Assembly (NCBI GenBank): GCA_963715195.1 | Contig: CAVQRT010000031.1 | Location: 64,001-128,000 of the forward strand | DNA length: 64,000 nt | From: Thermodesulfovibrionales bacterium | GTDB taxonomy: Bacteria > Nitrospirota > Thermodesulfovibrionia > Thermodesulfovibrionales > SM23-35 | Direction: 5' to 3' | In this document: positions 1 to 64,000 of the stretch, piece by piece | Numbering within the stretch: the first letter of the stretch is position 1 | Layout: each line of letters starts with the position of its first letter | Notes under the pieces: model-generated | Databases searched by the model: none | Seen by the model: the letters and a program-made list of their open reading frames with translations, nothing else | Told to the model about the DNA's origin: nothing | Program-made: the position numbers and the translations under genes

Positions 1-118
1 TCTTGGAAAGGATCGTTGCACTAACGGTAACGACTCCGGTATCAGAGGCATCAGCGATTTGGGAAAAAGCAATGACCAGGAAAAATGCCATAAATGAGAT
101 GAGAAATTTATTATTCAT
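1..118 (-). CDS. Csu/spore-coat-U-type pilin-like exported protein, 5' part only (runs off window)
   Basis: Manual translation MNNKFLISFMAFFLVIAFSQIADASDTGVVTVSATILSK: signal peptide plus V-T-V-S-A-T segment resembling the upstream paralog. Confidence 0.6.
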   Translation of the reverse strand, partial: MNNKFLISFMAFFLVIAFSQIADASDTGVVTVSATILSK

Positions 119-141
119 ATTTAAGTCTCTTGCATTGGTTT

Positions 142-227
142 TCATTCCCGCTTGTCGGGAATCCTTCTGATTCCTTTCGTAATAACAGGAGTGCTTCGAA
201 GAAAGATTCCGGCCATACCGGAATGAC
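142..227. repeat. REP-like palindromic element
   Basis: TCATTCCCGCTTGTCGGGAATC ... GATTCCGGCCATACCGGAATGAC; related pieces at 2687-2800 and 30988-31034. Confidence 0.65.
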
Positions 228-294
228 ATCTCTAAAGATCTAAAACAGTTCCAAATATCTTCAAAGTTTAATTGCATTATTTGTTTTTTCCTTG

Positions 295-331
295 AAAAAT
301 AAGAGGGCGGGTTTTGACCGCCCACCCTCTC
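295..331 (-). terminator. Rho-independent terminator after pilin gene
   Basis: Minus strand GAGGGTGGGCGG-TCAAAA-CCCGCCCTC followed by TTATTTTT. Confidence 0.6.
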
Positions 332-364
332 GCTGCACGTTTATTAGATCAACAAAAATGCATC

Positions 365-838
365 TTATGGGGTAATTGTTAGAGCCACAGTGTCTAAATA
401 GCTGCCAGCTGAGACATTAATGTAATCAGCATTGAGAATGGTACCGGAAATAGTTGCCGTCAAAGGATTCCCTTTACCTGCTCCCGTTTGAGTGTGATTA
501 GTGAGATTAAAGCTGTAAGGTATAAAATCAACTCCATTAGTCATTCTTCTTGAACCTGAATAGTTAAGACCATTATCAGCTGATGTAGCAGCAACACTTC
601 CCTTAGTACACCAATATTGGTAATTTACCGTCGCATTAGCATCAGCAGTTGAACTTGGATCAAGTGAGCCAAAAGCAAGAGTCGCAATGTTCGTTCCGCC
701 AAGTCCTCCTCCTACGCCGAATTTGCATGTTCCTACAACACTTGCAGTTACATCAACAGTTGCTGTATCCCCTGCCAAAGCCATCCCACTGAACGCAAAC
801 ATCGCTATCGCAACGATCAGGGTAATTCTTTTAACCAT
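365..838 (-). CDS. Csu-type fimbrial subunit (spore coat U domain)
   Basis: Signal peptide, TATVDVTASVVGTC, LAFGSLDP, second Cys (YWCTKG), RRMTNG, C-terminal GSYLDTVALTITP; RBS GGAGG. Confidence 0.8.
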   Translation of the reverse strand: MVKRITLIVAIAMFAFSGMALAGDTATVDVTASVVGTCKFGVGGGLGGTNIATLAFGSLDPSSTADANATVNYQYWCTKGSVAATSADNGLNYSGSRRMTNGVDFIPYSFNLTNHTQTGAGKGNPLTATISGTILNADYINVSAGSYLDTVALTITP

Positions 839-975
839 GTTTCCTCCTTTTTTTGCTTTTCAGATTAACCCCGAAAGCATTCGGGGCTGCGGTAACATTA
901 TCTTTTGCTGCCTACCGTCTACTAACAACTACCTACTTAATTGCATCACCTCCTTGTTACATTTCAAACATTTTT

Positions 976-992
976 AGCAAATTTCAGGCCAA
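976..992 (-). promoter_or_regulatory. sigma54 (-24/-12) promoter of pilin gene
   Basis: Minus strand TTGGCCTGAAATTTGCT = GG-N10-GC with TTGC. Confidence 0.7.
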
Positions 993-1016
993 TTCACATC
1001 ACAGCTTATATATTTA

Positions 1017-1029
1017 CAACTGATTGATT
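1017..1029 (-). promoter_or_regulatory. IHF binding site
   Basis: AATCAATCAGTTG matches WATCAANNNNTTR, just upstream of the sigma54 promoter. Confidence 0.6.
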
Positions 1030-1106
1030 AAATGGAATATTTTTCTTCACGAGAAAAGTTATGAGCATATCTCTGTCATGAAAACCTGCCAAATTTTGCC
1101 ATCCTA

Positions 1107-1607
1107 TCATTTCTTGTCTCTCGCTTTTTTCAACAATTCAACCATAGCACTCTCTCTCTGAACTAAAGCATATCGCAGGGCTGTCCATCCGTCTTTATCC
1201 CGTACATTTATGTCAGCCCTGTTTTTTATCAACAGCTCTGCGATTTGAAGATTTCCTTTATATGCGACATACATCAGCGCAGTATAACCGTCAATATTCT
1301 TTGCATCGACGTCAGCTCCATTCTGTATGAGCAACTGAGCCATCTCAAGATCGCCCTTTTCCGAAACTATCATGAGTGCAGTGCTTCCATCTTTATCCCT
1401 TGAATTGATATCCATACCCGCTTTGATAAATAATTCCATATGCTCTTTATTGCCTGACCTGACTTCGTTAAGAAATGCCTCCTGTGTAAATGACATCCCT
1501 TTCTTTTCGATCTTCTTTCTGTAGTCTTCCCCCCGAATGCACGAGAAAAGAATCATGCCGACAATGAGAATTATCGCTGCCTGAAAAGAAATTTTTTTTC
1601 TGCCCAC
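1107..1607 (-). CDS. Ankyrin-repeat protein, possible lipoprotein
   Basis: Repeated G-x-TALM / GADVD(IN) ankyrin motifs; N-terminal hydrophobic segment ending LFSC. Confidence 0.85.
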   Translation of the reverse strand: MGRKKISFQAAIILIVGMILFSCIRGEDYRKKIEKKGMSFTQEAFLNEVRSGNKEHMELFIKAGMDINSRDKDGSTALMIVSEKGDLEMAQLLIQNGADVDAKNIDGYTALMYVAYKGNLQIAELLIKNRADINVRDKDGWTALRYALVQRESAMVELLKKARDKK

Positions 1608-1711
1608 TCAACTCCCTGCCTTTCTCTCTTATTACACTCACGGAAATTATAAATTCTATTTGTAGTTTAGACAACACAAAAGGTAAACTCAAAATGGAAG
1701 GAGGATACCCG

Positions 1712-2617
1712 ATGGACAGGAGAAAATTCCTCAAATGTGTCGCGGTAACAGGGTGCGGATTGGCTTTGGGAGAGAACTTGTACTGCCTCCGCTTTTCAGA
1801 ATCAGCCGAAAAATACGATCTCATCGTAGCCCAGGGAAACGGAAAATCACCTGCATCAATTACAAAAGCCGCGATCGATGCATTTGGAGGCATCAGGAAA
1901 TTCATCTCCCGTGGCGACATCGTAATCATTAAACCCAATATCGGATGGGACAGGCTGCCTGAACAGGCGGCAAACACAAATCCTGAGGTTGTGGCTACCG
2001 TTGTGAAGCTCTGTTTCGAGGCAGGCGCCAAGAAGGTTAAGGTTTTCGACAGGACAGTCAATGATCCGAGAAGGTGTTATAAACAAAGCGGGATTGCCGG
2101 TGCCGTCAGTGCGCTCGGTGCAGATTTATCTTATATCGACGATCGGCGGTTCAGCGACATTTCAATTAAAGGGCAGGCCCTCAAATCATGGCCGCTTTAC
2201 CGGGACGTATTTGAAGCCGATAAAATCATCAACGTTCCGATAGCGAAACATCACGGCCTTGCGAAACTGACCATGGCGATGAAAAACTGGATGGGCATAA
2301 TGGGTGGTAAAAGGGGCAGGATACATCAGAAGATCGGTGAATCCCTCGCTGACATATGTCTTGTGGTAAAACCAACCCTCACCGTTTTGGATGCGGTTCG
2401 GATACTCACCGCGAATGGGCCCCAGGGAGGGAATCTGAACGATGTAAAAAGGATCGATACCATCGTGGTCGGCACAGACCAGGTTGCTGTCGATTCTTAC
2501 GGAGCAACATTGTTCGGAATGAAGGGTAGCGATCTTTCGTATGTGAGAGCCGGAGCGGCAATCGGTATCGGTATGATGGATCTGTCGAAATTGAAAATTA
2601 GGAATATCAGCGTTTAA
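1712..2617 (+). CDS. DUF362 family protein with Tat-like leader
   Basis: MDRRKFLK leader after GGAGG RBS; IKPNIGWDR, ANTNPEVV, INVPIAKHH, MKNWMG motifs. Confidence 0.8.
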   Translation: MDRRKFLKCVAVTGCGLALGENLYCLRFSESAEKYDLIVAQGNGKSPASITKAAIDAFGGIRKFISRGDIVIIKPNIGWDRLPEQAANTNPEVVATVVKLCFEAGAKKVKVFDRTVNDPRRCYKQSGIAGAVSALGADLSYIDDRRFSDISIKGQALKSWPLYRDVFEADKIINVPIAKHHGLAKLTMAMKNWMGIMGGKRGRIHQKIGESLADICLVVKPTLTVLDAVRILTANGPQGGNLNDVKRIDTIVVGTDQVAVDSYGATLFGMKGSDLSYVRAGAAIGIGMMDLSKLKIRNISV

Positions 2618-2621
2618 TACA

Positions 2622-2885
2622 AAGAGAGGGATATCGTATTTGCGCTCATTCTCGGTCAAGATCCCGAGAACCTATCTCAAAATTAAGTCATACCGGCGAT
2701 GCCGGATCCAGTGACTGTAGTATACTGAATTGGCTATTCATAGCTCTTCTTTTATATAATAATAAGGCAAATTCACTGGATTCGGGTCGAGCCGAATACA
2801 AGAAAACTCGCGCAGAAAGGTTCTAGTACATTCGGGATCTTGACTGCCGGCAAAAAAATCCGCCCAAATATGATATCCCTCTCTT
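2622..2885. repeat. Nested long inverted repeat (MITE/REP composite or structured RNA)
   Basis: Paired arms 2622-2642/2865-2885, 2654-2667/2832-2845, 2667-2673/2818-2824, 2706-2714/2773-2781. Confidence 0.7.
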
Positions 2886-2901
2886 CGAGACAACTGTATT
2901 T

Positions 2902-4444
2902 ATGAAAAAACTGAGAATAGTCTCTCAGGGCATTTTCCTGTTACTTTTCGTCTTCCTCTTTATCCAGACGGAATCAAAAGGGGATGACACGCTCGGCTAC
3001 CCCGTAAGGCTTTTCCTCGACTTTGACCCGCTTATTTTTCTCACCACATTTCTGGCAGCGCGGGCGAAGGAACTACCTGCCGCCTTCTTTCTCTCCCTGA
3101 TTGTAGTGCTTATGACCATGGTGCTCGGAAGGGTATTCTGCGGTTGGATATGCCCCCTGGGGACGCTGAATAATATCGTAGGATCTTTGAAAAAGCGCTC
3201 CATCAAACCGATATATTCCCTCTACAGAATCAAATACTACATCCTCATCATGCTCATCATTACATCGGTATTCACGCTCCAAATTGCCGGCATCATGGAC
3301 CCCTTATCCTTACTCATCAGGTCTTTTTCACTGAGCGTTTACCCTCTGATAAACTACGGCTTGCACAGTTTTTTTGACACAATTTACCATGCAAATATTT
3401 CTCTGATCGTTGACCTGTCTGAATCAGTCTACGCCTTTCTGAAAAAGTCTTTTCTCGCATTCCGTCAGCCTCACTATCTTCAGGCGGTATTTATCGGCTT
3501 GCTGTTCTTTTCGATATTAGCCCTGAATATCGTCGAGAAAAGATTCTGGTGCAAATATCTCTGCCCGCTGGGTGCCCTTCTCGGGCTCTTGTCCCGGTTC
3601 TCCCTCCTCAAGCGCGAAGTAAGTGAAGGGTGCACCTCATGCGGAATATGTAACGCCTCTTGCCAGGGAGGAGCACTTGCCGAGAACAAACAGGAATGGA
3701 GAAACACAGAATGTTTCGCCTGTTTCACCTGCGATGATGTCTGTCCGAACAATGCGGTACGCTTCGGCATCGGGGAAAAAGATGGTTCCGTCCATGGATC
3801 TCGGCAGGAGGCAATTGATCCTTTCGATGCTCTCGGGTTTCATCGCTGTGCCGCTGATACGGTCAACGCCTTTTGCCCGGACGCATTTTTCAAACCCTGA
3901 ATTGCTGAGACCGCCGGGTGCACTCGAAGAAAAGGAGTTTCTGAAACGATGTGTAAAATGCGGCGAATGCATGAAAGTCTGCACAACAAATGGCCTGCAG
4001 CCTGCCTTTCTCGAATCAGGATTTGAAGGCCTCTGGTCTCCGCGGCTTATCCCGAGAATTGGATACTGTGAATACCGATGCTCGCTCTGCGGGCAGGTCT
4101 GCCCGTCCGGCGCAATCCAAAAACTGCCCCTGGAGGAAAAAGTAAAAGTTAAGATCGGTCTTGCAATGATTGATACAGGCAGATGCCTGCCTCATGCACA
4201 CGGAATCCCCTGCATCGTATGTGAAGAAGTCTGCCCGACACCAAAAAAGGCGATATGGTTCGAGGAAAAGACGGTAAAAAACAGAGAAGGGCTGGATACT
4301 TTCGTAAAACAGCCGCATGTTGACCTTGATCTCTGCATTGGCTGCGGCATATGTGAAGCAAAGTGCCCCGTCGGGACAAAAGCAGCTATCTACGTGACCA
4401 GTATCGGGGAGTCCCGGTCACCATCAAATCAACTTCTCCTGTAG
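2902..4444 (+). CDS. Membrane polyferredoxin (NapH/MauN-like plus NapG/MauM-like 4Fe-4S protein); one frameshift near 3772-3775
   Basis: GRVFCGWICPLG, RFWCKYLCPLG and CxxCxxC motifs in ORF 2902-3900; LRPPGA and several CxxCxxC in ORF 3623-4444; frames join at a G-run. Confidence 0.8.
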
Positions 4445-4454
4445 TAAACAATCA

Positions 4455-5075
4455 CTATTCCTGAGATTGTTTGACGAATTTTTCCCTGAACCATCTCATA
4501 ATGTCATCATATGACGGAGGGGTTATGAGAAAAACTTCAATATCCTGTGGGAACTGGATTTTTGACCTGTCTTCATCTTTCATAAAAAGCAGGCCCGCCT
4601 CTGATTCAGTAAGATTGCTGTCTATTACGTTCGTGAAATGCTGAAGCCTTTTCTCTGAAAAATCCTTGTAGAAGTCAAGAATTTTGGAAAATACTTCTTT
4701 GGTAAAAACAACCCGCAGGCAGTTGCCCCAGTCTGTATAAGGTCCGAGTATGTCCTTGTTTTCGAGCGGGACGAGGGTGCTCCCTTCATCCAGCTTCTTT
4801 TTGATAATCTGGAGCATTCGCTCGTTGATCTTGCCGAGAAGATCGAGCGCCTCATCTCCCTGCTGATACACAATTTCGCAGAATATCTTCTGCGCCTTTC
4901 CGGCTGCCTCGATCTTTTCTATCTGGCGGTCAACCTCATCCCAGTATTTGGTGACAAGCTCCCGATAATCACTATCCGCTTCATCAAACGTGTAGATATT
5001 GGCAATACAGTAAAGTTTCCGTTTCCCGGAAAACTCTCCTGCGTGCGGCCTTTGAATCTGTCCTAATTCAACCAT
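4455..5075 (-). CDS. Hypothetical protein
   Basis: 206-aa ORF directly downstream of hisG; no motif recognised. Confidence 0.6.
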   Translation of the reverse strand: MVELGQIQRPHAGEFSGKRKLYCIANIYTFDEADSDYRELVTKYWDEVDRQIEKIEAAGKAQKIFCEIVYQQGDEALDLLGKINERMLQIIKKKLDEGSTLVPLENKDILGPYTDWGNCLRVVFTKEVFSKILDFYKDFSEKRLQHFTNVIDSNLTESEAGLLFMKDEDRSKIQFPQDIEVFLITPPSYDDIMRWFREKFVKQSQE

Positions 5076-5080
5076 GCCGG

Positions 5081-5956
5081 CTAAGGGATTACCTTATTCA
5101 GTTGATACTCGACAATTCCCTCTGCGCCTGCCATCTTCAGCTTCGGAATCAATTCACGCACCAGCTTTTCATTGATCATAACCTCAAGGGCAAACCAATT
5201 CTGATCCGACAGTGATGATAAGGTAGGAGAGTGCATGGCGGACAGCAGGCTCATTACCCTTTTCAGCGCCCGGACAGGGACATTCATCTTCAGTCCAACT
5301 TTTTCCTCCGCAGCAAGAGCGCCCCTGAGAAGCAGCACGATGTTTTCCATCTTCTGTTTTTTCCACCGGTCATTCCACGCCTTCCTGTTCGCAATAAACC
5401 GGGTACTGGACTCAAGAATCGTGTCGATAACCCTGAGGTTATTCGCCCTGAGAGAGGTCCCCGTTTCTGTAAGCTCAACAATGGCATCCGCAAGATGCGG
5501 CGGCTTCACCTCTGTAGCGCCCCAGGAAAAATCAATCCGAGCGGTCACGTTCTTTGATTTCAAATATCGTTTGGTAAATCCGACGAGTTCTGTTGCAATG
5601 CGTTTCCCGTTCAGATCCCTGACCGTTTTAATCTTCGAATCGTTCGGGACCGCGATGACCCACTTGACGGGCCTGAGTCCCTCTTTTGCATAAATAAGCT
5701 CGGCAACTTCATGCACTGATGCATTCTGCTCAAGGATCCAGTCTTTCCCGGTGAGACCGCAATCAAGAATGCCGGATTCGACGTATCCTGCCATTTCCTG
5801 GGCCCTGATCAGCATAGCCTCTATCTCAGGGTCGTCAAAAGAGGGATAATAAGAACGGCTTGATACCGAAATATGATATCCTGCCTTTCTGAACAATTTC
5901 AGCGTCGACTCCTGAAGACTTCCCTTGGGAAGCCCCAGTTTTAATATCTTGCTCAT
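5081..5956 (-). CDS. hisG: ATP phosphoribosyltransferase, long form
   Basis: [33 protein letters not shown]-terminal SPTLSSL/GAEGIVE domain. Confidence 0.95.
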
Positions 5957-6061
5957 GATTGAACCTTCCTTATAATAACGTTCTGTGTGCTATAATGGAG
6001 TTATACTTTATCATATCAATACTCCTGTGACAACCTGATCGTACGCAATTACAAATCCCCT

Positions 6062-9000
6062 GTGACGTTCTCAATGGATTTTACACCTTTACACAATATT
6101 ATTGAGTCCGGCTTCAAAGAAGGGCGTGTCTATAACCTAACCGGTTCTGCATCCGCCCTTCTCTTCGCACTGTGTGATGAACCATTTTTTGTCGTTGAAT
6201 TCACAGACGAGCTTGCACAGCAGCTCTGCAAAGACATCAATTTCTTCAGGGAAGCACTGAAAAAAGATCCGGTTCGTTTTCTTCCCGAGCCCGACGGGCC
6301 TGCCCGCGCCGGAAAGAGGGCAGAAATAATTGCCTCTTTTACCCCGCAGGTCTCTCTGGTCAGCTCATTCAGAAATCTTGGGCAATGCATCTGGTCGCAT
6401 GCCGATATACAGAGGGTCTCAGTAGAACTGGTTAGAGGGCATGAGACCAGCAGGTCTGCCAATGATAGAAGACTCCAGGATATGGGTTACCGGCATGTTC
6501 CACTTGTAACAGAACAAGGAGAGTTCAGCAGGCGCGGATGGCTGCTGGATATCTTCCCTTCAACGTCGGATGTGCCGCTTCGACTCGAATTTTTCGGAGA
6601 TGAAATAGAGAGCATAAAAACCTTTGCCGTCGACACCCAGCGATCGGCATCGGATATTTCCACTTTCACCCTTTTTCCTGCGGAGGAACCATCCTCAGGC
6701 ATCAGCCTGCTCGAATTCACAAAAGGGATACAGTACTTTTTCTCTGATTCAATCCAGGAGCGTGACGGCCTGCCCCAGGGAATAACATTTTTCTCTCGTT
6801 ACTCGATAAAGGGACCCGGATATGAAGCGGAAACTCTCCCGCTTAAGGGTCTGGGCATCCTTCCTGAAGAGAGGAGGAACATCTATGATCTCGCGCACAG
6901 CATCAAACTTCTTCAGAATGAAAACAGGATCATCTTTGTCACTTCATCGCAAAGCCAGGCAGAAAGGCTGAAAGATATACTTCGGGAAGGCGATATTATC
7001 GCACCAATTGTGGAACAAACTGATATGTTGACCTATAAAGGACACGTTGCGATAACGACCGGGGCCCTTTCAGAAGGCCTGCACCTCCCGGGATTCTTCA
7101 TGCTGACCGAACGGGAACTGTTCGGCAGCAGGCCGGAATACAGGCCGATTAAAAAATCAAGGGTGTCGCAACTCCTCACCTCTCTTGATGATCTTATGCC
7201 GCAGGATTTTGTCGTTCACAAGGATCACGGGATTGGAAAATTCACAGGCCTCATCAACCAGAATATTGAAGGTGTGCAGGAAGACCTCATGGTCATCGAG
7301 TATGACGGCGGCAGGTTATACCTGCCGCTCCAGGGTATCACGAGGATCACGAAATATCATAGTGAGGAAGGTTTTTCACCAAAGCTTGACAGACTCGGCG
7401 GAAAAACCTGGCAGAAGACAAAGGAGAAAGCACAGAGGAAAATCAGGGAGCTGGCGGAAAAACTCATTGCGCTCCATGCCCGGAGAGAGATTCACAAGGG
7501 GTTCTCATTCAGCCCCGATACCGAACTTCACAGGGAATTCGAAAGTTTTTTTCCTTATGAAGAGACTCCCGACCAGATAAAAGCTACAGAGGAAATCAAG
7601 AGAGACATGGAGTCTGGAAAGCCGATGGACCGTCTCCTCTGTGGCGATGTCGGGTACGGAAAAACAGAGGTCGCGATGAAAGCGGCTTTTAAGGCAGTCT
7701 ACGACGGGATGCAGGTCGCTGTGCTTGTGCCTACTACAATCCTCTGTGAACAGCATTGCCGGAATTTTCTTTCACGGTTCTCGGCCTTTCCCGTTCGTGT
7801 CGACTATCTCAGCAGGTTCAAATCAAGAAAACAGCAGGCAGAAACCCTGAAAGCACTTGCACAGGGTGATATTGACATCATCATCGGCACCCATAGCCTC
7901 CTCGGAAAGGGAACGGCATTTCATAAGCTCGGGCTCCTCATTATCGATGAAGAGCACAGATTCGGCGTCAGACAGAAGGAAAAGATCAAAGAGCTCAGAA
8001 CAGGCGTTGATGTTTTGACCCTCACGGCAACCCCGATACCAAGAACGCTCTCTATGGCTTTGTCGGATATACGGGATATGAGTGTCATTGAAACACCTCC
8101 CGAGGAAAGGTTTGCTGTCAAAAGCACCGTATGCCGGTTCGACAGGGACTTGATCAGGGAGGCAATCGAGAGAGAGCTGGAGCGGAACGGCCAGGTCTTT
8201 TTCGTACATAACAGAATCAAGGATATTCATAAGATTGCAGGGTTTCTTCAGGGGCTTGTTCCTTCATCGCGAATTACGGTTGCACACGGGCAGATGGATG
8301 AAAAGCAGCTCGAAAAGGTCATGCTCGATTTTTACCGGCACAATACGGATGTCCTTGTATCAACCGCAATCATCGGTGCCGGTCTTGATATACCGACTGC
8401 AAACACCATCATGATCAATCGTGCCGACTTGATGGGGCTTGCCGATCTCTATCAACTGAAAGGCCGTGTAGGACGATCCAGCATCAGGGCTTTTGCGTAC
8501 TTTCTCATCCCCGGAGAAGATGCCATTACTGAGGAGGCCAGGATGAGGTTGCAGGCAATCCAGGAAATGAGCTATCTCGGAGCAGGCTTCAGGCTTGCGC
8601 TCAAGGACCTTGAGATCAGGGGCGCCGGCAATCTCCTGGGAGCCGAGCAATCCGGTCATGTCCATGACGTCGGGTTCGACCTCTATATGGAAATGCTGGA
8701 AAAGGCTGTTGCAGAATTCAGGGGGCTGAAAATTGAAGATGAATTTGAACCCTCCATTCAGTTAAAAATCAATGCCTTCATTCCTGAAGAATACGTCGAT
8801 GATATGACATTACGCTTAAGCCTCTACCGGAAAATCGCATCCGCAAAAAGGCATGAGGCAGTGGAGGAAATCGAGTCTGAAATGAGAGACCGTTTTGGCA
8901 AGATTCCCGCACAGGTTACAAACCTCACAGATATTATGAGACTGAAAATTCTTGCACGCGAACTCCTGATAACAAAAATCCAGGACAGAAACAGATGGAT

Positions 9001-9199
9001 TCGGATCGAATTTTCTCCGGAAACCGGTCTTGAAGCGCATGACATCCTGTTGCTCGGCAAGGAAATGGATCGGAAAATACGCTTTCTCCCTGAGGGATTT
9101 GAGATGAACATTGGGGGAATCGGGTGGCCGGCGGTTTACAGGGCAATAACCGAAGCTCTCCAAAGATTAAAAAAATCCTCCGCTTTACTTGTTCCATGA
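6062..9199 (+). CDS. mfd: Transcription-repair coupling factor
   Basis: VVHKDHGIG, MDRLLCGDVGYGKT, IIDEEHRFGV, TATPIPRTL, QLKGRVGR, DLEIRGAGNLLG. Confidence 0.97.
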   Translation: MTFSMDFTPLHNIIESGFKEGRVYNLTGSASALLFALCDEPFFVVEFTDELAQQLCKDINFFREALKKDPVRFLPEPDGPARAGKRAEIIASFTPQVSLVSSFRNLGQCIWSHADIQRVSVELVRGHETSRSANDRRLQDMGYRHVPLVTEQGEFSRRGWLLDIFPSTSDVPLRLEFFGDEIESIKTFAVDTQRSASDISTFTLFPAEEPSSGISLLEFTKGIQYFFSDSIQERDGLPQGITFFSRYSIKGPGYEAETLPLKGLGILPEERRNIYDLAHSIKLLQNENRIIFVTSSQSQAERLKDILREGDIIAPIVEQTDMLTYKGHVAITTGALSEGLHLPGFFMLTERELFGSRPEYRPIKKSRVSQLLTSLDDLMPQDFVVHKDHGIGKFTGLINQNIEGVQEDLMVIEYDGGRLYLPLQGITRITKYHSEEGFSPKLDRLGGKTWQKTKEKAQRKIRELAEKLIALHARREIHKGFSFSPDTELHREFESFFPYEETPDQIKATEEIKRDMESGKPMDRLLCGDVGYGKTEVAMKAAFKAVYDGMQVAVLVPTTILCEQHCRNFLSRFSAFPVRVDYLSRFKSRKQQAETLKALAQGDIDIIIGTHSLLGKGTAFHKLGLLIIDEEHRFGVRQKEKIKELRTGVDVLTLTATPIPRTLSMALSDIRDMSVIETPPEERFAVKSTVCRFDRDLIREAIERELERNGQVFFVHNRIKDIHKIAGFLQGLVPSSRITVAHGQMDEKQLEKVMLDFYRHNTDVLVSTAIIGAGLDIPTANTIMINRADLMGLADLYQLKGRVGRSSIRAFAYFLIPGEDAITEEARMRLQAIQEMSYLGAGFRLALKDLEIRGAGNLLGAEQSGHVHDVGFDLYMEMLEKAVAEFRGLKIEDEFEPSIQLKINAFIPEEYVDDMTLRLSLYRKIASAKRHEAVEEIESEMRDRFGKIPAQVTNLTDIMRLKILARELLITKIQDRNRWIRIEFSPETGLEAHDILLLGKEMDRKIRFLPEGFEMNIGGIGWPAVYRAITEALQRLKKSSALLVP

Positions 9200-9247
9200 T
9201 TTCTGATACCTTTAAAAGATTATGATAAATATTCAGGAGAACACAGG

Positions 9248-9955
9248 ATGCTGAGATTATTCGCCTTCTTTATTGCTGTTACCATTGCGGGTTCGTGTTC
9301 CGGGATATCAGAAAAAAATATCAAGAATGCACAGTATCATTACCAGCTTGGCATTTCGTATCTGAACGACAACAATATTCAACCCGCTTTTACAGAACTG
9401 CACATGGCCATGGAACTCAATCCTCATGATAAAGAGACGCACAATGCCCTCGGCGTCATCTATCTTACAAAGCTCGAGGATTATGGCAAAGCAATAGAAC
9501 AATTTCAGAAAGCCCTCGAGATTGACGAAGACTATTCTGAAGCCGCAACGAACCTGGGGAATACTTATGCGAATATGAAGCAATATGACAAAGCTATCGA
9601 ATCATACAAGAAAGCAGTATCCAATCCCCAGTACAAAAATGCAGCAATGGCACTGAATAATCTCGGTATGGTATATTATAGACTTTTAAAATTTGATGAG
9701 GCCCTCTCCGCATTTAAAGAGGCTTTAAAGAGATATTCGGATTTTCAAGCCCCGTATTACGGGCTTGCCCTCAGCTACAACGCCAAGGGACACTATGGCG
9801 ATGCTGCCGTTGCCATAAAGCGGGCCATTGAACTCGATCCGCTGTATAAAGGGAACTTTGACCAGGCAATAGCTGATCTCCGGAACCAGAAATTACGGGC
9901 AAGAGACGAGCAGGAGCAGGATATCGCTGATTACCTTGAAATCATCCAGTATTAG
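9248..9955 (+). CDS. TPR-repeat lipoprotein (PilF/PilW-like)
   Basis: Lipobox-like AGSC; TPR motifs (NALGVIY, NLGNTY, NNLGMVY). Confidence 0.8.
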   Translation: MLRLFAFFIAVTIAGSCSGISEKNIKNAQYHYQLGISYLNDNNIQPAFTELHMAMELNPHDKETHNALGVIYLTKLEDYGKAIEQFQKALEIDEDYSEAATNLGNTYANMKQYDKAIESYKKAVSNPQYKNAAMALNNLGMVYYRLLKFDEALSAFKEALKRYSDFQAPYYGLALSYNAKGHYGDAAVAIKRAIELDPLYKGNFDQAIADLRNQKLRARDEQEQDIADYLEIIQY

Positions 9956-9966
9956 CTGTCATCATT

Positions 9967-10046
<80 letters not shown>

Positions 10047-10379
10047 TAAAATCCCTATTTTTCAATAAGTTACAATCATAAAAACGTCAAAAATACTGTG
10101 TCTGAACTGTGTCTAGAAATTCAAAAGGAAATACTCCCCACCTGCATAAAACCTTTAATTCTTTTTCGATTGCTTATGCCGTTTTCGCTATGTTTTTTTC
10201 CGCGTTACTTTTGTTGACTCCCCAAAAAGTCTTTACTACAACAAATCTTTACCTTTCCTTACTGCTTACTGAATGAGGCATTAAAAAGACGTATTCAGGC
10301 AGTGGAGCAGATTTTATAAGAACACATATGAATGATTTCGCAGAAGTATTAATGGAGATACTTTATACTAAGGTTTGAA

Positions 10380-10595
10380 GTGTTAAAAAATGTGAAAATG
10401 AACGGTTACCAAAAAATTGTCTTAATCTTTGGAATATTGATTCTGTTCATAAGCCTTATTCCATCTGATGACATAAGTCACGCTGCTTTCTCGATGGAAA
10501 CACTCCTCAAAGGGTTGGGAATTGCAGCGGTAATGGGTCTGTTTCTTTATGCATTTAAAGATCTGGGAAAAGGAAAAGTTAAGAAGAAGAAATAG
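10380..10595 (+). CDS. Small hypothetical membrane protein
   Basis: Two hydrophobic segments and a basic tail. Confidence 0.45.
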   Translation: MLKNVKMNGYQKIVLIFGILILFISLIPSDDISHAAFSMETLLKGLGIAAVMGLFLYAFKDLGKGKVKKKK

Positions 10596-10741
10596 AACAA
10601 ACCAACATTACCCAAAACTCAGAGTATAAAGAAATGATTCACCCAGTTCCTGAAAAGTGCTCACCGAAGCAAATCTTCTTAAATCAACCCGTCCCTGTGT
10701 ATTCCTCTGCATAACAGACAAGCGCGAACTAACAACGGGTC

Positions 10742-11271
10742 GTCTGGTAGCCAGGGTTCATTGCTGAACCCCAGCCCCATTAGAACTGTGCTTGTCAGTT
10801 TCCCGACACACAGCTCAAGCTTTTCCTAAGCCACTTTCAGCAGCCGGTTTCACAACATCCAACGTCCAGCCCAAAACCTTTCTATGGCAACCACGATGAA
10901 TCAATCTCAGGTTTGACAAATTGTCTCTCCTCCGATAGCCGTGACGTCCGTGTAATCCCATATTAAAAGAGATTAACCGGCTATTCACCTTTTTGGTTCA
11001 AGCCTCTCAGCATCTTTGGCTTGTCTATGTTCACGAAGTTTATCAGCAGTTCACATATGTTGGTCATGCCATCAAGCCCGACACCTTATCCACCGCGATG
11101 CTGGCAGATATCTCATTGCCTCACGGCTTTGATTAGATCTTTCGATCAGGTTATCCTTTTCCTGCCACGCACTTTATTCAGGGCAGTAGGCTACCTCTAA
11201 CGGAATAGAGGGTTCCCTGATAACAATACTCTGCTATCTGAAACAATTACTTATGCGACTTCTTGTCGCAC
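10742..11271 (-). mobile_element. Group II intron, internally deleted (no RT)
   Basis: 5' GTGCGACAAGAAG at 11271; domain V GAGCTGTGTGTCGGGAAACTGACAAGCACAGTTC; domain VI hairpin ending CCAGAC at 10742; HNH C-terminal remnant DNLSNLRLIHRGCHRKV. Confidence 0.9.
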
Positions 11272-11460
11272 TCAATATCACATAGTACTCGTCAGCAGGC
11301 TTATTTGTTATCAATGAAGTTTTCTAAATCAAATATGCATACAGTGTATATTTGTTCAAAGGGAAGGTTTGCTATGTAAACTGCTAGTGGATATTCTCTT
11401 ATTCAATATTTCTACTTCAAAGCCATTTCTATGAATGGCGATGGGCGTAATTCAAAATCA

Positions 11461-12255
11461 TCAGGGTTTTTTTGCCTTGACGTATGCCGAAAACACCATA
11501 TTCTCTACCCCTTCTCCGAAATTCCATCCTCTGATTATTTCATTACTCTTTTCTTTTTCCTTAATTATAGGTTTGGCAAATCCAGCTTTTTGGAGCATCC
11601 TCTTCAGTTCCTCCACGGGAACCGCACCGGTGATTCAGCCACTGTAGGCTTTCTCATTCTGCTTTATCGCTTCAGAGAATTCACCCTTTTTCAGGATATC
11701 CGAGATTGCCAGCCTCCCTCCCGGCTTTAGTACCCTGAATGCCTCCTGGAAGACCGCTTGTTTGTTTGGAGACAGATTGATTACGCAGTTCGATATAATC
11801 ACATCGACTGAATTGTCATCAACAGGAAGATGCTCAATATCTCCGTGCCTGAAATCAACATTCTTAAAGCTGAGTTTTTCTGCATTATCTTTAGCCTTTT
11901 GAACCATTTCCGGCGTCATATCCACTCCGATGACATATCCTTTCTTCCCCACTTTCATTGCGGAAAGAAACGCATCAAAGCCGGCACCACTTCCGAGGTC
12001 AAGAACGTGCTCTCCTTCTTTCAGCTCCGCTATTGCAAGAGGATTACCGCATCCAAGTCCGAGGTTTGCTTCGCCAAGCCCGATCTTCAAATCTTCTTCG
12101 GAATATCCTATAAGTTTTCCCGTTTCGAGAAGGCTCAGAGGTTTTATCTCAGGCGAGCAACATGTTGCGGGCATCGCACAGCATGAACCTTGTGAAGCGA
12201 TATTCGAATAGGTCTTTATCACAAGCTGTTTCAGTTTTGTTTTTTCTTTGTTCAT
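11461..12255 (-). CDS. arsM: Arsenite S-adenosylmethionine methyltransferase, predicted selenoprotein (TGA at 11635-11637; 264 aa with readthrough)
   Basis: [33 protein letters not shown]; frame continues [21 protein letters not shown]...[11 protein letters not shown]. Confidence 0.9.
11605..11624 (-). promoter_or_regulatory. Candidate bacterial SECIS of arsM
   Basis: CGGTTCC-CGTGGA-GGAACTG hairpin after a 10-nt spacer from the UGA; G in second loop position. Confidence 0.65.
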
Positions 12256-12266
12256 TATGATCTCAC

Positions 12267-12950
12267 TTATATGATTTCAAAAATATATGCAAGGCTGTAG
12301 TAGATTCCTACCAGAATAAAAATAGTACCAGTCACCTTTTTTGTATAAAACTCAATTCTTGCAATTCTGTAATAGAGATTGTTGATATACCCTGTGCCTG
12401 CTGCGACAAGAAAAGCAAAGAGCAGGACCGGAAGAGCTGTTCCGATCCCATAAATTAATGGGAGCCCTATCCCTGACTGTGCTTTCACTGCAATGGGAAT
12501 CAACCCTCCGAAGAACAGGGCGGCAGACACAGGACAAAATGCAAGGGCAAACAGGATTCCCAGAGGTAGTGAACCAATTGCTCCCTTATCAATCAACTTC
12601 TTTGTGACATCTTCGGATACCGATGGGATAGGTAAGGGTATTCGCAACAGGTCAAGCAGTACCATCCCGACGAGAATCAGTATGATGCCGAGGATTTTGT
12701 TGACATATCTCTGGAGGAAATCCGACAGGATCGGAACATCTACCAATGTTTTCACAATAAGGACACCAAGAACGATGTACGTGAGGCTTCTTCCAATGGT
12801 ATAGAGTATGCCGGATAAGAACACGACATTTTTCTGTGTAATTCTCTGTGATATAAATGATACAGCTGCTATATTCGTAGCCAATGGACAGGGACTGACA
12901 GATGTCAAAATCCCAAGCCAGACGGCTGAAGCCAGTAAGAACAATTCCAT
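12267..12950 (-). CDS. arsG: ArsG-family (CcdA/DsbD-like) membrane protein
   Basis: [13 protein letters not shown] and [14 protein letters not shown] motifs, multiple TM helices, ars context. Confidence 0.75.
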
Positions 12951-12953
12951 TGG

Positions 12954-13538
12954 TTATGTTTCCTTGAGAAATTTTCCTACTTCTTCTTTTACATACTGAA
13001 AGAATTTGTCTTTGTCTCTTACATGCTTCCATACGTCAGTAAGGTTCTTCCAGGTTACTTCCTTATCCTGCTTTACAAGAGAAATCACGAGGGATTTACT
13101 AAATAACTGGTAATCTTGAACATAGTGACGGTTTTCTGCTTCTTCAACATTAATAGGTTTAAATTCAAGTGTTCCGTTCTTCAGCTCGTTTGCGAAGTAC
13201 TGTTCAATGGCTTCTTTTGAATACTTCTCAATAGTCTGACATGTCGAACATCTGAATGTACCATGGAAATAATAGGCAATAACCTTTGCATTTTCAGCCT
13301 TTATTGTGGTTTCAGGCGAAGGAAGAGGCTTCTGTTGTTTCGTTGTAGTTTCTTCTGATGACTGGCTATCCGGGGCCGGTGCAGATTTCTCGGATGTGGC
13401 AATTGTATTGCTCTGTGTTGCTGTGATGTCTGTGGCATTACTTTCACTTCTCGGTGAGAATTCCTTATACATAAGAACCCCCAAACTCACAATCACGAAA
13501 ATGAAGAGCAGACTTTTAATCGTTTTTCTGATATCCAA
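12954..13538 (-). CDS. arsF: ArsF-family thioredoxin-like exported protein
   Basis: YYFHGTFRCSTC and WKNLTDVW motifs; immediately upstream of arsG. Confidence 0.7.
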   Translation of the reverse strand: MDIRKTIKSLLFIFVIVSLGVLMYKEFSPRSESNATDITATQSNTIATSEKSAPAPDSQSSEETTTKQQKPLPSPETTIKAENAKVIAYYFHGTFRCSTCQTIEKYSKEAIEQYFANELKNGTLEFKPINVEEAENRHYVQDYQLFSKSLVISLVKQDKEVTWKNLTDVWKHVRDKDKFFQYVKEEVGKFLKET

Positions 13539-13557
13539 TTACAACCTCCTTAACTAT

Positions 13558-14736
13558 TTATTCAATTATTGCTCCAAAAATTATTCCAGAAATCGTTGCC
13601 ATTATGACAACCAGACATACAAACACAATGGTCTTCTTTGTCCCTATTGCACGCCTGATAACCAGCATGTTGGGTAAGCTCAAAGCCGGACCTGCAAGAA
13701 GAAGGGCCAGCGCAGGACCTTTGCCCATTCCTGATCCAATCAGCCCCTGAAGTATCGGCACTTCTGTAAGGGTTGCAAAATACATGAATGCGCCAACAAA
13801 AGAAGAAAAGAAATTAGCGAAAAAGGAATTGCCACCGACCAGGTTGCGATATACTGTGAAGGGATGATTCCTTCATATCCGACTCTCCCGAGGAGAAATC
13901 CTGCAGCGAGAACGCCGCCTAAAAGAAGAGGCAGGATTTGTAGTGCAAGAATCCAGGATTGCTGTGTCCATTCTTTCAGTTCATCTTTCTTGAACCACTT
14001 TATAAGCATGACTGACAAAGAAAGAGCAAAAAAACCTGTAATCCACCATTTGTAATGATAGATCAGCCACCAGAGATTATGGGTCTCTTCAGGCGGTTTT
14101 CCCCAGTTTGCAAAGACGAGTATTGCGACCATCGAAAAGAAATAGGGGATTGTTTTCCCAAGAGAACGAACCTCTTTGGCATCGCTGAAATCGAAATCTT
14201 CTCCTTCCTGACGTGCTCTCTCCTCTTTCAGGAAGATAAGATGCATCAGGAGTCCGATCACAACACTGAAAACAACCGCACCGATTGCCCTTGCTAATCC
14301 CAGTTCCCATCCGAGTATTCGGGCGGTGAGAATGATAGCCAGCACATTGATTGCAGGACCGGAATAGAGGAATGCGATTGCAGGACCAAGACCTGCTCCC
14401 TCTCTGGTAGATGCCCATGAACAGGGGAAGGATTGTACATGAACATACCGCAAGGATTGAACCTGATACAGAAGCGACCGAGTATGAAAGGAATTTATTC
14501 GCCTTTGCCCCGAAATATTTCATTACCGAAGCCTGGCTGACAAATACCACGATGGCGCCTGCGATGAAGAAAGCAGGAATAAGGCAGAGCAGGACATGTT
14601 CCCGTGCATACCACTTGGTCAATGCAAGAGATTCATTGACTGCATTGGTAAACCGTGCATTCTCGATCGGCAGAAAATAGCAGATGAGAAACACTGTCAG
14701 GACAATCAGAAATTTGTATCTTTCTTTCATTTTCAT
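13558..14736 (-). CDS. arsP: DUF318/ArsP-family permease; two frameshifts (~14399, ~13840)
   Basis: EHVLLCLIPAFFIAGA, LAVCSCTILPLF, FLYSGPAIN, MYFATLTEVPI, LLAGPALSLP spread across three overlapping ORFs. Confidence 0.8.
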
Positions 14737-14751
14737 AAAGGCTTTGTACTT

Positions 14752-15811
14752 TCAATCTTGCAATACTCGGTCAGCAAAGTATTTCCTCTGAAAATAGAGT
14801 GCTACATTTACCAGTCCGATTAACACAGGAACTTCTACGAGAGGACCTATAACGGTTGCAAAGGCTACTCCGGAATTAATGCCAAACACTGCTACAGCAA
14901 CAGCAATGGCCAGCTCAAAATCATTGGAGGCAGCGGTAAAGCTCAACGTGGCGGATTTCGGATAATTCGCTCCAATTTTCTTTGCGATATAGAATGTGAC
15001 CAGGAACATAAAAACAAAATATATGAAAAGAGGGATGGCAATCCTTACCACATCAACAGGAAGCTTGATGATATATTCTCCTTTCAGGGAAAACATCACA
15101 AAGATGGTAAAAAGGAGTGCAACAAGGGTAATAGGGCTTATCTTGGGAATGAATTTATCATGATACCATTGCTTGCCTTTTGCGCTGACGAGAGTGAAAC
15201 GGGTGATTATGCCTCCGAGGAATGGTATCCCGAGGTATATGAATACACTCTTGGCAATTTCGCCAATCGTTACGTCAACAACAGCACCGCTAAGCCCGAG
15301 CATGGGAGGAAGTATCGTGACAAAGATCCACGCATAGACTGAATATGTAAGTACCTGAAACAGGGCATTAAAGGCAACCAGTCCGGCAACATAATCTGGG
15401 TCACCGCAGGCAAGATCATTCCATACGAGCACCATTGCGATACAGCGGGCAAGTCCTACAAGGATGATGCCGATCATATAGTCGGGATAACCTGATAGGA
15501 ACAATAATCGCCAGAACAAACATTACAATCGGCCCGACAATCCAGTTCTGGATGAGGCTTACTGCAAGAATCTTATAATTGCTGAAGACCTTTGGCAGTT
15601 CTTCATATCGGACCTTTGCCAGAGGCGGATACATCATCAGGATTAATCCAACAGCTATCGGGATATTGGTTGTACCAACCTGGAAAATGTTCCAGAAATC
15701 GGTAATCTTCGGATAAAAATACCCTGAAATAACCCCAACAGCCATAGCAAGGAAGATCCACAAGGTGAGAAATCGGTCAAGGAATGAAAGTTTTTTCACT
15801 ACTTCAGCCAT
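14752..15811 (-). CDS. acr3: ACR3-family arsenite efflux transporter; one frameshift (~15502)
   Basis: [46 protein letters not shown]. Confidence 0.92.
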
Positions 15812-16223
15812 GCTGTACTTCCTTGATAAAATCCAAAAGTCGCTCCTTGATTTCATTTCGGATTCTTCTAAACTCATTCAGTATTTCTTCCTCGGTGCCC
15901 TCAGCCTTTGCTGGGTCTTGAAGAGGCCAGTGAATTCTTGTGATCCCGGGAGGTGTCCATGGGCAGGCTTCAGCAGCATTGTCGCAGAGGGTGATAATAA
16001 CATCCATCTTCTTGAGCAGTTCTTCATCGACTGATTTTGACGTCTGGTTTGAAATATCTATGCCAATTTCTTTCATCACAGCGACAGCACGGGGATTTAC
16101 TCCCTGAGGACTGAGACCAGAGCTGTGTGCTTCAATCAGACCTTTCCCCAATTCCCGTGTAAAGCCCTCTGCCATCTGGGAACGGCAGGAATTCCCTGTG
16201 CATAAAAACATGATTTTCAGCAT
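15804..16223 (-). CDS. arsC: Arsenate reductase (LMW-PTP, thioredoxin-coupled)
   Basis: [17 protein letters not shown]...ACP, HWPLQDP. Confidence 0.92.
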
Positions 16224-16224
16224 A

Positions 16225-16597
16225 CTACCTCCCGCAGCAACTGCTCCTGAATTTCATCGGAACGACTTTCTCTTCTTTAGATTTGAGAAATTCTTGGAGT
16301 CTTATTTTGTCTGAATGAATTAAATCTCCTGTAGCTTTTTCGATAGTCGAGAAAAGAAGAAACCTCCTGAATATTTCTGAATCATCAAGACGATAATGAA
16401 TCCACTTGCCTACCCTTCTGTCTTTAACAAGTCCCGCTTCCTTGAGTACCCTTAAGATGAAAGGATATTTTCGGCTGAATAATATCAAGCGATGCGATAA
16501 TATCGCATACACAGAGTTCACCATGTTCCAATAGTTTTATTATTCTCAGCCGTGTCTCATCGGAGAGAGCCTTATACACTTGCAAGAGATCTTTCAT
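16225..16597 (-). CDS. arsR: ArsR/SmtB repressor; one frameshift (~16453)
   Basis: Manual translation from 16597 MKDLLQVYKALSDETRLRIIKLLEHGELCVCDII...ISFH joins VLKEAGLVKDRRVGKWIHYRL; ELCVCD As-sensing motif. Confidence 0.88.
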
Positions 16598-16598
16598 C

Positions 16599-16838
16599 CT
16601 ATGACTCCTTCTTGAGTAAATCTTTTACTTTTTCAATCGTCGGAAGTGGTTTGCCGGAATATTTCAGCTTGCCGTTTATCACAATCCCGGGAGTGGACAT
16701 CGTATACTTCATAATCTCGAACATGTCTGTAACCTTTTCTACCTTTGCGTCAATTCCAAGCTCCTTAACAGCGGCTTTTACCATCTCCTCTACCTTTTGA
16801 CAATTTGGGCAACCGGGTCCCAATACCTTAATTTCCAT
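16599..16838 (-). CDS. Small redox-active disulfide protein (MTH895/ArsE-like thioredoxin)
   Basis: IKVLGPGCPNC, MSTPGIVING. Confidence 0.85.
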   Translation of the reverse strand: MEIKVLGPGCPNCQKVEEMVKAAVKELGIDAKVEKVTDMFEIMKYTMSTPGIVINGKLKYSGKPLPTIEKVKDLLKKES

Positions 16839-16985
16839 ACCTTAATCCTCCTTATTAAATAGTGCTGAAATTAACCTGATAAATTCTTATATTAGATAGA
16901 AGCATGTGTATGTGAATCGGATAAATTGCTTTAAATAAAAAGAATCATGTTCAAAATATAAATTATTATTTATATGTAAGTCAAC

Positions 16986-17294
16986 ATGAAAATTGATTGT
17001 TACCTATCAAGAGGCTGTGCAGCCGAGAGTGTTTTAAGGGAGAACATAAATCAGGCCCTTATCCAAGAAGGTCTGCATGCTGAGGTAAATTATTACAGAA
17101 TATCAGAAGGGGAAGCAGAGAAGCTCAGTCTAAAAGGTTCCCCTTCGATATTGATTGATGGAAGGGATATACAGCCGATGAATGTGCAGGGGTTTTCTTG
17201 AAGAACGTTTATGGATGAGTCTGGAAGGCTCTCGCCAGCCCCTTCTATTGCAACACTGAGGCGTGTTATCAGAGAATCAATAATAAAGACTTAA
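16986..17294 (+). CDS. Thioredoxin-fold protein, predicted selenoprotein (TGA at 17199-17201; 102 aa with readthrough)
   Basis: GSPSILIDGRD then FS-U-RTFMDESGRLSPAPSIATLRRVIRESIIKT*; hairpin GAGTC-TGGAA-GGCTC at 17217-17231. Confidence 0.75.
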
Positions 17295-17542
17295 CCCGCA
17301 TGCTTTAATCCCAAATCAACACTATTATCTCTGTACGATTCTAAAGATTTTCAGATGTACTGTTGTTTCTTATTTTTTAGCCGGTGTGCGTCTTTGATGA
17401 AGCTCCAATATTTTGAAACGATGAAAACTCTTTGTTCGTAGATGAAGCCCTCGAAAATGACATGTTTCCTTCGGAACTGTTCCCAAGGCAAAAAATAGTG
17501 TATTATTTATACGATAGAACAAAAAGTTATGGGTCGAGGTAC

Positions 17543-17569
17543 GAGGTTCAAATTCTCTCGCCCTGACCA
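17543..17569 (+). repeat. Degenerate duplicate of tRNA-Pro 3' end (att-like)
   Basis: GAGGTTCAAATTCTCTCGCCCTGACCA vs tRNA GAGGTTCAAATCCTCTCGCCCCGACCA, 2 mismatches. Confidence 0.85.
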
Positions 17570-17605
17570 GGTAAATGTATGAATTTACAACAAGAGGAGG
17601 GTACT

Positions 17606-18865
17606 ATGAAGAAATTTGGGGTTGTCATCTTGGTTGTACTGTTTTTGTTGTCGTTATCTGCCATCGCTTCGGCAACAAACGGATACTTTACTCACGGTTA
17701 CAGTATCAAAAACAAGGCATTGGCCGGTGCCGGAGTTGCGCTGCCGCTTGATGCTCTGTCAGCATCAATGAACCCGGCAGGAATGGTCTCTGTAGGCACG
17801 AGGATTGATGTTGGCCTCACATTATTTAACCCCAACCGAGAATATACGATAAAAGGAACCCCATCTCCACCTCCTGCTTTTGGTCTGATGCCGGGTACAG
17901 TCGAAAGCGATTCGGAATGGTTCGTAATCCCTGCATTTGGCTTCAATAAAATGCTGAATGAAAGGAGCTCACTGGGGGTATCGATTTACGGCAACGGCGG
18001 AATGAATACTGATTATGACACCAATACATTTTATCTTTCATCTCCGACGGGAGTCGACCTCATGCAATTATTTTTGGCCCCTACTTATGCAATAAAGCTT
18101 CATCCGAAACATGCAGTAGGTATCAGCCCGATTCTGGCATATCAGAGTTTTGAGGCACAGGGACTTCAGGCTTTTGGCAATTTTTCAACCAATCCGTCAA
18201 AACTTACTAATAATGGGCATGATAAATCATTTGGATATGGAGTGAGGATCGGATATCTCGGTGAGGTCCTAACAGATTTGTTCCTCGGTGTTTCATATCA
18301 GACCAAAATTTTTATGGACGAATTTGACGATTATAAAGGTCTCTTTGCGGAACAGGGAGATTTTGATATTCCTTCCAACTGGACTATTGGGGTTGCCTAC
18401 AAGGCAACCCCGTCCCTCACCTTTGCGGCCGATGTACAAACTATTTATTACGGTGAAGTCGATTCAATCGCAAATCCTCTTGTCGCAAGCAAATTAGTGC
18501 AGGGCAAAACACCTCTTGGAAGCGACAAAGGAGCGGGGTTTGGCTGGGATGATATGACCATCTTTAAATTTGGAGTTCAATGGCAGAGCAGTGAAGACTG
18601 GATATGGAGAGGCGGTTTTTCATACGGGGAACAGCCGATTCCTGACAGTGAGGTGCTCTTCAATATCCTCGCTCCCGGTGTTATTGAATACCATGCGACA
18701 TTGGGAGTGACAAAGAAAATGGGCAATAACCATGAACTGGATTTTACCATCATGCGGGGATTTCCGAAAGAAGTCGAAGGCACGAATCCATTAGACCCGC
18801 AGCAGACGATCAAACTGAAAATGGATCAGTGGGAATTCTCGGCAGGGTATTCCTATAAATTCTAG
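17606..18865 (+). CDS. FadL/TodX (OMPP1) outer-membrane transporter
   Basis: Signal peptide, ATNGYFTHG, NPAG, GNGGMNTDY, C-terminal YSYKF; RBS GAGGAGG. Confidence 0.85.
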   Translation: MKKFGVVILVVLFLLSLSAIASATNGYFTHGYSIKNKALAGAGVALPLDALSASMNPAGMVSVGTRIDVGLTLFNPNREYTIKGTPSPPPAFGLMPGTVESDSEWFVIPAFGFNKMLNERSSLGVSIYGNGGMNTDYDTNTFYLSSPTGVDLMQLFLAPTYAIKLHPKHAVGISPILAYQSFEAQGLQAFGNFSTNPSKLTNNGHDKSFGYGVRIGYLGEVLTDLFLGVSYQTKIFMDEFDDYKGLFAEQGDFDIPSNWTIGVAYKATPSLTFAADVQTIYYGEVDSIANPLVASKLVQGKTPLGSDKGAGFGWDDMTIFKFGVQWQSSEDWIWRGGFSYGEQPIPDSEVLFNILAPGVIEYHATLGVTKKMGNNHELDFTIMRGFPKEVEGTNPLDPQQTIKLKMDQWEFSAGYSYKF

Positions 18866-18877
18866 TTTCCTTCCGTT

Positions 18878-18919
18878 AAAAAAGGGGGGAGAGCACATTG
18901 TGCTCTCCCCCCTTTTTTT
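18878..18919. terminator. Bidirectional Rho-independent terminator
   Basis: A-run, GGGGGGAGAGCACA/TGTGCTCTCCCCCC, T-run between convergent genes. Confidence 0.9.
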
Positions 18920-18944
18920 ATTCAGAAATAACCAGACGCCTACA

Positions 18945-19406
18945 CTATGTGTAAAGGAGGACCTTGCAGTCCTTTGCGTGTTTGAGAAAATCTTCTGCTG
19001 ACTGGATTACTACTCCATCAATAAAATCCTTCTGTTTAAACCCCATCATATCAGTTGTCATCTTGCAGGCTATAAACTTCACTCCTTCAAGCAGAGCCAT
19101 CTCCTGGAGATCTCCGAGCCCCGGGATATTGGCCTTTGTCAGCTTGCTTTTCATCATCCAGGTAGCAATTGAAGACATTCCCGGAACAGCTCCCATAAAT
19201 CCGGGGGGTTGAAATTTAGCCTTGTCAACCCATCCTTGACGTATTACGTTCAGTCCCATAAAAGTGTAAAAGATTGTTGCATCCATACCCAAACGCACAG
19301 CATTGATCCCAAGAACAAGCCCTGGGTAGGCACCATCAAGGGTATCCTTTGATGTAATAAACGCTGCTGCTTCTTTGATCTTTTTCCCTTCTTCACCTGG
19401 TTTCAT
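18945..19406 (-). CDS. DsrE/DsrF/DrsH-like (DsrE2-type) sulfur-relay protein
   Basis: TLDGAYP, IFYTFMGL, GVKFIACKMTTDMMG. Confidence 0.8.
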   Translation of the reverse strand: MKPGEEGKKIKEAAAFITSKDTLDGAYPGLVLGINAVRLGMDATIFYTFMGLNVIRQGWVDKAKFQPPGFMGAVPGMSSIATWMMKSKLTKANIPGLGDLQEMALLEGVKFIACKMTTDMMGFKQKDFIDGVVIQSAEDFLKHAKDCKVLLYT

Positions 19407-19540
19407 ATACTCCTCTCTTTCATTTTCTATCGGGCCTGTTTTCATTCATTCTTGAACCATCTTTGATTGAAAGCAGACCTGAATATATTTAATCCTAATA
19501 ATGATACAGCACGCGAGAAAAGTCAAATGTTCTAATGAAT

Positions 19541-22500
19541 CTATTGTCTTACGCTCACTTCAGATTCAGCCGTCATTTCTTTTCCCTTCCGTATGTAGGT
19601 AATGGAAATTTTATCTCCTGGTTGCAACGCTTTGAGGATATCAGAAAGATCCTTGAGTTTCCGCACAGGGGTTTTGTTTATTTGGATGATAATATCTCCT
19701 TTCACGAGTCCTGCTTTTTCTGCAGGAGAGTTTTGAACAACTCCGGAAACCCTGCATCCTTCACCTTTATATCCGAAGTCCGGAATAACACCGAAACTCA
19801 CTTTTCTCTCTTTCTCCAATTCAGATGCGGTTTTCTGTACAGGTATGATTGTTGCAGTCAAAGGTTCCCGCCTCTTTGCAAGATATTCGATGACCTCTTT
19901 TGCAACAGAAGCAACTTTGATTAGTCCATCAGTGTCAATTTTGTCTGCAGTATCAGTTGGTCTGTGATAATCAAGGTGTGGGCCTGAAAAAAACTGGACA
20001 GCCGGAATTCCTCCTTCCTGAAAACTTTTTTGGTCACTTGAATCAAGTTCCTCCGATACCAGTTCGATCCCGACACCAGTCATATGACCAGTTCCCTTAA
20101 AAATATGCTCCCATTCCTTTGCAGAACCTGAACCAAGGATTAGTAATCCGTTTTTATTCAACCGGCCGACCGTATCAAAGTTCAGCATGCCTATAATCCC
20201 CTCTTTCGGATAACGTTGCTGATGAGCTACATAATATTTTGAACCTTTTCTGCCGCTCTCCTCACCTGTGAATGCGATAAATATCACACTCCTGTCCGGA
20301 TTCATTGTCTTGCCGAGCACACGTGCAATCTCCGTAATTACTGCAATCCCGCTCGCATTATCATCAGCACCATGATAGATCTGTACTTTTTCATCCTGTA
20401 TGACTTCGGTGCCTAAATGATCATAGTGAGCACCGACAACAACACTCTGTGATGACCATTCAGGTTTTTTGCCGGGAATAACACCTACAACATTTTTCAT
20501 CAGCATTCTTTGACCGGCACGATCATTTTCTTCCCATATCTGAAAGTAATTGTCTCCCACATGATCGGCTGGCTTAAGACCAGCTTCCCTGAATTGCTGC
20601 GCAATGTATTCCGCTGCCCGGTCAAGTTCCTGCGAACCCAATGCCCTTCCCTTCATTTCATCGCTTGAAAGAAAATTGATCGTTTTCATCATTCTCTCCG
20701 TGGAAAAATTCTGGGAGACTGGTGCGAGGGATTTCCGCTTGTTCAGCTTTCCTTTCTCAACATTCAAAGAAGTCCCTTTCTCGTTTGGCAGGAAAATACT
20801 CATCGGGGAATCGGTGACCGGCCATCTTCCTTTCGCGATATTCTGCGGTTCATCTCCCCTGAAGGCAAGGTAGCTGTACTTATGATAATGTGGCAGTTTC
20901 CTGCTCAATCCTTTCAGTGCTTTAGGGCTGTCGGTGGTAACAAACAGCAATGCAGCATCTTGATTTCCAGGGTTTCTGCCTGTAAAAACTAACGAATGAT
21001 TTTCAAGTGATATAGTAGAGGTCCCAATCTGCAAGCTCTCTTGATCCATTCGGAGTTCATATCGTGACAGTGTTTCCAGTACTTTCTGAAGGAAACGGTT
21101 TTCCATGCCTAGTATGCATACTGCACTTTCAGAGGGGAGTGATGAGATCTCATGATCACCCTTTATTTCAACCCGCTCAGGACCTGCGTTGCTCAGCGCT
21201 TCAGCAAAAGTGCGATACGCTTGAAGCAGATGTGATCTTGCAGAAGACGGAAGAAGAACAAGCAATTTCTTCGCCCCAAGAACCTGTGTAATCGCAGGTG
21301 GAATCTCATTACGGTCAAGCCTTCGAAAGATATCAAATTCAGGATCAAAATCGACCCTCAATGGTCTTGCATGAAGATTGAGTTTGAGTTCGGCTCGCGT
21401 TTTGTCAATGAGCAGAGACGTCTGATAGGCTTGTTCCTGACCTTCCATGGTTATCGCAACAGGCAGGAGAAAATGATATGGTTGTCCCTTCTGCACCTGT
21501 TCAATTGCTGCGGTCAAAACATATGTATCCTTCTCGGTATGAATCTGCACATCATTGATCCTTAATTCAGGAGCACCTGTGCGCATTATCCATTGTTCGA
21601 ACATAACTCGCAAATCCTTCCCTGAGACATCTTCGAAACTTTGCCTGAGACTGTGGAATGATGCATAGCGAAACTTGTTTTTCCGGTAGAACTCCTGTAG
21701 TCCTCCGATAAAAATCTCGTCCCCCAGTTCAAGACGGAGCATGTGAAAGAACATGAGGGATTTGCCATATCCAATCGCCTCTGAAGATGAGCTATGGCGC
21801 GAACGGAATGCGGTAAGTGGAAAGTCGTTTCCTCCAGTTACATAATCGGCATATTTCTGAAGAGTCGTCTGCCGATAAGCCAAGCCTTCTCCCTGCTGTT
21901 CAGCATTAAGATGGTCAGAAAGATACGCTGTTAATCCTTCTGACCAATTACCATATTCATTGTCTGGGAAGATGCTGTTCCCCCACCATGTGTGCAGAAT
22001 TTCATGAGGATATGACGTGTTGATGATAAAGGGGAAGCGAATGACCTTTGGGCCAAGGAGAGTAAAGGAGGGCATTCCAAAGCCTGTTTCCCAGAAGTTT
22101 TCGACAAGGGCAAATTTTTCATATGGATAAGGCCCGATAAGCTTTTCATACATGCTGATATAACGAACAGTTGCATCAAGATATTTTGCGGCAAGTGCCT
22201 TATCAGGCGACCGTAAAAATACCATCGCTTGAAGATTATTCGCTGATTTGACATACTCCTCAAATCTCCCCGCTACAAGAAAAATCTCCTCCTGGGGTTC
22301 AGGAGATATCCAGCGAACATATGTTTTTGTATCAGCTCTCTTGTGTAGAGCCCGTTCCCCCTGACTGACTGCATCCCAGTCACGGGGCAATTCTACCGCA
22401 AGTGAAAAAGTCAGAAATGCGGTATCGAATCCGGGATACCAGTGCGAATGTCCTGAGAGATAAACACCCTCGTCAGCTATCTTTCCCAAAGTATGGCTGT

Positions 22501-22909
22501 AACCCCGCGCCTGTTCTTTACCTACCTGCTCCAATGGATGATCAATAATTCCTCCGAAACTGAGCGCAAATGTGTTCAATCCCTGAGGTAATCTGACCCT
22601 AAACGACTCAACACTTGCATAAGGTAATGTTTTGTTCTCCTTCGTAATACGTACATTTTTTGACCGGGATATAGGATTCAGTCCCTCGTGGAGAAGAAAG
22701 CGGAAATCGCGAGGAAAATGATCAGGAATTGTTACCGTATCCTCTGCAGTGAATTGGTGTTCCTGCGGGTAAACAACTACGCTGAGGTCGTGATGGATAA
22801 CTGTATTGCCGAATGGCGGCTGGTCGGCGTCCAAAGAAAGCAAGGGAAGTCCAAGACTGATAATAATTCCAAGTATAATCGTTTTTAGAGAAAGCTTAAA
22901 CAATTTCAA
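19541..22909 (-). CDS. Exported multidomain peptidase: M1-like + M28 + PDZ
   Basis: HEILH...WSEGL (M1); GAHYDHLG, GADDNASG, GEESG, DYH (M28); SPAEKAGL (PDZ); TTG start uncertain. Confidence 0.85.
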   Translation of the reverse strand: MKLFKLSLKTIILGIIISLGLPLLSLDADQPPFGNTVIHHDLSVVVYPQEHQFTAEDTVTIPDHFPRDFRFLLHEGLNPISRSKNVRITKENKTLPYASVESFRVRLPQGLNTFALSFGGIIDHPLEQVGKEQARGYSHTLGKIADEGVYLSGHSHWYPGFDTAFLTFSLAVELPRDWDAVSQGERALHKRADTKTYVRWISPEPQEEIFLVAGRFEEYVKSANNLQAMVFLRSPDKALAAKYLDATVRYISMYEKLIGPYPYEKFALVENFWETGFGMPSFTLLGPKVIRFPFIINTSYPHEILHTWWGNSIFPDNEYGNWSEGLTAYLSDHLNAEQQGEGLAYRQTTLQKYADYVTGGNDFPLTAFRSRHSSSSEAIGYGKSLMFFHMLRLELGDEIFIGGLQEFYRKNKFRYASFHSLRQSFEDVSGKDLRVMFEQWIMRTGAPELRINDVQIHTEKDTYVLTAAIEQVQKGQPYHFLLPVAITMEGQEQAYQTSLLIDKTRAELKLNLHARPLRVDFDPEFDIFRRLDRNEIPPAITQVLGAKKLLVLLPSSARSHLLQAYRTFAEALSNAGPERVEIKGDHEISSLPSESAVCILGMENRFLQKVLETLSRYELRMDQESLQIGTSTISLENHSLVFTGRNPGNQDAALLFVTTDSPKALKGLSRKLPHYHKYSYLAFRGDEPQNIAKGRWPVTDSPMSIFLPNEKGTSLNVEKGKLNKRKSLAPVSQNFSTERMMKTINFLSSDEMKGRALGSQELDRAAEYIAQQFREAGLKPADHVGDNYFQIWEENDRAGQRMLMKNVVGVIPGKKPEWSSQSVVVGAHYDHLGTEVIQDEKVQIYHGADDNASGIAVITEIARVLGKTMNPDRSVIFIAFTGEESGRKGSKYYVAHQQRYPKEGIIGMLNFDTVGRLNKNGLLILGSGSAKEWEHIFKGTGHMTGVGIELVSEELDSSDQKSFQEGGIPAVQFFSGPHLDYHRPTDTADKIDTDGLIKVASVAKEVIEYLAKRREPLTATIIPVQKTASELEKERKVSFGVIPDFGYKGEGCRVSGVVQNSPAEKAGLVKGDIIIQINKTPVRKLKDLSDILKALQPGDKISITYIRKGKEMTAESEVSVRQ

Positions 22910-22912
22910 GAG

Positions 22913-23983
22913 TTATTCAATCCAGTCGGCGATGAAAATATCTGTTGCCCTTGGTTTCTGAGGATTTCTGTTCGATGCGAAGGCAAGTTTTTTCCCGTCC
23001 GGTGAAAACATCGGGAACCCATCGAAGACCGTGTTATAGGTCAGTCTTTCCAGTCCTGAGCCGTCAGCATCTATTAAATACAGTTCAAAATTATGTCCAA
23101 ATCGTTGGATATCATCCCGCCAATCATCCATGTTGCTCGAAAAGATGATGCGTTTTCCGTCAGGATGCCATGACGGAGCAAAATTCGTTGCTTTATTGTG
23201 GAGTATTTTTCTTTTGTTTGATCCGTCTGTATCCATAACCCAAAGGTCAAGCGGCACAGGAACAATGTAATTGTTTTCCATGCAGTCATGCCATAGTGCC
23301 TTTTCCTCATCCGTCTCAGGATACCAAGCTCTCCAGACAATACTATTGCCATCAGGCGAAAACCACGGCCCTCCGTCGTACCCGACACGATCAGTCAGCC
23401 GCCTTACATTCAGGCCGTCTGAATCCATGATGTAGATATCAAAATCTCCGTCTCGCTGCGAGCCGAAAACGACCTTTTTCCCATCCGTCGAGATAATCGG
23501 CTCTGCATCATAACCCGGATTATCAGTTATTCTCTCCATGTTCGAACCATCGCTCTTTCCAATAAAAATATCGTATGGATAGAGAGGCCAGACATGTCCG
23601 GCAACCTGCGGAAGATTCGGCTTCGGTGGACAATCACCAGGCAGATGGCTTGTTGATGAAAAAATAATCCGCTGATTATCAGGAAAGAAAAAGGAGCACG
23701 TATGTGCTCCGTGATCAGGGCTGACCATGTGCTTGTCGGACCCGTCAGTGTTCATAATCCAGATCTTGTCACAGTTGTAACCACTCCTGTTTGATTGAAA
23801 TATAAGTTTATTGCCGTCAGGGCTGAAATAGGCCTCACCATTGTCGCCGTCAAAAGTTAGCTGGATAATGTTTGTCAAATGTTTTTCTACAAATGCCGGC
23901 CCAGCAGGTTTCACTACCTCGCTCCGCTGAGTACAGCCGGATATCAGGAGAAGCAATAAAGAATTGAGGACAATTGTTTTCAT
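22913..23983 (-). CDS. TolB-like PD40-repeat beta-propeller lipoprotein
   Basis: Lipobox ISGC; repeated FSPDG/WHPDG motifs. Confidence 0.85.
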   Translation of the reverse strand: MKTIVLNSLLLLLISGCTQRSEVVKPAGPAFVEKHLTNIIQLTFDGDNGEAYFSPDGNKLIFQSNRSGYNCDKIWIMNTDGSDKHMVSPDHGAHTCSFFFPDNQRIIFSSTSHLPGDCPPKPNLPQVAGHVWPLYPYDIFIGKSDGSNMERITDNPGYDAEPIISTDGKKVVFGSQRDGDFDIYIMDSDGLNVRRLTDRVGYDGGPWFSPDGNSIVWRAWYPETDEEKALWHDCMENNYIVPVPLDLWVMDTDGSNKRKILHNKATNFAPSWHPDGKRIIFSSNMDDWRDDIQRFGHNFELYLIDADGSGLERLTYNTVFDGFPMFSPDGKKLAFASNRNPQKPRATDIFIADWIE

Positions 23984-24092
23984 TGTTTATTGTACCTCGC
24001 GCACAACATATATTACGTAAACCTCATCGGGAGATGCATCCTTTCGAACCATCTCATTGTATAATTATAGCGGATACAAACAGGGAAGATAT

Positions 24093-24602
24093 ATGGAGAA
24101 AAAGCTTCTCGAGACCATAAAAAAAGTTCATGTCTTTTTCAAACAGAATGGTTATACCCTGTCAGTTGCAGAATCATGCACTGGGGGCCTCATCAGTCAC
24201 CTCATCACTGCGCTCCCGGGTGCAAGCATTTTTTTTGAGGCAGGAGTTGTATCATACTCGGCAGACGCAAAAAGCTCTCTCCTGGAAGTCTCACGTGATT
24301 GCATAAATAGATATGGGGTCGTGAGTCCAGAGACTGCCCGTGAAATGGCTGAAAAGGTTCGGAGACTGACAGATACAGATTTTTCGCTCTCAACAACAGG
24401 GAACCTCGGACCAGATGTCCTTGAGGGAAAAGAGCGGGGCTTGATCTTCATTGCAGTCAGGATGAGAAGAAAAACCGCTGTCAGGGAACTGAGATTAAAA
24501 GGTCCCAGGGGAAAAATCAAAGAAGAAGCGTCTCTTTTAGCGTTGCAATTTCTGCTTGAAATAGCTGACAAACAAGAAACAGATCAAAGAAAGTTTCGCT
24601 AA
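24093..24602 (+). CDS. CinA/PncC family NMN deamidase
   Basis: SVAESCTGGLI, GVVSPETAREMA, STTGNLGP. Confidence 0.85.
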   Translation: MEKKLLETIKKVHVFFKQNGYTLSVAESCTGGLISHLITALPGASIFFEAGVVSYSADAKSSLLEVSRDCINRYGVVSPETAREMAEKVRRLTDTDFSLSTTGNLGPDVLEGKERGLIFIAVRMRRKTAVRELRLKGPRGKIKEEASLLALQFLLEIADKQETDQRKFR

Positions 24603-24604
24603 TC

Positions 24605-26668
24605 ATGGGGAAAAAGCCACCAAAGGATATCAGAGACGAAATAGAAAGGCTGGTCAATGACCTGAACTACCAGAGTTACCGTTATTATGTCCTTGATTCG
24701 CCGGTCATATCGGATGAAGAGTACGACCGCCTTTTTTTCCATCTAAAAGACCTTGAGGAGCGGCATCACTTTATCCTGCCGGATTCGCCGACACAGCGCG
24801 TTGGAGCCCCTCCCCTCGACAAGTTTGAGAAGGTGAAACATACAGAACCGATGCTCTCACTTGACAACGCTTTCACATACGGGGAGATGCACGAATTCGA
24901 CCGAAGAATCAGACGGCTCCTCAAAATTGATGAAGAGATTGAGTATACGGTTGAACCCAAGTATGACGGTCTTGCCATTGAACTTACCTATCGGGATGGA
25001 ATTCTCCAGAAAGCATCCACGAGAGGTGACGGATATGAGGGTGAAGATGTGACCCGGAATATAAAAACCGTTAAGTCCATTCCGATAAAAATCACTGAGG
25101 TCAGCATAATCCCTAAAGAAATTGATATCCGTGGCGAAGTGTATATGGATATCGAAGAGTTCAATAATCTCAATAGAGAAAGAGAGCAGACAGGGAAGCC
25201 CCTCTTTGCCAATCCGCGAAATGCTGCTGCCGGTTCGGTGAGGCAGCTCGATTCCGCTGTTACAGCTGCGCGGAGACTTCATCTCGCCTGTTACGGAGCA
25301 GGCTCAATACAGGGGATTGAGTTCGAAAGCCAGTGGGAATTTATCGGTTGGCTGGAAAAAGCGCGGTTTCCCATCCCTGCAATAGTAAAAAAAGAACGCG
25401 GAATTGGAAAGGTCATTACATTCATCAGGGAGCTTGAGGAAAAAAGAAAGCACCTTTCATTCGAAACAGACGGATCGGTAGTGAAGGTAAACGATTTTGC
25501 CTTGCAAAAGCAGCTCGGCATAAAAACAAGAGAACCCCGCTGGGCAATCGCTTACAAATACGCTGCCCACCAAGGCATAACCAAAATTCTGGATATACAG
25601 GGGAGCGTCGGAAGAACCGGCGTCATCACCCCGTTTGCCATTTTTCAACCAGTCAGGATTGGGGGGGTTACCGTCTCGCGCTCCACGCTTCATAATTGGG
25701 ATGAGATGAGCAGGAAGGACATCAGGATCGGCGACACGGTGGTTGTGGAAAGGGCGGGGGACGTCATCCCCCATGTTATTGCTGTCATAAAAGATAACCG
25801 TACAGGAAAAGAAAGGCTTTTCCCTGTGCCTCAGAAGTGTCCGGTTTGCGGCTCAAGGGTCACCAATGAAGAAGGAGAGGTTGCTGTGCGATGTGTCGGA
25901 TTGAATTGTCCTGCGCAGGTTCAGGAGAAGATCATCCACTTTGCCTCAAGAGGTACTATGGATATTGAGGGTCTCGGCGAGAAAAACGTCGGACTCCTTT
26001 ATGCAAATGGACTGATTTCCCATTTCGTCGACATGTACAAACTGAAAAAAGAGGACCTTTTGAAACTGCCCCGGTTCGCAGAAAAATCCTCCCAGAATCT
26101 CATCGATGCTATTGAAAAAAGCAAGCACACCAGCCTTGCGCGGTTCCTCTTCGCTCTCGGCATCCTGCACGTTGGTGAGTATGCGTCAAAACTCCTCGCC
26201 AGAAATTTCGAAAAGCTCGAGGATCTGTACTATGTGAAACCCGAACGAATCATGCAGATCAAACAGATGGGTGAAAAGATCACCCGTTCAGTATCAGACT
26301 TCTTCCACGATGCAGACAATCTGAACACCCTTAAGACATTACAGTCCCTGGGATTGGAGATCAAAAATCCTGATTTTGAAGGAAAAGGACCCGGAAAGGA
26401 AAAGGGGACACTGGAAGGACAAACAATTGTTGTCACTGGAACCTTGCCGAAACCAAGGGAAGAAGTTGAAGAACTCATTGAACGTCTCGGAGGACATGCC
26501 TCTTCTTCTGTTTCAAAAAACACCGATTTCGTGATAGTGGGACAAAATCCGGGATCAAAACTGCAGAAGGCTCGGCCACTTGGAATCAAAACTATTTCCT
26601 ATGACGAATTTCTGAAGCTCATCGAGCAGAGCAAAAGCGGAAGAACACACAGTAATAAACTTTTTTAA
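24605..26668 (+). CDS. ligA: NAD-dependent DNA ligase
   Basis: PMLSLDN, EPKYDG, TRGDG, NPRNAAAGS, Zn finger, BRCT. Confidence 0.97.
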   Translation: MGKKPPKDIRDEIERLVNDLNYQSYRYYVLDSPVISDEEYDRLFFHLKDLEERHHFILPDSPTQRVGAPPLDKFEKVKHTEPMLSLDNAFTYGEMHEFDRRIRRLLKIDEEIEYTVEPKYDGLAIELTYRDGILQKASTRGDGYEGEDVTRNIKTVKSIPIKITEVSIIPKEIDIRGEVYMDIEEFNNLNREREQTGKPLFANPRNAAAGSVRQLDSAVTAARRLHLACYGAGSIQGIEFESQWEFIGWLEKARFPIPAIVKKERGIGKVITFIRELEEKRKHLSFETDGSVVKVNDFALQKQLGIKTREPRWAIAYKYAAHQGITKILDIQGSVGRTGVITPFAIFQPVRIGGVTVSRSTLHNWDEMSRKDIRIGDTVVVERAGDVIPHVIAVIKDNRTGKERLFPVPQKCPVCGSRVTNEEGEVAVRCVGLNCPAQVQEKIIHFASRGTMDIEGLGEKNVGLLYANGLISHFVDMYKLKKEDLLKLPRFAEKSSQNLIDAIEKSKHTSLARFLFALGILHVGEYASKLLARNFEKLEDLYYVKPERIMQIKQMGEKITRSVSDFFHDADNLNTLKTLQSLGLEIKNPDFEGKGPGKEKGTLEGQTIVVTGTLPKPREEVEELIERLGGHASSSVSKNTDFVIVGQNPGSKLQKARPLGIKTISYDEFLKLIEQSKSGRTHSNKLF

Positions 26669-26898
26669 TCTCGGTTCGCGCATAACATGAAATTTCGTCT
26701 TCAATGAAATTAATGACTTACAATTTTTTCTTGCAGATAAATCAGCAAGAAAATTGCACAATTAATGCAATTCCCCGAAAAAGGATGATTTAAAGGTTTG
26801 AGCACAGTCCCGGATTTCTTCAACTCAACACCATAGATACTTTTCGATTGGTGAGACTTACAATTGGAAATGAATGGAAGTGATACGTGTTAGCTCTT

Positions 26899-27392
26899 TC
26901 ATTCATTTCCACCTACCTCTGATTTACTGTTCGACATGAACTCTGTAATGTAGTAGAAAACATCTCTTTCATACAACATCCCAATAACGCTGCCTTCTCT
27001 ATTCAAGACAGGGACTCTCTTGACATTATGTTTCAGCATATGATCGATACACTCCATGATTGGTGAATCTTCCTTGACGGTGGTAACCGTTTTTGTCATT
27101 AAATCGCTGACTTTTCTGTCCGCCATTTTTGAGCAAGAGCTTCTACCATCCCATCCCACGTAAAGCTTCCTAATTCCATGAGATACATATATTTCGGATA
27201 AACTGCCTTGAGGATATCTCCGATCGAAAGAATACCTATCAATTTGTCTTCTGAATCAAGCACTGGCAAAGCCTTAGCTCCAGTCTTCTCTTCGCCTCTC
27301 CGGGCTATCCTGAGGATATAACCTGCTTCTTTGAGCGTATGATCAGGACTTAAATATTCCAGCAAAGGAATCATCAAATCCTTAGCCTTCAT
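26899..27392 (-). CDS. CBS-pair domain protein; one frameshift (~27127)
   Basis: MKAKDLM, ALPVLD..IGILSIGDI joins via an A-run to KVSDLM...KRVPV..IGML. Confidence 0.8.
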
Positions 27393-27423
27393 TCACACCT
27401 CCCTGAGATAAATTATTCGCAAT

Positions 27424-27462
27424 AAAAAAGCCGCTATAGGTAGATATCCACCTAATAGCGGC
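27424..27462 (-). terminator. Intrinsic terminator in 5' leader of CBS gene
   Basis: GCCGCTATTAGGTGG-ATA-TCTACCTATAGCGGC followed by TTTTTT, about 30 nt before the ATG. Confidence 0.7.
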
Positions 27463-27950
27463 CCCACTATCCTTTTGTGCTCCCTTCAGAAATAGAAACA
27501 ATTTCTGAACCCTAGCTATTTCCCAATTCTAAGAATGAATTGTCAAGCGATAAGTGATTTGTGTCGACAGTGCTTATCTCTCTAAAATATCCTTCAAAGG
27601 CATGTATTGTCGTCAATGAGTTGTTATAAATTTTAGTGATTACTTTTTAAGCATATTAATATACCTCGATTAGTATGTGAAAAGCATAGAGACTTTGATA
27701 CTCGAAGTCCTGTGGAGGAAGAATGCTTGCCTCTCAGGATTCTCATGAATGCTATGTGAAATTTGCCCCGTAAGACGCATGCCCTTTTTCTCTCTGCCAC
27801 CTACACACAAAAATGTTTAGCTGATTGCAGAATTTAATGATTATAGAAAGAAAGTTTGTGCGTTAAAAGAATGAGGCGGTGACCTGCATATTTACTGCAT
27901 AGTTCAGGGAGTTAGAGCGATGATAAGGGATTGTAAGTCTTTGATTTATA

Positions 27951-28025
27951 TGGTAGGCGCGAAGGGGATTGAACCCTTGGCCTCTTCCGCGTCAAGGAAG
28001 CGCTCTCCCACTGAGCTACGCGCCT
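27951..28025 (-). tRNA. tRNA-Val(GAC)
   Basis: AGGCGCG acceptor stem, anticodon arm CTTCC-TTGACGC-GGAAG, GGTTCAATCC, CCA end. Confidence 0.95.
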
Positions 28026-28105
28026 GCAAGAACATATAAAATAACATTTTTGCCCTCATCCCTGTCAACCTCCGAAGAGCTATGCAGGGCGGGAAGGACG
28101 ACAAA

Positions 28106-28519
28106 TTAGAAAATCTCAAGAGCAGGGAAGAAGTACGGAATCTCATATCCAGCGGATTCTGATGAATCCGATCCATGCACGATATTGTGCTCGATATCCG
28201 AGGCAAAATCGGCTCTGATTGTTCCAGATGCTGCATCTTTTGGATTTGTTGCACCCATGACCTGCCGGACTTTTTGAATTGCGTTTTCGCCTTCAACAAC
28301 CATCACCACGATCGGCCCTTCTGACATGAACTGTGAGAGGCTTCCATAAAAAGGCCTTTCCTTGTGAACGATGTAAAAACCCTTCGCATCATCCACTGAC
28401 ATCCTGAGCATCCTGAGTGCAGAGATCCTGAGTCCCTGCTGTTCAAATCTCTTTATCACCTCACCGATCAGGTTCTTTTTCACTCCATCCGGTTTTACTA
28501 TTGATAACGTTCTCTCCAT
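28106..28519 (-). CDS. ndk: Nucleoside diphosphate kinase
   Basis: [26 protein letters not shown]. Confidence 0.97.
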
Positions 28520-28529
28520 CTATCCTCCA

Positions 28530-29456
28530 CTATATTGAAAGATTCTCAACCAATTTTCTGACAGTTGCACTGGACTTCCTGAACTGGGTCTTTTCTTCTT
28601 TTGTTAATTTTACCTCGATGATTTTTTCAACTCCCTCTTTTCCGAGGATGACAGGCACGCCCATATAAATGTCTTTTATCCCGTATTCCCCGTTCAGAAA
28701 TGCTGCACAGGGCAGCAGACGTTTCTGGTCAAGGAGAATCGATTTGACCATCTGGTATGTTGATGCAGCCGGAGCATAATAGGCGCTCCCTGATTTCAGG
28801 AAGGAGACAATTTCAGCGCCTCCTTTTCTGGTCCGCTCTATCAGAGCGTCGATTTTCTTTTTTGGCAGGAGTTCGGTCATCGGGATACCCTTCACGGTCG
28901 TAAATCTTGGAAGAGGCAGCATGTCATACCCGTGACCACCAAGCACGGTTGCTTCAATATCTTCAGGTGATACATGCACTTCCCAGGCAAGAAAAGATGT
29001 CATCCGCGCAGCATCAAGGATTCCACCCATCCCCATTACCCGCCGGCAGGAAAACTCGGTGGTTTTCCATGCGAGTTGAGCCATGATGTCCATCGGATTT
29101 GTGACGATAATGATGATAGCGTTCGGTGAATGCTTTGCAATCTCGATACATGCTCCTCTGACGATGTCAGCATTTGCGTGGAGCAGGTCACTCCGGGACA
29201 TCCCGGGCTTTCTTGCAAGCCCTGCGGTAACAACAACGAGATCAGAACCGGCTGTATCAGCATAGCTGTTTGTACCAGTAACCGAAGATGATGAATTCCA
29301 GAGCGGACAGGCCTCTGCCATGTCCAGGGCCTTTCCCTGGGGCATCCCGTCTACAATATCAAAGAGCACAACATCGGCTATGCCTGACTGCACAATGAGC
29401 TGTGCAGTGGTAGCGCCGACATTCCCTGCTCCGATGACTGATACTTTTTTCTTCAT
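28530..29456 (-). CDS. mdh: Malate dehydrogenase (LDH-like)
   Basis: GAGNVG, RKPGMSR, VTNPMD, VLGGHG, GSAYYAP. Confidence 0.95.
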   Translation of the reverse strand: MKKKVSVIGAGNVGATTAQLIVQSGIADVVLFDIVDGMPQGKALDMAEACPLWNSSSSVTGTNSYADTAGSDLVVVTAGLARKPGMSRSDLLHANADIVRGACIEIAKHSPNAIIIIVTNPMDIMAQLAWKTTEFSCRRVMGMGGILDAARMTSFLAWEVHVSPEDIEATVLGGHGYDMLPLPRFTTVKGIPMTELLPKKKIDALIERTRKGGAEIVSFLKSGSAYYAPAASTYQMVKSILLDQKRLLPCAAFLNGEYGIKDIYMGVPVILGKEGVEKIIEVKLTKEEKTQFRKSSATVRKLVENLSI

Positions 29457-29516
29457 GGCGGAGTAAAATTATAGACGATGTCCGGGAAGAATGGCAAGGA
29501 AACGACAGATATCCTA

Positions 29517-30812
29517 TTAGGCAGCTGGCTTTTCAGGCATATTTTCAAGTTTCACTTTGGAAATTCTCTGCCCTACCATCTCTGATATGGTTATCCTTTT
29601 CTCCTCGATATCGACGACATCACCGACCTTGGGGATTTTCTGAAGGCTTGTGAGCAAAAAGCCGCTGAGTGTTTCGTATTCCGGGGATTCAGGGATCTCG
29701 ATATGATGGTCTTCCTTTAAGTCACGTATGCTGATTGATGCATCAACGAGTAATATCCCCCCGCCAAGCTGTATGACAGGACTCTCAATATCGTATTCAT
29801 CCCTGATTTCTCCAACAATTTCTTCGAGGAGATCTTCCATCGTTACGAGGCCTGAAACACCGCCGTATTCATCGATGACCAAAGCCATATGAACCCGCTT
29901 CCTTTGCATCTCTCTGAGGAGATTGCTTATCTTCATGGTCTCAGGAATGAAGAAGGGTGGTTTTATGAGTTTTCTGATATCAACAGTGCCTTTTGCCATG
30001 GCATTGAAGAAGTCCTTGACGTACAAAATTCCTCTGATGTCATTCAGGTCTTTCCCGATTACCGGATAGCGAGAGAACTGTTCTTCGGTGATTACTGTTT
30101 TCATATCATCAACAGGCAGGTTCAGGCTGATCGTCACCATCTGTGTGGTTGGAACCATAACTTCTTTGACTGACATGTCTGTAAATTCAAATACGCTGTG
30201 AATGAGTGCCTGCTCGGTTGGTTCAAATACCCCCTGTTCGCCCCCTTCCCGGATGAGCATCCGGATTTCTTCCTCTGTGATGGCCCTTCCGGTATGAGTT
30301 TTTTTGCCGAATGGTTTCAGCAGGATGTTTGTGCTGTAAGTCAGTATCTGCACAAAGATGAACGCAGTCTTTGAGAAGAGGTGGACGACTTTTGCTGTTT
30401 TCATGCCGATTCGCTCAGGGTTTGTCAGGGCGATGGATTTGGGGATCAGCTCCCCGAAGATGAGAAGGAAATAAGTAATGAAGACCGTCACAACTGCGAT
30501 CGATAGCCCTTCAGCCGATGCCGATATTATTTGTATGGGAACTTCCTGGATGACGGGTTTGATAACCTGAACCGCGGTTGCACCTCCGATGGCCGCGGCA
30601 ATTACTCCGGCGAGCGTGATGCCGATCTGAATTGTTGCAAGAAATCTGTCAGGGTTTTCCTTGAATTGCTGGAGGATGAGTGCGTTCTTGTCGCCTTTTT
30701 CCGCGAGCTGCCGGATCCTGATTCTTCGAGTAGCAACGACGGCTATTTCCGCGGCAGCAAAGAACCCGTTTATGATGATGAAAATGATGATCAGAACGAT
30801 ATCAGACCACAT
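29517..30812 (-). CDS. Hemolysin/CNNM family (DUF21-CBS-CorC) transporter
   Basis: NGFFAAAEIA, FLATIQIGIT, GELIPK, DEYGG, EDLLEEIVGEI. Confidence 0.9.
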   Translation of the reverse strand: MWSDIVLIIIFIIINGFFAAAEIAVVATRRIRIRQLAEKGDKNALILQQFKENPDRFLATIQIGITLAGVIAAAIGGATAVQVIKPVIQEVPIQIISASAEGLSIAVVTVFITYFLLIFGELIPKSIALTNPERIGMKTAKVVHLFSKTAFIFVQILTYSTNILLKPFGKKTHTGRAITEEEIRMLIREGGEQGVFEPTEQALIHSVFEFTDMSVKEVMVPTTQMVTISLNLPVDDMKTVITEEQFSRYPVIGKDLNDIRGILYVKDFFNAMAKGTVDIRKLIKPPFFIPETMKISNLLREMQRKRVHMALVIDEYGGVSGLVTMEDLLEEIVGEIRDEYDIESPVIQLGGGILLVDASISIRDLKEDHHIEIPESPEYETLSGFLLTSLQKIPKVGDVVDIEEKRITISEMVGQRISKVKLENMPEKPAA

Positions 30813-30898
30813 GTTCAGGGAGAAGAAGTTGCAGTTTCCTTTTGAACTGCGAAAAGGCTTCTGTGCAGAGGTAAGTCTGCCTGATACCTATATCACAC

Positions 30899-31034
30899 TG
30901 CATTCCCGCCCGGCGAATCACCTCGGCGACTCGCCTGAGACGAGGATTCTTCTGCACACAAATATATGCAGAAAATAAACGAGGAAAGATTCCGGCTCGT
31001 CCAAAATGACGGCGGGCTCGCAAGCCGGAATGAC
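30899..31034. repeat. REP-like composite palindrome
   Basis: GATTCCGGCT...AGCCGGAATGAC right half as in 142-227; degenerate CATTCCCGC left half. Confidence 0.55.
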
Positions 31035-31186
31035 ACTGTACTAATGCAAATGTCTTGTTTCCATTTTTCAGCAGGGTATGACTTTTCAATATTGGAAATT
31101 GCTTGGGATTTGGAATTTGGGGTTTGGTATTAAATTTGGTATGTGGTGGTTTATCTCTTGATGAACTGTCACTTTCCATAGACGGG

Positions 31187-32263
31187 TTATTTCATGCGGG
31201 CGATGATTGCATCAGCCATCCCCGATGTTGAGGCAGCCGAAGGATCATCGGGCTTTGGTTTGAGGTCGTAGGTAACGTATTTCCCCTCTGCAACGACTGA
31301 CACAACAGCCTGTTCCAGTCTGTCTGCAGCCGTGAACTCGCCTAAATGTCTGAGCATCATCACACCTGAAAGTATCATAGCAAGTGGATTCACTTTGTTC
31401 AACCCTTTATATTTCGGGGCGCTTCCATGAACAGGTTCAAAAACTGCATACTCTTCTCCGAGGTTTGCGCCGGGAGCAACTCCCAACCCGCCGATAAGAC
31501 CCGCTGCCAGGTCGGAAACGATATCTCCGTAAAGATTGGGTAGCACGATCACATCGTAGAGTTCGGGTTTCTGGACAAGCTGCATGCACATGTTATCAAC
31601 AATGCGGTCTTCGAACTCAATATCAGGATACTGTGATGCAATGTTCCGGGAGATTTCCAGGAAGAGTCCGTCCGAATGTTTCATGATGTTCGCCTTATGA
31701 ACAGCGGTGACTTTTTTTCGCTTGTTTTTCTTCGCATATTCAAAGGCATACCGCACAATGCGTTCAGAACCAAAAACGGATATCGGTTTGACGCTTATCC
31801 CTGAATCAGACCTGATGACCTTTCCCGTTAATTCCTGAACCAGTTGAATGACCCTGAAAGCATCCTGCGAGCCCTTTGCAAATTCAATCCCTGCATAGAG
31901 GTCTTCAGTATTTTCCCGAACGATGACAAGGTCGATGTCCTGGAACCGTGTCCTTACACCCTGAAATGTCCTCGATGGTCTCAGGCAGCAATACAGATCC
32001 AGCACCTGCCGCAGGGTCACGTTGACGCTTCTGAACCCTGTTCCAACAGGGGTTGTAACGGGCCCCTTTATCGCGACCTTGTTCTTTCTGATGGAATCAA
32101 TCACCCTCTCCGGCAAGGGTGTGCCTTCTTTTTCAAAAACATCGAGGCCTGCTTTTTGGATATCCCACCGGATAGGTACCCCGGTAGCTTCGAGGACTCT
32201 CTTTGTCGCCCCGGATATTTCCGGCCCTGTGCCGTCTCCCGGAATTAAGGTGATCGTGTACAT
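31187..32263 (-). CDS. Isocitrate/isopropylmalate dehydrogenase family enzyme (probable isocitrate dehydrogenase)
   Basis: [49 protein letters not shown]. Confidence 0.9.
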
Positions 32264-33499
32264 TTATATATTTACCGTCAATATTTTTTTTATGACTTCC
32301 GGATAGGTTGCCGCCAGCCTCAGTTCATCATCGGTTAATGGTTTCTGCGTATGCAGGTTTGCGTATTGCACGAGTTCAAGCACTTTCCTTGCCTCATTGT
32401 CATCATGAAAATGGATTCCGAGTTTGTCGTACACATGCCTGAATCCTTTAATGCCGCCGTATTCTCCTGTTGTTATGATTCTCCCCGTTTCGCTCAGTTC
32501 AGGTTCACCTCTCCCGACATCCTCAGGATCATACAGTTCATAATTTCTCCTGTCCTTCAGGGCACCATCAGCATGGATGCCTGATTCATGCGCAAAGGCA
32601 TTCGCCCCTATCCCTGGCTGGATAATCGGAATGGGGATATTGAACGCATAGGAAGCGTATCTCCCGATTTTCCATGCTTTCTTGAGGTCAACATCTTCAT
32701 CGAGGGGGAGTTTGTCTTTCAGACCCTGAGAGAATTTCAGTGCGAGGATTGTTGCAATCAGATCGCAGTTGCCACAGCGCTCGCCATACCCGTTGATCGT
32801 CGTATTGATATAGGAATTAATGCCGACTTCGACCGACCCCTGTGCCCCTGCAATCGAGACAGCCTCAGCCATGCCAAGATCATTGTGGCAGTGCATTTCC
32901 AGGGGAAATTTTGTTGCAAGTGCCAGAGCCTTTGCGCGTTCATAGATTGTTATCGGGTCATCAGTCCCCAGCGTATCGCAGTATCTGAACCGGTCTGCAC
33001 CTGCCTCCTTACCTGCAAGAACGAATTCTATCAGCCTGTCAAGCTCTGTCCTTGAAGCGTCTTCCGCGTTGATGCCAATGGTTTCTGCGCCAAGTCCCTT
33101 CGCTGTCTTGACAGCTTCTACGAGGGATTTGATAATATCTTTAAACGACTTTTTCCCCTGAAACTTTCCTTTGATCATAATCTCAGACGTGGACATAGAG
33201 ATATTCAGATGTTTCAGCTCAGGACAGTTCTTGAAACTCAGCATTACGTCTTCGGGAATCGCCCTGCACCATCCTTCAAGATGAATCCTCTTTATGGCTC
33301 CGAGTTTGACCAGTTCGAGATTGGCATTGATATAGTTTATCTCGTGTTTTAAGGTTGGAAAGCCTATCTCACTCTGATAAATGCCCATTTCGTCCAGATA
33401 GATATTCAACATAGTCTTCGACAGTTTGGGGAGGAGTATCCTTGATGTCTGGACACCGTCCCTGTTCGTCACATCAATCAGGTAAACTTTACTTTTCAT
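32264..33499 (-). CDS. Homocitrate synthase-family enzyme, probable Re-citrate synthase
   Basis: DVTNRDGVQT, HCHNDLG, GERCGN, HESGIH; abuts the idh-like gene. Confidence 0.75.
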   Translation of the reverse strand: MKSKVYLIDVTNRDGVQTSRILLPKLSKTMLNIYLDEMGIYQSEIGFPTLKHEINYINANLELVKLGAIKRIHLEGWCRAIPEDVMLSFKNCPELKHLNISMSTSEIMIKGKFQGKKSFKDIIKSLVEAVKTAKGLGAETIGINAEDASRTELDRLIEFVLAGKEAGADRFRYCDTLGTDDPITIYERAKALALATKFPLEMHCHNDLGMAEAVSIAGAQGSVEVGINSYINTTINGYGERCGNCDLIATILALKFSQGLKDKLPLDEDVDLKKAWKIGRYASYAFNIPIPIIQPGIGANAFAHESGIHADGALKDRRNYELYDPEDVGRGEPELSETGRIITTGEYGGIKGFRHVYDKLGIHFHDDNEARKVLELVQYANLHTQKPLTDDELRLAATYPEVIKKILTVNI

Positions 33500-33755
33500 A
33501 TAATTCTTTGGTCTCTTTCTTAAAATTTCGGTCCCAACATATATGAGAGGGATGAGGATCCCGGCGGAAATTCCTAACAGATCGCACGTAGTAAGAAAAT
33601 CTTTAAAATATGCAAAACACCTTATTATTACCAAAAATGATTGAATATTACAATAATTCCTGCGCAGTCTTGTCCAAAGCATCATTTAAAACTGGAAAAG
33701 AGAGGCACTCTTTGGTAAAATGAATGCCAGTTTTACGGCATATCGGGGGCAACCA

Positions 33756-34496
33756 GTGGATTTTAAGGGACAATTCGGCATTGTTACCGGCGGCACACGC
33801 GGGATAGGAAAGGCGATTGCCGAAAGGCTCGCCCGTAAGGGAGTAAATCTGATTGTTGCAGCGAGAACATCCGCCTCAGCTCAGGACGTGGCAGCTTCAC
33901 TCTCAAAACTCGGTGTTACGGTGATCGGAATGAAACTCGATGTATCGAATGCGGCAGAAGTGGAGCAGGTATTCGAGGCGGCACGGAAGGAGTTTGGCAG
34001 AATCGATATCCTGGTGAACAACGCCGGAATTACAAAAGATGGACTGTTGATGAGAATGAGGGAAGATGCCTGGGACGCCGTCATGGACATCAACTTGAAG
34101 GGAGTTTTCCTTTGCTCAAGGGAAGCCATTAAGGATATGATAAGGCAGCGGTATGGGAGAATTATCAACATTACCTCTGTCGCCGCTTTTATGGGGAATC
34201 CCGGACAGGCAAATTACAGCGCTTCTAAGGCAGGGATTGTTGGTTTTACTAAGACAGTTGCCCGTGAATATGCCGTCAGGGGGATCACTGTTAACGCTGT
34301 TGCCCCGGGCTTTATAGAAACAGCAATGACCGATATTCTTCCCGGCAGTATCAAGGATGAGATGAAGAAGCTGATTCCGCTGGGACGGTTCGGAACTGTT
34401 GATGACGTCGCAGAGGCAGTTATTTTTCTTGCCTCACCTGATGCAGGCTATATTACCGGTCAGGTGATTCATGTGAACGGTGGAATGTATATGTAA
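33756..34496 (+). CDS. fabG: 3-oxoacyl-ACP reductase
   Basis: TGGTRGIG, NNAGITKD, NYSASK, APGFIET. Confidence 0.95.
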   Translation: MDFKGQFGIVTGGTRGIGKAIAERLARKGVNLIVAARTSASAQDVAASLSKLGVTVIGMKLDVSNAAEVEQVFEAARKEFGRIDILVNNAGITKDGLLMRMREDAWDAVMDINLKGVFLCSREAIKDMIRQRYGRIINITSVAAFMGNPGQANYSASKAGIVGFTKTVAREYAVRGITVNAVAPGFIETAMTDILPGSIKDEMKKLIPLGRFGTVDDVAEAVIFLASPDAGYITGQVIHVNGGMYM

Positions 34497-34584
34497 CACG
34501 ATGCGCGATAATGTTGCCATTCTGCATCATGGATCATGCATTATGCATCGTGAATCGTAAAATATGAAATTCGGAGGTGAATGA

Positions 34585-34812
34585 ATGATTGAAGAAAAGG
34601 TTACAGAGATTATTGCAAAACAGCTTGGAGTGAATTCGGCAGAGGTTGTGCCGGAAGCATCTTTTGTTGAAGACCTCGGTGCGGATTCTCTTGATACAGT
34701 GGAACTCGTCATGGCATTTGAAGAGGCCTTTGGTATTGAGATACCGGATGAGGATGCAGAAAAGATTGTCAAAGTCAAAGATGCAATAGAATACATCAAT
34801 AAGAAAAAATAA
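34585..34812 (+). CDS. acpP: Acyl carrier protein
   Basis: [14 protein letters not shown]. Confidence 0.97.
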
Positions 34813-34835
34813 CCCGAGACCTTCAGGAAATTCAG

Positions 34836-36081
34836 ATGTCTAAACGAAGAGTTGTCGTAACAGGAGTAGGCATGATTACTCCTTTGGGTGTTAGTGCTGA
34901 TGAGAGTTGGGCCGGTCTTATGGAGGGAAGGCCGGGCATAAGGAAAATCACCCAGTTTGATGCCTCTGCATTCCCGACCCAGATTGCCGGTGAAGTTGAC
35001 GGCTTCAACCCCGAAGACTATATTGAATTGAAAGAAATAAAAAAAATGGACCGTTTTATCCATTTTGCTCTTGCTGCCGCGACAATGGCACTGAGAGATT
35101 CCGGGCTGCAAGATTACCGACGAGAATGCAGGGCGGACAGGGGTGATCGTCGGTTCGGGTATGGGCGGGCTGCATGCTATTGAGCATTATCATTCAGTGT
35201 ATCTTGAAAAAGGGCCGAAGAGAATCAGCCCTTTTTTCATCCCCATGCTCATTATCAATCTGGCTTCTGGTCAGATATCGATCAAGTTCGGAGCAAAAGG
35301 CCCAAATTCTGCTGTTGCTACAGCATGTGCAACGGGAAGCCATTCAATCGGTGATGCTTTTAAAATCATTCAACGCGGTGATGCTGATTTCATGATAGCT
35401 GGCGGAACAGAGGCGGTGATAACTCCCCTGGGTATCGGGGGATTTAATGCCATGAAAACACTTTCAATGAGAAATCACGAGCCTGAAAAGGCAAGCAGGC
35501 CGTTTGATATTGACCGGGACGGTTTTATTATGGGGGAAGGGGCCGGAATTTTGATTCTCGAGAATATTGAAAGCGCGATCGAAAGGGGAGCGAGAATTTA
35601 CGCAGAGTTGGCCGGCTATGGCATGACTGCCGATGCATACCACATTACATCCCCTTCACCGGGTGGCGAGGGAGCGGCACGGTGCATGGAGTGCGCACTT
35701 GCAGATGCCGGTATCCATCCTTCAGAGATCCGGTATATCAATGCTCACGGTACGTCCACCAAGTACGGTGATGAACTTGAGACCAATGCAATTAAAACCG
35801 TTTTTGGAGAACATGCATACAAGCTCTGTATCAGTTCGACGAAGTCAATGATGGGGCATCTGCTCGGTGCTGCAGGAGGTGTCGAAGCAGTTATTACCGC
35901 CCTCTCTATTTACCAAGACTGCGTCCCGCCGACTATAAACCTCGATACCCCTGATCCTGAATGCGATCTCGACTACGTCCCCCATACATTGAGAAAGATG
36001 TCAGTGGATTATGCCTTAACGAATTCATTCGGGTTCGGCGGAACAAATGCCTGTCTTGTCCTGAAAAAATTTGCTCCGTAA
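34836..36081 (+). CDS. fabF: Beta-ketoacyl-ACP synthase II; one frameshift (~35110)
   Basis: [39 protein letters not shown] across two ORFs. Confidence 0.93.
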
Positions 36082-36108
36082 CAAATCTGATTTTGTACAG
36101 TCTGCCCA

Positions 36109-36825
36109 ATGGTTGAGAATACGATAACAGCATTGGAAAATATTCTCGGCTATTCGTTCAAAAACAGGCAGATTCTCTTCAATGCCCTGACCCACCGGTC
36201 ATTTTTTCACGAGAATCCCGGCAAAACGGAGGATTACAATGAAAGACTCGAATTTCTGGGCGATTCAGTCCTCGGGTTTGTCATTGTCGAATATCTCTAT
36301 TTATCAGACAGTAGCCTTACGGAATCAATTATGGCAAAGGCCAAATCATATCTCGTGAAAGAATCCGTCCTTTCGGAGGTTGCTGCTTCGCTCTCTCTTG
36401 GAAAATACCTCAGACTGGGAAAGGGAGAGGAATCTACCGGGGGCAGGATGAAAAAGTCTCTCCTCGCTGATGCGATGGAAGCAGTTTTCGGGGCGGTATA
36501 TCTGGATGGTGGTTATGAGAAAGCACGACGGGTCATCCTGGGCCTCTTTCAAAAAAAGGTAGATTCTGTTCTGATATCAGGTGAGTTCCATGATTTCAAG
36601 ACTGAGCTCCAGGAAAAAACCCAGCTGCTTTTTAATAGTATTCCTGAATACAGAACGGTAAGGCAGGAAGGTGAAGAGCACAGGAAGCTCTTTACCGTAG
36701 ATGTATACATCGAAGGGCAAAAGCTTGGCACGGGCTTCGGAAAAAGCAAAAAAGAAGCAGAGACCAACGCCGCCCAAAAAGCACTTTGCCAGCTTCAGAC
36801 ACAGACCGGCAAAGAATCAATTTGA
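36109..36825 (+). CDS. rnc: Ribonuclease III
   Basis: NERLEFLGDSVL and C-terminal dsRBD. Confidence 0.96.
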   Translation: MVENTITALENILGYSFKNRQILFNALTHRSFFHENPGKTEDYNERLEFLGDSVLGFVIVEYLYLSDSSLTESIMAKAKSYLVKESVLSEVAASLSLGKYLRLGKGEESTGGRMKKSLLADAMEAVFGAVYLDGGYEKARRVILGLFQKKVDSVLISGEFHDFKTELQEKTQLLFNSIPEYRTVRQEGEEHRKLFTVDVYIEGQKLGTGFGKSKKEAETNAAQKALCQLQTQTGKESI

Positions 36826-36896
36826 CGATTCCTGCATTTTTTGTTAGCCTTTCTTGAGAGTCTTACATCCTCAAAATACTCACGGAGGTGATTCAG

Positions 36897-37052
36897 ATGG
36901 CAAAGGATCCCGTATGTAATATGACGGTGGATGAACAAAAAGCTGCCGCCACGAGCGTATACAAAGGTACTCCCTATTACTTTTGTGCAAAAATCTGCAA
37001 GGAGAAGTTTGATAAGGATCCCGAGAAATTTGTGGCGAAAGAGAAGAAGTAA
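36897..37052 (+). CDS. YHS-domain small protein (51 aa, not in ORF track)
   Basis: MAKDPVCNMTVDE...YKGTPYYFCAKICKEKFDKDPEKF; RBS GGAGGTG. Confidence 0.9.
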   Translation: MAKDPVCNMTVDEQKAAATSVYKGTPYYFCAKICKEKFDKDPEKFVAKEKK

Positions 37053-37114
37053 GGGGGTGATGAACCGACCGATATCAGGATATCCAATATTCTGAGCATG
37101 TGGTGATTGTGTAG

Positions 37115-37150
37115 AGGTCTCAAAAATCCTGGATTTTTGAGACCTTTTTT
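37115..37150 (+). terminator. Intrinsic terminator between YHS gene and copA
   Basis: AGGTCTCAAAAATC-CTG-GATTTTTGAGACCT followed by T-run. Confidence 0.75.
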
Positions 37151-37166
37151 CTTTAAGGGAGGAAAG

Positions 37167-39575
37167 ATGGAAGTTACAGATCCTGTATGTAAAATGATTA
37201 TCGATGAAAATGATGCCGTAGCCACTTCTTTCTATAAAGGGACGACATATCATTTTTGCACCGAGCACTGCAAAGAGGCCTTTGACAAGGATCCGGAGAT
37301 ATATTTATCAGAGAAGGGCAGTGCTGAGCAGGGGTCCAATCAGGGAACATGTGATGGGTACACATGCCCAATGCACCCTGAGGTAAAACAGGAAAAATTT
37401 GGTTCATGCCCTCGGTGCGGCATGGCACTCGAACCGGTTGCACAGGCATCGTCCCTGAAGACTGAATGGATATGCCCAATGCACCCTGAGGTTTTACAGG
37501 ATACCTCCGGCAGTTGTCCAATCTGCGGAATGGCACTTGAACCAAGGACGGTGATGATTCAAGAGGAAGAGAACCCCGAACTGAGCGACATGAAGCGACG
37601 GTTCATCATAAGCGCTCTGTTCTCATTGCCCGTTGTGTTCATCGCAATGCAGCACATGATTCCGGGGATGTTACTCGATCGACTGATACATCATGATACC
37701 CAGCGATGGGCTGAATTCCTGTTCACCACTCCGGTGGTGCTGTGGTGCGGATGGCCTTTTTTTGTGCGTGGGTGGCAATCGATTGTCAATCGCAGTCCCA
37801 ATATGTTTACCCTGATTGGCCTCGGCGTCATTGTTGCCTATGGATATAGTGTCATCGCAACATTTTTCCCCGGTATCTTCCCTGAATCCTTCAGGCAGGA
37901 AAACGGCACCGTCGGAGTATATTTCGAGGCTGCAGCCGTCATCGTGACTCTTGTCCTGCTCGGGCAGGTTCTTGAACTGAAGGCAAGGGGACAGACCGGT
38001 GCAGCGATACGCGCGCTGTTGGGATTAACCCCTAAAACTGCGAGAAGGCTTAATGAGGATGGTTCTGAAGAGGATATCCCGCTCGAGGACATTAGACCCG
38101 GCGATAGGCTCAGAGTCCGGCCGGGTGAAAAAATCCCCGTGGACGGCACTGTGATCGAGGGATCGAGTTCGGTTGACGAATCCATGATTACCGGCGAACC
38201 GATACCGGTTGAAAAACGGGGTGCAGACCGTGTAATCGGTGCGACAGTCAACAGCACCGGGACGATCATCATGAAAGCTGAGAAAGTGGGTGCAGAAACT
38301 CTCCTGTCACGGATCGTTCAAATGGTGGCTGAAGCGCAGAGAAGCAGGGCACCGATACAGAGACTGGTTGATGTTGTTGCATCGTATTTCGTACAGATTG
38401 TTATTACCGTGGCTCTTGTCACATTTATTCTGTGGATGTTGCTGGGACCTGAACCGCGTTTTGCATTTGCGCTGATCAACGCGGTTTCTGTACTTATCAT
38501 TGCATGTCCTTGCGCACTGGGTCTTGCAACTCCGATGTCGATCATGGTCGCCATGGGGAAAGGAACAACTGCAGGAGTGCTTTTTAAAAATGCCGAAGCC
38601 ATAGAACTCATGAAGAAAATCAATACCCTGGTTATCGATAAGACCGGGACCCTGACCATCGGAAAACCTAAGCTGGTGGCAATTGTTCCGTTCGATCAGT
38701 ATGATGAAAAAACGGTCCTCGCCTATGCTGCAAGTCTAGAAAGGGGCAGTGAACATCCGCTGGCCTCTGCCATCATGGCTGAAGCAGAAGAAAGGAAGAT
38801 CGATCAGATGCATGCTGAAGCGTTTGAAGCGGTGCCGGGGAAAGGTGTCAGGGGGACGGTACAAGGGACTTCCGTCATTCTCGGGAACCTGCATTTGCTA
38901 AACGACATGAATGTCGATGCGAAAAAATATTTACCGGTTGCTGAAAAAATGAGGGCGGACGGACAGACGGTCATGTTTGTTGTTTCGAATAATCATGTCG
39001 CGGGTTTATTGGGGGTTGCTGATCCGATTAAAGAAACGACACCGGAAGCTATCGAACACCTCCACAGAGATGGCTTGAGGATCGTTATGCTGACGGGTGA
39101 TAGCCGTACAACGGCAGAGGCTGTCGCACGAACATTGGGGATTGATGAAGTCATCGCTGAAGTCCTGCCGGATCAAAAAGCTGAGAAAGTAAAGAAATTG
39201 CAGGACGAGGGTTATATCGTTGCAATGGCAGGTGACGGCATTAATGACGCTCCGGCTCTGGCTCAGGCAGACGTTGGTATTGCAATGGGGACGGGAACTG
39301 ATGTGGCGATGGAAAGCGCCGGAGTGACCCTGGTCAAGGGAGACCTGAGAGGCATTGTGCGGGCACGGCTTTTGAGCCGGGCAACCATGCGGAATATCAG
39401 ACAGAATCTTTTTTGGGCCTTTGCTTATAACTCGGTGGGCATCCCCATGGCAGCAGGCATACTCTATCCCTTCTTCGGGATCCTCTTAAGTCCCATGATC
39501 GCCGCCGCTGCAATGAGTTTCAGTTCTGTTTCTGTTATCGGAAATGCTTTGAGGTTGCGCAGGGTAAAGTTGTAA
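37167..39575 (+). CDS. copA: Cu(I)/Ag(I)-type P1B ATPase with YHS and heavy-metal-binding domains
   Basis: DPVC, CPMHP x2, [25 protein letters not shown] and MSFSS motifs. Confidence 0.92.
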
Positions 39576-39586
39576 AGACAGAAATG

Positions 39587-40042
39587 TTACTTGTGTTCAA
39601 ATAAAGTTTTTACCTCGTTCATCAGTTCGTTGATATCTTTGAACTGACGGTAAACAGAGGCAAACCTTACATAGGCGACCTTATCGAGTTCCCTGAGAGA
39701 TGACATCACCTCTTCACCAATCCAGGTGCTCTGAATTTCCTTGATGCCCAGTCCGATGAGCTTCTTCTCGATTGTGTCTGTAATGCCCTCGAGCGTTTCC
39801 ATGCCGATCGGTCTTTTTTCACAAGCCTTTTTCAGGCCTGCAAGGACTTTTTCCCGTTCGAAAGGTTCTCTCCGGCTATCCTTCTTGACGACCATGGGAA
39901 TGATATCTTCTACGCGCTCGTATGAGGTAAAACGCTTCGCGCACTTCAGACATTCACGTCTCCGGCGTATTGCGTTTCCCTCCCTGCTCGTGCGGGAGTC
40001 GATAACCTTATCTTCAAGATTTCCGCAGAACGGACACTTCAT
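39587..40042 (-). CDS. nrdR: Transcriptional repressor NrdR
   Basis: MKCPFC, IRRRREC, VAYVRFASVY. Confidence 0.97.
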   Translation of the reverse strand: MKCPFCGNLEDKVIDSRTSREGNAIRRRRECLKCAKRFTSYERVEDIIPMVVKKDSRREPFEREKVLAGLKKACEKRPIGMETLEGITDTIEKKLIGLGIKEIQSTWIGEEVMSSLRELDKVAYVRFASVYRQFKDINELMNEVKTLFEHK

Positions 40043-40242
40043 AGAGGATAAATCCTAAATCCTAATATCGAAATCCTAAACGTTATGACAATATTCAGCA
40101 TAGGACTTTTAGTGACTCAATATTATTATGAGATTACCACGGTCTATGCAACCTCGCAATGACAACGTAACGACTATTGAATGCATTATTTACCGTGAAT
40201 TTCGTGTCTTTCTTAGGATTCAGAATTTCGTGCTTATTCTTG

Positions 40243-41481
40243 TCAGTATATTGGGAACCGGTCGCAGAGCGACTGGACTCTCGTCGAAAAGGATGTCAGT
40301 TCCTCTGCGCCCTTGCGCTTCTCGATGACTGAAGCGATGATATCGGCTATTTCCACCATCTCTGTTTCTGTCATACGCCTTGTTGTGACACAGGGAGTGC
40401 CGAGCCGCAGGCCGCTTGTTATCGTAGGCGGCCTTTCATCATAAGGGATAACGTTTTTATTGACGGTTATCCCGGCTTTCCCAAGAGCTGTTTCAGCATC
40501 TTTTCCGGTGATGTCTTTACTGGTCAAGTCAATAAGCATCATATGATTGTCTGTACCGCCGGAAATAATCCGGAAATCCTTCTTGACGAGCTCTTCCGCA
40601 AGTTTCTTCGCATTCTTTATCACCGAGGACTGATAGTCTCTGAATGAAGGTTCTAACGCTTCTTTCAGCGCAACTGCCTTTGCTGCGATGACATGTACCA
40701 AAGGACCTCCCTGGATACCGGGGAATATCGTCTTGTCTATTGCCCTGGCATATTCAGCCTTGCACATAATCAGGCCGCCTCTGGGTCCTCTCAATGTCTT
40801 ATGGGTTGTTGAAGTGACAAAATCGGCATGCGGTATCGGCGAAGGATGAAGACCTGCTGCGATGAGCCCGGCTATGTGGGCTATGTCTGCCATAAGATAC
40901 GCGCCGGCTTCCTTAGCGATATCAGAGAATATCCTGAAATCTATCGTTCTCGAATATGCGCTTGCACCAACAAGGATCATTTTTGGTCTGTGTTCCAGGG
41001 CAAGCCTTCTCACATCCTCATAATCGATATATCCGGAATCTTTATGAACGCCATAGGATACAGATTTGAACAAAGTCCCTGAAAAGTTAACCGATGCACC
41101 ATGTGACAGGTGTCCTCCATGGCTCAGGCTCATGCTTAATATGGTATCACCCGGTTTAAGGACAGCAAAAAAGACCGCCATGTTGGCCTGCGAACCTGAA
41201 TGGGGCTGGACATTCGCATGCTCAGCACCGAAGAGCTTTATTGCACGCTCTATTGCGAGTGTTTCAACAACGTCTGCGTACTCACATCCGCCATAGTATC
41301 TTTTCCCGGGGTATCCTTCGGCATATTTATTGGTGAAGACCGAACCCAGGACTTCAAGCACCGAAAGGCTTGCATAGTTCTCTGAGGCAATGAGGACAAT
41401 GTTCCTCCGTTCCCGCTCTATCTCCTTCTGTATAGCTTCGAATACTTCCGGATCGGTCACTTTAAGGTTTTCAAATAGCAT
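40243..41481 (-). CDS. glyA: Serine hydroxymethyltransferase
   Basis: [27 protein letters not shown]. Confidence 0.97.
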
Positions 41482-41929
41482 GTTTTTTAAGACGACCCTC
41501 GATAAGAGATATTTTGACGAGTCTCTGAGCGTGTCTTTCGCCTTCGAAAGGAGTACTGATCCACGTTTTCACAATCTCTTTTGCCAGGTCTCTCCCGACT
41601 ATTCTGCCGCCGAGGACGAGGATGTTTGCATCATTGTGAAGTCTGCTCATCTTTGCCGTGAAGAGCTCGTTGCAGAGAGATGCCCTTATCCCCGGGAATT
41701 TATTTGCTACAATGGACATCCCTATCCCCGTCCCGCAGATGAGGATGCCCCTCCCGGCTTTTTTTGCAGAGACGGCTTGGGAGACTTTCTCGCCAAAATC
41801 CGGGTAATCCACTGATTGCGGCCCATCAGTCCCGTAATCAATACATTCAAGACGGAGTTCATGCAAGAGGGAGATAATCTCTTTTTTCAGTTCGATACCC
41901 GCGTGGTCACAGCCGATTGCAATGGTCAT
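41471..41929 (-). CDS. rpiB: Ribose-5-phosphate isomerase B
   Basis: [19 protein letters not shown]. Confidence 0.95.
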
Positions 41930-41998
41930 TTTGGTATTCGGTCCCTGGAAACTCTTAATATTATCCGACGGGTTCACGGGAAGTCAAGAATGGCACGC

Positions 41999-43630
41999 CT
42001 AAAGGCTTTTGCTCGTTTCTATTCTTGGGAAAAGCGCAGGACCTTTGCAAATCTTTGTGCCGGGTTTCAGCAGCCCCCATTGCATTTCGGTCATGAGCGT
42101 GACGCTTGAAATGTCCTCTGTCATGTTGAGTTGTTTCCAAATCTTCTCTGCGGTAGCGGGCATGAAAGGAAAGAGAAAAAGAGCGATAATTCGCAAGGCC
42201 TCAGCAAGGGAATAGAGAACCTTTGAGAGTTTGCGAATATTATTTGTTTTCCAGAGGTTCCAAGGGGCTTCATCTTCTATCAATTTATTGGCATGACTGA
42301 TTGTGTCCCAGATGGTGTCGATGGCATGCCCGAAGGAGAGGGTTTGGAGCGAGCTGTCAAACGCGCCGGGCATATTTTCCACATGATTCTTCAATTGGAG
42401 GACCCGTTGCATTTCGGTTTCTGCCTCCCCAGTCTCTGGAAACCGATCAGGTATAGTGCCTCCGGAATATTTTTCGATCATAGTCAAAGTCCTGCTCAGC
42501 AGATTTCCGAGGTCATTCGCGAGATCTGTATTGAACCGTTTGATGAGAGCATTTTCAGAAAAATCTCCATCGAGGCCAAAGGGGACTTCCCTGAAGAGGA
42601 AATACCGGAAGGGATCTGTGCCGAATTGATCCGCAATTTTCCGGGGATCAACAACATTTCCGATCGACTTTGACATCTTTTTCCCTTCGACAGTCCACCA
42701 GCCGTGAGCAAAGATATTGTTCGGCAGCGGCATTCCGAGTGCCATGAGCATTGCTGACCAGTAAATTGCATGTGTTGTGAGGATATCCTTCCCGATCAGA
42801 TGATGGTCGGGAGGCCACCAATAATCAGAGTTCAGAGGCGAGATGTCGGAAGTCGGAGTTGGGATATCAGAAGTCGCAGCGAGATTTCTTCTCCGCGAGG
42901 GAGCAAGGTATTGTGTCGCGGAATAATAGTTCAGCAGTGCATCGAACCAGACATAGGTTACAAAATTCGGATCAAAGGGAAGGGGGATTCCCCAGGCAAG
43001 TCTCTGTTTTGGTCTCGAAATGCAGAGATCACCGAGCTGGTTATTTTTCAGGAATCCGAGCACTTCATTCCGTCTTGTCTCCGGCAAGATGTAGAGAGGA
43101 TTCTCTTCGATATGCCTGATAATACGTTCCTGATATTTTGACATCAGGAAAAAATAATTTTCCTCGGATATCTCTTCCACAGGCCTCTTGCAGTCGGGAC
43201 ATTTGCCTTCCTCAATTTCTTTTTCTGTCCAGAAACGTTCATCAGGTACACAGTACCACCCTGAATAGAGCCTCTTTTCAATTTCGCCCTTTTCGAAGAG
43301 CGTTCCGAGCAGTGTCTGGACAAGGTTTATATGTTCAGGGTCTGTAGTCCGGATGAAGGCATCGTTCTGAATGGAGAGCTTACGCCAAATTCTCTTGTAA
43401 TTCTCCACCATCGTGTCTGCGTGAGCCTTTGGCGTCATACCTTTCTCCTGTGCCGCCTTCGCAACTTTCTGCCCGTGTTCATCGGTCCCTGTCAGGAAGA
43501 AAACCTCGTTGCCCTTCAGCCTGTTGTAACGCGCGAGGATATCAGCTGCTACCGTGGTGTAGGCATGCCCGATATGGGGTACATCATTGACGTAATATAT
43601 CGGAGTGGTGACATAAAACTTGCCTTTCAT
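41999..43630 (-). CDS. metG: Methionine-tRNA ligase (short form)
   Basis: TTPIYY, PHIGHAY, YVWFDAL, KMSKS. Confidence 0.96.
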   Translation of the reverse strand: MKGKFYVTTPIYYVNDVPHIGHAYTTVAADILARYNRLKGNEVFFLTGTDEHGQKVAKAAQEKGMTPKAHADTMVENYKRIWRKLSIQNDAFIRTTDPEHINLVQTLLGTLFEKGEIEKRLYSGWYCVPDERFWTEKEIEEGKCPDCKRPVEEISEENYFFLMSKYQERIIRHIEENPLYILPETRRNEVLGFLKNNQLGDLCISRPKQRLAWGIPLPFDPNFVTYVWFDALLNYYSATQYLAPSRRRNLAATSDIPTPTSDISPLNSDYWWPPDHHLIGKDILTTHAIYWSAMLMALGMPLPNNIFAHGWWTVEGKKMSKSIGNVVDPRKIADQFGTDPFRYFLFREVPFGLDGDFSENALIKRFNTDLANDLGNLLSRTLTMIEKYSGGTIPDRFPETGEAETEMQRVLQLKNHVENMPGAFDSSLQTLSFGHAIDTIWDTISHANKLIEDEAPWNLWKTNNIRKLSKVLYSLAEALRIIALFLFPFMPATAEKIWKQLNMTEDISSVTLMTEMQWGLLKPGTKICKGPALFPRIETSKSL

Positions 43631-44520
43631 TTATTCTGAGACCTCTTTTTCCGTTTCCTCGGGTACCATTTTCTCCGTTTATCTCTTCTGCCCGGTTTCT
43701 CCTGTTGCTGCACGGAATCAGGGGGCTTTTGAGATGCAGCGTTGCCTTCAGTGGCGCGCTGGGTCGACGGCTCATTTGCATCCACAAGAGAGTCACTCGA
43801 TGCAACGACTATCTCCCCTGCTTCTTCGTCTTCTGTGATCGCAATTGTTTCACTTTCAGAATATACGGGTTCTTCCTGCGGAGCTTCGGAATATTCATAG
43901 CCTAAACAGCACATGAGCCTTCCGCATGATCCCGACAGCTTGCTGGTGTTCAGCACTAATTCCTGTTTTTTAGCCATCTTGATAGAGATCGGTTCGAATG
44001 AAGTCAGAAACTTCGTACAACAGAGTTCGCGGCCGCAGATACCTAAACTGCCGACTATCCGCGCACTGTCCCTGACACCGATCTGCCTCATCTCAATCCT
44101 GGTCTTGAAGCGTGAAGCGAGGTCCTTGACGAGTTCCCTGAAATCGATCCTTTTTTCTGCTGTGAAGTAAAAAACAATCCGTTTCTTGTCGAGAGTGGCT
44201 TCTGTACAAATAAGCTTCATGGGAAGGCCCCGAGCCATGATTCTTTCGAGACAGTACTCCCTTGAATCTGTTTCCAGGGTCTTGTTCTCTTCCTTCTGCT
44301 GAAGGTCATCCTCCGTTGCCTTGCGGATGATTTTCTTAAATTTCTTATCGGAATCATCTGCTGTGCGGGGTTCGATGATGATAGTCCCCAGGTTGATACC
44401 AAGCTCGGACTCAACTACCACCAGGTCACCTTTCCTGACTTCAAGTCCGTCGACCTCGAAATCGTATATTTTCCCGCAGGGCTTGAAACGAACTCCCACA
44501 ACATCAGGCATATGGTCCAC
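43627..44520 (-). CDS. ricT: PSP1-domain RicT/YaaT-like protein
   Basis: RIDFRELVKDL, GICGRELCC, GSCGRLMCCL. Confidence 0.85.
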   Translation of the reverse strand: MDHMPDVVGVRFKPCGKIYDFEVDGLEVRKGDLVVVESELGINLGTIIIEPRTADDSDKKFKKIIRKATEDDLQQKEENKTLETDSREYCLERIMARGLPMKLICTEATLDKKRIVFYFTAEKRIDFRELVKDLASRFKTRIEMRQIGVRDSARIVGSLGICGRELCCTKFLTSFEPISIKMAKKQELVLNTSKLSGSCGRLMCCLGYEYSEAPQEEPVYSESETIAITEDEEAGEIVVASSDSLVDANEPSTQRATEGNAASQKPPDSVQQQEKPGRRDKRRKWYPRKRKKRSQNK

Positions 44521-45541
44521 CCATGTCTTTCCTCAACAGGGAACTGGCATAGTTCCAGGTGAGTGATTTATTGAGATTGAAATGAATACGTTTTTTCAGG
44601 GTATTCAACCGCTGATACTGTTCTATTATACCCTTAATATCCATAGCGCTGCTCAGTTGAGCGATGTATTCCTTCATGTCAGAATTCACAAGGTGTTTTT
44701 CGTCCTGTGTTATTTTCAGGACAGCCATGTCTCTGAGCAGTATGAGCATGAGGTCGAACCATTTCTCCATCTCTTCCCGTGAACCCCAGCTGTCTTTAGC
44801 CATAGTGAGCATGCCTTCCAGAAGCGCAAGGAATCGCGTTCTTTGCTCCATAAGGTCTCCCGAGAGTATATTGCCCGGTTTTCCCATCGAAAGCCTCAAG
44901 ACCGCTTCAAGGTGCGGTTCGTAGATTGTGGTTCGAGGTGTTTCTCCTGTCTTCTTATGCTTCCTTCCCGACAGGCGACCGGTTCCCTTTTGTATGACTT
45001 CTTCACAATCCTTCAGCGAAAGAGGCATGAAGTTGATCCGTGAACATCGTGACCGCATTGTGTCAGGCAGGCGATCCGGATTGGATGATACGAGGATTAT
45101 CAGGCTTTGCTCCGGTGGTTCTTCAAGAGTTTTCAGGAATGCATTTGCAGCGGATTGATTCATGGCCTCTGCATCATCCACGATGACAGTCTTATACCTG
45201 CCCTCAAAGGCCTTCAAAGAAAGGATTTTGTCAATTTCCCGTATCTCCTCTATTTTGATCAGGCCGTTTTCAGGTGATATTAACCGGAAGTCCGGGTGCA
45301 TATTTGCGTCGATTTTCCTGCAGGAAGAACATGCATCACAACAGTCATATGCTGTAATCTGATTGTCGTGCCCCTGAGCTGCAAAGCAATTGAGCGCCTT
45401 GGCAAGATTGATTGCAGTCATTTTTTTGCCTATGCCGGATTCTCCTGCAAACAGGTATGAGGAGGGTATTTTCCTCCGTTCCAGCGTTTTCCGGAGGATG
45501 CGTATTGCCCGGTCCTGCCCGATGATATCCCGTAAAGCCAT
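44504..45541 (-). CDS. holB: DNA polymerase III delta' subunit
   Basis: GESGIGK, CDACSSC, ANAFLKTLEEPP, RSRC. Confidence 0.93.
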   Translation of the reverse strand: MALRDIIGQDRAIRILRKTLERRKIPSSYLFAGESGIGKKMTAINLAKALNCFAAQGHDNQITAYDCCDACSSCRKIDANMHPDFRLISPENGLIKIEEIREIDKILSLKAFEGRYKTVIVDDAEAMNQSAANAFLKTLEEPPEQSLIILVSSNPDRLPDTMRSRCSRINFMPLSLKDCEEVIQKGTGRLSGRKHKKTGETPRTTIYEPHLEAVLRLSMGKPGNILSGDLMEQRTRFLALLEGMLTMAKDSWGSREEMEKWFDLMLILLRDMAVLKITQDEKHLVNSDMKEYIAQLSSAMDIKGIIEQYQRLNTLKKRIHFNLNKSLTWNYASSLLRKDMGGPYA

Positions 45542-46164
45542 TATAAACTCGCAGTCTCACTGATTATCCGGATGATTTTTCTGTGGGTCTCATCGATGCC
45601 GGCGGTGGTCTGGATCAGTTTTATCCTTTCAGGATCTTGTGCGGCAAGCAGGTGATATCCGTTTCTCACCCGCTCGTGGAATGAGGTAGCCTCAAGCTCA
45701 AGCCTGTCCGTTTTATTGATGCCCTGGTTTCTCAGTAATCCTGTCTTCACATCGAGGTCGAGCAGCAGGGTGATATCAGGTCTCATCCTGCCGGTTGCGA
45801 TCAGGTCAATGGAATCGATCAGATGGAGGTCGAGTCCTCTGCCGTACCCTTGATAGGCAAGAGTCGAATCGGTAAACCGGTCGGTAATGACAATGGCTCC
45901 CCTGTTCAATGCAGGCATAATAACCTCCTGAATATGCTGTGCACGGGATGCAAAATACAGCAGCAGTTCGGTGAGAGGGGACATCCCTATGTGTTCAACA
46001 GCGAGCAGAACCGTTCTTATCTTTACCCCGATTTCTGTACCGCCCGGTTCTTCGGTAAGAAGGACGTCAGCTCCCTTACTGCTCAGGTATTTGTACAGGA
46101 GTTTCCCCTGGGTAGATTTCCCGGAACCCTCTATGCCTTCAAATGAGATGAAGGTTCCTTTCAT
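45541..46164 (-). CDS. tmk: Thymidylate kinase
   Basis: FEGIEGSGKST, DRFTDSTLAYQG. Confidence 0.96.
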   Translation of the reverse strand: MKGTFISFEGIEGSGKSTQGKLLYKYLSSKGADVLLTEEPGGTEIGVKIRTVLLAVEHIGMSPLTELLLYFASRAQHIQEVIMPALNRGAIVITDRFTDSTLAYQGYGRGLDLHLIDSIDLIATGRMRPDITLLLDLDVKTGLLRNQGINKTDRLELEATSFHERVRNGYHLLAAQDPERIKLIQTTAGIDETHRKIIRIISETASL

Positions 46165-47174
46165 GCCGTCCGACCTTTCATCTCAGAACTCAGCTCGGAC
46201 AGAATCCGGAAAATCTTTGCTGTTTCTGCAGGGGTTCTCGACCCTGTCCCGCAGGATGGCGTCAACAAGATCTGTGACAGCAGCAGGTCGGCAGGTATGG
46301 AATGTGACAAAAGCTCGATCCCCAGCTCTAACCGCTTTTTTAAAGATTCAGTATTCTCATGCTGTATGGCTTCGGTTGTCGGGACAATGCCCCAGGCGAG
46401 GTATCCGTTCTTTTTCAAAAATGATGTGAATTCCGCTGGGTAGAGCGGGATTGTTTCAATGTAGTCATATGCATCAAAGCTTATGATCGTGACGCCGGAG
46501 CGAATGACCAACGGCCAGTCAGCATTGCTGCAGCAATGAATACCGGCAAGCCCGGAGGCCTCTTTAATGGTATCTGTTGCGGCCTGCAATAACCGCAGGG
46601 CCTCTTCAGGTGCCACGCCGATGTAGCTTGAGCTGCCGAGGGCAGAGAGAACAGGCTCATCAATAAAAATGATGACCCGGTCGGCAAAGGGTTGCAGAAT
46701 CCCGATCTGCCACCTGATCTTTGCCTGAAGAAGCAGGAGCGAAATTTCCCGTAATTCTTCGTCAAAATAGAGCGATCTTCCCCGGGCATCTTTGAGTCCG
46801 AGGGTGAATGTCAGCGGCCCGGTAATATGTCCTTTGATGAATTGAAAATGTCTGCCGGCTGCAGCACGTCTGAAGGCATAAAGCCCGCTTGCAAAGGCTT
46901 CAGAGATGGTCAGCTTCAGATCGTCTGTACAGGTTTCGTAAAATCGTGCAAGATCTTCGCCATCTTCTCCTACCCATATTGTCTCTCTCTGTTCGTCGAT
47001 CTTCAGAGACGGCATGCCTTCGGAAACCTGGGGTATCATAAATTCTCGGAATGATACGCCGGGCAGTTGCGGCCAGAAGGGGATATCAAAAGTATCAAGC
47101 ACGAGCCTGCATGCTTCGTCAGGATTAGTATGGGGAAGACTGCCAATGCCGGTTGTGAGGAACGGTGTAAACAT
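46161..47174 (-). CDS. MetE catalytic-domain-like (core methionine synthase-like) protein
   Basis: TGIGSLP, TGPLT, IDEP, GIHCC, LTPSCG. Confidence 0.7.
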   Translation of the reverse strand: MFTPFLTTGIGSLPHTNPDEACRLVLDTFDIPFWPQLPGVSFREFMIPQVSEGMPSLKIDEQRETIWVGEDGEDLARFYETCTDDLKLTISEAFASGLYAFRRAAAGRHFQFIKGHITGPLTFTLGLKDARGRSLYFDEELREISLLLLQAKIRWQIGILQPFADRVIIFIDEPVLSALGSSSYIGVAPEEALRLLQAATDTIKEASGLAGIHCCSNADWPLVIRSGVTIISFDAYDYIETIPLYPAEFTSFLKKNGYLAWGIVPTTEAIQHENTESLKKRLELGIELLSHSIPADLLLSQILLTPSCGTGSRTPAETAKIFRILSELSSEMKGRTA

Positions 47175-47280
47175 TTTTAGATGATACTCTATCAGTAAGT
47201 TCTCAAGTCAATAAGAAAAGTTTAAAAATTCCGGTAATGACCGGTAAAAGGAGGAATTCTTAGCGTGTAGTGAACGGAAT

Positions 47281-47317
47281 AAAAACGTATTCACCCCCGT
47301 GCGGGGGTGAATACGCT
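47281..47317 (-). terminator. Terminator of bS22 gene
   Basis: CGTATTCACCCCC-GTGC-GGGGGTGAATACG palindrome with T-run on the minus strand. Confidence 0.75.
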
Positions 47318-47352
47318 ATACACGAATTTCTATGAACACAGAGAAAATGAGT

Positions 47353-47451
47353 CTATTTGCTCTTTCTCCTCTGGAACTTGGTTTTCTTTCTGAGCTTGTC
47401 GTGTTTGTGCTTGCTCATTTTTTTCTTACGCCACTTTTTGACGTTTCCCAC
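47353..47451 (-). CDS. Small ribosomal protein bS22-like (AURKAIP1/COX24 domain), 32 aa, not in ORF track
   Basis: GTG start after GGAGGTG; MGNVKKWRKKKMSKHKHDKLRKKTKFQRRKSK*. Confidence 0.85.
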   Translation of the reverse strand: MGNVKKWRKKKMSKHKHDKLRKKTKFQRRKSK

Positions 47452-47547
47452 TCATTCACCTCCCTCTTAAAAACAGTAGACAGCAAACAGCAAACAGTAT
47501 ACAGGATACAAAAAAAATTTTTCTATTTCCAGTTCTCTACCTACTAC

Positions 47548-50500
47548 CTACTGTGCACTGTATTCTTTGGCCTGGTCCATGAAAGCTTCAAGCTGTATCT
47601 CGACCGTCGGAGATTCGGTCCCGTCATACGGGATGCTGATACATGGTATGCCGTAGTCCCTCGTTATACCTCTCAGGATCGCTGTGACGATTGTCCCCGG
47701 CATGCAGCCAAACGGCATCGCATTGACAATACCCGATGCTCCTCTTTCGATAAGATCGATGCATTTTCCCACACTCAGGATAGTCTCACCTTCGAAGGAG
47801 CTATGCACATAGGGTGAAGCCTTCTGAAGGATCTCTTTTGTCTCCGGTTCATGCAGTGTTTTCAGGAAATCCCTGAAGAAACGGCTGTATCTGTGTTCGA
47901 TTCTTTTCTGGAAAAACCTTTTCAACAGAAAATTAATAATAGCAGACTTGTCTTTTTTTAACAATGCCTTCCTAAGCCCCATCAGATTGACATAATAAAC
48001 CCATTCCTCCACAGGTGCAAGCCATACCTGCCCCCCCAATGCCTCGATCTTTCTCACAAGATTGTCGTTGGAGAATTTGTGGGATCTTACAAAAATTTCT
48101 CCGATAATTCCTATGAGCGGTCTCTTCCCCGCTTCTCTCGGAAGATGCCCGAAGTCCTTCCTCATGTTACCCAGGACTGCGTCAATATTGTTGCCGTTGG
48201 TCCTCCTGAGCGCATGGTAGAGTTTCTGAGCATACGAATCGTATAATTGATCAGCAGATCCTCGTGAACACTCATAGGGCCGGGTCTCGTGAAGGGATTT
48301 CGTGAGCAGTTCGTATGCAATAATTCCTTTCCATGATTGCAAACTAAAATCCTTCCCGACCATCCCGAGGTCCGCATAGAAAGATGTGTCCTGGGTTGGT
48401 GCAAAAATCGGCACATCGGTAATCCCTAACTTTTCGAGAACAATTTTATGGAAAACATTATACTGCCCGAATCTGCATGGTCCCGTACCGGATGGCATGA
48501 AAAAAGCGCTTTTCTCTGGGATGAAATCGGCCTCCATGACCTTTCTCACCATATCTCCGGTGGTTACCAGACACGGATAGCATTCTTTCCCTGATACAAA
48601 TTTCTTTCCGAGATCGATTGCAGTCTTATCAGACTCGGGAAGAACCTCCGCACTGATCCCGCAGTGCTCAAAGGCAGCTGCTATCCCATGCACATGCACA
48701 GACATGCGTGGCAGGTAAATGGTCCTCTGCACCTGTTTTGTCATTGGCGCCTGGTGACGAGCTATTCTCTCCTTTTGTCTGTTCACCGCATGCTCCATGT
48801 AATCGGCGGTTCGATTCTGAATACTGTCGATAAAAGCCTCGCATCTGGTAATTGCCCCGGCATCCGCACTATGTTCATCAATTTCTATGTGGAGAAACGG
48901 TTTCGCGCCCATTTCCTGTTTAAAATATTTAAGAATGAATGAATCAGGTCCGCACAGAAAATTACCGGTGTAAATTGGATACAGGTTGTGAGAATCTCTG
49001 ACAAGCCGAGCAGCTTTGAGAATTCGCTGCCCGGATCTCCAGTACATATTCGGCCATTCTTTGTGAATCGAATACTGTTCGAAAGGCAGGAAATCGAAAG
49101 GGATTGATGCGATGCCAAGGTCAGACAGTTTTCTGGGGATTTCGAGATTTACTCCGCTGTCAAAGGCATTGTAAGCCCTGCCGATTATTACCACAGAAAG
49201 TTCTTTGCAGGCAGAGAGAAATTCAGAACCTTTCCGCTTAATTGCATCCGCGAACGACTTCTGTGCCTTTTCTCCTGCATCAAGAGCTTGTGAAATGCGG
49301 GATTGCTTTATCCTGAACGGTTTCAGAACCCGTTTCAGTTCATGGAGGAGGAATTTCTTACCCTGCCGCAGATTGACCACTGGGGTAAGGAGCTTGATAC
49401 CCTTAAAGGCTATGCGTGATACATATGGAATGGTCTGCGTATGAGGACAAGCCATGCCCCGTTCATATATATCTTCCGGTGAGTTCAGGTTGATAAAACT
49501 GGGGATAAAAAGGGCATCTACGTTTTGACTCAGCAGGTACTGAATATGACCATAAGCCACTTTCACCGGAAAACAGGCTTCGGCAAGAACCCGCTCAAGG
49601 CCAAGGTTCACAATTTGTCTGTCTGTTTTTAGAGAGACCTCGACATGGAATCCGAGTTCCCACAGCACTGTTGTCCAGAAAGGAAGATAGTCATGGAAAA
49701 AGAAGATGTAGGGTATCCCGATTTTCGGCCTTGAAACCTGATTGTTGTCCTTCGCATGTTCTTTTCGGCTTTCGTGTTCTTTCCAGAGCATCTCTTCCCT
49801 GAATGCAAAGAGATCCGGAAGCCCAGAATGCTTCCTCTTTCGCACATCGTATTTTTCACACCTTCCCCCGTAAAAGAGAAACCCCTCTTCTCCGGTAATC
49901 TTGACGCGGTTTATCTCACATACATTCGGACATCCTTTGCACTCAAAGGATGATATTTCATACGGACGCCTCGACAACTCGAAGCCTTTGAATGTCGATC
50001 GTGTTTTCTTATCTGTTTTGTGCTGCATGGCGATTAATGCCATACCGATAGCACCGGTGACATCATGATTGGTGGGAACGGTTATCTGTTTCTTCAGGTA
50101 TTTTGAGAAAGCTGAGACTACTGACCTATTAAATGCAACACCGCCCTGGAAAAAAATATGCTCGCCGATATGCTTGCCGGCGACCACCCTGTTTATGTAA
50201 TTCTGGACTATAGAATAGGCGAGACCGGCAAGCAGGTCTTTCCTGTCTGCCCCTTTCTGCAGATTTGCCATGAGCGAGTTTTCCATGAATACGGTGCATC
50301 GTTCGCCCAGTCTGCACGGAGTCTTTGCAGAGAGTGCAAGTTCTTCGTATTCTCCTTTAATGGATATATTGAGTTTTTCGGACTGTTCCTCAAGGAATGA
50401 GCCTGTTCCTGCCGCGCAGGCCTTATTCATTTCGAAGTCAATGATAACTCCGTCCTTCAGAGAGATATATTTGGAATCCTGTCCCCCGATTTCGAATATG

Positions 50501-51750
50501 GTATCAACTTCTTTATCAATAAAAGCAGCTGCTGTAGCCTGAGCCGTAATTTCGTTTTTTACAATGTCGGCCCCGACATAATCGGCAATCATGTATCTTC
50601 CCGAACCGGTAGTCCCGACACCCATAATCTCTACCTGGTCACCGACCTCTTCCCCTGTTTCTGCAAGACCCTGACGTACTGCCTCAATCGGGCGTCCGGC
50701 TGTCATAAGATACCGCTTTGACAAAAGTCTCCCCTCTTCATCAATCACGGCGAGATTTGTGCTGATCGAACCAATGTCTATACCAAGGTAGGCCTTTGTC
50801 TTATCGGAGGATTGAGAACGAAGGATCAAGGATGAAGAGCCATCGTTTTCCAGTGCAACAGGTATGCTATGCCCATGATCCCCTAAAGGAGGATATCCCT
50901 CCTCGACAGGGCGGTATGAATGCAAAAAATCATCGAGCAGCGATACGTCAAAATGGTGTATGGTGCCCTCATGCAGATTTTTCAGTGCCGCACCGATTGC
51001 CCCCATGAGGGCATAATCATCGGGAACAAGGAGGTCATCAATTCCAAAAATCTCCCTGAAGGCTCTCACCATCCCGTGATTCGCTGCCACACCACCCTGG
51101 AAGGACACCGGCTGCACGATCTTTCTCCCCCGCGATATAGACCCCTTAAAGTTTCGTGCAACGGCAAAGCAGAGACCCGCAACGATATCGTCAACGGGAG
51201 TTGCAATCTGCTGGAGATGAATCATGTCGGATTTCGCGAATACGCTGCATCGTCCGGCAATTCTGGGAGGTTTTTTTGATTGCAGGGCGAGGTTGCTGAA
51301 TTCATCTATGGTAAGCCGCAATCGCTCTGCCTGCTGGTCAAGAAAAGAGCCTGTTCCGGCAGCACAGACTGAATTCATCGAGAAATCCTTTATTGCGCGT
51401 CCATCCTCACCCAGAACGATAAGCTTGGAATCTTCTCCCCCCATCTCGATGATCGTTTTTATCCAGGGGAATAATGCATGAGTTGAGAATGCCTGCGCCA
51501 CAATCTCATTCACAGGCTTTATGTTGAGCAGAGAGGCAATGAGTCTTCCTGCGGAGCCGGTAACCGAGAGTGAAAGATTTTCCGGTGAAAGTGCAAGGTC
51601 TGGGGGGATTTCCCTGATAAGCTTCAGAGCAAAGGATAGAGAATGGCCTTTGTGCCTCTCATAACGGCTGTACAGTTTTCTCCCCTGTTCAGTGAGGACA
51701 ACAAGCTTTACGCTGACGGAACCGGCATCAAGACCGATGAAGTTCATCAC
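47548..51750 (-). CDS. Fused acyl-CoA dehydratase activase (two BadF/BcrAD ATPase domains + DUF2229-like modules)
   Basis: GGEDSK and GGQDSK, CAAGTGSFL twice, RCSVF/RCTVF, CGPDSF, PFGCMPG. Confidence 0.88.
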   Translation of the reverse strand: MMNFIGLDAGSVSVKLVVLTEQGRKLYSRYERHKGHSLSFALKLIREIPPDLALSPENLSLSVTGSAGRLIASLLNIKPVNEIVAQAFSTHALFPWIKTIIEMGGEDSKLIVLGEDGRAIKDFSMNSVCAAGTGSFLDQQAERLRLTIDEFSNLALQSKKPPRIAGRCSVFAKSDMIHLQQIATPVDDIVAGLCFAVARNFKGSISRGRKIVQPVSFQGGVAANHGMVRAFREIFGIDDLLVPDDYALMGAIGAALKNLHEGTIHHFDVSLLDDFLHSYRPVEEGYPPLGDHGHSIPVALENDGSSSLILRSQSSDKTKAYLGIDIGSISTNLAVIDEEGRLLSKRYLMTAGRPIEAVRQGLAETGEEVGDQVEIMGVGTTGSGRYMIADYVGADIVKNEITAQATAAAFIDKEVDTIFEIGGQDSKYISLKDGVIIDFEMNKACAAGTGSFLEEQSEKLNISIKGEYEELALSAKTPCRLGERCTVFMENSLMANLQKGADRKDLLAGLAYSIVQNYINRVVAGKHIGEHIFFQGGVAFNRSVVSAFSKYLKKQITVPTNHDVTGAIGMALIAMQHKTDKKTRSTFKGFELSRRPYEISSFECKGCPNVCEINRVKITGEEGFLFYGGRCEKYDVRKRKHSGLPDLFAFREEMLWKEHESRKEHAKDNNQVSRPKIGIPYIFFFHDYLPFWTTVLWELGFHVEVSLKTDRQIVNLGLERVLAEACFPVKVAYGHIQYLLSQNVDALFIPSFINLNSPEDIYERGMACPHTQTIPYVSRIAFKGIKLLTPVVNLRQGKKFLLHELKRVLKPFRIKQSRISQALDAGEKAQKSFADAIKRKGSEFLSACKELSVVIIGRAYNAFDSGVNLEIPRKLSDLGIASIPFDFLPFEQYSIHKEWPNMYWRSGQRILKAARLVRDSHNLYPIYTGNFLCGPDSFILKYFKQEMGAKPFLHIEIDEHSADAGAITRCEAFIDSIQNRTADYMEHAVNRQKERIARHQAPMTKQVQRTIYLPRMSVHVHGIAAAFEHCGISAEVLPESDKTAIDLGKKFVSGKECYPCLVTTGDMVRKVMEADFIPEKSAFFMPSGTGPCRFGQYNVFHKIVLEKLGITDVPIFAPTQDTSFYADLGMVGKDFSLQSWKGIIAYELLTKSLHETRPYECSRGSADQLYDSYAQKLYHALRRTNGNNIDAVLGNMRKDFGHLPREAGKRPLIGIIGEIFVRSHKFSNDNLVRKIEALGGQVWLAPVEEWVYYVNLMGLRKALLKKDKSAIINFLLKRFFQKRIEHRYSRFFRDFLKTLHEPETKEILQKASPYVHSSFEGETILSVGKCIDLIERGASGIVNAMPFGCMPGTIVTAILRGITRDYGIPCISIPYDGTESPTVEIQLEAFMDQAKEYSAQ

Positions 51751-52026
51751 CTCTCCGATTGTTTCAAATTATACCACAGACACGTCAGACTGAACCTGCT
51801 CGCCTGTCAGCAAGTATGCTTTCAAGACGTGGCAATCTGCCCGAAAAGGTTGAAATTGCTTGCCCCAATCAAGTTCGGGGCCGTGAAGACACTTTATACC
51901 GCTGGATTTGGGTATTAAGATCCAATGAAATCACTAGCATGTCTGATCTCTTGCAACCATTCAGATTGCACTTTGCAGATTACTGCGGGGTTAGTTCATT
52001 ATTTGCCCAACGAATAAAGAGGCGAA

Positions 52027-52905
52027 TTATAAGGCAGGAACATTGAGCAACGGGAAATTCATCTCTTCACGTTGCTTGTAAAAAGCCCGTGCACAGAGCC
52101 GGGCTAGATTCCTTACCCGTGCTATATATGATGTCCTCTCCGTGACCGATATGGCTCCCCGCGCGTCAAGTAAATTAAAGGTGTGGGAACACTTCAGGCA
52201 AAACTCATATGAGGGAAGCACGAGGCCGATCTTGTTCAGCCTGATGGATTCTTTTTCATATGCGTCGAACTGCCTCATCAGAAGGTCAGTATCAGCATGA
52301 TCGAAATTGAATTTCGAAAATTCCACTTCGTCCATGTGGTGGATCTCACCATATGTTACTCCCTTGGACCACTCCAGGTTGAACACGTTATCCACTCCCT
52401 GCAGATACATGGCAATCCTCTCAAGCCCGTATGTCAGTTCAAGAGAAACAGGTTTCAGATCAATGCCCCCGACCTGCTGGAAATAGGTGAACTGGGTTAT
52501 CTCCATTCCATCAAGCCAGACTTCCCAGCCGAGCCCCCAGGCCCCAAGCGTGGGTGATTCCCAGTCATCTTCGACAAATCTTATGTCATGCTTGAGAGGA
52601 TCTATGCCCAGATAGGCAAGACTCTCGAGGTAGACTTCCTGACTCTCCTTCGGAGATGGCTTGAGAATCACCTGGTACTGATAATAGTGCTGAAGCCTGT
52701 TCGGATTTTCTCCGTACCGCCCGTCAGTAGGCCTCCGTGACGGTTCAACGTATGCAACTTTCCACGGTTCTGGACCAAGGACTCTGAAGAATGTGGCAGG
52801 GTGGAATGTCCCGGCCCCCACTTCAATATCATATGGTTGGAGAAGAATACATCCCTTATCCGACCAGAACTGCTGGAGCTTTCCAATAAGATTCTGAAAA
52901 TACAT
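52027..52905 (-). CDS. glyQ: Glycine-tRNA ligase alpha subunit
   Basis: [35 protein letters not shown]. Confidence 0.97.
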
Positions 52906-53153
52906 AGAGTCTCCTGAGAGAAAAAAGCATAAAAGAAAGGAAAAAGGTTTGTCAAATAAATGAGATTGATTTTCAGGCATTACCTGCCAGAATTCTCCTT
53001 TAAACGAGCGAGAGCATATCGAAAAAGTCGTAGGGCGGATGTCCTTCCGGGATGTTGCACGGACTGTCTCTTCTTGGCGGGAACAGTCCAGATGGAAAAC
53101 GCTCGCCGGCTGCTTTCAGAGCGTGTAAAAAGTTTCGATTCAGACGCACATAT

Positions 53154-56100
53154 CTACGTTGAGGGACAAATTTGAGATGTACATCCGGAAAGATTCACTA
53201 TAGTATTCAGAGACTTTCCTTCCTTCATGTACTGCGTTAGCAAATCAGTAGGGACTGGAGGACTAAATATATAGCCTTGTATCCCGTCACTCCCCTGTTC
53301 ATGAAGGAATGCCAGTTGCTGTTCATTCTCCACACCTTCGGCGATGACCTTTAAATTGAGAGTGTGTGCCATGGCAATTATTGCATTAATGATAGCCCTA
53401 TCATCAGGATCAGTGCTGAGATTTCTTACGAAGGATCGGTCTATCTTTAAAATATCTATCGGGAATTTTTTAAGGTAGCTCAATGATGAATAACCAGTTC
53501 CAAAGTCATCAATTGAGAGTCTTATCCCCATGTTTTTCAATTCATTTAAAGTAATAATTGCCATTTCAGTTGATTCAATTAAGATACTTTCTGTAAGTTC
53601 CAGCTCTAAATATTTAGGTTCCAAACCTGTATCATTCAAGAGCCGAGCTACAGTTTCTAAGAAGGTTTTTTGTTTAAACTGAGCACTGGATATGTTTACC
53701 GTCACATATATCGGAGCAAAACCCGCATCCTGCCATGCCTTGTTTTGTGCACAGGCTGTACGCAATACCCACTCACCAATGGGAACAATGAGGCCAGTTT
53801 CTTCAGCCATTGGAATAAATGTCGACGGTGGTAGCAACCCTTTTTCTTCGTGCAACCAGCGTAATAATGCTTCCGCACCAATAATCTTCCCACTGCTGAT
53901 ATCTAACTGTGGCTGATAGTATACTTGTAACTCTTTGCGATCTAATGCCTTCCGTAGACTATTCTCCATTGCAATTCGTTCAATGGTAACAATGTTCATT
54001 GACTCTGTATAGAATTGGAAGTTATTTCTCCCTTGGTCTTTTGCATAATACATTGCCCTATCAGCATTCTTCAGCAGAGTGTCTACGTCTTCACCGTCAT
54101 CAGGATATAGGGATATCCCGATACTTGTGGTAATGAACATTTCATTGTTTCCTACAATAAAAGGGTGCCTAAATAAATCGAGGATTCTTTGAGCCACTTT
54201 TGATGCACTTTGAATGTTACTGATTTCAGTAAGGAGCAGGGTAAACTCGTCTCCACCCAAACGTGCCACAGTGGTATGTGACTCCTCTGTATCTATACGA
54301 GCGATAGTGTCACTTTTACGCACATATTTAGCTAAACGATCAGCAACACTTTTTAACAGGTTGTCTCCAACATCATGGCCAAACGTATCATTGATCCTCT
54401 TGAAATTGTCAAGATCAAGAAAGAGTACGGCTACCACTCGCTTATGCTGTTTAGCCGATGCTAATGCTTGTTGCAGGCGGTCTTTTAAGAAGTGACGGTT
54501 AGGCAAATCCGTTATCGTATCGTGATACGCAATATACGTGATTTGCTCTTCAGAACGCTTGCGATCACTAATGTCACGAACAATCCCTACAGAACACCAC
54601 TTTCCATTAATTTGGATTGCTGAAGTAGAAACTTCAATCGGAAATTCAGTCCCATCTTTTTTGATAGCAGAGAATTCTAATGTATTACCAATAGCTGGCC
54701 CTTGTCCCGTTTTCTTAAATTTCTCGAACCCCTTGCTAGCGTCTTCATGATATCTCTTGGGACTAAGAAACGAGTGTAAGTCTTTCCCTAAAGTCTCGTC
54801 GCTTGAATAACCAAATATTTTTTCTGCAGCAGGATTCCAATAAGATATCTTGCCTTCGCTATCCATTAATAGGATAGCATCCGCTGCTGTATTGCTGATT
54901 GCACGGAATCTTGCCTCACTTTCTTTCAGTGCTTCTTGTGATTTCCTGCGTTCAGTTATGTCTTTATCAACCCCACGGTATCCCTTCAGGTTTCTTTTCT
55001 CATCTAAAATAGGCATACCATTTGTTCGCACTAGTATTCTTTTCCCATCTTTCCGAATATTCCAGTTTTCAAGATCCTTGATAGGTTCTTTATTCTCGAC
55101 TATTTTTTGGAAAAGTGGCTTTATCATCTCTGCTTCTTTCGGTGGCATAAAATCAAAAGGTGTTTTCCCGATTATTTCTTCTGGTAAATACCCTAAGAGA
55201 TCGAAAACCTTCTCAGAACAATACGTGTAAGCCCCTTTTTCATCGACTTCCCAAATCCAATCTGCCATACTGTAAGAAATGTCCTTGAAACGTGCTTCAC
55301 TCTCACGTACTTCTTCCTCTGCCTGCTTACGTTCAGTGACGTCTCTCGCTGCACCTACCATTCCGATTACTTTGCCCTTATTGTTTTTCAGCGGAGATTC
55401 ATCTATCTCAAGCCACACTCTTCTAAGATCTTTCCTGTAAAGTTCTAACAGGTACGGTTTCTGCCTCTTGCCTGTCTTCAGAGCTATTTCAGTAAGTTCT
55501 ATGCCTATGGTATTAATCGGGTCTTCAGTAACAAGATTTGTCCACTCTGTCATCATTTCAACAGGGGAGTATCCCAGAATCTGCAGGCATTGTGGACTTA
55601 TAAAAATCAGCCTATGCTTCATGTCGTGGATATAGAAAATCTCGTTACTATGCTCAATGATGTTCTTGAGTTTCTGTTTACTTTCTTTCAGAGCTATCTC
55701 TGCCTGTTTACGATCGGTAATTTCTTGAGAAATATTATCAACCATATGATTCGTTACTTTCTTAAGGGATTCAAGTAACTCTTCGTTGGAATCTCCGCTG
55801 ACCCTTGCACTCAAGTCCCCTTTTGAGACTTTGTTTAATACGTCAAAATGTTCGGCAAGGCAAATGGCAAACTCATGAGATTGGTTGACGATTTCCCCGA
55901 TGTTTTCAGCTGTCAAATTCACTATTTGTTTTAGTTTATTTATCAACTCGATTTTTGATGTTTCTTGTGTTCTTACTGTCGGATCGCCCGTTGCAATCTT
56001 TTTCAATGCTTCGAATGTCTCTGAAAGACCAATGGCCAGCTCCATGTTTGTGTCTTCCATCTCACTATCTTTTTCGTCAACATGCTTCCTGAATCTCTTG

Positions 56101-56381
56101 AACTGTTTGCTTGCAGCTTTTATAGTGTCTCTCATTGCGGAAACATCCATATTCAAACTGAAAATCTCACAATCCAAACACATTTCCATCTTTTCTATGA
56201 ATTTCCCCTGGATTTCGTTTCGACAACGGGTTCCTGAAATAAGCCAGCACATGAGGTTTTTTATCTCATATGCAGGACAGTCTTTTTCTCTACAAGAAAA
56301 AACTTCCCAGCATTTTACCTTCTTGTGTATGACTCCTCTTCGATTCTCTTGACTCTTTTTGTTTAAAGCTGAATTTGGCAT
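53154..56381 (-). CDS. PAS x3-GGDEF-EAL c-di-GMP enzyme with N-terminal Cys-Trp (two-CW-like) module
   Basis: KCWE...CPA...CW...C; three PAS/PAC ending DxTERK-like; RLGGDEF; EALLRW; DDFGTGYSSL. Confidence 0.92.
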   Translation of the reverse strand: MPNSALNKKSQENRRGVIHKKVKCWEVFSCREKDCPAYEIKNLMCWLISGTRCRNEIQGKFIEKMEMCLDCEIFSLNMDVSAMRDTIKAASKQFKRFRKHVDEKDSEMEDTNMELAIGLSETFEALKKIATGDPTVRTQETSKIELINKLKQIVNLTAENIGEIVNQSHEFAICLAEHFDVLNKVSKGDLSARVSGDSNEELLESLKKVTNHMVDNISQEITDRKQAEIALKESKQKLKNIIEHSNEIFYIHDMKHRLIFISPQCLQILGYSPVEMMTEWTNLVTEDPINTIGIELTEIALKTGKRQKPYLLELYRKDLRRVWLEIDESPLKNNKGKVIGMVGAARDVTERKQAEEEVRESEARFKDISYSMADWIWEVDEKGAYTYCSEKVFDLLGYLPEEIIGKTPFDFMPPKEAEMIKPLFQKIVENKEPIKDLENWNIRKDGKRILVRTNGMPILDEKRNLKGYRGVDKDITERRKSQEALKESEARFRAISNTAADAILLMDSEGKISYWNPAAEKIFGYSSDETLGKDLHSFLSPKRYHEDASKGFEKFKKTGQGPAIGNTLEFSAIKKDGTEFPIEVSTSAIQINGKWCSVGIVRDISDRKRSEEQITYIAYHDTITDLPNRHFLKDRLQQALASAKQHKRVVAVLFLDLDNFKRINDTFGHDVGDNLLKSVADRLAKYVRKSDTIARIDTEESHTTVARLGGDEFTLLLTEISNIQSASKVAQRILDLFRHPFIVGNNEMFITTSIGISLYPDDGEDVDTLLKNADRAMYYAKDQGRNNFQFYTESMNIVTIERIAMENSLRKALDRKELQVYYQPQLDISSGKIIGAEALLRWLHEEKGLLPPSTFIPMAEETGLIVPIGEWVLRTACAQNKAWQDAGFAPIYVTVNISSAQFKQKTFLETVARLLNDTGLEPKYLELELTESILIESTEMAIITLNELKNMGIRLSIDDFGTGYSSLSYLKKFPIDILKIDRSFVRNLSTDPDDRAIINAIIAMAHTLNLKVIAEGVENEQQLAFLHEQGSDGIQGYIFSPPVPTDLLTQYMKEGKSLNTIVNLSGCTSQICPST

Positions 56382-57325
56382 CTCAATTTTCCGTTACACT
56401 CAACTTTACAGGAGAACAAGAGCCTCTATAATCTTTGGCATCATGCACGAAGATCTTTTTCACAGGCATGACAGTCTCTAATCATTTTGAAGATATCCTT
56501 GTCTCCTTAAGGTATTATTACCGTGATCTTCAAGACTGGTTGAAGGCACGTAAGACCTGAGGTGTTCAATATTTCTATTGCCATCCTTTAATTTCGCTTT
56601 ATTTGTGAATTACAATCTTACAATTCTCAAGCATATTTTATTCCAAAAGGGGGCGATCGTATAAGTTATTGATTATAAAACATACATTGAATTACTGGTT
56701 AATGATCTGAAGAGATTATGACAAATCCTGTCAATAATTTTCATAGCAGAATGAAACAAAAACTGACCGTATAGGTTTGGAGCGGAACTCTCCATGGGGC
56801 GAAGCATTGAACGATCCTTGATAGTTTGAACAGGATGCGGTTTTCCTAAATTATGCAATGACCCATTTAGTTTCGGCTATATGGTCCTGCATGCGGACAT
56901 GAAGTGCCATTTACGATTACAGGACATTGAACTAAAGAAGTGCAGGGAAGAGGGAAATAACATATCCAGAGAATAAGGTCTGGTCTTTTATCAAAAGGAA
57001 TGCCCCTGCTTATTCTCCTGATAATTTTTTGTTTTAGATGGATACAATCTGTTGTTAATACCGGTATATTTTCTTGAATACTCTCTCCGTTCTTCATATT
57101 GTATTCTATAATTTTGAACTGGGATATTGCATCCTGACGAGCATAATCCGCAGATTCTGAATGTCCATGTCACCGCATGAGACTATTATGCATTGCGGGA
57201 ACACACGCCTCACATGATTTTGTCTGCCCTTCCATAATTTTCTAAGAATGGATTGTACCTGCAGGGCAGAAAAAGCAGTTCCTCAGATACGAAAGACAAG
57301 ATCCTTGTGATATAATTTCATCCAC

Positions 57326-58423
57326 ATGCAAGAGAAGATCCTGATGAAGGGGAATGAAGTCATTGCTGAATCTGCGGTCAGGGCGGGCTGCCGTTTTTAC
57401 GCAGGATATCCTATCACTCCGCAGAACGAAATCCCCGAATACATGTCATGGAGGATGCCTGCAGTTGGGGGAACCTTCATCCAGGCAGAAAGCGAGCTCT
57501 CAGCAATCAATATGGTTTATGGGGCTGCAGCCGCCGGAATCCGTGCCATGACATCATCGAGCAGTCCGGGAATAAGTCTGAAGCAGGAGACTATTTCATA
57601 TCTCGCCGGTGCGGAACTTCCCTCTGTTATCGTAAACATGCAGCGGGGCGGACCGGGCCTCGGAAATATCTCCGGCAGCCAGGGAGATTATTTTCAGTCG
57701 GTGAAGGGCGGCGGACACGGTGATTATAAAATGGTAGTGTACGCTCCTTCCAGCCTGCAGGAATTGTGGGATTTAACCATGCTTGCCTTCGATAAGGCGG
57801 ATGAGTACAGAAACCCTGTCATGATACTCGGCGACGGAATCATTGGACAGATGATGGAACCTTTTTATCCAACCCCATACCGGAACCCTCACCTCACTGA
57901 AAAGAACTGGGTACTTGATGGATGCAGGGACAGGGAGCCCCGGGTAATAAAATCTCTCTATATGGGAGATGGCGAGCTCGAGATGAGAAATATTCTTCTC
58001 CAGAAGAAATATACGCAGATAAAAAATAGAGAGGTCAGATTCGAACAGTACTATTCGGAGGATTCTGAATGTATCATCGTTGCTTTTGGTATCGTTGCGC
58101 GGATTGCCCTCGCCTCTGTTATGAGACTCAGACGTGAAGGCTGTAAAGTCGGTCTCTTCAGGCCGGTCACCCTCTTCCCATTCCCCCAGGAAGAGCTTTT
58201 TCTCCTTGCCGGTGAAAACAGAAAATTTCTTGTCGTAGAAATGAATGCTGGCCAGATGGTCGAAGATGTTCGATTGGCCATTGATGGGCGGGGACCGGTC
58301 TTTTTTTACGGAAGACCGGGCGGAGCCATTCTGACACCGGAAGATATCGAGGCGAAGATTCGACAAACGCTCGATTACCAGCATCATACCGTCAGGAGCA
58401 GATTTCAGCAAAACGATATGTAG
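57326..58423 (+). CDS. vorB: 2-oxoacid:ferredoxin oxidoreductase alpha subunit (VorB-like)
   Basis: AGYPITPQ, QAESE, TSSSSPG, QRGGPGLG, VEMNAGQM. Confidence 0.8.
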   Translation: MQEKILMKGNEVIAESAVRAGCRFYAGYPITPQNEIPEYMSWRMPAVGGTFIQAESELSAINMVYGAAAAGIRAMTSSSSPGISLKQETISYLAGAELPSVIVNMQRGGPGLGNISGSQGDYFQSVKGGGHGDYKMVVYAPSSLQELWDLTMLAFDKADEYRNPVMILGDGIIGQMMEPFYPTPYRNPHLTEKNWVLDGCRDREPRVIKSLYMGDGELEMRNILLQKKYTQIKNREVRFEQYYSEDSECIIVAFGIVARIALASVMRLRREGCKVGLFRPVTLFPFPQEELFLLAGENRKFLVVEMNAGQMVEDVRLAIDGRGPVFFYGRPGGAILTPEDIEAKIRQTLDYQHHTVRSRFQQNDM

Positions 58424-58472
58424 CGGGCCCCGTTTCGGGGCATTTGCCCCTTCTTTTTTCAGCAGCGGTGCC

Positions 58473-58501
58473 TTGACAAAAAAAATTGTGTCTGGTAATA
58501 T
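58473..58501 (+). promoter_or_regulatory. sigma70 promoter of str operon
   Basis: TTGACA-17 nt-TAATAT upstream of rpsL. Confidence 0.7.
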
Positions 58502-58564
58502 TTCCACTTGCTGTAGAATCCAGCAGTATTTAGTAGTATTTATAAATACATTCATGGAGGGACA

Positions 58565-58936
58565 TTGCCTACAATTGCGCAGTTAATAAAGAACGGACGG
58601 GAGAAGGTTCGTGTAAAAACTAAGAGCCCTGCACTCAAGTCATGCCCGCAGAAACGGGGCGTATGCGTGAGGGTTTACACAACGACACCCAAAAAACCAA
58701 ACTCGGCCCTCAGAAAAGTCGCGAGAGTCAGGCTCATGACCGGAATAGAAGTTACCGCATATATACCCGGCGTCGGGCATAATCTCCAGGAGCATTCCAT
58801 TGTCATGATACGCGGTGGAAGGGTAAAAGACCTTCCCGGTGTCCGATACCATATTATAAGAGGCACTCTGGATTCCATGGGAGTTTCCGACAGAAGACGG
58901 GGAAGATCAAAATACGGGTCAAAGCGACCCAAATAG
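58565..58936 (+). CDS. rpsL: 30S ribosomal protein S12
   Basis: [22 protein letters not shown] start. Confidence 0.98.
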
Positions 58937-58948
58937 AGAGAGCTCATC

Positions 58949-59419
58949 ATGCCAAGAAGACGGGTTGTTGAAAAAAGAGAAATCTTACCGGATCCAAAAT
59001 ATAATAGTAAGATCGTAAGCAAATTTGTGAATGCGCTTATGGAGAGCGGCAAGAAGTCCACAGCAGAGAGGATATGTTATGGCGCATTCGAAATTTTAAA
59101 CCAAAAAACCGGCACCGATCCGCTCAAGGTTTATAAAACTGCACTTGAGAATGTAAAGCCCGTTCTGGAAGTTAAGCCGAGGAGGGTCGGCGGTGCTACA
59201 TATCAGGTTCCTGTTGAAATCAGGCCGCACCGGCGGACTGCACTTGCTTTTCGCTGGATCATCACCTATTCGCGGGCGAGAGGCGAAAAGACGATGCAGG
59301 AGAGACTTGCGGGGGAATTGCTGGACGCGTATAACAATACCGGGACTTCTATCAAGAAGAAAGAAGATACCCATAAAATGGCCGAGGCTAATAAGGCTTT
59401 TGCCCATTACAGATGGTAG
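58949..59419 (+). CDS. rpsG: 30S ribosomal protein S7
   Basis: [23 protein letters not shown]. Confidence 0.98.
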
Positions 59420-59440
59420 GAAGAATAGAGGAGAGAGATT

Positions 59441-61519
59441 TTGTCACCTTTTTCGCTTCAAAAGACACGCAATATCGGTATCATGGCACACATCGATGCA
59501 GGGAAGACTACGAGTACCGAACGAATCCTCTATTACACAGGTGTTACCTACAAGATCGGAGAGGTTGATGAAGGCACTGCTGTCATGGACTGGATGGTAC
59601 AGGAGCAGGAGAGAGGCATCACCATTACCTCTGCCGCAACAACATGTCACTGGAAAGACTATCGGATTAATATCATAGACACCCCGGGTCATGTCGATTT
59701 CACTGTCGAAGTAGAAAGATCGCTGAGAGTACTTGATGGAGCTGTTGCCGTTTTCGATTCTGTCGCAGGTGTTGAACCCCAGTCGGAGACGGTATGGAGA
59801 CAGGCAAATAAGTACGGCGTTCCCCGTATTGCTTTTATGAACAAAATGGATCGTGTGGGGGCTGATTTTTTTATGAGTGTCAACAGCATGATTGAACGTC
59901 TTGATGCGAATCCCGTTCCGGTTCAGATACCGGTAGGAACCGAGGATAAGTTCAGGGGGCAGATCGATCTGGTCAACATGAAAGCACTGTATTTTGATGA
60001 TGAAACGCTTGGGGCAAATTTTCTTGAAGAGGACATCCCGGAAGCACTTCTCCCCACAGCACATCAATACCGTGATAAGATGCTTGAGGCACTGGCAGAC
60101 CTTGATGACGGTATTATGGAAAAGTACCTTGATAAGGCCGACATACAGATTGATGAAATCAAGAGAGCGATCAGAAAAGGCACACTCGAACTGAAAATCA
60201 CTCCGGTCATCTGCGGTTCTGCCTTCAGGAATAAAGGTGTTCAGCTTCTGCTTGATGCAATCGTTGACTACCTGCCTTCGCCGCTTGATATCCCCCCTGT
60301 TGTTGGAAAAATACCCAGGAGTGATTCTGTGATTGTACGGCATGCGCAGGATAGCGAACCATTTTCTGCAATCGCTTTTAAGGTAATGACCGACCCATTC
60401 GTGGGGCAGCTTACCTTTATACGCGTATATTCCGGAGTGTTAAACGCCGGATCATATATCTATAACTCAACAAAAGACATCAAAGAGCGGGTCGGAAGGC
60501 TTCTGAAGATGCACGCAAACAAGCGCGAGGAGGTCAAGGAGGTATCGGCAGGTGATATCGCTGCCGTTGTGGGGCTGAAACATACCCTGACGGGCGATAC
60601 GCTGTGTGATGAAAAGAATCCCATTATCCTCGAATCCATAGAGTTCCCGGAACCGGTTATGTCGGTTGCCATTGAACCAAAGACGAAGGCCGATCAGGAA
60701 AAACTCTCCCAGTCGCTTGCAAAGCTTGCCCAGGAAGACCCCTCGTTCCGGGTTTCCTTTAATGAAGAAACCGGCCAAACCATCATATCAGGCATGGGAG
60801 AGCTGCATCTTGAGATCATCGTTGACAGGCTGCTGCGGGAATTTAAGGTCTCTGCAAATGTCGGCAGGCCCCAGGTTGCTTATAAGGAGACAATACGGGG
60901 GTCGGCAAAGTCAGAGGGAAAATTTGTCAGACAGACCGGAGGCAGGGGACAGTACGGACATGTTATCATTCAAGTTGAGCCATCAGAGGCCGGTAAGGGA
61001 TTCGAATTCGAAAATAAGATCGTTGGTGGTGCTGTTCCGCGTGAATACATACCTGCCATCGAAAAAGGGATAAGAGAAGCGTCGGACAGGGGGATTCTTG
61101 CAGGGTATCCTGTTGTTGATGTCAAGGCAGTTCTGATTGACGGTTCGTACCATGAGGTTGATTCCTCTGAAATGGCCTTTAAAATCGCCGGCTCCATGGC
61201 GTTTAAGGAAGCTGCCAAGAACGCCAGGCCCATACTGCTCGAACCAATCATGAGTATCGAGATTGTCACTCCGGAGGAATACATGGGCGATGTTATCGGA
61301 GATCTGAACGCCCGCCGGGGAAGAGTGCACAACATAGAGCGAAGGGGAAACGTTCAGGTAATCAAGTCGCAGGCTCCGCTCGCAGAGATGTTCGGTTACG
61401 CAACAAGTTTGCGCTCAAAAACACAGGGCAGGGCAACATATACCATGCAGTTTTCGCACTACGATGAAGTTCCCAAGGGAGTTTCCGAGGGAATCATCGC
61501 CGTGGTGAGAGGCGGATAA
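59441..61519 (+). CDS. fusA: Elongation factor G
   Basis: [24 protein letters not shown]. Confidence 0.98.
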
Positions 61520-61543
61520 CGCCGGTGAAAATAAGGAGGAGAA

Positions 61544-62743
61544 ATGGCGAAGGCAAAATTTGAGAGGGTAAAGCCTCATGCGAACATAGGGACGATCGGG
61601 CATGTAGACCACGGGAAGACGACGCTGACATCGGCGATCACGAAGATATTGGCGATGAAGGGGCAGGCGCAGTTCCGGTCATTTGACAGTATTGACAATG
61701 CGCCGGAGGAGAAGGCGCGGGGGATCACGATCGCGACGGCACACGTTGAGTATGAGACGGACAATCGGCACTATGCGCATGTAGACTGTCCGGGGCATGC
61801 TGATTACATAAAGAACATGATAACGGGGGCAGCGCAGATGGACGGAGCGATCCTGGTGGTATCTGCGGCGGACGGACCGATGCCGCAGACGCGGGAGCAC
61901 ATATTGTTGGCGCGGCAGGTAGGGGTTCCGTACATTGTGGTATTCATGAATAAAGTAGACATGGTGGATGATCCTGAGCTGCTGGACCTGGTGGAGCTTG
62001 AAGTGAGGGAGTTACTGACGAAGTATCAGTTTCCGGGGGACAAGATACCGGTGATACGGGGCAGTGCGTTGAAGGCGATGGGAAGTACGAGCACGGACTC
62101 TGGGGTAGAGGAGTACAAGTGCATTTTTGAACTGATGGAAGCGGTAGACAGCTACATACCGACGCCTGACCGGCCGATTGACAAACCGTTTTTGATGCCG
62201 ATAGAGGATGTATTTACGATATCGGGGCGCGGGACGGTGGTGACGGGGAGAGTTGAGCGCGGGATCGTTAAGGTAGGGGAAGAGGTAGAGATCGTGGGAC
62301 TGGGGGAGACGCGGAAGACGGTAGCGACTGGGGTAGAGATGTTCCGGAAGCTGCTGGATGAGGGGAGAGCGGGAGACAACATAGGGGTATTGTTACGGGG
62401 AGTAGGGAAAGAGGAAGTAGAGCGGGGGCAGGTATTGGCGAAACCCGGGAGCATAACGCCTCACACGAAATTCAAGGCGGAGGTATACATATTGACGAAG
62501 GAGGAAGGCGGGAGGCACACGCCGTTTTTCAAGGGATACCGGCCGCAGTTTTACTTTCGGACGACGGACGTAACGGGGGTCGCGCAGTTGCCTGAGGGGG
62601 TGGAGATGGTGATGCCCGGGGATAACGTGACGCTGTCGATAGAGCTGATATCGGCGATTGCGATGGAGAAGGAGCTGCGGTTTGCGATACGGGAGGGCGG
62701 CCGGACTGTTGGTGCCGGTGTTGTGACAGAGGTTATCCAGTAA
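61544..62743 (+). CDS. tuf: Elongation factor Tu
   Basis: [28 protein letters not shown]. Confidence 0.98.
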
Positions 62744-62795
62744 ATGGAAGTCAAAAGATCTGCTGCAGGCATATCAAGGTAAGAGAGAGAAGAAC

Positions 62796-63101
62796 GTGAA
62801 CCAAAAGATCAGAATAAAATTAAGAGCTTATGACCATAGAATTCTCGACAGATCAGTAAAGGAAATTGTGGATACCGTACAGCGCACAGGTGCAAGGATA
62901 GCCGGGCCTGTTCCGCTACCGACAAGAATCAGCAGGGTGACTGTCCTCAGGTCTCCCCATGTTGACAAGAAATCCCGGGAGCAATTTGAAATCAGGACCC
63001 ATAAGCGGCTTATCGATATTGTCGATCCGACTCCACAGACGGTTGATGCCCTGATGAAATTAGAACTTGCAGCAGGTGTGGATGTTGAAATAAAGTTATG
63101 A
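62796..63101 (+). CDS. rpsJ: 30S ribosomal protein S10
   Basis: [28 protein letters not shown]. Confidence 0.98.
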
Positions 63102-63168
63102 TAACGGAAAACAGCACAACGATATTATTTTTACTAATCATAGAGAGGCCAAACGCGGAGATCGGTAC

Positions 63169-63780
63169 ATGGTAGGCATTTTAGGGAAAAAACTCGGGAT
63201 GACACAAATCTATATGGAAGATGGCAAAGCATGTCCGGTTACGGTTGTCGAAGCGGGTCCATGCTGTGTCCTTCAGGTAAAAACCCTGGACAACGACGGA
63301 TACGAGGCTGTTAAAATCGGATTTTCAGAGGTAGGAGAAAGGAAAGTGAATAAGCCCCTCTTGGGGAATTTTAAAAAGGCGGGCGTCAAACCTTACAGAT
63401 TGCTAAGGGAATTCGCGATGGGCGGACTGCAGGTCGGCGAATTTATTACCGTCGAAAGATTTACCAAGGGCGATACAATTTCTGTATCGGGGATATCGAA
63501 GGGCAAGGGCTTTCAGGGAGTAATGAAAAGGCATCATTTTTCAGGAGGCCCGGGTTCCCACGGATCTATGTTCAACAGGGCACCCGGTTCGATCGGAGCG
63601 AGTTCATACCCGTCACGGGTTTGGAAAAATCAGGGAATGCCCGGTCATATGGGATCCGGAAGAGTAACGGTCAGAAACCTCGAAATTGTCGATGTCAAAA
63701 CTGATCAGAACATCCTGCTGATCAAAGGAGCAATTCCCGGGGCAATCGGTGCCGTGGTTGAGATTAAAAAGGAAGATTAA
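63169..63780 (+). CDS. rplC: 50S ribosomal protein L3
   Basis: [20 protein letters not shown]. Confidence 0.97.
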
Positions 63781-63781
63781 G

Positions 63782-64000
63782 ATGCCGGAAATAGAGATAA
63801 AGGACAGAGATAACAGGACCATTGAAACGGTTCAGATACGTGATGATGTCTTTGGCGGGAAGGGAAAGAAGGGTCTCCTCCATCAGGTAGTCGTTAATTT
63901 TCTTGCAAACCAGCGACAGGGAACGCACAGCACAAAGACAAAAGGACTTGTGAGCGGGGGAGGCAGAAAACCATACAGACAGAAACATACGGGAAGGGCA
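63782..64000 (+). CDS. rplD: 50S ribosomal protein L4, partial
   Basis: Manual translation ...[14 protein letters not shown]...[15 protein letters not shown]. Confidence 0.93.

Follow-up and report, generated by a model that had tools for sequence, protein, structure and literature searches.

An eight-gene ars operon with a likely selenocysteine-type ArsM and a small selenoprotein recurs within an uncultured bacterial family

Related systems and the composition of the locus

In arsenic detoxification, ArsC converts As(V) into As(III), Acr3 exports As(III), and members of the ArsP family export MAs(III). ArsEFG of Shewanella putrefaciens 200 was reportedly linked to roxarsone and nitarsone resistance by Chen, Zhang and Rosen in 2019, and Fomenko in 2007 is said to be the source for the selenocysteine (Sec)-type arsenite methyltransferase. 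The SAO system of Clostridioides difficile (SaoE, SaoT, SaoL) was reportedly described by Haft and Gwadz in 2023, and with it selenium-dependent organometal(loid) systems have already been proposed. Operons with ArsR, thioredoxin-type ArsC, Acr3, ArsP, and ArsM appear in the excerpt of PMC6205960 drawn on here. An arsR5-arsP-arsE operon of Pseudodesulfovibrio mercurii ND132, with ArsE/ArsP up-regulated by arsenic, is described in the excerpted part of bioRxiv 10.1101/2022.10.17.512643.

We analyzed a window of 64,000 nucleotides from a Thermodesulfovibrionales genome (Nitrospirota) that carries an ars operon made of the same gene families. Compared with the operons as these two excerpts describe them, it adds arsF-arsG, a Sec-type ArsM, and a DF-like selenoprotein, whereas ND132 is given there as lacking ArsM. 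ArsE, ArsF, and ArsG all score above the family cutoffs that represent the Shewanella proteins (TIGR00412, 90.6 versus 62; NF040494, 125.8 versus 60; NF040495, 274.4 versus 200, respectively). Unlike in Shewanella, four genes separate arsE from arsFG here, and the Sec-arsM gene comes after arsFG. The likeness to SAO lies in selenoproteins, an ArsP-like permease, a small thioredoxin-like protein, and a MerB-like lyase (names from NCBIfam and the table in PMC13188914). However, the permease of an intact relative scored 116 against the SaoE cutoff of 325, and ArsE scored 21 against the SaoT cutoff of 65. SaoE, SaoT, SaoL, and the Sao ABC proteins were not found together above cutoff, and the present cluster has no ABC transporter.

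Because each part belongs to a curated family, an earlier reading of the sequence alone overstated the case in calling this an undescribed system. Sec-ArsM, ArsEFG, and DF are each already catalogued; what is new here is the arsFG-Sec-arsM operon and its conserved operator. A full-text literature search, judged by titles and the starts of abstracts, returned no arsFG-Sec-arsM operon, no operator like the present one, and no DF in ars operons, and supplements or the primary ArsEFG and SAO papers could already describe such links.

Gene content and condition of the operon

Eight genes lie on the minus strand in the order arsE-arsR-arsC-acr3-arsP-arsF-arsG-arsM, in one run, overlapping or separated by gaps of ~20 nt or less. 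They start with arsE (16599-16838), encoding an MTH895/ArsE CxxC thioredoxin-like protein, the repressor gene arsR (16225-16597), whose product has a C-terminal CC, and arsC (15804-16223), encoding a thioredoxin-type arsenate reductase (TIGR02691, 179 versus a cutoff of 174.3). The arsenite exporter gene acr3 (14752-15811) and a gene for an ArsP-like permease (13558-14730; PF03773) follow, and then arsF (12954-13538), arsG (12267-12950), and arsM (11461-12255), which encodes a protein of 264 aa. A 102-codon DF-like gene diverges from them on the plus strand. This inventory of nine genes, first drawn up by the sequence-only reading, is confirmed, each gene lying where that reading placed it.

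The same gene order is present and intact in a relative (G013), and arsF-arsG-TGA-arsM occurs in two more genomes (G010 and G108) as well as in metagenome loci. Of 67 metagenomic TGA-arsM loci, arsG adjoins 18, arsF 16, acr3 15, and arsE 14, and arsE lies within ~0.45 kb upstream of arsM in 9. Among genome loci, many on short contigs, 25 of 34 arsM copies lack any queried ars gene within 6 kb. We found arsG in only 6 of 151 genomes of the order, all from one family, and in 23 of 57 within that family; thus, the module is lineage-limited and its loci are kin. Taken as a whole, the locus is an ars operon that recurs within an uncultured bacterial family and joins known parts to a likely Sec-ArsM and a likely co-regulated small selenoprotein.

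Compared with relatives, the present copy carries five single-base indels that had escaped the earlier reading: +1 at ~16455 in arsR, +1 at ~15505 and +1 at ~14770 in acr3 (one internal and one near-terminal frameshift), and +1 at ~14400 and -1 at ~13842 in arsP. The Acr3 (TIGR00832) and ArsR matches are each split into two pieces, and the ArsP_1 match (PF03773) into three, each exceeding the cutoff of 32.3. The presence of four frame-breaking indels within 5.4 kb is more than the genome background predicts (7 of 95 gene matches; Poisson P ~5e-4), and because of this excess, the present copy may really be decaying. In that case, arsR, acr3, and arsP would be true pseudogenes in a decaying island, leaving a partial pathway with paralogues elsewhere in support. 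Consistent with this, the genome holds intact arsR-arsP (C6) and arsC (C7), and the surroundings include a group II intron remnant and an att-like repeat, a degenerate tRNA-Pro 3'-end copy (17538-17576, plus strand) that matches 10014-10052 and borders a 7.5-kb low-GC island. We nevertheless consider decay improbable. The broken genes have no in-frame stops and no raised dN/dS (~0.03 to 0.10 for all gene pieces; ~0.16 for DF), other genes of the assembly are frameshifted too (e.g., acr3 on C30 and a split EF-Tu-like match on C36), and a base is missing at 14401, 14768, and 15507 in single low-depth contigs of related strains. A second related-strain contig mapping gave no indel rows, with the indel places barely covered. 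Either the assembly is in error at these positions or the mutations arose very recently.

Selenocysteine in ArsM and the DF-like protein

The TGA codons in arsM and in the DF gene both very likely encode Sec; the earlier call at these sites is borne out by Sec machinery, TGA conservation, and a covarying arsM hairpin. The genome encodes selA, selB, tRNA-Sec, and selD, itself with a TGA, and selA is present in 140 of the 151 order genomes. The arsM TGA (11637-11635, Sec207) is retained in 31 of 33 loci, the remaining 2 having Cys codons, and metagenome loci show the same pattern (67 TGA and 11 Cys among 78 scorable). Sec-type proteins account for 28 of 34 ArsM matches in the 151 genomes. A SECIS-like hairpin in arsM (11605-11624, minus strand; 7 bp, 6-nt loop) covaries, with 91% of cells paired and compensatory change at two pairs, compared to at most 57% in slid controls. 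The hairpin of the DF gene (17217-17231, plus strand; GAGTC/GGCTC stem, 5-nt loop) is conserved but confounded with the conserved ESGRL coding sequence, and single-sequence folding z-scores were not significant for either SECIS region.

In an alignment with CmArsM, Cys69, Cys157, and Sec207 of ArsM correspond to Cys72, Cys174, and Cys224, respectively. We take Cys174 and Cys224 to be the As-binding cysteine pair of CmArsM, and on this alignment Sec207 likely takes the place of the Cys224 ligand. The protein scores above the cutoff for the selenoprotein arsenite methyltransferase (NF008823, 334.4 versus 263) and, like that family as given in the table of PMC13188914 (UxxG motif), has a single Sec, here in a UITG motif. 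It differs from the catalogued forms in that it is not fused to AhpD or DUF2284 (NF041537 and NF041536 far below cutoff) and its gene is linked to arsFG or arsE.

The divergent gene (16986-17294, plus strand) encodes a 102-aa protein with Cys5, Cys11, and Sec72-Arg73 (TGA at 17199-17201). No Shine-Dalgarno motif precedes its ATG, as in divergent copies generally. The product scored 50.6 bits with NF049942, under the cutoff of 70, in an alignment that spans 2-94 of 96 model positions (E 1.5e-13) and places Sec at the conserved C-terminal site. Two Cys-type relatives retrieved by the DF profile clear that cutoff (86.4 and 79.2), so we regard the small protein as a DF-like, divergent branch. Its earlier label, Sec-thioredoxin, was right about Sec and about a thioredoxin-like fold (model pLDDT 88; Foldseek E 2e-3; VIA Z 8.3, rmsd 2.5, 79 aligned), but the protein has no classical CxxC or UxxC active site; the motif is C11-x-x-E, with Sec 61 residues further on. 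The TGA is kept in 64/64 DF loci and U72-R73 is invariant in 40/40 sequences. All 12 relatives returned from the protein database end at the TGA, which suggests that the family is under-annotated.

In the excerpt of PMC12013277, hypothetical protein DF (NF049942, from deep-Sep) is reported without TGA-containing homologues elsewhere and without a domain. In the present analysis, 43 of the 151 order genomes have TGA forms, with a thioredoxin fold, an ars-operon context, and Sec-DF-MerB fusions in four genomes; outside the sampled phylum, coverage is thin, at 20 loci. Two more genomes have Cys-DF-ArsC fusions, one of which no longer has the first catalytic Cys. Longer DF fusions numbered none or one in word-index searches, which is weak evidence since fusions exist in the genomes.

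The sequence-only reading had suggested that the two selenoproteins may form an enzyme/reductant pair, with DF as the dedicated reductant of Sec-ArsM, much like the glutaredoxin/MsrA tandem, a Sec-Sec precedent cited in the excerpt of PMC13188914. The two genes share a cluster in G000, G013, and G010, so they cannot be said never to co-occur. In addition, in 2 of 11 metagenome loci a Cys-type arsM has DF two genes upstream of it, G113 likewise has DF close to a Cys-type arsM, and DF is fused to another methyltransferase, MduS-like, in locus L058. However, the co-occurrence survey set beforehand as a check gave no excess over chance, with DF and TGA-arsM together in 9 of 151 genomes against 7.97 expected (P = 0.65). 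With the queries used, no TGA-arsM match came from 34 of 43 DF genomes, nor any DF match from 19 of 28 TGA-arsM genomes. DF adjoins only 1 of the 67 metagenomic TGA-arsM loci, and the genome's second DF copy sits at an arsE-arsR-arsP operon without arsM. Genome co-occurrence and gene neighborhood thus reject the pairing as a general rule, and we find a dedicated pair very doubtful.

DF tracks arsE/arsR, not arsM. DF and arsE occur together in 27 genomes versus 17.4 expected, kin not being independent, and the ars label needs 7 changes on the poorly resolved DF tree versus 19 when shuffled. Among genome loci, again many on short contigs, 25 of 47 DF copies have no queried ars gene within 6 kb.

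Thiol relay, operator, and proposed pathway

The sequence-only reading had also proposed a trans-membrane thiol relay, and the anatomy predicted for ArsG and ArsF supports it. ArsG is a CcdA/DsbD-like membrane protein above cutoff for DsbD_2 (PF13386, 64.4 versus 24.9) and DsbD_TM (PF02683, 30.3 versus 27.1), and its CP-motif cysteines, Cys21 and Cys139, are kept in 20/20 relatives. ArsF has an N-terminal hydrophobic anchor, a low-complexity linker, and a CxxC domain whose motif is kept in 20 of 21 relatives; the anchor suggests export, probably to the periplasm. The ArsG structure model was too poor for use (pLDDT 53), no PDB sequence matched ArsG, and a search for ArsF among plasmids returned one record.

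ArsEFG could instead act as published for Shewanella, reducing the nitro group of aromatic arsenicals and using ArsG as an efflux permease, with no part in ArsM recycling or an electron relay. The curated family names say as much, ArsF and ArsG exceed those cutoffs, and the title of the Shewanella paper names roxarsone and nitarsone resistance. Against this, two conserved membrane cysteines and the DsbD matches seem to fit a CcdA-type electron relay better than a permease, and the ArsF anchor points to export. Nitroaromatic arsenicals are synthetic, according to the excerpt of PMC13091928, and are therefore unlikely to have selected so diverged a module. We judge the Shewanella function unlikely here.

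A candidate palindromic operator, ATATAAA-N6-TTTATAT (16956-16975), overlaps a candidate minus-strand promoter, TTGACT-18-TATATT (16984-16955), and ends 10 nt before the DF start codon. Of 27 sites scoring at least 17.5 in 1.11 Mb of fetched loci, 22 stand at the head of ars operons, and 16 of these 22 did not belong to the training set; DF is downstream of the operator in 12 of those loci, as it is in another 3 loci of the family, and 5 have it on the divergent side. The 2.8-Mb genome itself has three such sites, the best two at its two DF/arsE junctions. The 300 nt upstream of stand-alone arsM and of stand-alone DF contained no high-scoring operator, and the promoter/terminator scan was at chance overall (10 versus 13.2 and 5 versus 5.8). 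The conserved, shared palindrome suggests that the divergent DF gene is likely under arsenic-responsive control, as had been expected.

We think it fairly probable that this is an ArsR-controlled operon that reduces, methylates, and exports arsenic, with the ArsM Sec at the As-binding site and DF as a co-regulated accessory rather than the reductant of ArsM. ArsR on the palindrome would keep the operon, and probably the divergent gene as well, repressed until it binds As(III). ArsC and Acr3 would then act as their families do, and ArsM would methylate As(III) with SAM, using Sec207 in place of the Cys224 ligand. MAs(III) would leave through the ArsP-like permease, whose specificity is putative. 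Judging from motifs and topology, reduction of ArsM in the cytoplasm most likely falls to the CxxC protein ArsE, which most likely also serves as the donor to ArsG; ArsG would pass electrons through its two invariant membrane cysteines to an anchored, probably periplasmic ArsF. Fusions and gene order suggest that Cys11/Sec72 of DF may serve to reduce ArsC-type or MerB-type enzymes or to accept metalloid from them.

More tentatively, and with the odds in our view against it, these steps may form a single redox chain, from ArsE to Sec-ArsM and from ArsE through ArsG to periplasmic ArsF, with DF as a selenium-based metalloid hand-off domain. If so, ArsG would be an electron carrier, not an arsenical pump, and the distant Cys11/Sec72 of DF would take As(III)/Hg(II) products from, or re-reduce, ArsC and MerB. 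On this view, selenium-dependent arsenic methylation would be widespread among uncultured Nitrospirota, with gene callers truncating the genes involved.

Which organisms methylate arsenic under anoxic conditions, and to what end, is still an open question according to the excerpt of bioRxiv 10.1101/2023.01.09.523296. The operon offers a natural setting for asking whether electrons are relayed from ArsG to ArsF, and the uncharacterized DF family gains a testable role from the operator and the fusions. A lineage with mostly Sec-type ArsM would tie arsenic methylation to selenium supply.

Organization of the ars cluster and its island

Eight genes run along the minus strand at 11461-16838 (arsE, arsR, arsC, acr3, an arsP-like gene, arsF, arsG, and arsM), with gaps of about 20 nt or less, and a 102-codon plus-strand gene, divergent from this run, begins at 16986. 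ArsM, ArsG, ArsF, ArsC, and ArsE passed NCBIfam cut-offs in profile searches, and matches to Acr3, ArsP, and ArsR were fragmented in the window copy. The divergent gene product (DF; 16986-17294) matched the DF family NF049942 at 50.6 bits, under the cut-off of 70, and its relatives are labeled Thermodesulfovibrionales or Nitrospirota.

The 7.5-kb region is flanked by a tRNA-Pro gene (9967-10052) and a degenerate 39-nt copy of its 3' end (17538-17576, 82% identity). GC content is 42.8% in the cluster region versus 46.5% in the flanks. With these borders and this base composition, the cluster resembles a small island, in which no integrase ORF was seen. It also holds a group II intron remnant (10742-11212, minus strand; Rfam RF00029 and RF02012), with no intact reverse transcriptase ORF. 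Just beyond the island are genes for a FadL/TodX-family outer-membrane protein (17579-18865, plus strand) and a DsrE2-like protein (18945-19445, minus strand). A second, intact arsE-arsR-arsP operon on contig C6 of the same genome (26110-28492) has its own divergent TGA-containing DF gene and the same operator; the ORF after it, which we take to be FdhD-like, is followed by a membrane protein.

DNA alignment to relatives located five single-base indels, in arsR (one), acr3 (two, one near the 3' end), and arsP (two). In genome G013, of the same family, all nine genes are unbroken, with identical order and orientation. Recent decay of the window copy would explain the indels, and their density (four frame-breaking indels in 5.4 kb) does exceed the assembly rate (p ~5e-4), but the broken genes contain no stops, and their dN/dS (~0.03-0.06, with dS near saturation) is no higher than that of intact ones (0.06-0.10). 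A base is missing at 14401, 14768, and 15507 in single low-depth contigs from related strains. Indels are common in this assembly, with frameshifts in 7 of 95 gene matches, and a second acr3 (contig C30, 243302-244827) and an EF-Tu-like match (contig C36, 20738-21635), likewise split across frames, point to indel errors. Assembly error is a more likely explanation than recent decay.

Probable selenocysteine in ArsM and DF

The genome encodes selA, selB, tRNA-Sec, and a selD that itself contains TGA; selA is present in 140 of 151 genomes of the order. The codon aligned to Sec is TGA in all 64 DF loci and in 31 of 33 arsM loci, the remaining two having Cys. From metagenomes, 80 of 156 arsM loci were retained, and the 78 that could be scored comprise 67 TGA and 11 Cys forms. 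Over 31 sequences, a hairpin 3' of the arsM TGA has 91% of cells paired and two compensatory pairs, compared with at most 57% in slid controls, though deriving the structure from the same 31 sequences favors the hairpin. The hairpin sequence is absent from the two Cys-type arsM genes, and folding of the SECIS regions from window sequences alone was not significant. Aligned to CmArsM, Sec207 corresponds to Cys224, Cys157 to Cys174, and Cys69 to Cys72; C174 and C224 are As-binding residues. Sec-ArsM already appears among bacterial selenoproteins in tables of PMC13188914 and PMC9312934.

The sequence-only reading called DF a Sec-thioredoxin, a name that suits its predicted fold but not its motifs: the model (pLDDT 88) is thioredoxin-like by Foldseek (best E 2e-3), with a VIA comparison giving Z 8.3 and rmsd 2.5 over 79 aligned residues, and CxxC is absent from the sequence. 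All 40 DF sequences compared share Cys5, Gly51-Ser52-Pro53, and Sec72-Arg73. Cys11 is retained in at least 90% of these, and a weak alignment to MTH895 (E 0.047) puts it opposite the first CxxC cysteine. Divergent DF copies are under purifying selection (dN/dS ~0.14-0.17), though they lack a Shine-Dalgarno motif. Four genomes encode Sec-DF joined to a MerB-like organomercurial lyase (L092:5309-6289, L129, L132, and L133), and two encode fusions of Cys-type DF with a thioredoxin-type ArsC domain (L141:2632-3357 and L143:2286-2996), one of which is missing the first catalytic Cys. DF is also fused to an MduS-like methyltransferase at one locus and carries a C-terminal extension of unassigned family in two cases.

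Separate distributions of DF and Sec-ArsM

The deep-Sep study reports a single DF-bearing genome and no homologues with TGA beyond it (PMC12013277), whereas we found DF in 43 of 151 genomes of the order and 21 of 121 of the phylum. DF and Sec-ArsM had been proposed as an enzyme/reductant pair, which their distribution does not support: DF (43 genomes) and TGA-arsM (28) share 9 of the 151 order genomes versus 7.97 expected (p=0.65), and DF occurs at 1 of 67 metagenomic TGA-arsM loci, where arsG (18), arsF (16), acr3 (15), arsE (14), arsR (11), and arsP (8) were found. Upstream sequence reached at least 2 kb in only 29 of these 67 loci, 11 of which had no ars gene. arsE lies within ~0.45 kb upstream of TGA-arsM in nine loci, mostly from one distant clade.

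Neighborhoods were counted within 6 kb on 82 fetched stretches, many shortened by contig ends. Neighbors of 47 DF copies were arsE (20), arsR (20), acr3 (15), a second permease (13), arsC (12), and arsP (7); arsM was near three, one of them a Cys form, and 25 had none of the queried ars genes, as did 25 of 34 arsM copies. DF and arsE co-occur in 27 genomes versus 17.4 expected, a figure inflated by kin. By these neighborhood and co-occurrence counts, the usual companions of Sec-ArsM are arsFG or arsE, and those of DF are arsE/arsR.

Among 11 metagenome loci with Cys-type arsM, two carry DF two genes upstream of arsM. At L216:3806-5215 and L220:921-2448, a TGA-containing DF is followed by a small AbrB-like ORF, which we assume resembles the HgcAB-associated protein, and then by Cys-type arsM. 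A further ars-hgc link is seen at L057:8001-11436, where hgcA (NF040863, above cut-off) immediately follows DF-arsE-arsR-arsC-acr3. In a Nitrospiria branch (L063-L066), DF has perR, rubrerythrin-like, and thioredoxin genes nearby, which suggests an oxidative-stress role there.

Candidate operator, predicted thiol relay, and proposed mechanism

arsE and DF are separated by 147 nt, within which lies a palindrome, ATATAAA-N6-TTTATAT (16956-16975), overlapping a promoter candidate (TTGACT-18-TATATT). With a matrix built from eight sites and a score threshold of 17.5 or more, we found 27 sites across 1.11 Mb of loci. Of these, 22 stand at the head of ars operons, and 16 of the 22 had not been used for training. 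Three sites reached threshold in the window's own genome (2.8 Mb), the best two being both DF/arsE junctions, which are training sites. DF lies downstream of the operator in the same direction at 12 loci, plus three more among 18 family loci, and divergent from it at five. Stand-alone copies of DF and of arsM have no high-scoring site of this kind in the 300 nt upstream. We infer that ArsR binds this candidate operator.

ArsG matches DsbD transmembrane families in profile searches, with Cys21 and Cys139 retained in 20 of 20 relatives; searches found arsG in 6 of the 151 genomes of the order and, at family level, in 23 of 57. The ArsF CxxC, retained in 20 of 21 relatives, is preceded by a basic N terminus, a hydrophobic helix, and a linker. 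This conservation upholds the anatomy proposed earlier for an ArsG-ArsF thiol relay and fits an outward electron relay, an action predicted from sequence.

Every component of the operon is already catalogued, and one preprint describes an arsenic-induced arsR-arsP-arsE operon (bioRxiv 10.1101/2022.10.17.512643). In the full-text literature searched, no listed paper had a title or abstract opening that mentions the arsFG-Sec-arsM operon or the operator. In the most likely reading, As(III) would cause ArsR to leave the operator. ArsC and Acr3 would then handle inorganic arsenic, and Sec-ArsM would methylate it, with the product exported by the ArsP-like permease. ArsE would supply both ArsM and the ArsG-ArsF relay, and DF may aid ArsC-type chemistry or bind the metalloid.

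Follow-up and report, generated by a model that had tools for sequence, protein, structure and literature searches.

Does a short thioredoxin-like gene beside an arsenic (ars) cluster end at its in-frame TGA, or is this codon read as selenocysteine (Sec), and what would the longer protein do there? The question is raised by one locus in the window, by which we mean the whole analyzed stretch of 64,000 nucleotides (nt) from a Thermodesulfovibrionales bacterium. The locus has the following features:

16986..17294, plus strand: gene for a predicted DF-family-like thioredoxin-fold selenoprotein, 102 amino acids (aa) plus TAA, with the ATG start at 16986
16998..17000, plus strand: Cys5, in strand beta1; typical of the Sec clade only
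17016..17018, plus strand: Cys11, aligned with the first Cys of the thioredoxin CxxC; Sec in three other loci
17136..17144, plus strand: Gly-Ser-Pro 51-53, at the position of the thioredoxin cis-Pro loop; aligned to the xPT loop of PDB 1fo5
17199..17201, plus strand: in-frame TGA, predicted Sec72, at the Cys of the family motif C-R-x-(Y/F) as seen in homologs
17217..17231, plus strand: SECIS-like hairpin overlapping codons 78-82; its loop starts 20 nt after the UGA

Codon 72 and the downstream hairpin

The initial annotation had described a 71-aa open reading frame that ends in GFS-TGA but continues, and had proposed that Sec takes the place of a motif Cys. The frame indeed runs on for 30 codons past the TGA at 17199-17201 up to the TAA at 17292-17294, and full-length homologs have Cys at the TGA position. 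In an alignment of 139 representatives, taken from the best 150 after 11 proteins of more than 200 aa had been left out, column 72 holds Cys in 76 rows, a gap in 53, mostly from proteins that terminate there, and another residue in 10. Four close metagenomic relatives (P0014, P0015, P0019, and P0061) carry R, H, L, or W at this position. All 12 database protein matches reach residues 1-71 only, and a database protein from a Thermodesulfovibrionales bacterium shares 73% identity across this part.

Six-frame searching of 201 genomes from the order gave 60 match rows in 56 genomes, and homologs with an in-frame TGA were found in 54 of the 201. The TGA is present in 57 of the 60 rows (once in 55, twice in 2); the three rows without it are one fragment and two Cys-type fusion proteins. 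We extracted 31 genes, namely 30 loci and the second copy from the source genome, and the TGA is codon 72 in every one of them. Amino acid identity among these genes is 0.63 for codons 73-96 vs 0.59 for codons 2-71, and mismatches are biased to third positions both before and after the TGA. The part 3' of the TGA is thus conserved like coding sequence. No in-frame stop occurs within 23 codons past the TGA in any of the 31, whereas the other two frames are interrupted in 28 and 29 of them, so the readthrough signal is far beyond chance. The second copy (G000:C6:28187-28495) is 63% identical to the window gene and has the same TGA and hairpin. Reads from two related DNA sequencing runs gave no coverage at the TGA.

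The source genome contains the tRNA-Sec gene selC, together with selA, selB, and selD over their profile cut-offs; selD has a TGA of its own. Co-occurrence with selA (50/54 TGA-bearing genomes vs 179/201 overall) did not discriminate and is uninformative, because so many of the genomes have this gene. Homologs have Cys or UGA opposite the in-frame UGA of this locus, the coding sequence downstream is conserved, and the genome has selA, selB, selC, and selD. We predict with near certainty that the UGA at codon 72 is read as Sec.

Re-initiation at a Met just past the TGA was considered and rejected, since this Met is missing from many members. A changed genetic code was also rejected: neighboring genes, arsC and arsM, terminate in TGA, which is therefore an ordinary stop in the source genome, with no general recoding. 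At the 5' end, no clear Shine-Dalgarno sequence precedes the ATG (16975-16988), and the two codons before it are Val-Asn after a stop, here and in loci L040, L041, and L043. Promoter and terminator scans gave chance-level results only.

Next, the hairpin was evaluated. In the bSECIS model given in the Fig. 2 legend of PMC13188914, a stem of 4-16 bp carries a loop of 3-9 nt with a G in the first two loop positions, lies 16-37 nt from the UGA, and has an MFE of -7.5 kcal/mol or lower. The hairpin GAGTC-TGGAA-GGCTC, which had been placed at 17217-17231 and is found there, agrees with this legend (stem 5-6 bp, loop UGGAA, 20-nt spacing, -8.1 kcal/mol for 17199-17240). Taken alone, the window gene gave no signal: against shuffles the region 17199-17240 was no better than chance (z 0.19), and z -2.86 was reached only with a 21-nt piece chosen around the hairpin. 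Synonymous recoding yielded p 0.27 for the window gene and a median p of 0.12 over 31 genes, 12 of which were under 0.1. With the first 30 sequences, covariation by pair counting was not significant (43 of 500 shuffles scored as high), and RNAalifold missed the hairpin and returned another, weak structure.

SECIS covariation, suggested in the initial annotation as a check, was present across a set of 56 more diverse sequences. Here, base pairing holds in 97.1% of cells for the 5-bp core and in 23-43% for slid registers. Three core pairs show two-sided changes, with 1 of 500 shuffles scoring as high, and none of 500 matched the covariation score of a 7-bp version; these counts overstate independence because the sequences are kin, and the stem falls within conserved codons, a caveat on all hairpin statistics. 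Codon choice under the stem is narrow: Glu78 is GAG in 45/45 cases (vs 47% upstream), Arg81 is NGR in 49/49 (vs 73%), and Leu82 is CTY in 53/54 (vs 44%). The significance of the hairpin arises only across homologs, not in the single gene. In loci L012-L014, L018, L019, and L023, which belong to one family, codon 78 has changed from Glu to Ala or Pro, which disrupts the usual stem; five of the six form a shifted hairpin in its place, with the Ser codon TCG.

Sites with a TGA plus hairpin in the source genome include selD and arsM. They were also seen in six long frames (G000:C3:45305, C3:283983, and C7:377890 on the plus strand; C7:343253, C10:5473, and C14:10236 on the minus strand), which by motif we take to be formate dehydrogenase-, DsbA/DsbC-, RnfB-, and GrdB-like. 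The source genome is probably selenoprotein-rich.

Predicted fold and the Cys11 and Sec72 sites

An AlphaFold2 model built with a 95-row alignment (pLDDT 92) shows the order strand-helix-strand-helix-strand, followed toward the C terminus by a helix. Foldseek found thioredoxins weakly (best E 1.3e-3), and a second structural alignment returned thioredoxins and fold-switched KaiB at Z 7.5-8.9, with an rmsd of 2.1-3.0 over 71-83 of the 102 residues; among the matches of both searches there was no close solved structure. Pfam gave a weak Thioredoxin_3 match only. The protein is predicted to have a thioredoxin fold, of which the 71-aa form would be without the last helix.

The only other Cys had been assigned to the N-terminal CYLSRGC. 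The location held, but the number did not, as this motif has two cysteines, Cys5 and Cys11. Cys11 is found in 126/139 representative rows vs 42/139 for Cys5; among 55 Sec-type loci, it is missing from only two, which belong to a single genome. Cys5 is clade-specific: it replaces a hydrophobic core residue and occurs in 48 of the 55 Sec-type loci, whereas Cys-type relatives are mostly hydrophobic there. A complete CxxC is absent from the window protein, which reads C-A-A-E with Glu14 where the resolving Cys would be, and position 14 is Cys in none of the 55 Sec-type loci. The 95-row alignment shows no variation at S52, P53, R73, and P86; we infer the cis state of Pro53.

The family profile matches thioredoxins of the MJ0307/MTH895 type (1fo5) at positions 1-61 and 85-101, with Cys11 as the first Cys of CPHC. 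Because this alignment skips the region 62-84, Sec72-Arg73 would fall within some 20 inserted residues that precede the last helix. In the thioredoxin topology, the insertion point before the last helix is on the active-site face. The pairing of Cys with Sec raised in the initial annotation is plausible from conservation and fold position, and this location makes it likely that Cys11 and Sec72 of the modeled protein form a thiol/selenol pair.

The MTH895/ArsE and MJ0307 thioredoxins (TIGR00412; PDB 1ilo, 1fo5, and 1nho) share the minimal thioredoxin fold, the first Cys of CxxC, and the Pro loop, and those of the MTH895/ArsE type likewise occur in ars clusters, one of them adjoining the window gene. 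In contrast to the window protein with its Glu at position 14, they have the full CxxC and do not have the roughly 20-residue insertion with Sec72-Arg73. DUF2703 (PF10865) is a related domain, also thioredoxin-like, in which a Cys-Arg motif precedes the last helix. It occurs in ars clusters, at locus L094, which matches both PF10865 and NF049942, and in the cluster described in the available text of PMC6514093. Unlike the window protein, it has CxxC, extra cysteines, and a longer insert, and PF10865 gave no match for the window protein at E 0.1. Like the window gene, the selenoproteins SaoT (NF040730), ArsM, and SaoL are tied to heavy-metal or metalloid neighborhoods, and metal-ligand roles have been suggested for such small selenoproteins linked to ars/mer genes (PMC13188914, available text). 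SaoT, however, has its Sec in a UxxC motif according to the same text, and NF040730 did not match the window protein.

Relationship to the DF family

The sole NCBIfam match of the window protein was NF049942, "DF family (seleno)protein" (E 1.5e-13, residues 4-92). Model positions 2-94 of 96 are matched, which indicates homology over the whole domain, and the score rises from 39.2 bits without the tail to 50.6 bits with it. As this is below the cut-off of 70 bits, we regard the protein as belonging to a divergent sister clade and not as a formal NF049942 member. Six further members of the clade score 43-64 bits, and the founder of the family, when read through, scores 91 bits. The 95-row alignment shows that the (G/S)PT loop and both conserved Cys/Sec sites are shared with the NF049942 family.

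The founder, "hypothetical protein DF," was predicted by deep-Sep from one gene of Desulfosediminicola flagellatus, and the available text of PMC12013277 reports no conserved domain and no Sec-containing homolog elsewhere. The founder sequence printed there has Sec near the N terminus and ends at FGIS, and a 2026 review gives the DF protein with one Sec (PMC13188914, available text). Founder and window protein have the same domain, and both are predicted selenoproteins. They differ in the position of Sec: in the founder it was published for the N-terminal site, where the window protein has Cys11 (TGT), whereas the predicted Sec of the window protein is at the C-terminal site.

A pattern scan found the founder genome and three related loci. 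All four have an in-frame TGA at the Sec72 position, after which a hairpin is present and the frame continues. The founder gene (L037:3848-4156, plus strand, D. flagellatus IMCC35005) has the second TGA and the hairpin where the printed sequence ends. Cys11 and Sec72 of the window protein align with the two TGA sites of the founder, so the published Sec would be at the other site and the founder would carry two. The Cys11 position is a further TGA in the founder and in L039 and a Cys in L038; the start of L036 is out of frame. Judging from these sites, the DF founder is likely a 103-aa double selenoprotein, and L039 is likely a double selenoprotein too. Sec at the Cys11 site is confined to L037, L039, and L079; the last (4081-4383, minus strand) is a member of the window clade with TGA at both positions. 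Within the family, Cys and Sec replace one another at both sites.

In a quick tree of 129 rows, the window protein falls into a clade of 57 rows, all with Sec72 (SH-aLRT 99), separate from a founder clade of three rows (SH-aLRT 99). This tree requires two changes for Sec72, although a single origin is conceivable. The literature searched did not describe a Sec at the C-terminal site. NCBI may already know it, because the 96-position NF049942 model spans both sites; Sec72 may already be carried by the NF049942 seed or comment, by RefSeq WP_419720682.1, or by BSepDB records. As far as sequence comparison goes, the window protein represents a divergent DF-like clade with its predicted Sec at a site unreported in the literature searched.

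Gene neighborhoods and possible function

The gene had been described as divergent from the ars operon. It does lie opposite to the cluster, with 147 bp between them. The cluster comprises the following genes:

16599..16838, minus strand: small thioredoxin of the MTH895/ArsE type (CPNC), first gene of the cluster; TIGR00412 90.6 bits, cut-off 62
16225..16597, minus strand: arsR, split by a one-base frameshift relative to intact relatives
15804..16223, minus strand: arsC, thioredoxin-dependent arsenate reductase; TIGR02691 179.1 bits, cut-off 174.3
14752..15811, minus strand: acr3 arsenite exporter, split by a one-base frameshift relative to intact relatives
13558..14736, minus strand: ArsP-like permease (PF03773 cluster), two frameshifts relative to intact relatives
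12954..13538, minus strand: arsF family gene; NF040494 125.8 bits, cut-off 60
12267..12950, minus strand: arsG family permease; NF040495 274.4 bits, cut-off 200
11461..12255, minus strand: arsM arsenite methyltransferase; in-frame TGA at 11635-11637, hairpin after it

The four frameshifts (13558-16597; one each in arsR and acr3, two in the permease gene) are possibly assembly indel errors. A second acr3 on contig C30 is broken too, and low-depth contigs of a related strain have one base missing near the acr3 break, which hints weakly at an error of the assembly. The arsM frame continues past its TGA (YSG-U-ITG) to 264 aa, and a stem-loop follows. ArsM is a catalogued selenoprotein family, and arsM likely encodes the other selenoprotein of this cluster. 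Downstream of the window gene lie an outer-membrane porin of the OMPP1/FadL/TodX type (17579-18865, plus strand) and a DsrE2-like sulfur carrier (18945-19445, minus strand), neither of which was linked to the selenoprotein gene at other loci.

Enrichment of ars/mer genes around homologs had been proposed as a check, and the neighborhoods proved rich in them. We inspected 60 regions of up to 12 kb, a chosen subset of the matches (55 Sec-type, 4 Cys-type, and 1 DUF2703). From the order itself come 37 of the Sec-type loci; ars, mer, or CDF genes stand beside 26 of them and none beside 11, and random windows of the source genome contain such genes in 2.3%. More specifically, 18 of the 37 have arsC, acr3, an ArsP-like permease, or an ArsE-type thioredoxin, 5 have merA, merT, or merB, and 4 have a CDF exporter. 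The DF-type gene is on the same strand within runs of ars genes at many loci, and the second copy in the source genome again faces away from genes for an ArsE-type thioredoxin, ArsR, and a permease. Among 18 Sec-type loci from another class, 3 are MerB fusions, 12 lie beside a CMD/AhpD-like gene, none is near arsC or acr3, and 15 are without ars, mer, or CDF neighbors. The subclade behind the CMD/AhpD-like gene (L081, L083, L085, L086, L088-L091, L095, L096, L098, and L099) is often accompanied by ferredoxin, or by thioredoxins, rubrerythrin, flavodoxin, and a Fur-family regulator, and an oxidative-stress use of the same selenoprotein is possible there.

Fusion proteins were found in both branches. 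Sec-type fusions to the organomercurial lyase MerB, assigned by Pfam in L062 and by clustering in the others, occur in five loci (L062, 6048-7031; L067; L082; L084; L087) and in broken form in L050. The L062 fusion sits behind merT and merA. Ordinary ORF calling splits these fusions at the TGA. In one locus (L010/L047), a Sec-type DF protein is fused to an ArsE-type thioredoxin; a single-sequence model of this type of fusion had low confidence (pLDDT 65, pTM 0.44). Cys-type DF proteins are fused with ArsC in three loci, and a scan of 21 long relatives added Cys-type fusions to MerB (3), MerT plus HMA (2), MerC (3, including L093), and HMA (1).

We propose that the window gene encodes a small Cys11/Sec72 carrier that would serve the neighboring arsenic and mercury detoxification genes. 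The hairpin just downstream would assist Sec insertion at codon 72. Cys11 would occupy the nucleophile position of thioredoxin without a resolving Cys, and Sec72 with the invariant Arg73 would stand on an inserted loop that rejoins the fold at the active-site face. The pair could then capture As(III) or Hg(II), or organic compounds of either, and pass the metal(loid) to or from partners such as MerB, MerT/HMA, ArsC, or exporters, while the adjacent CxxC thioredoxin would keep the carrier reduced. A role in metal(loid) detoxification is probable. Whether the protein would capture metal rather than act as a plain reductase is evenly balanced; we favor the carrier because transport and lyase proteins are frequent among the fusion partners and the gene already has a true CxxC thioredoxin beside it. 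The explanation as a whole, including readthrough at Sec72, has about an even chance of being correct.

The protein might instead be an atypical thiol-disulfide oxidoreductase in which Cys11 attacks and Sec72 resolves as a selenenylsulfide, recycling ArsC or AhpD-like partners. This main alternative is possible, if on the doubtful side. It would suit the predicted thioredoxin fold with a Cys at the nucleophile position and a Pro loop, and a role of this kind was suggested, as a suggestion only, for a related DUF2703 protein in an ars cluster (PMC6514093, available text). The neighboring ArsC is of the thioredoxin-dependent type, Cys-type DF-ArsC fusions exist, and 12 of the 18 loci of the other class have the CMD/AhpD-like context. 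However, a canonical CPNC thioredoxin is already next door and is even fused to a DF-type protein. Further, the fusions to MerT plus HMA, MerC, HMA, and MerB join the domain to metal-handling proteins, none of which is known to be a disulfide substrate.

A general redox or stress selenoprotein, linked to ars/mer genes only by shared mobile islands or regulation, is unlikely. The orientation of the window gene, on the strand opposite to the ars cluster, would fit it, as would the loci lacking ars/mer/CDF neighbors (11/37 in the order and 15/18 in the other class); the recurrent in-frame fusions to MerB, ArsC, MerT-HMA, and MerC in Sec- and Cys-type branches, and the same-strand placement inside ars gene runs, argue against it. 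Last, the TGA could be a true stop, giving a 71-aa protein or a pseudogene, or could encode another residue under a different genetic code. The 71-aa form in databases and the several frameshifts nearby in the assembly are compatible with a stop, but the tail is under coding constraint in 31/31 genes and supplies the last helix of the predicted fold, the position aligns with Cys in relatives, and the same TGA lies inside the MerB fusions, ahead of the entire MerB domain. A different code is at odds with the TGA ends of arsC and arsM. We consider these readings highly improbable.

Returning to the carrier, we tentatively suggest, at somewhat less than even confidence, that DF-type proteins capture metal(loid)s in ars and mer systems as a module with two Cys/Sec sites, widespread but overlooked. 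Two or more recruitments of Sec to the C-terminal site would have taken place, each accompanied by a separate SECIS. This Sec would be fixed in a lineage-wide clade that is truncated in annotation and includes Sec-containing MerB fusions, and the founder would be a double-Sec protein. Anaerobic sediment bacteria would then have a selenium-based handle on arsenic and organomercury. The advance is incremental, because ars/mer selenoproteins are an already recognized theme and the NCBI model spans both sites. Reading codon 72 as Sec would correct a systematic annotation error, since the clade is stored as 71-aa fragments and its MerB fusions are cut in two at this codon. It would also add a second Sec site, and members with two Sec, to a family that, in the available text of its description, was published from one sequence and with no function, and the family would gain a testable context in arsenic and mercury detoxification. 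Together with arsM, two selenoproteins in one ars cluster would bear on how selenium supply relates to arsenic and mercury tolerance in anaerobes.
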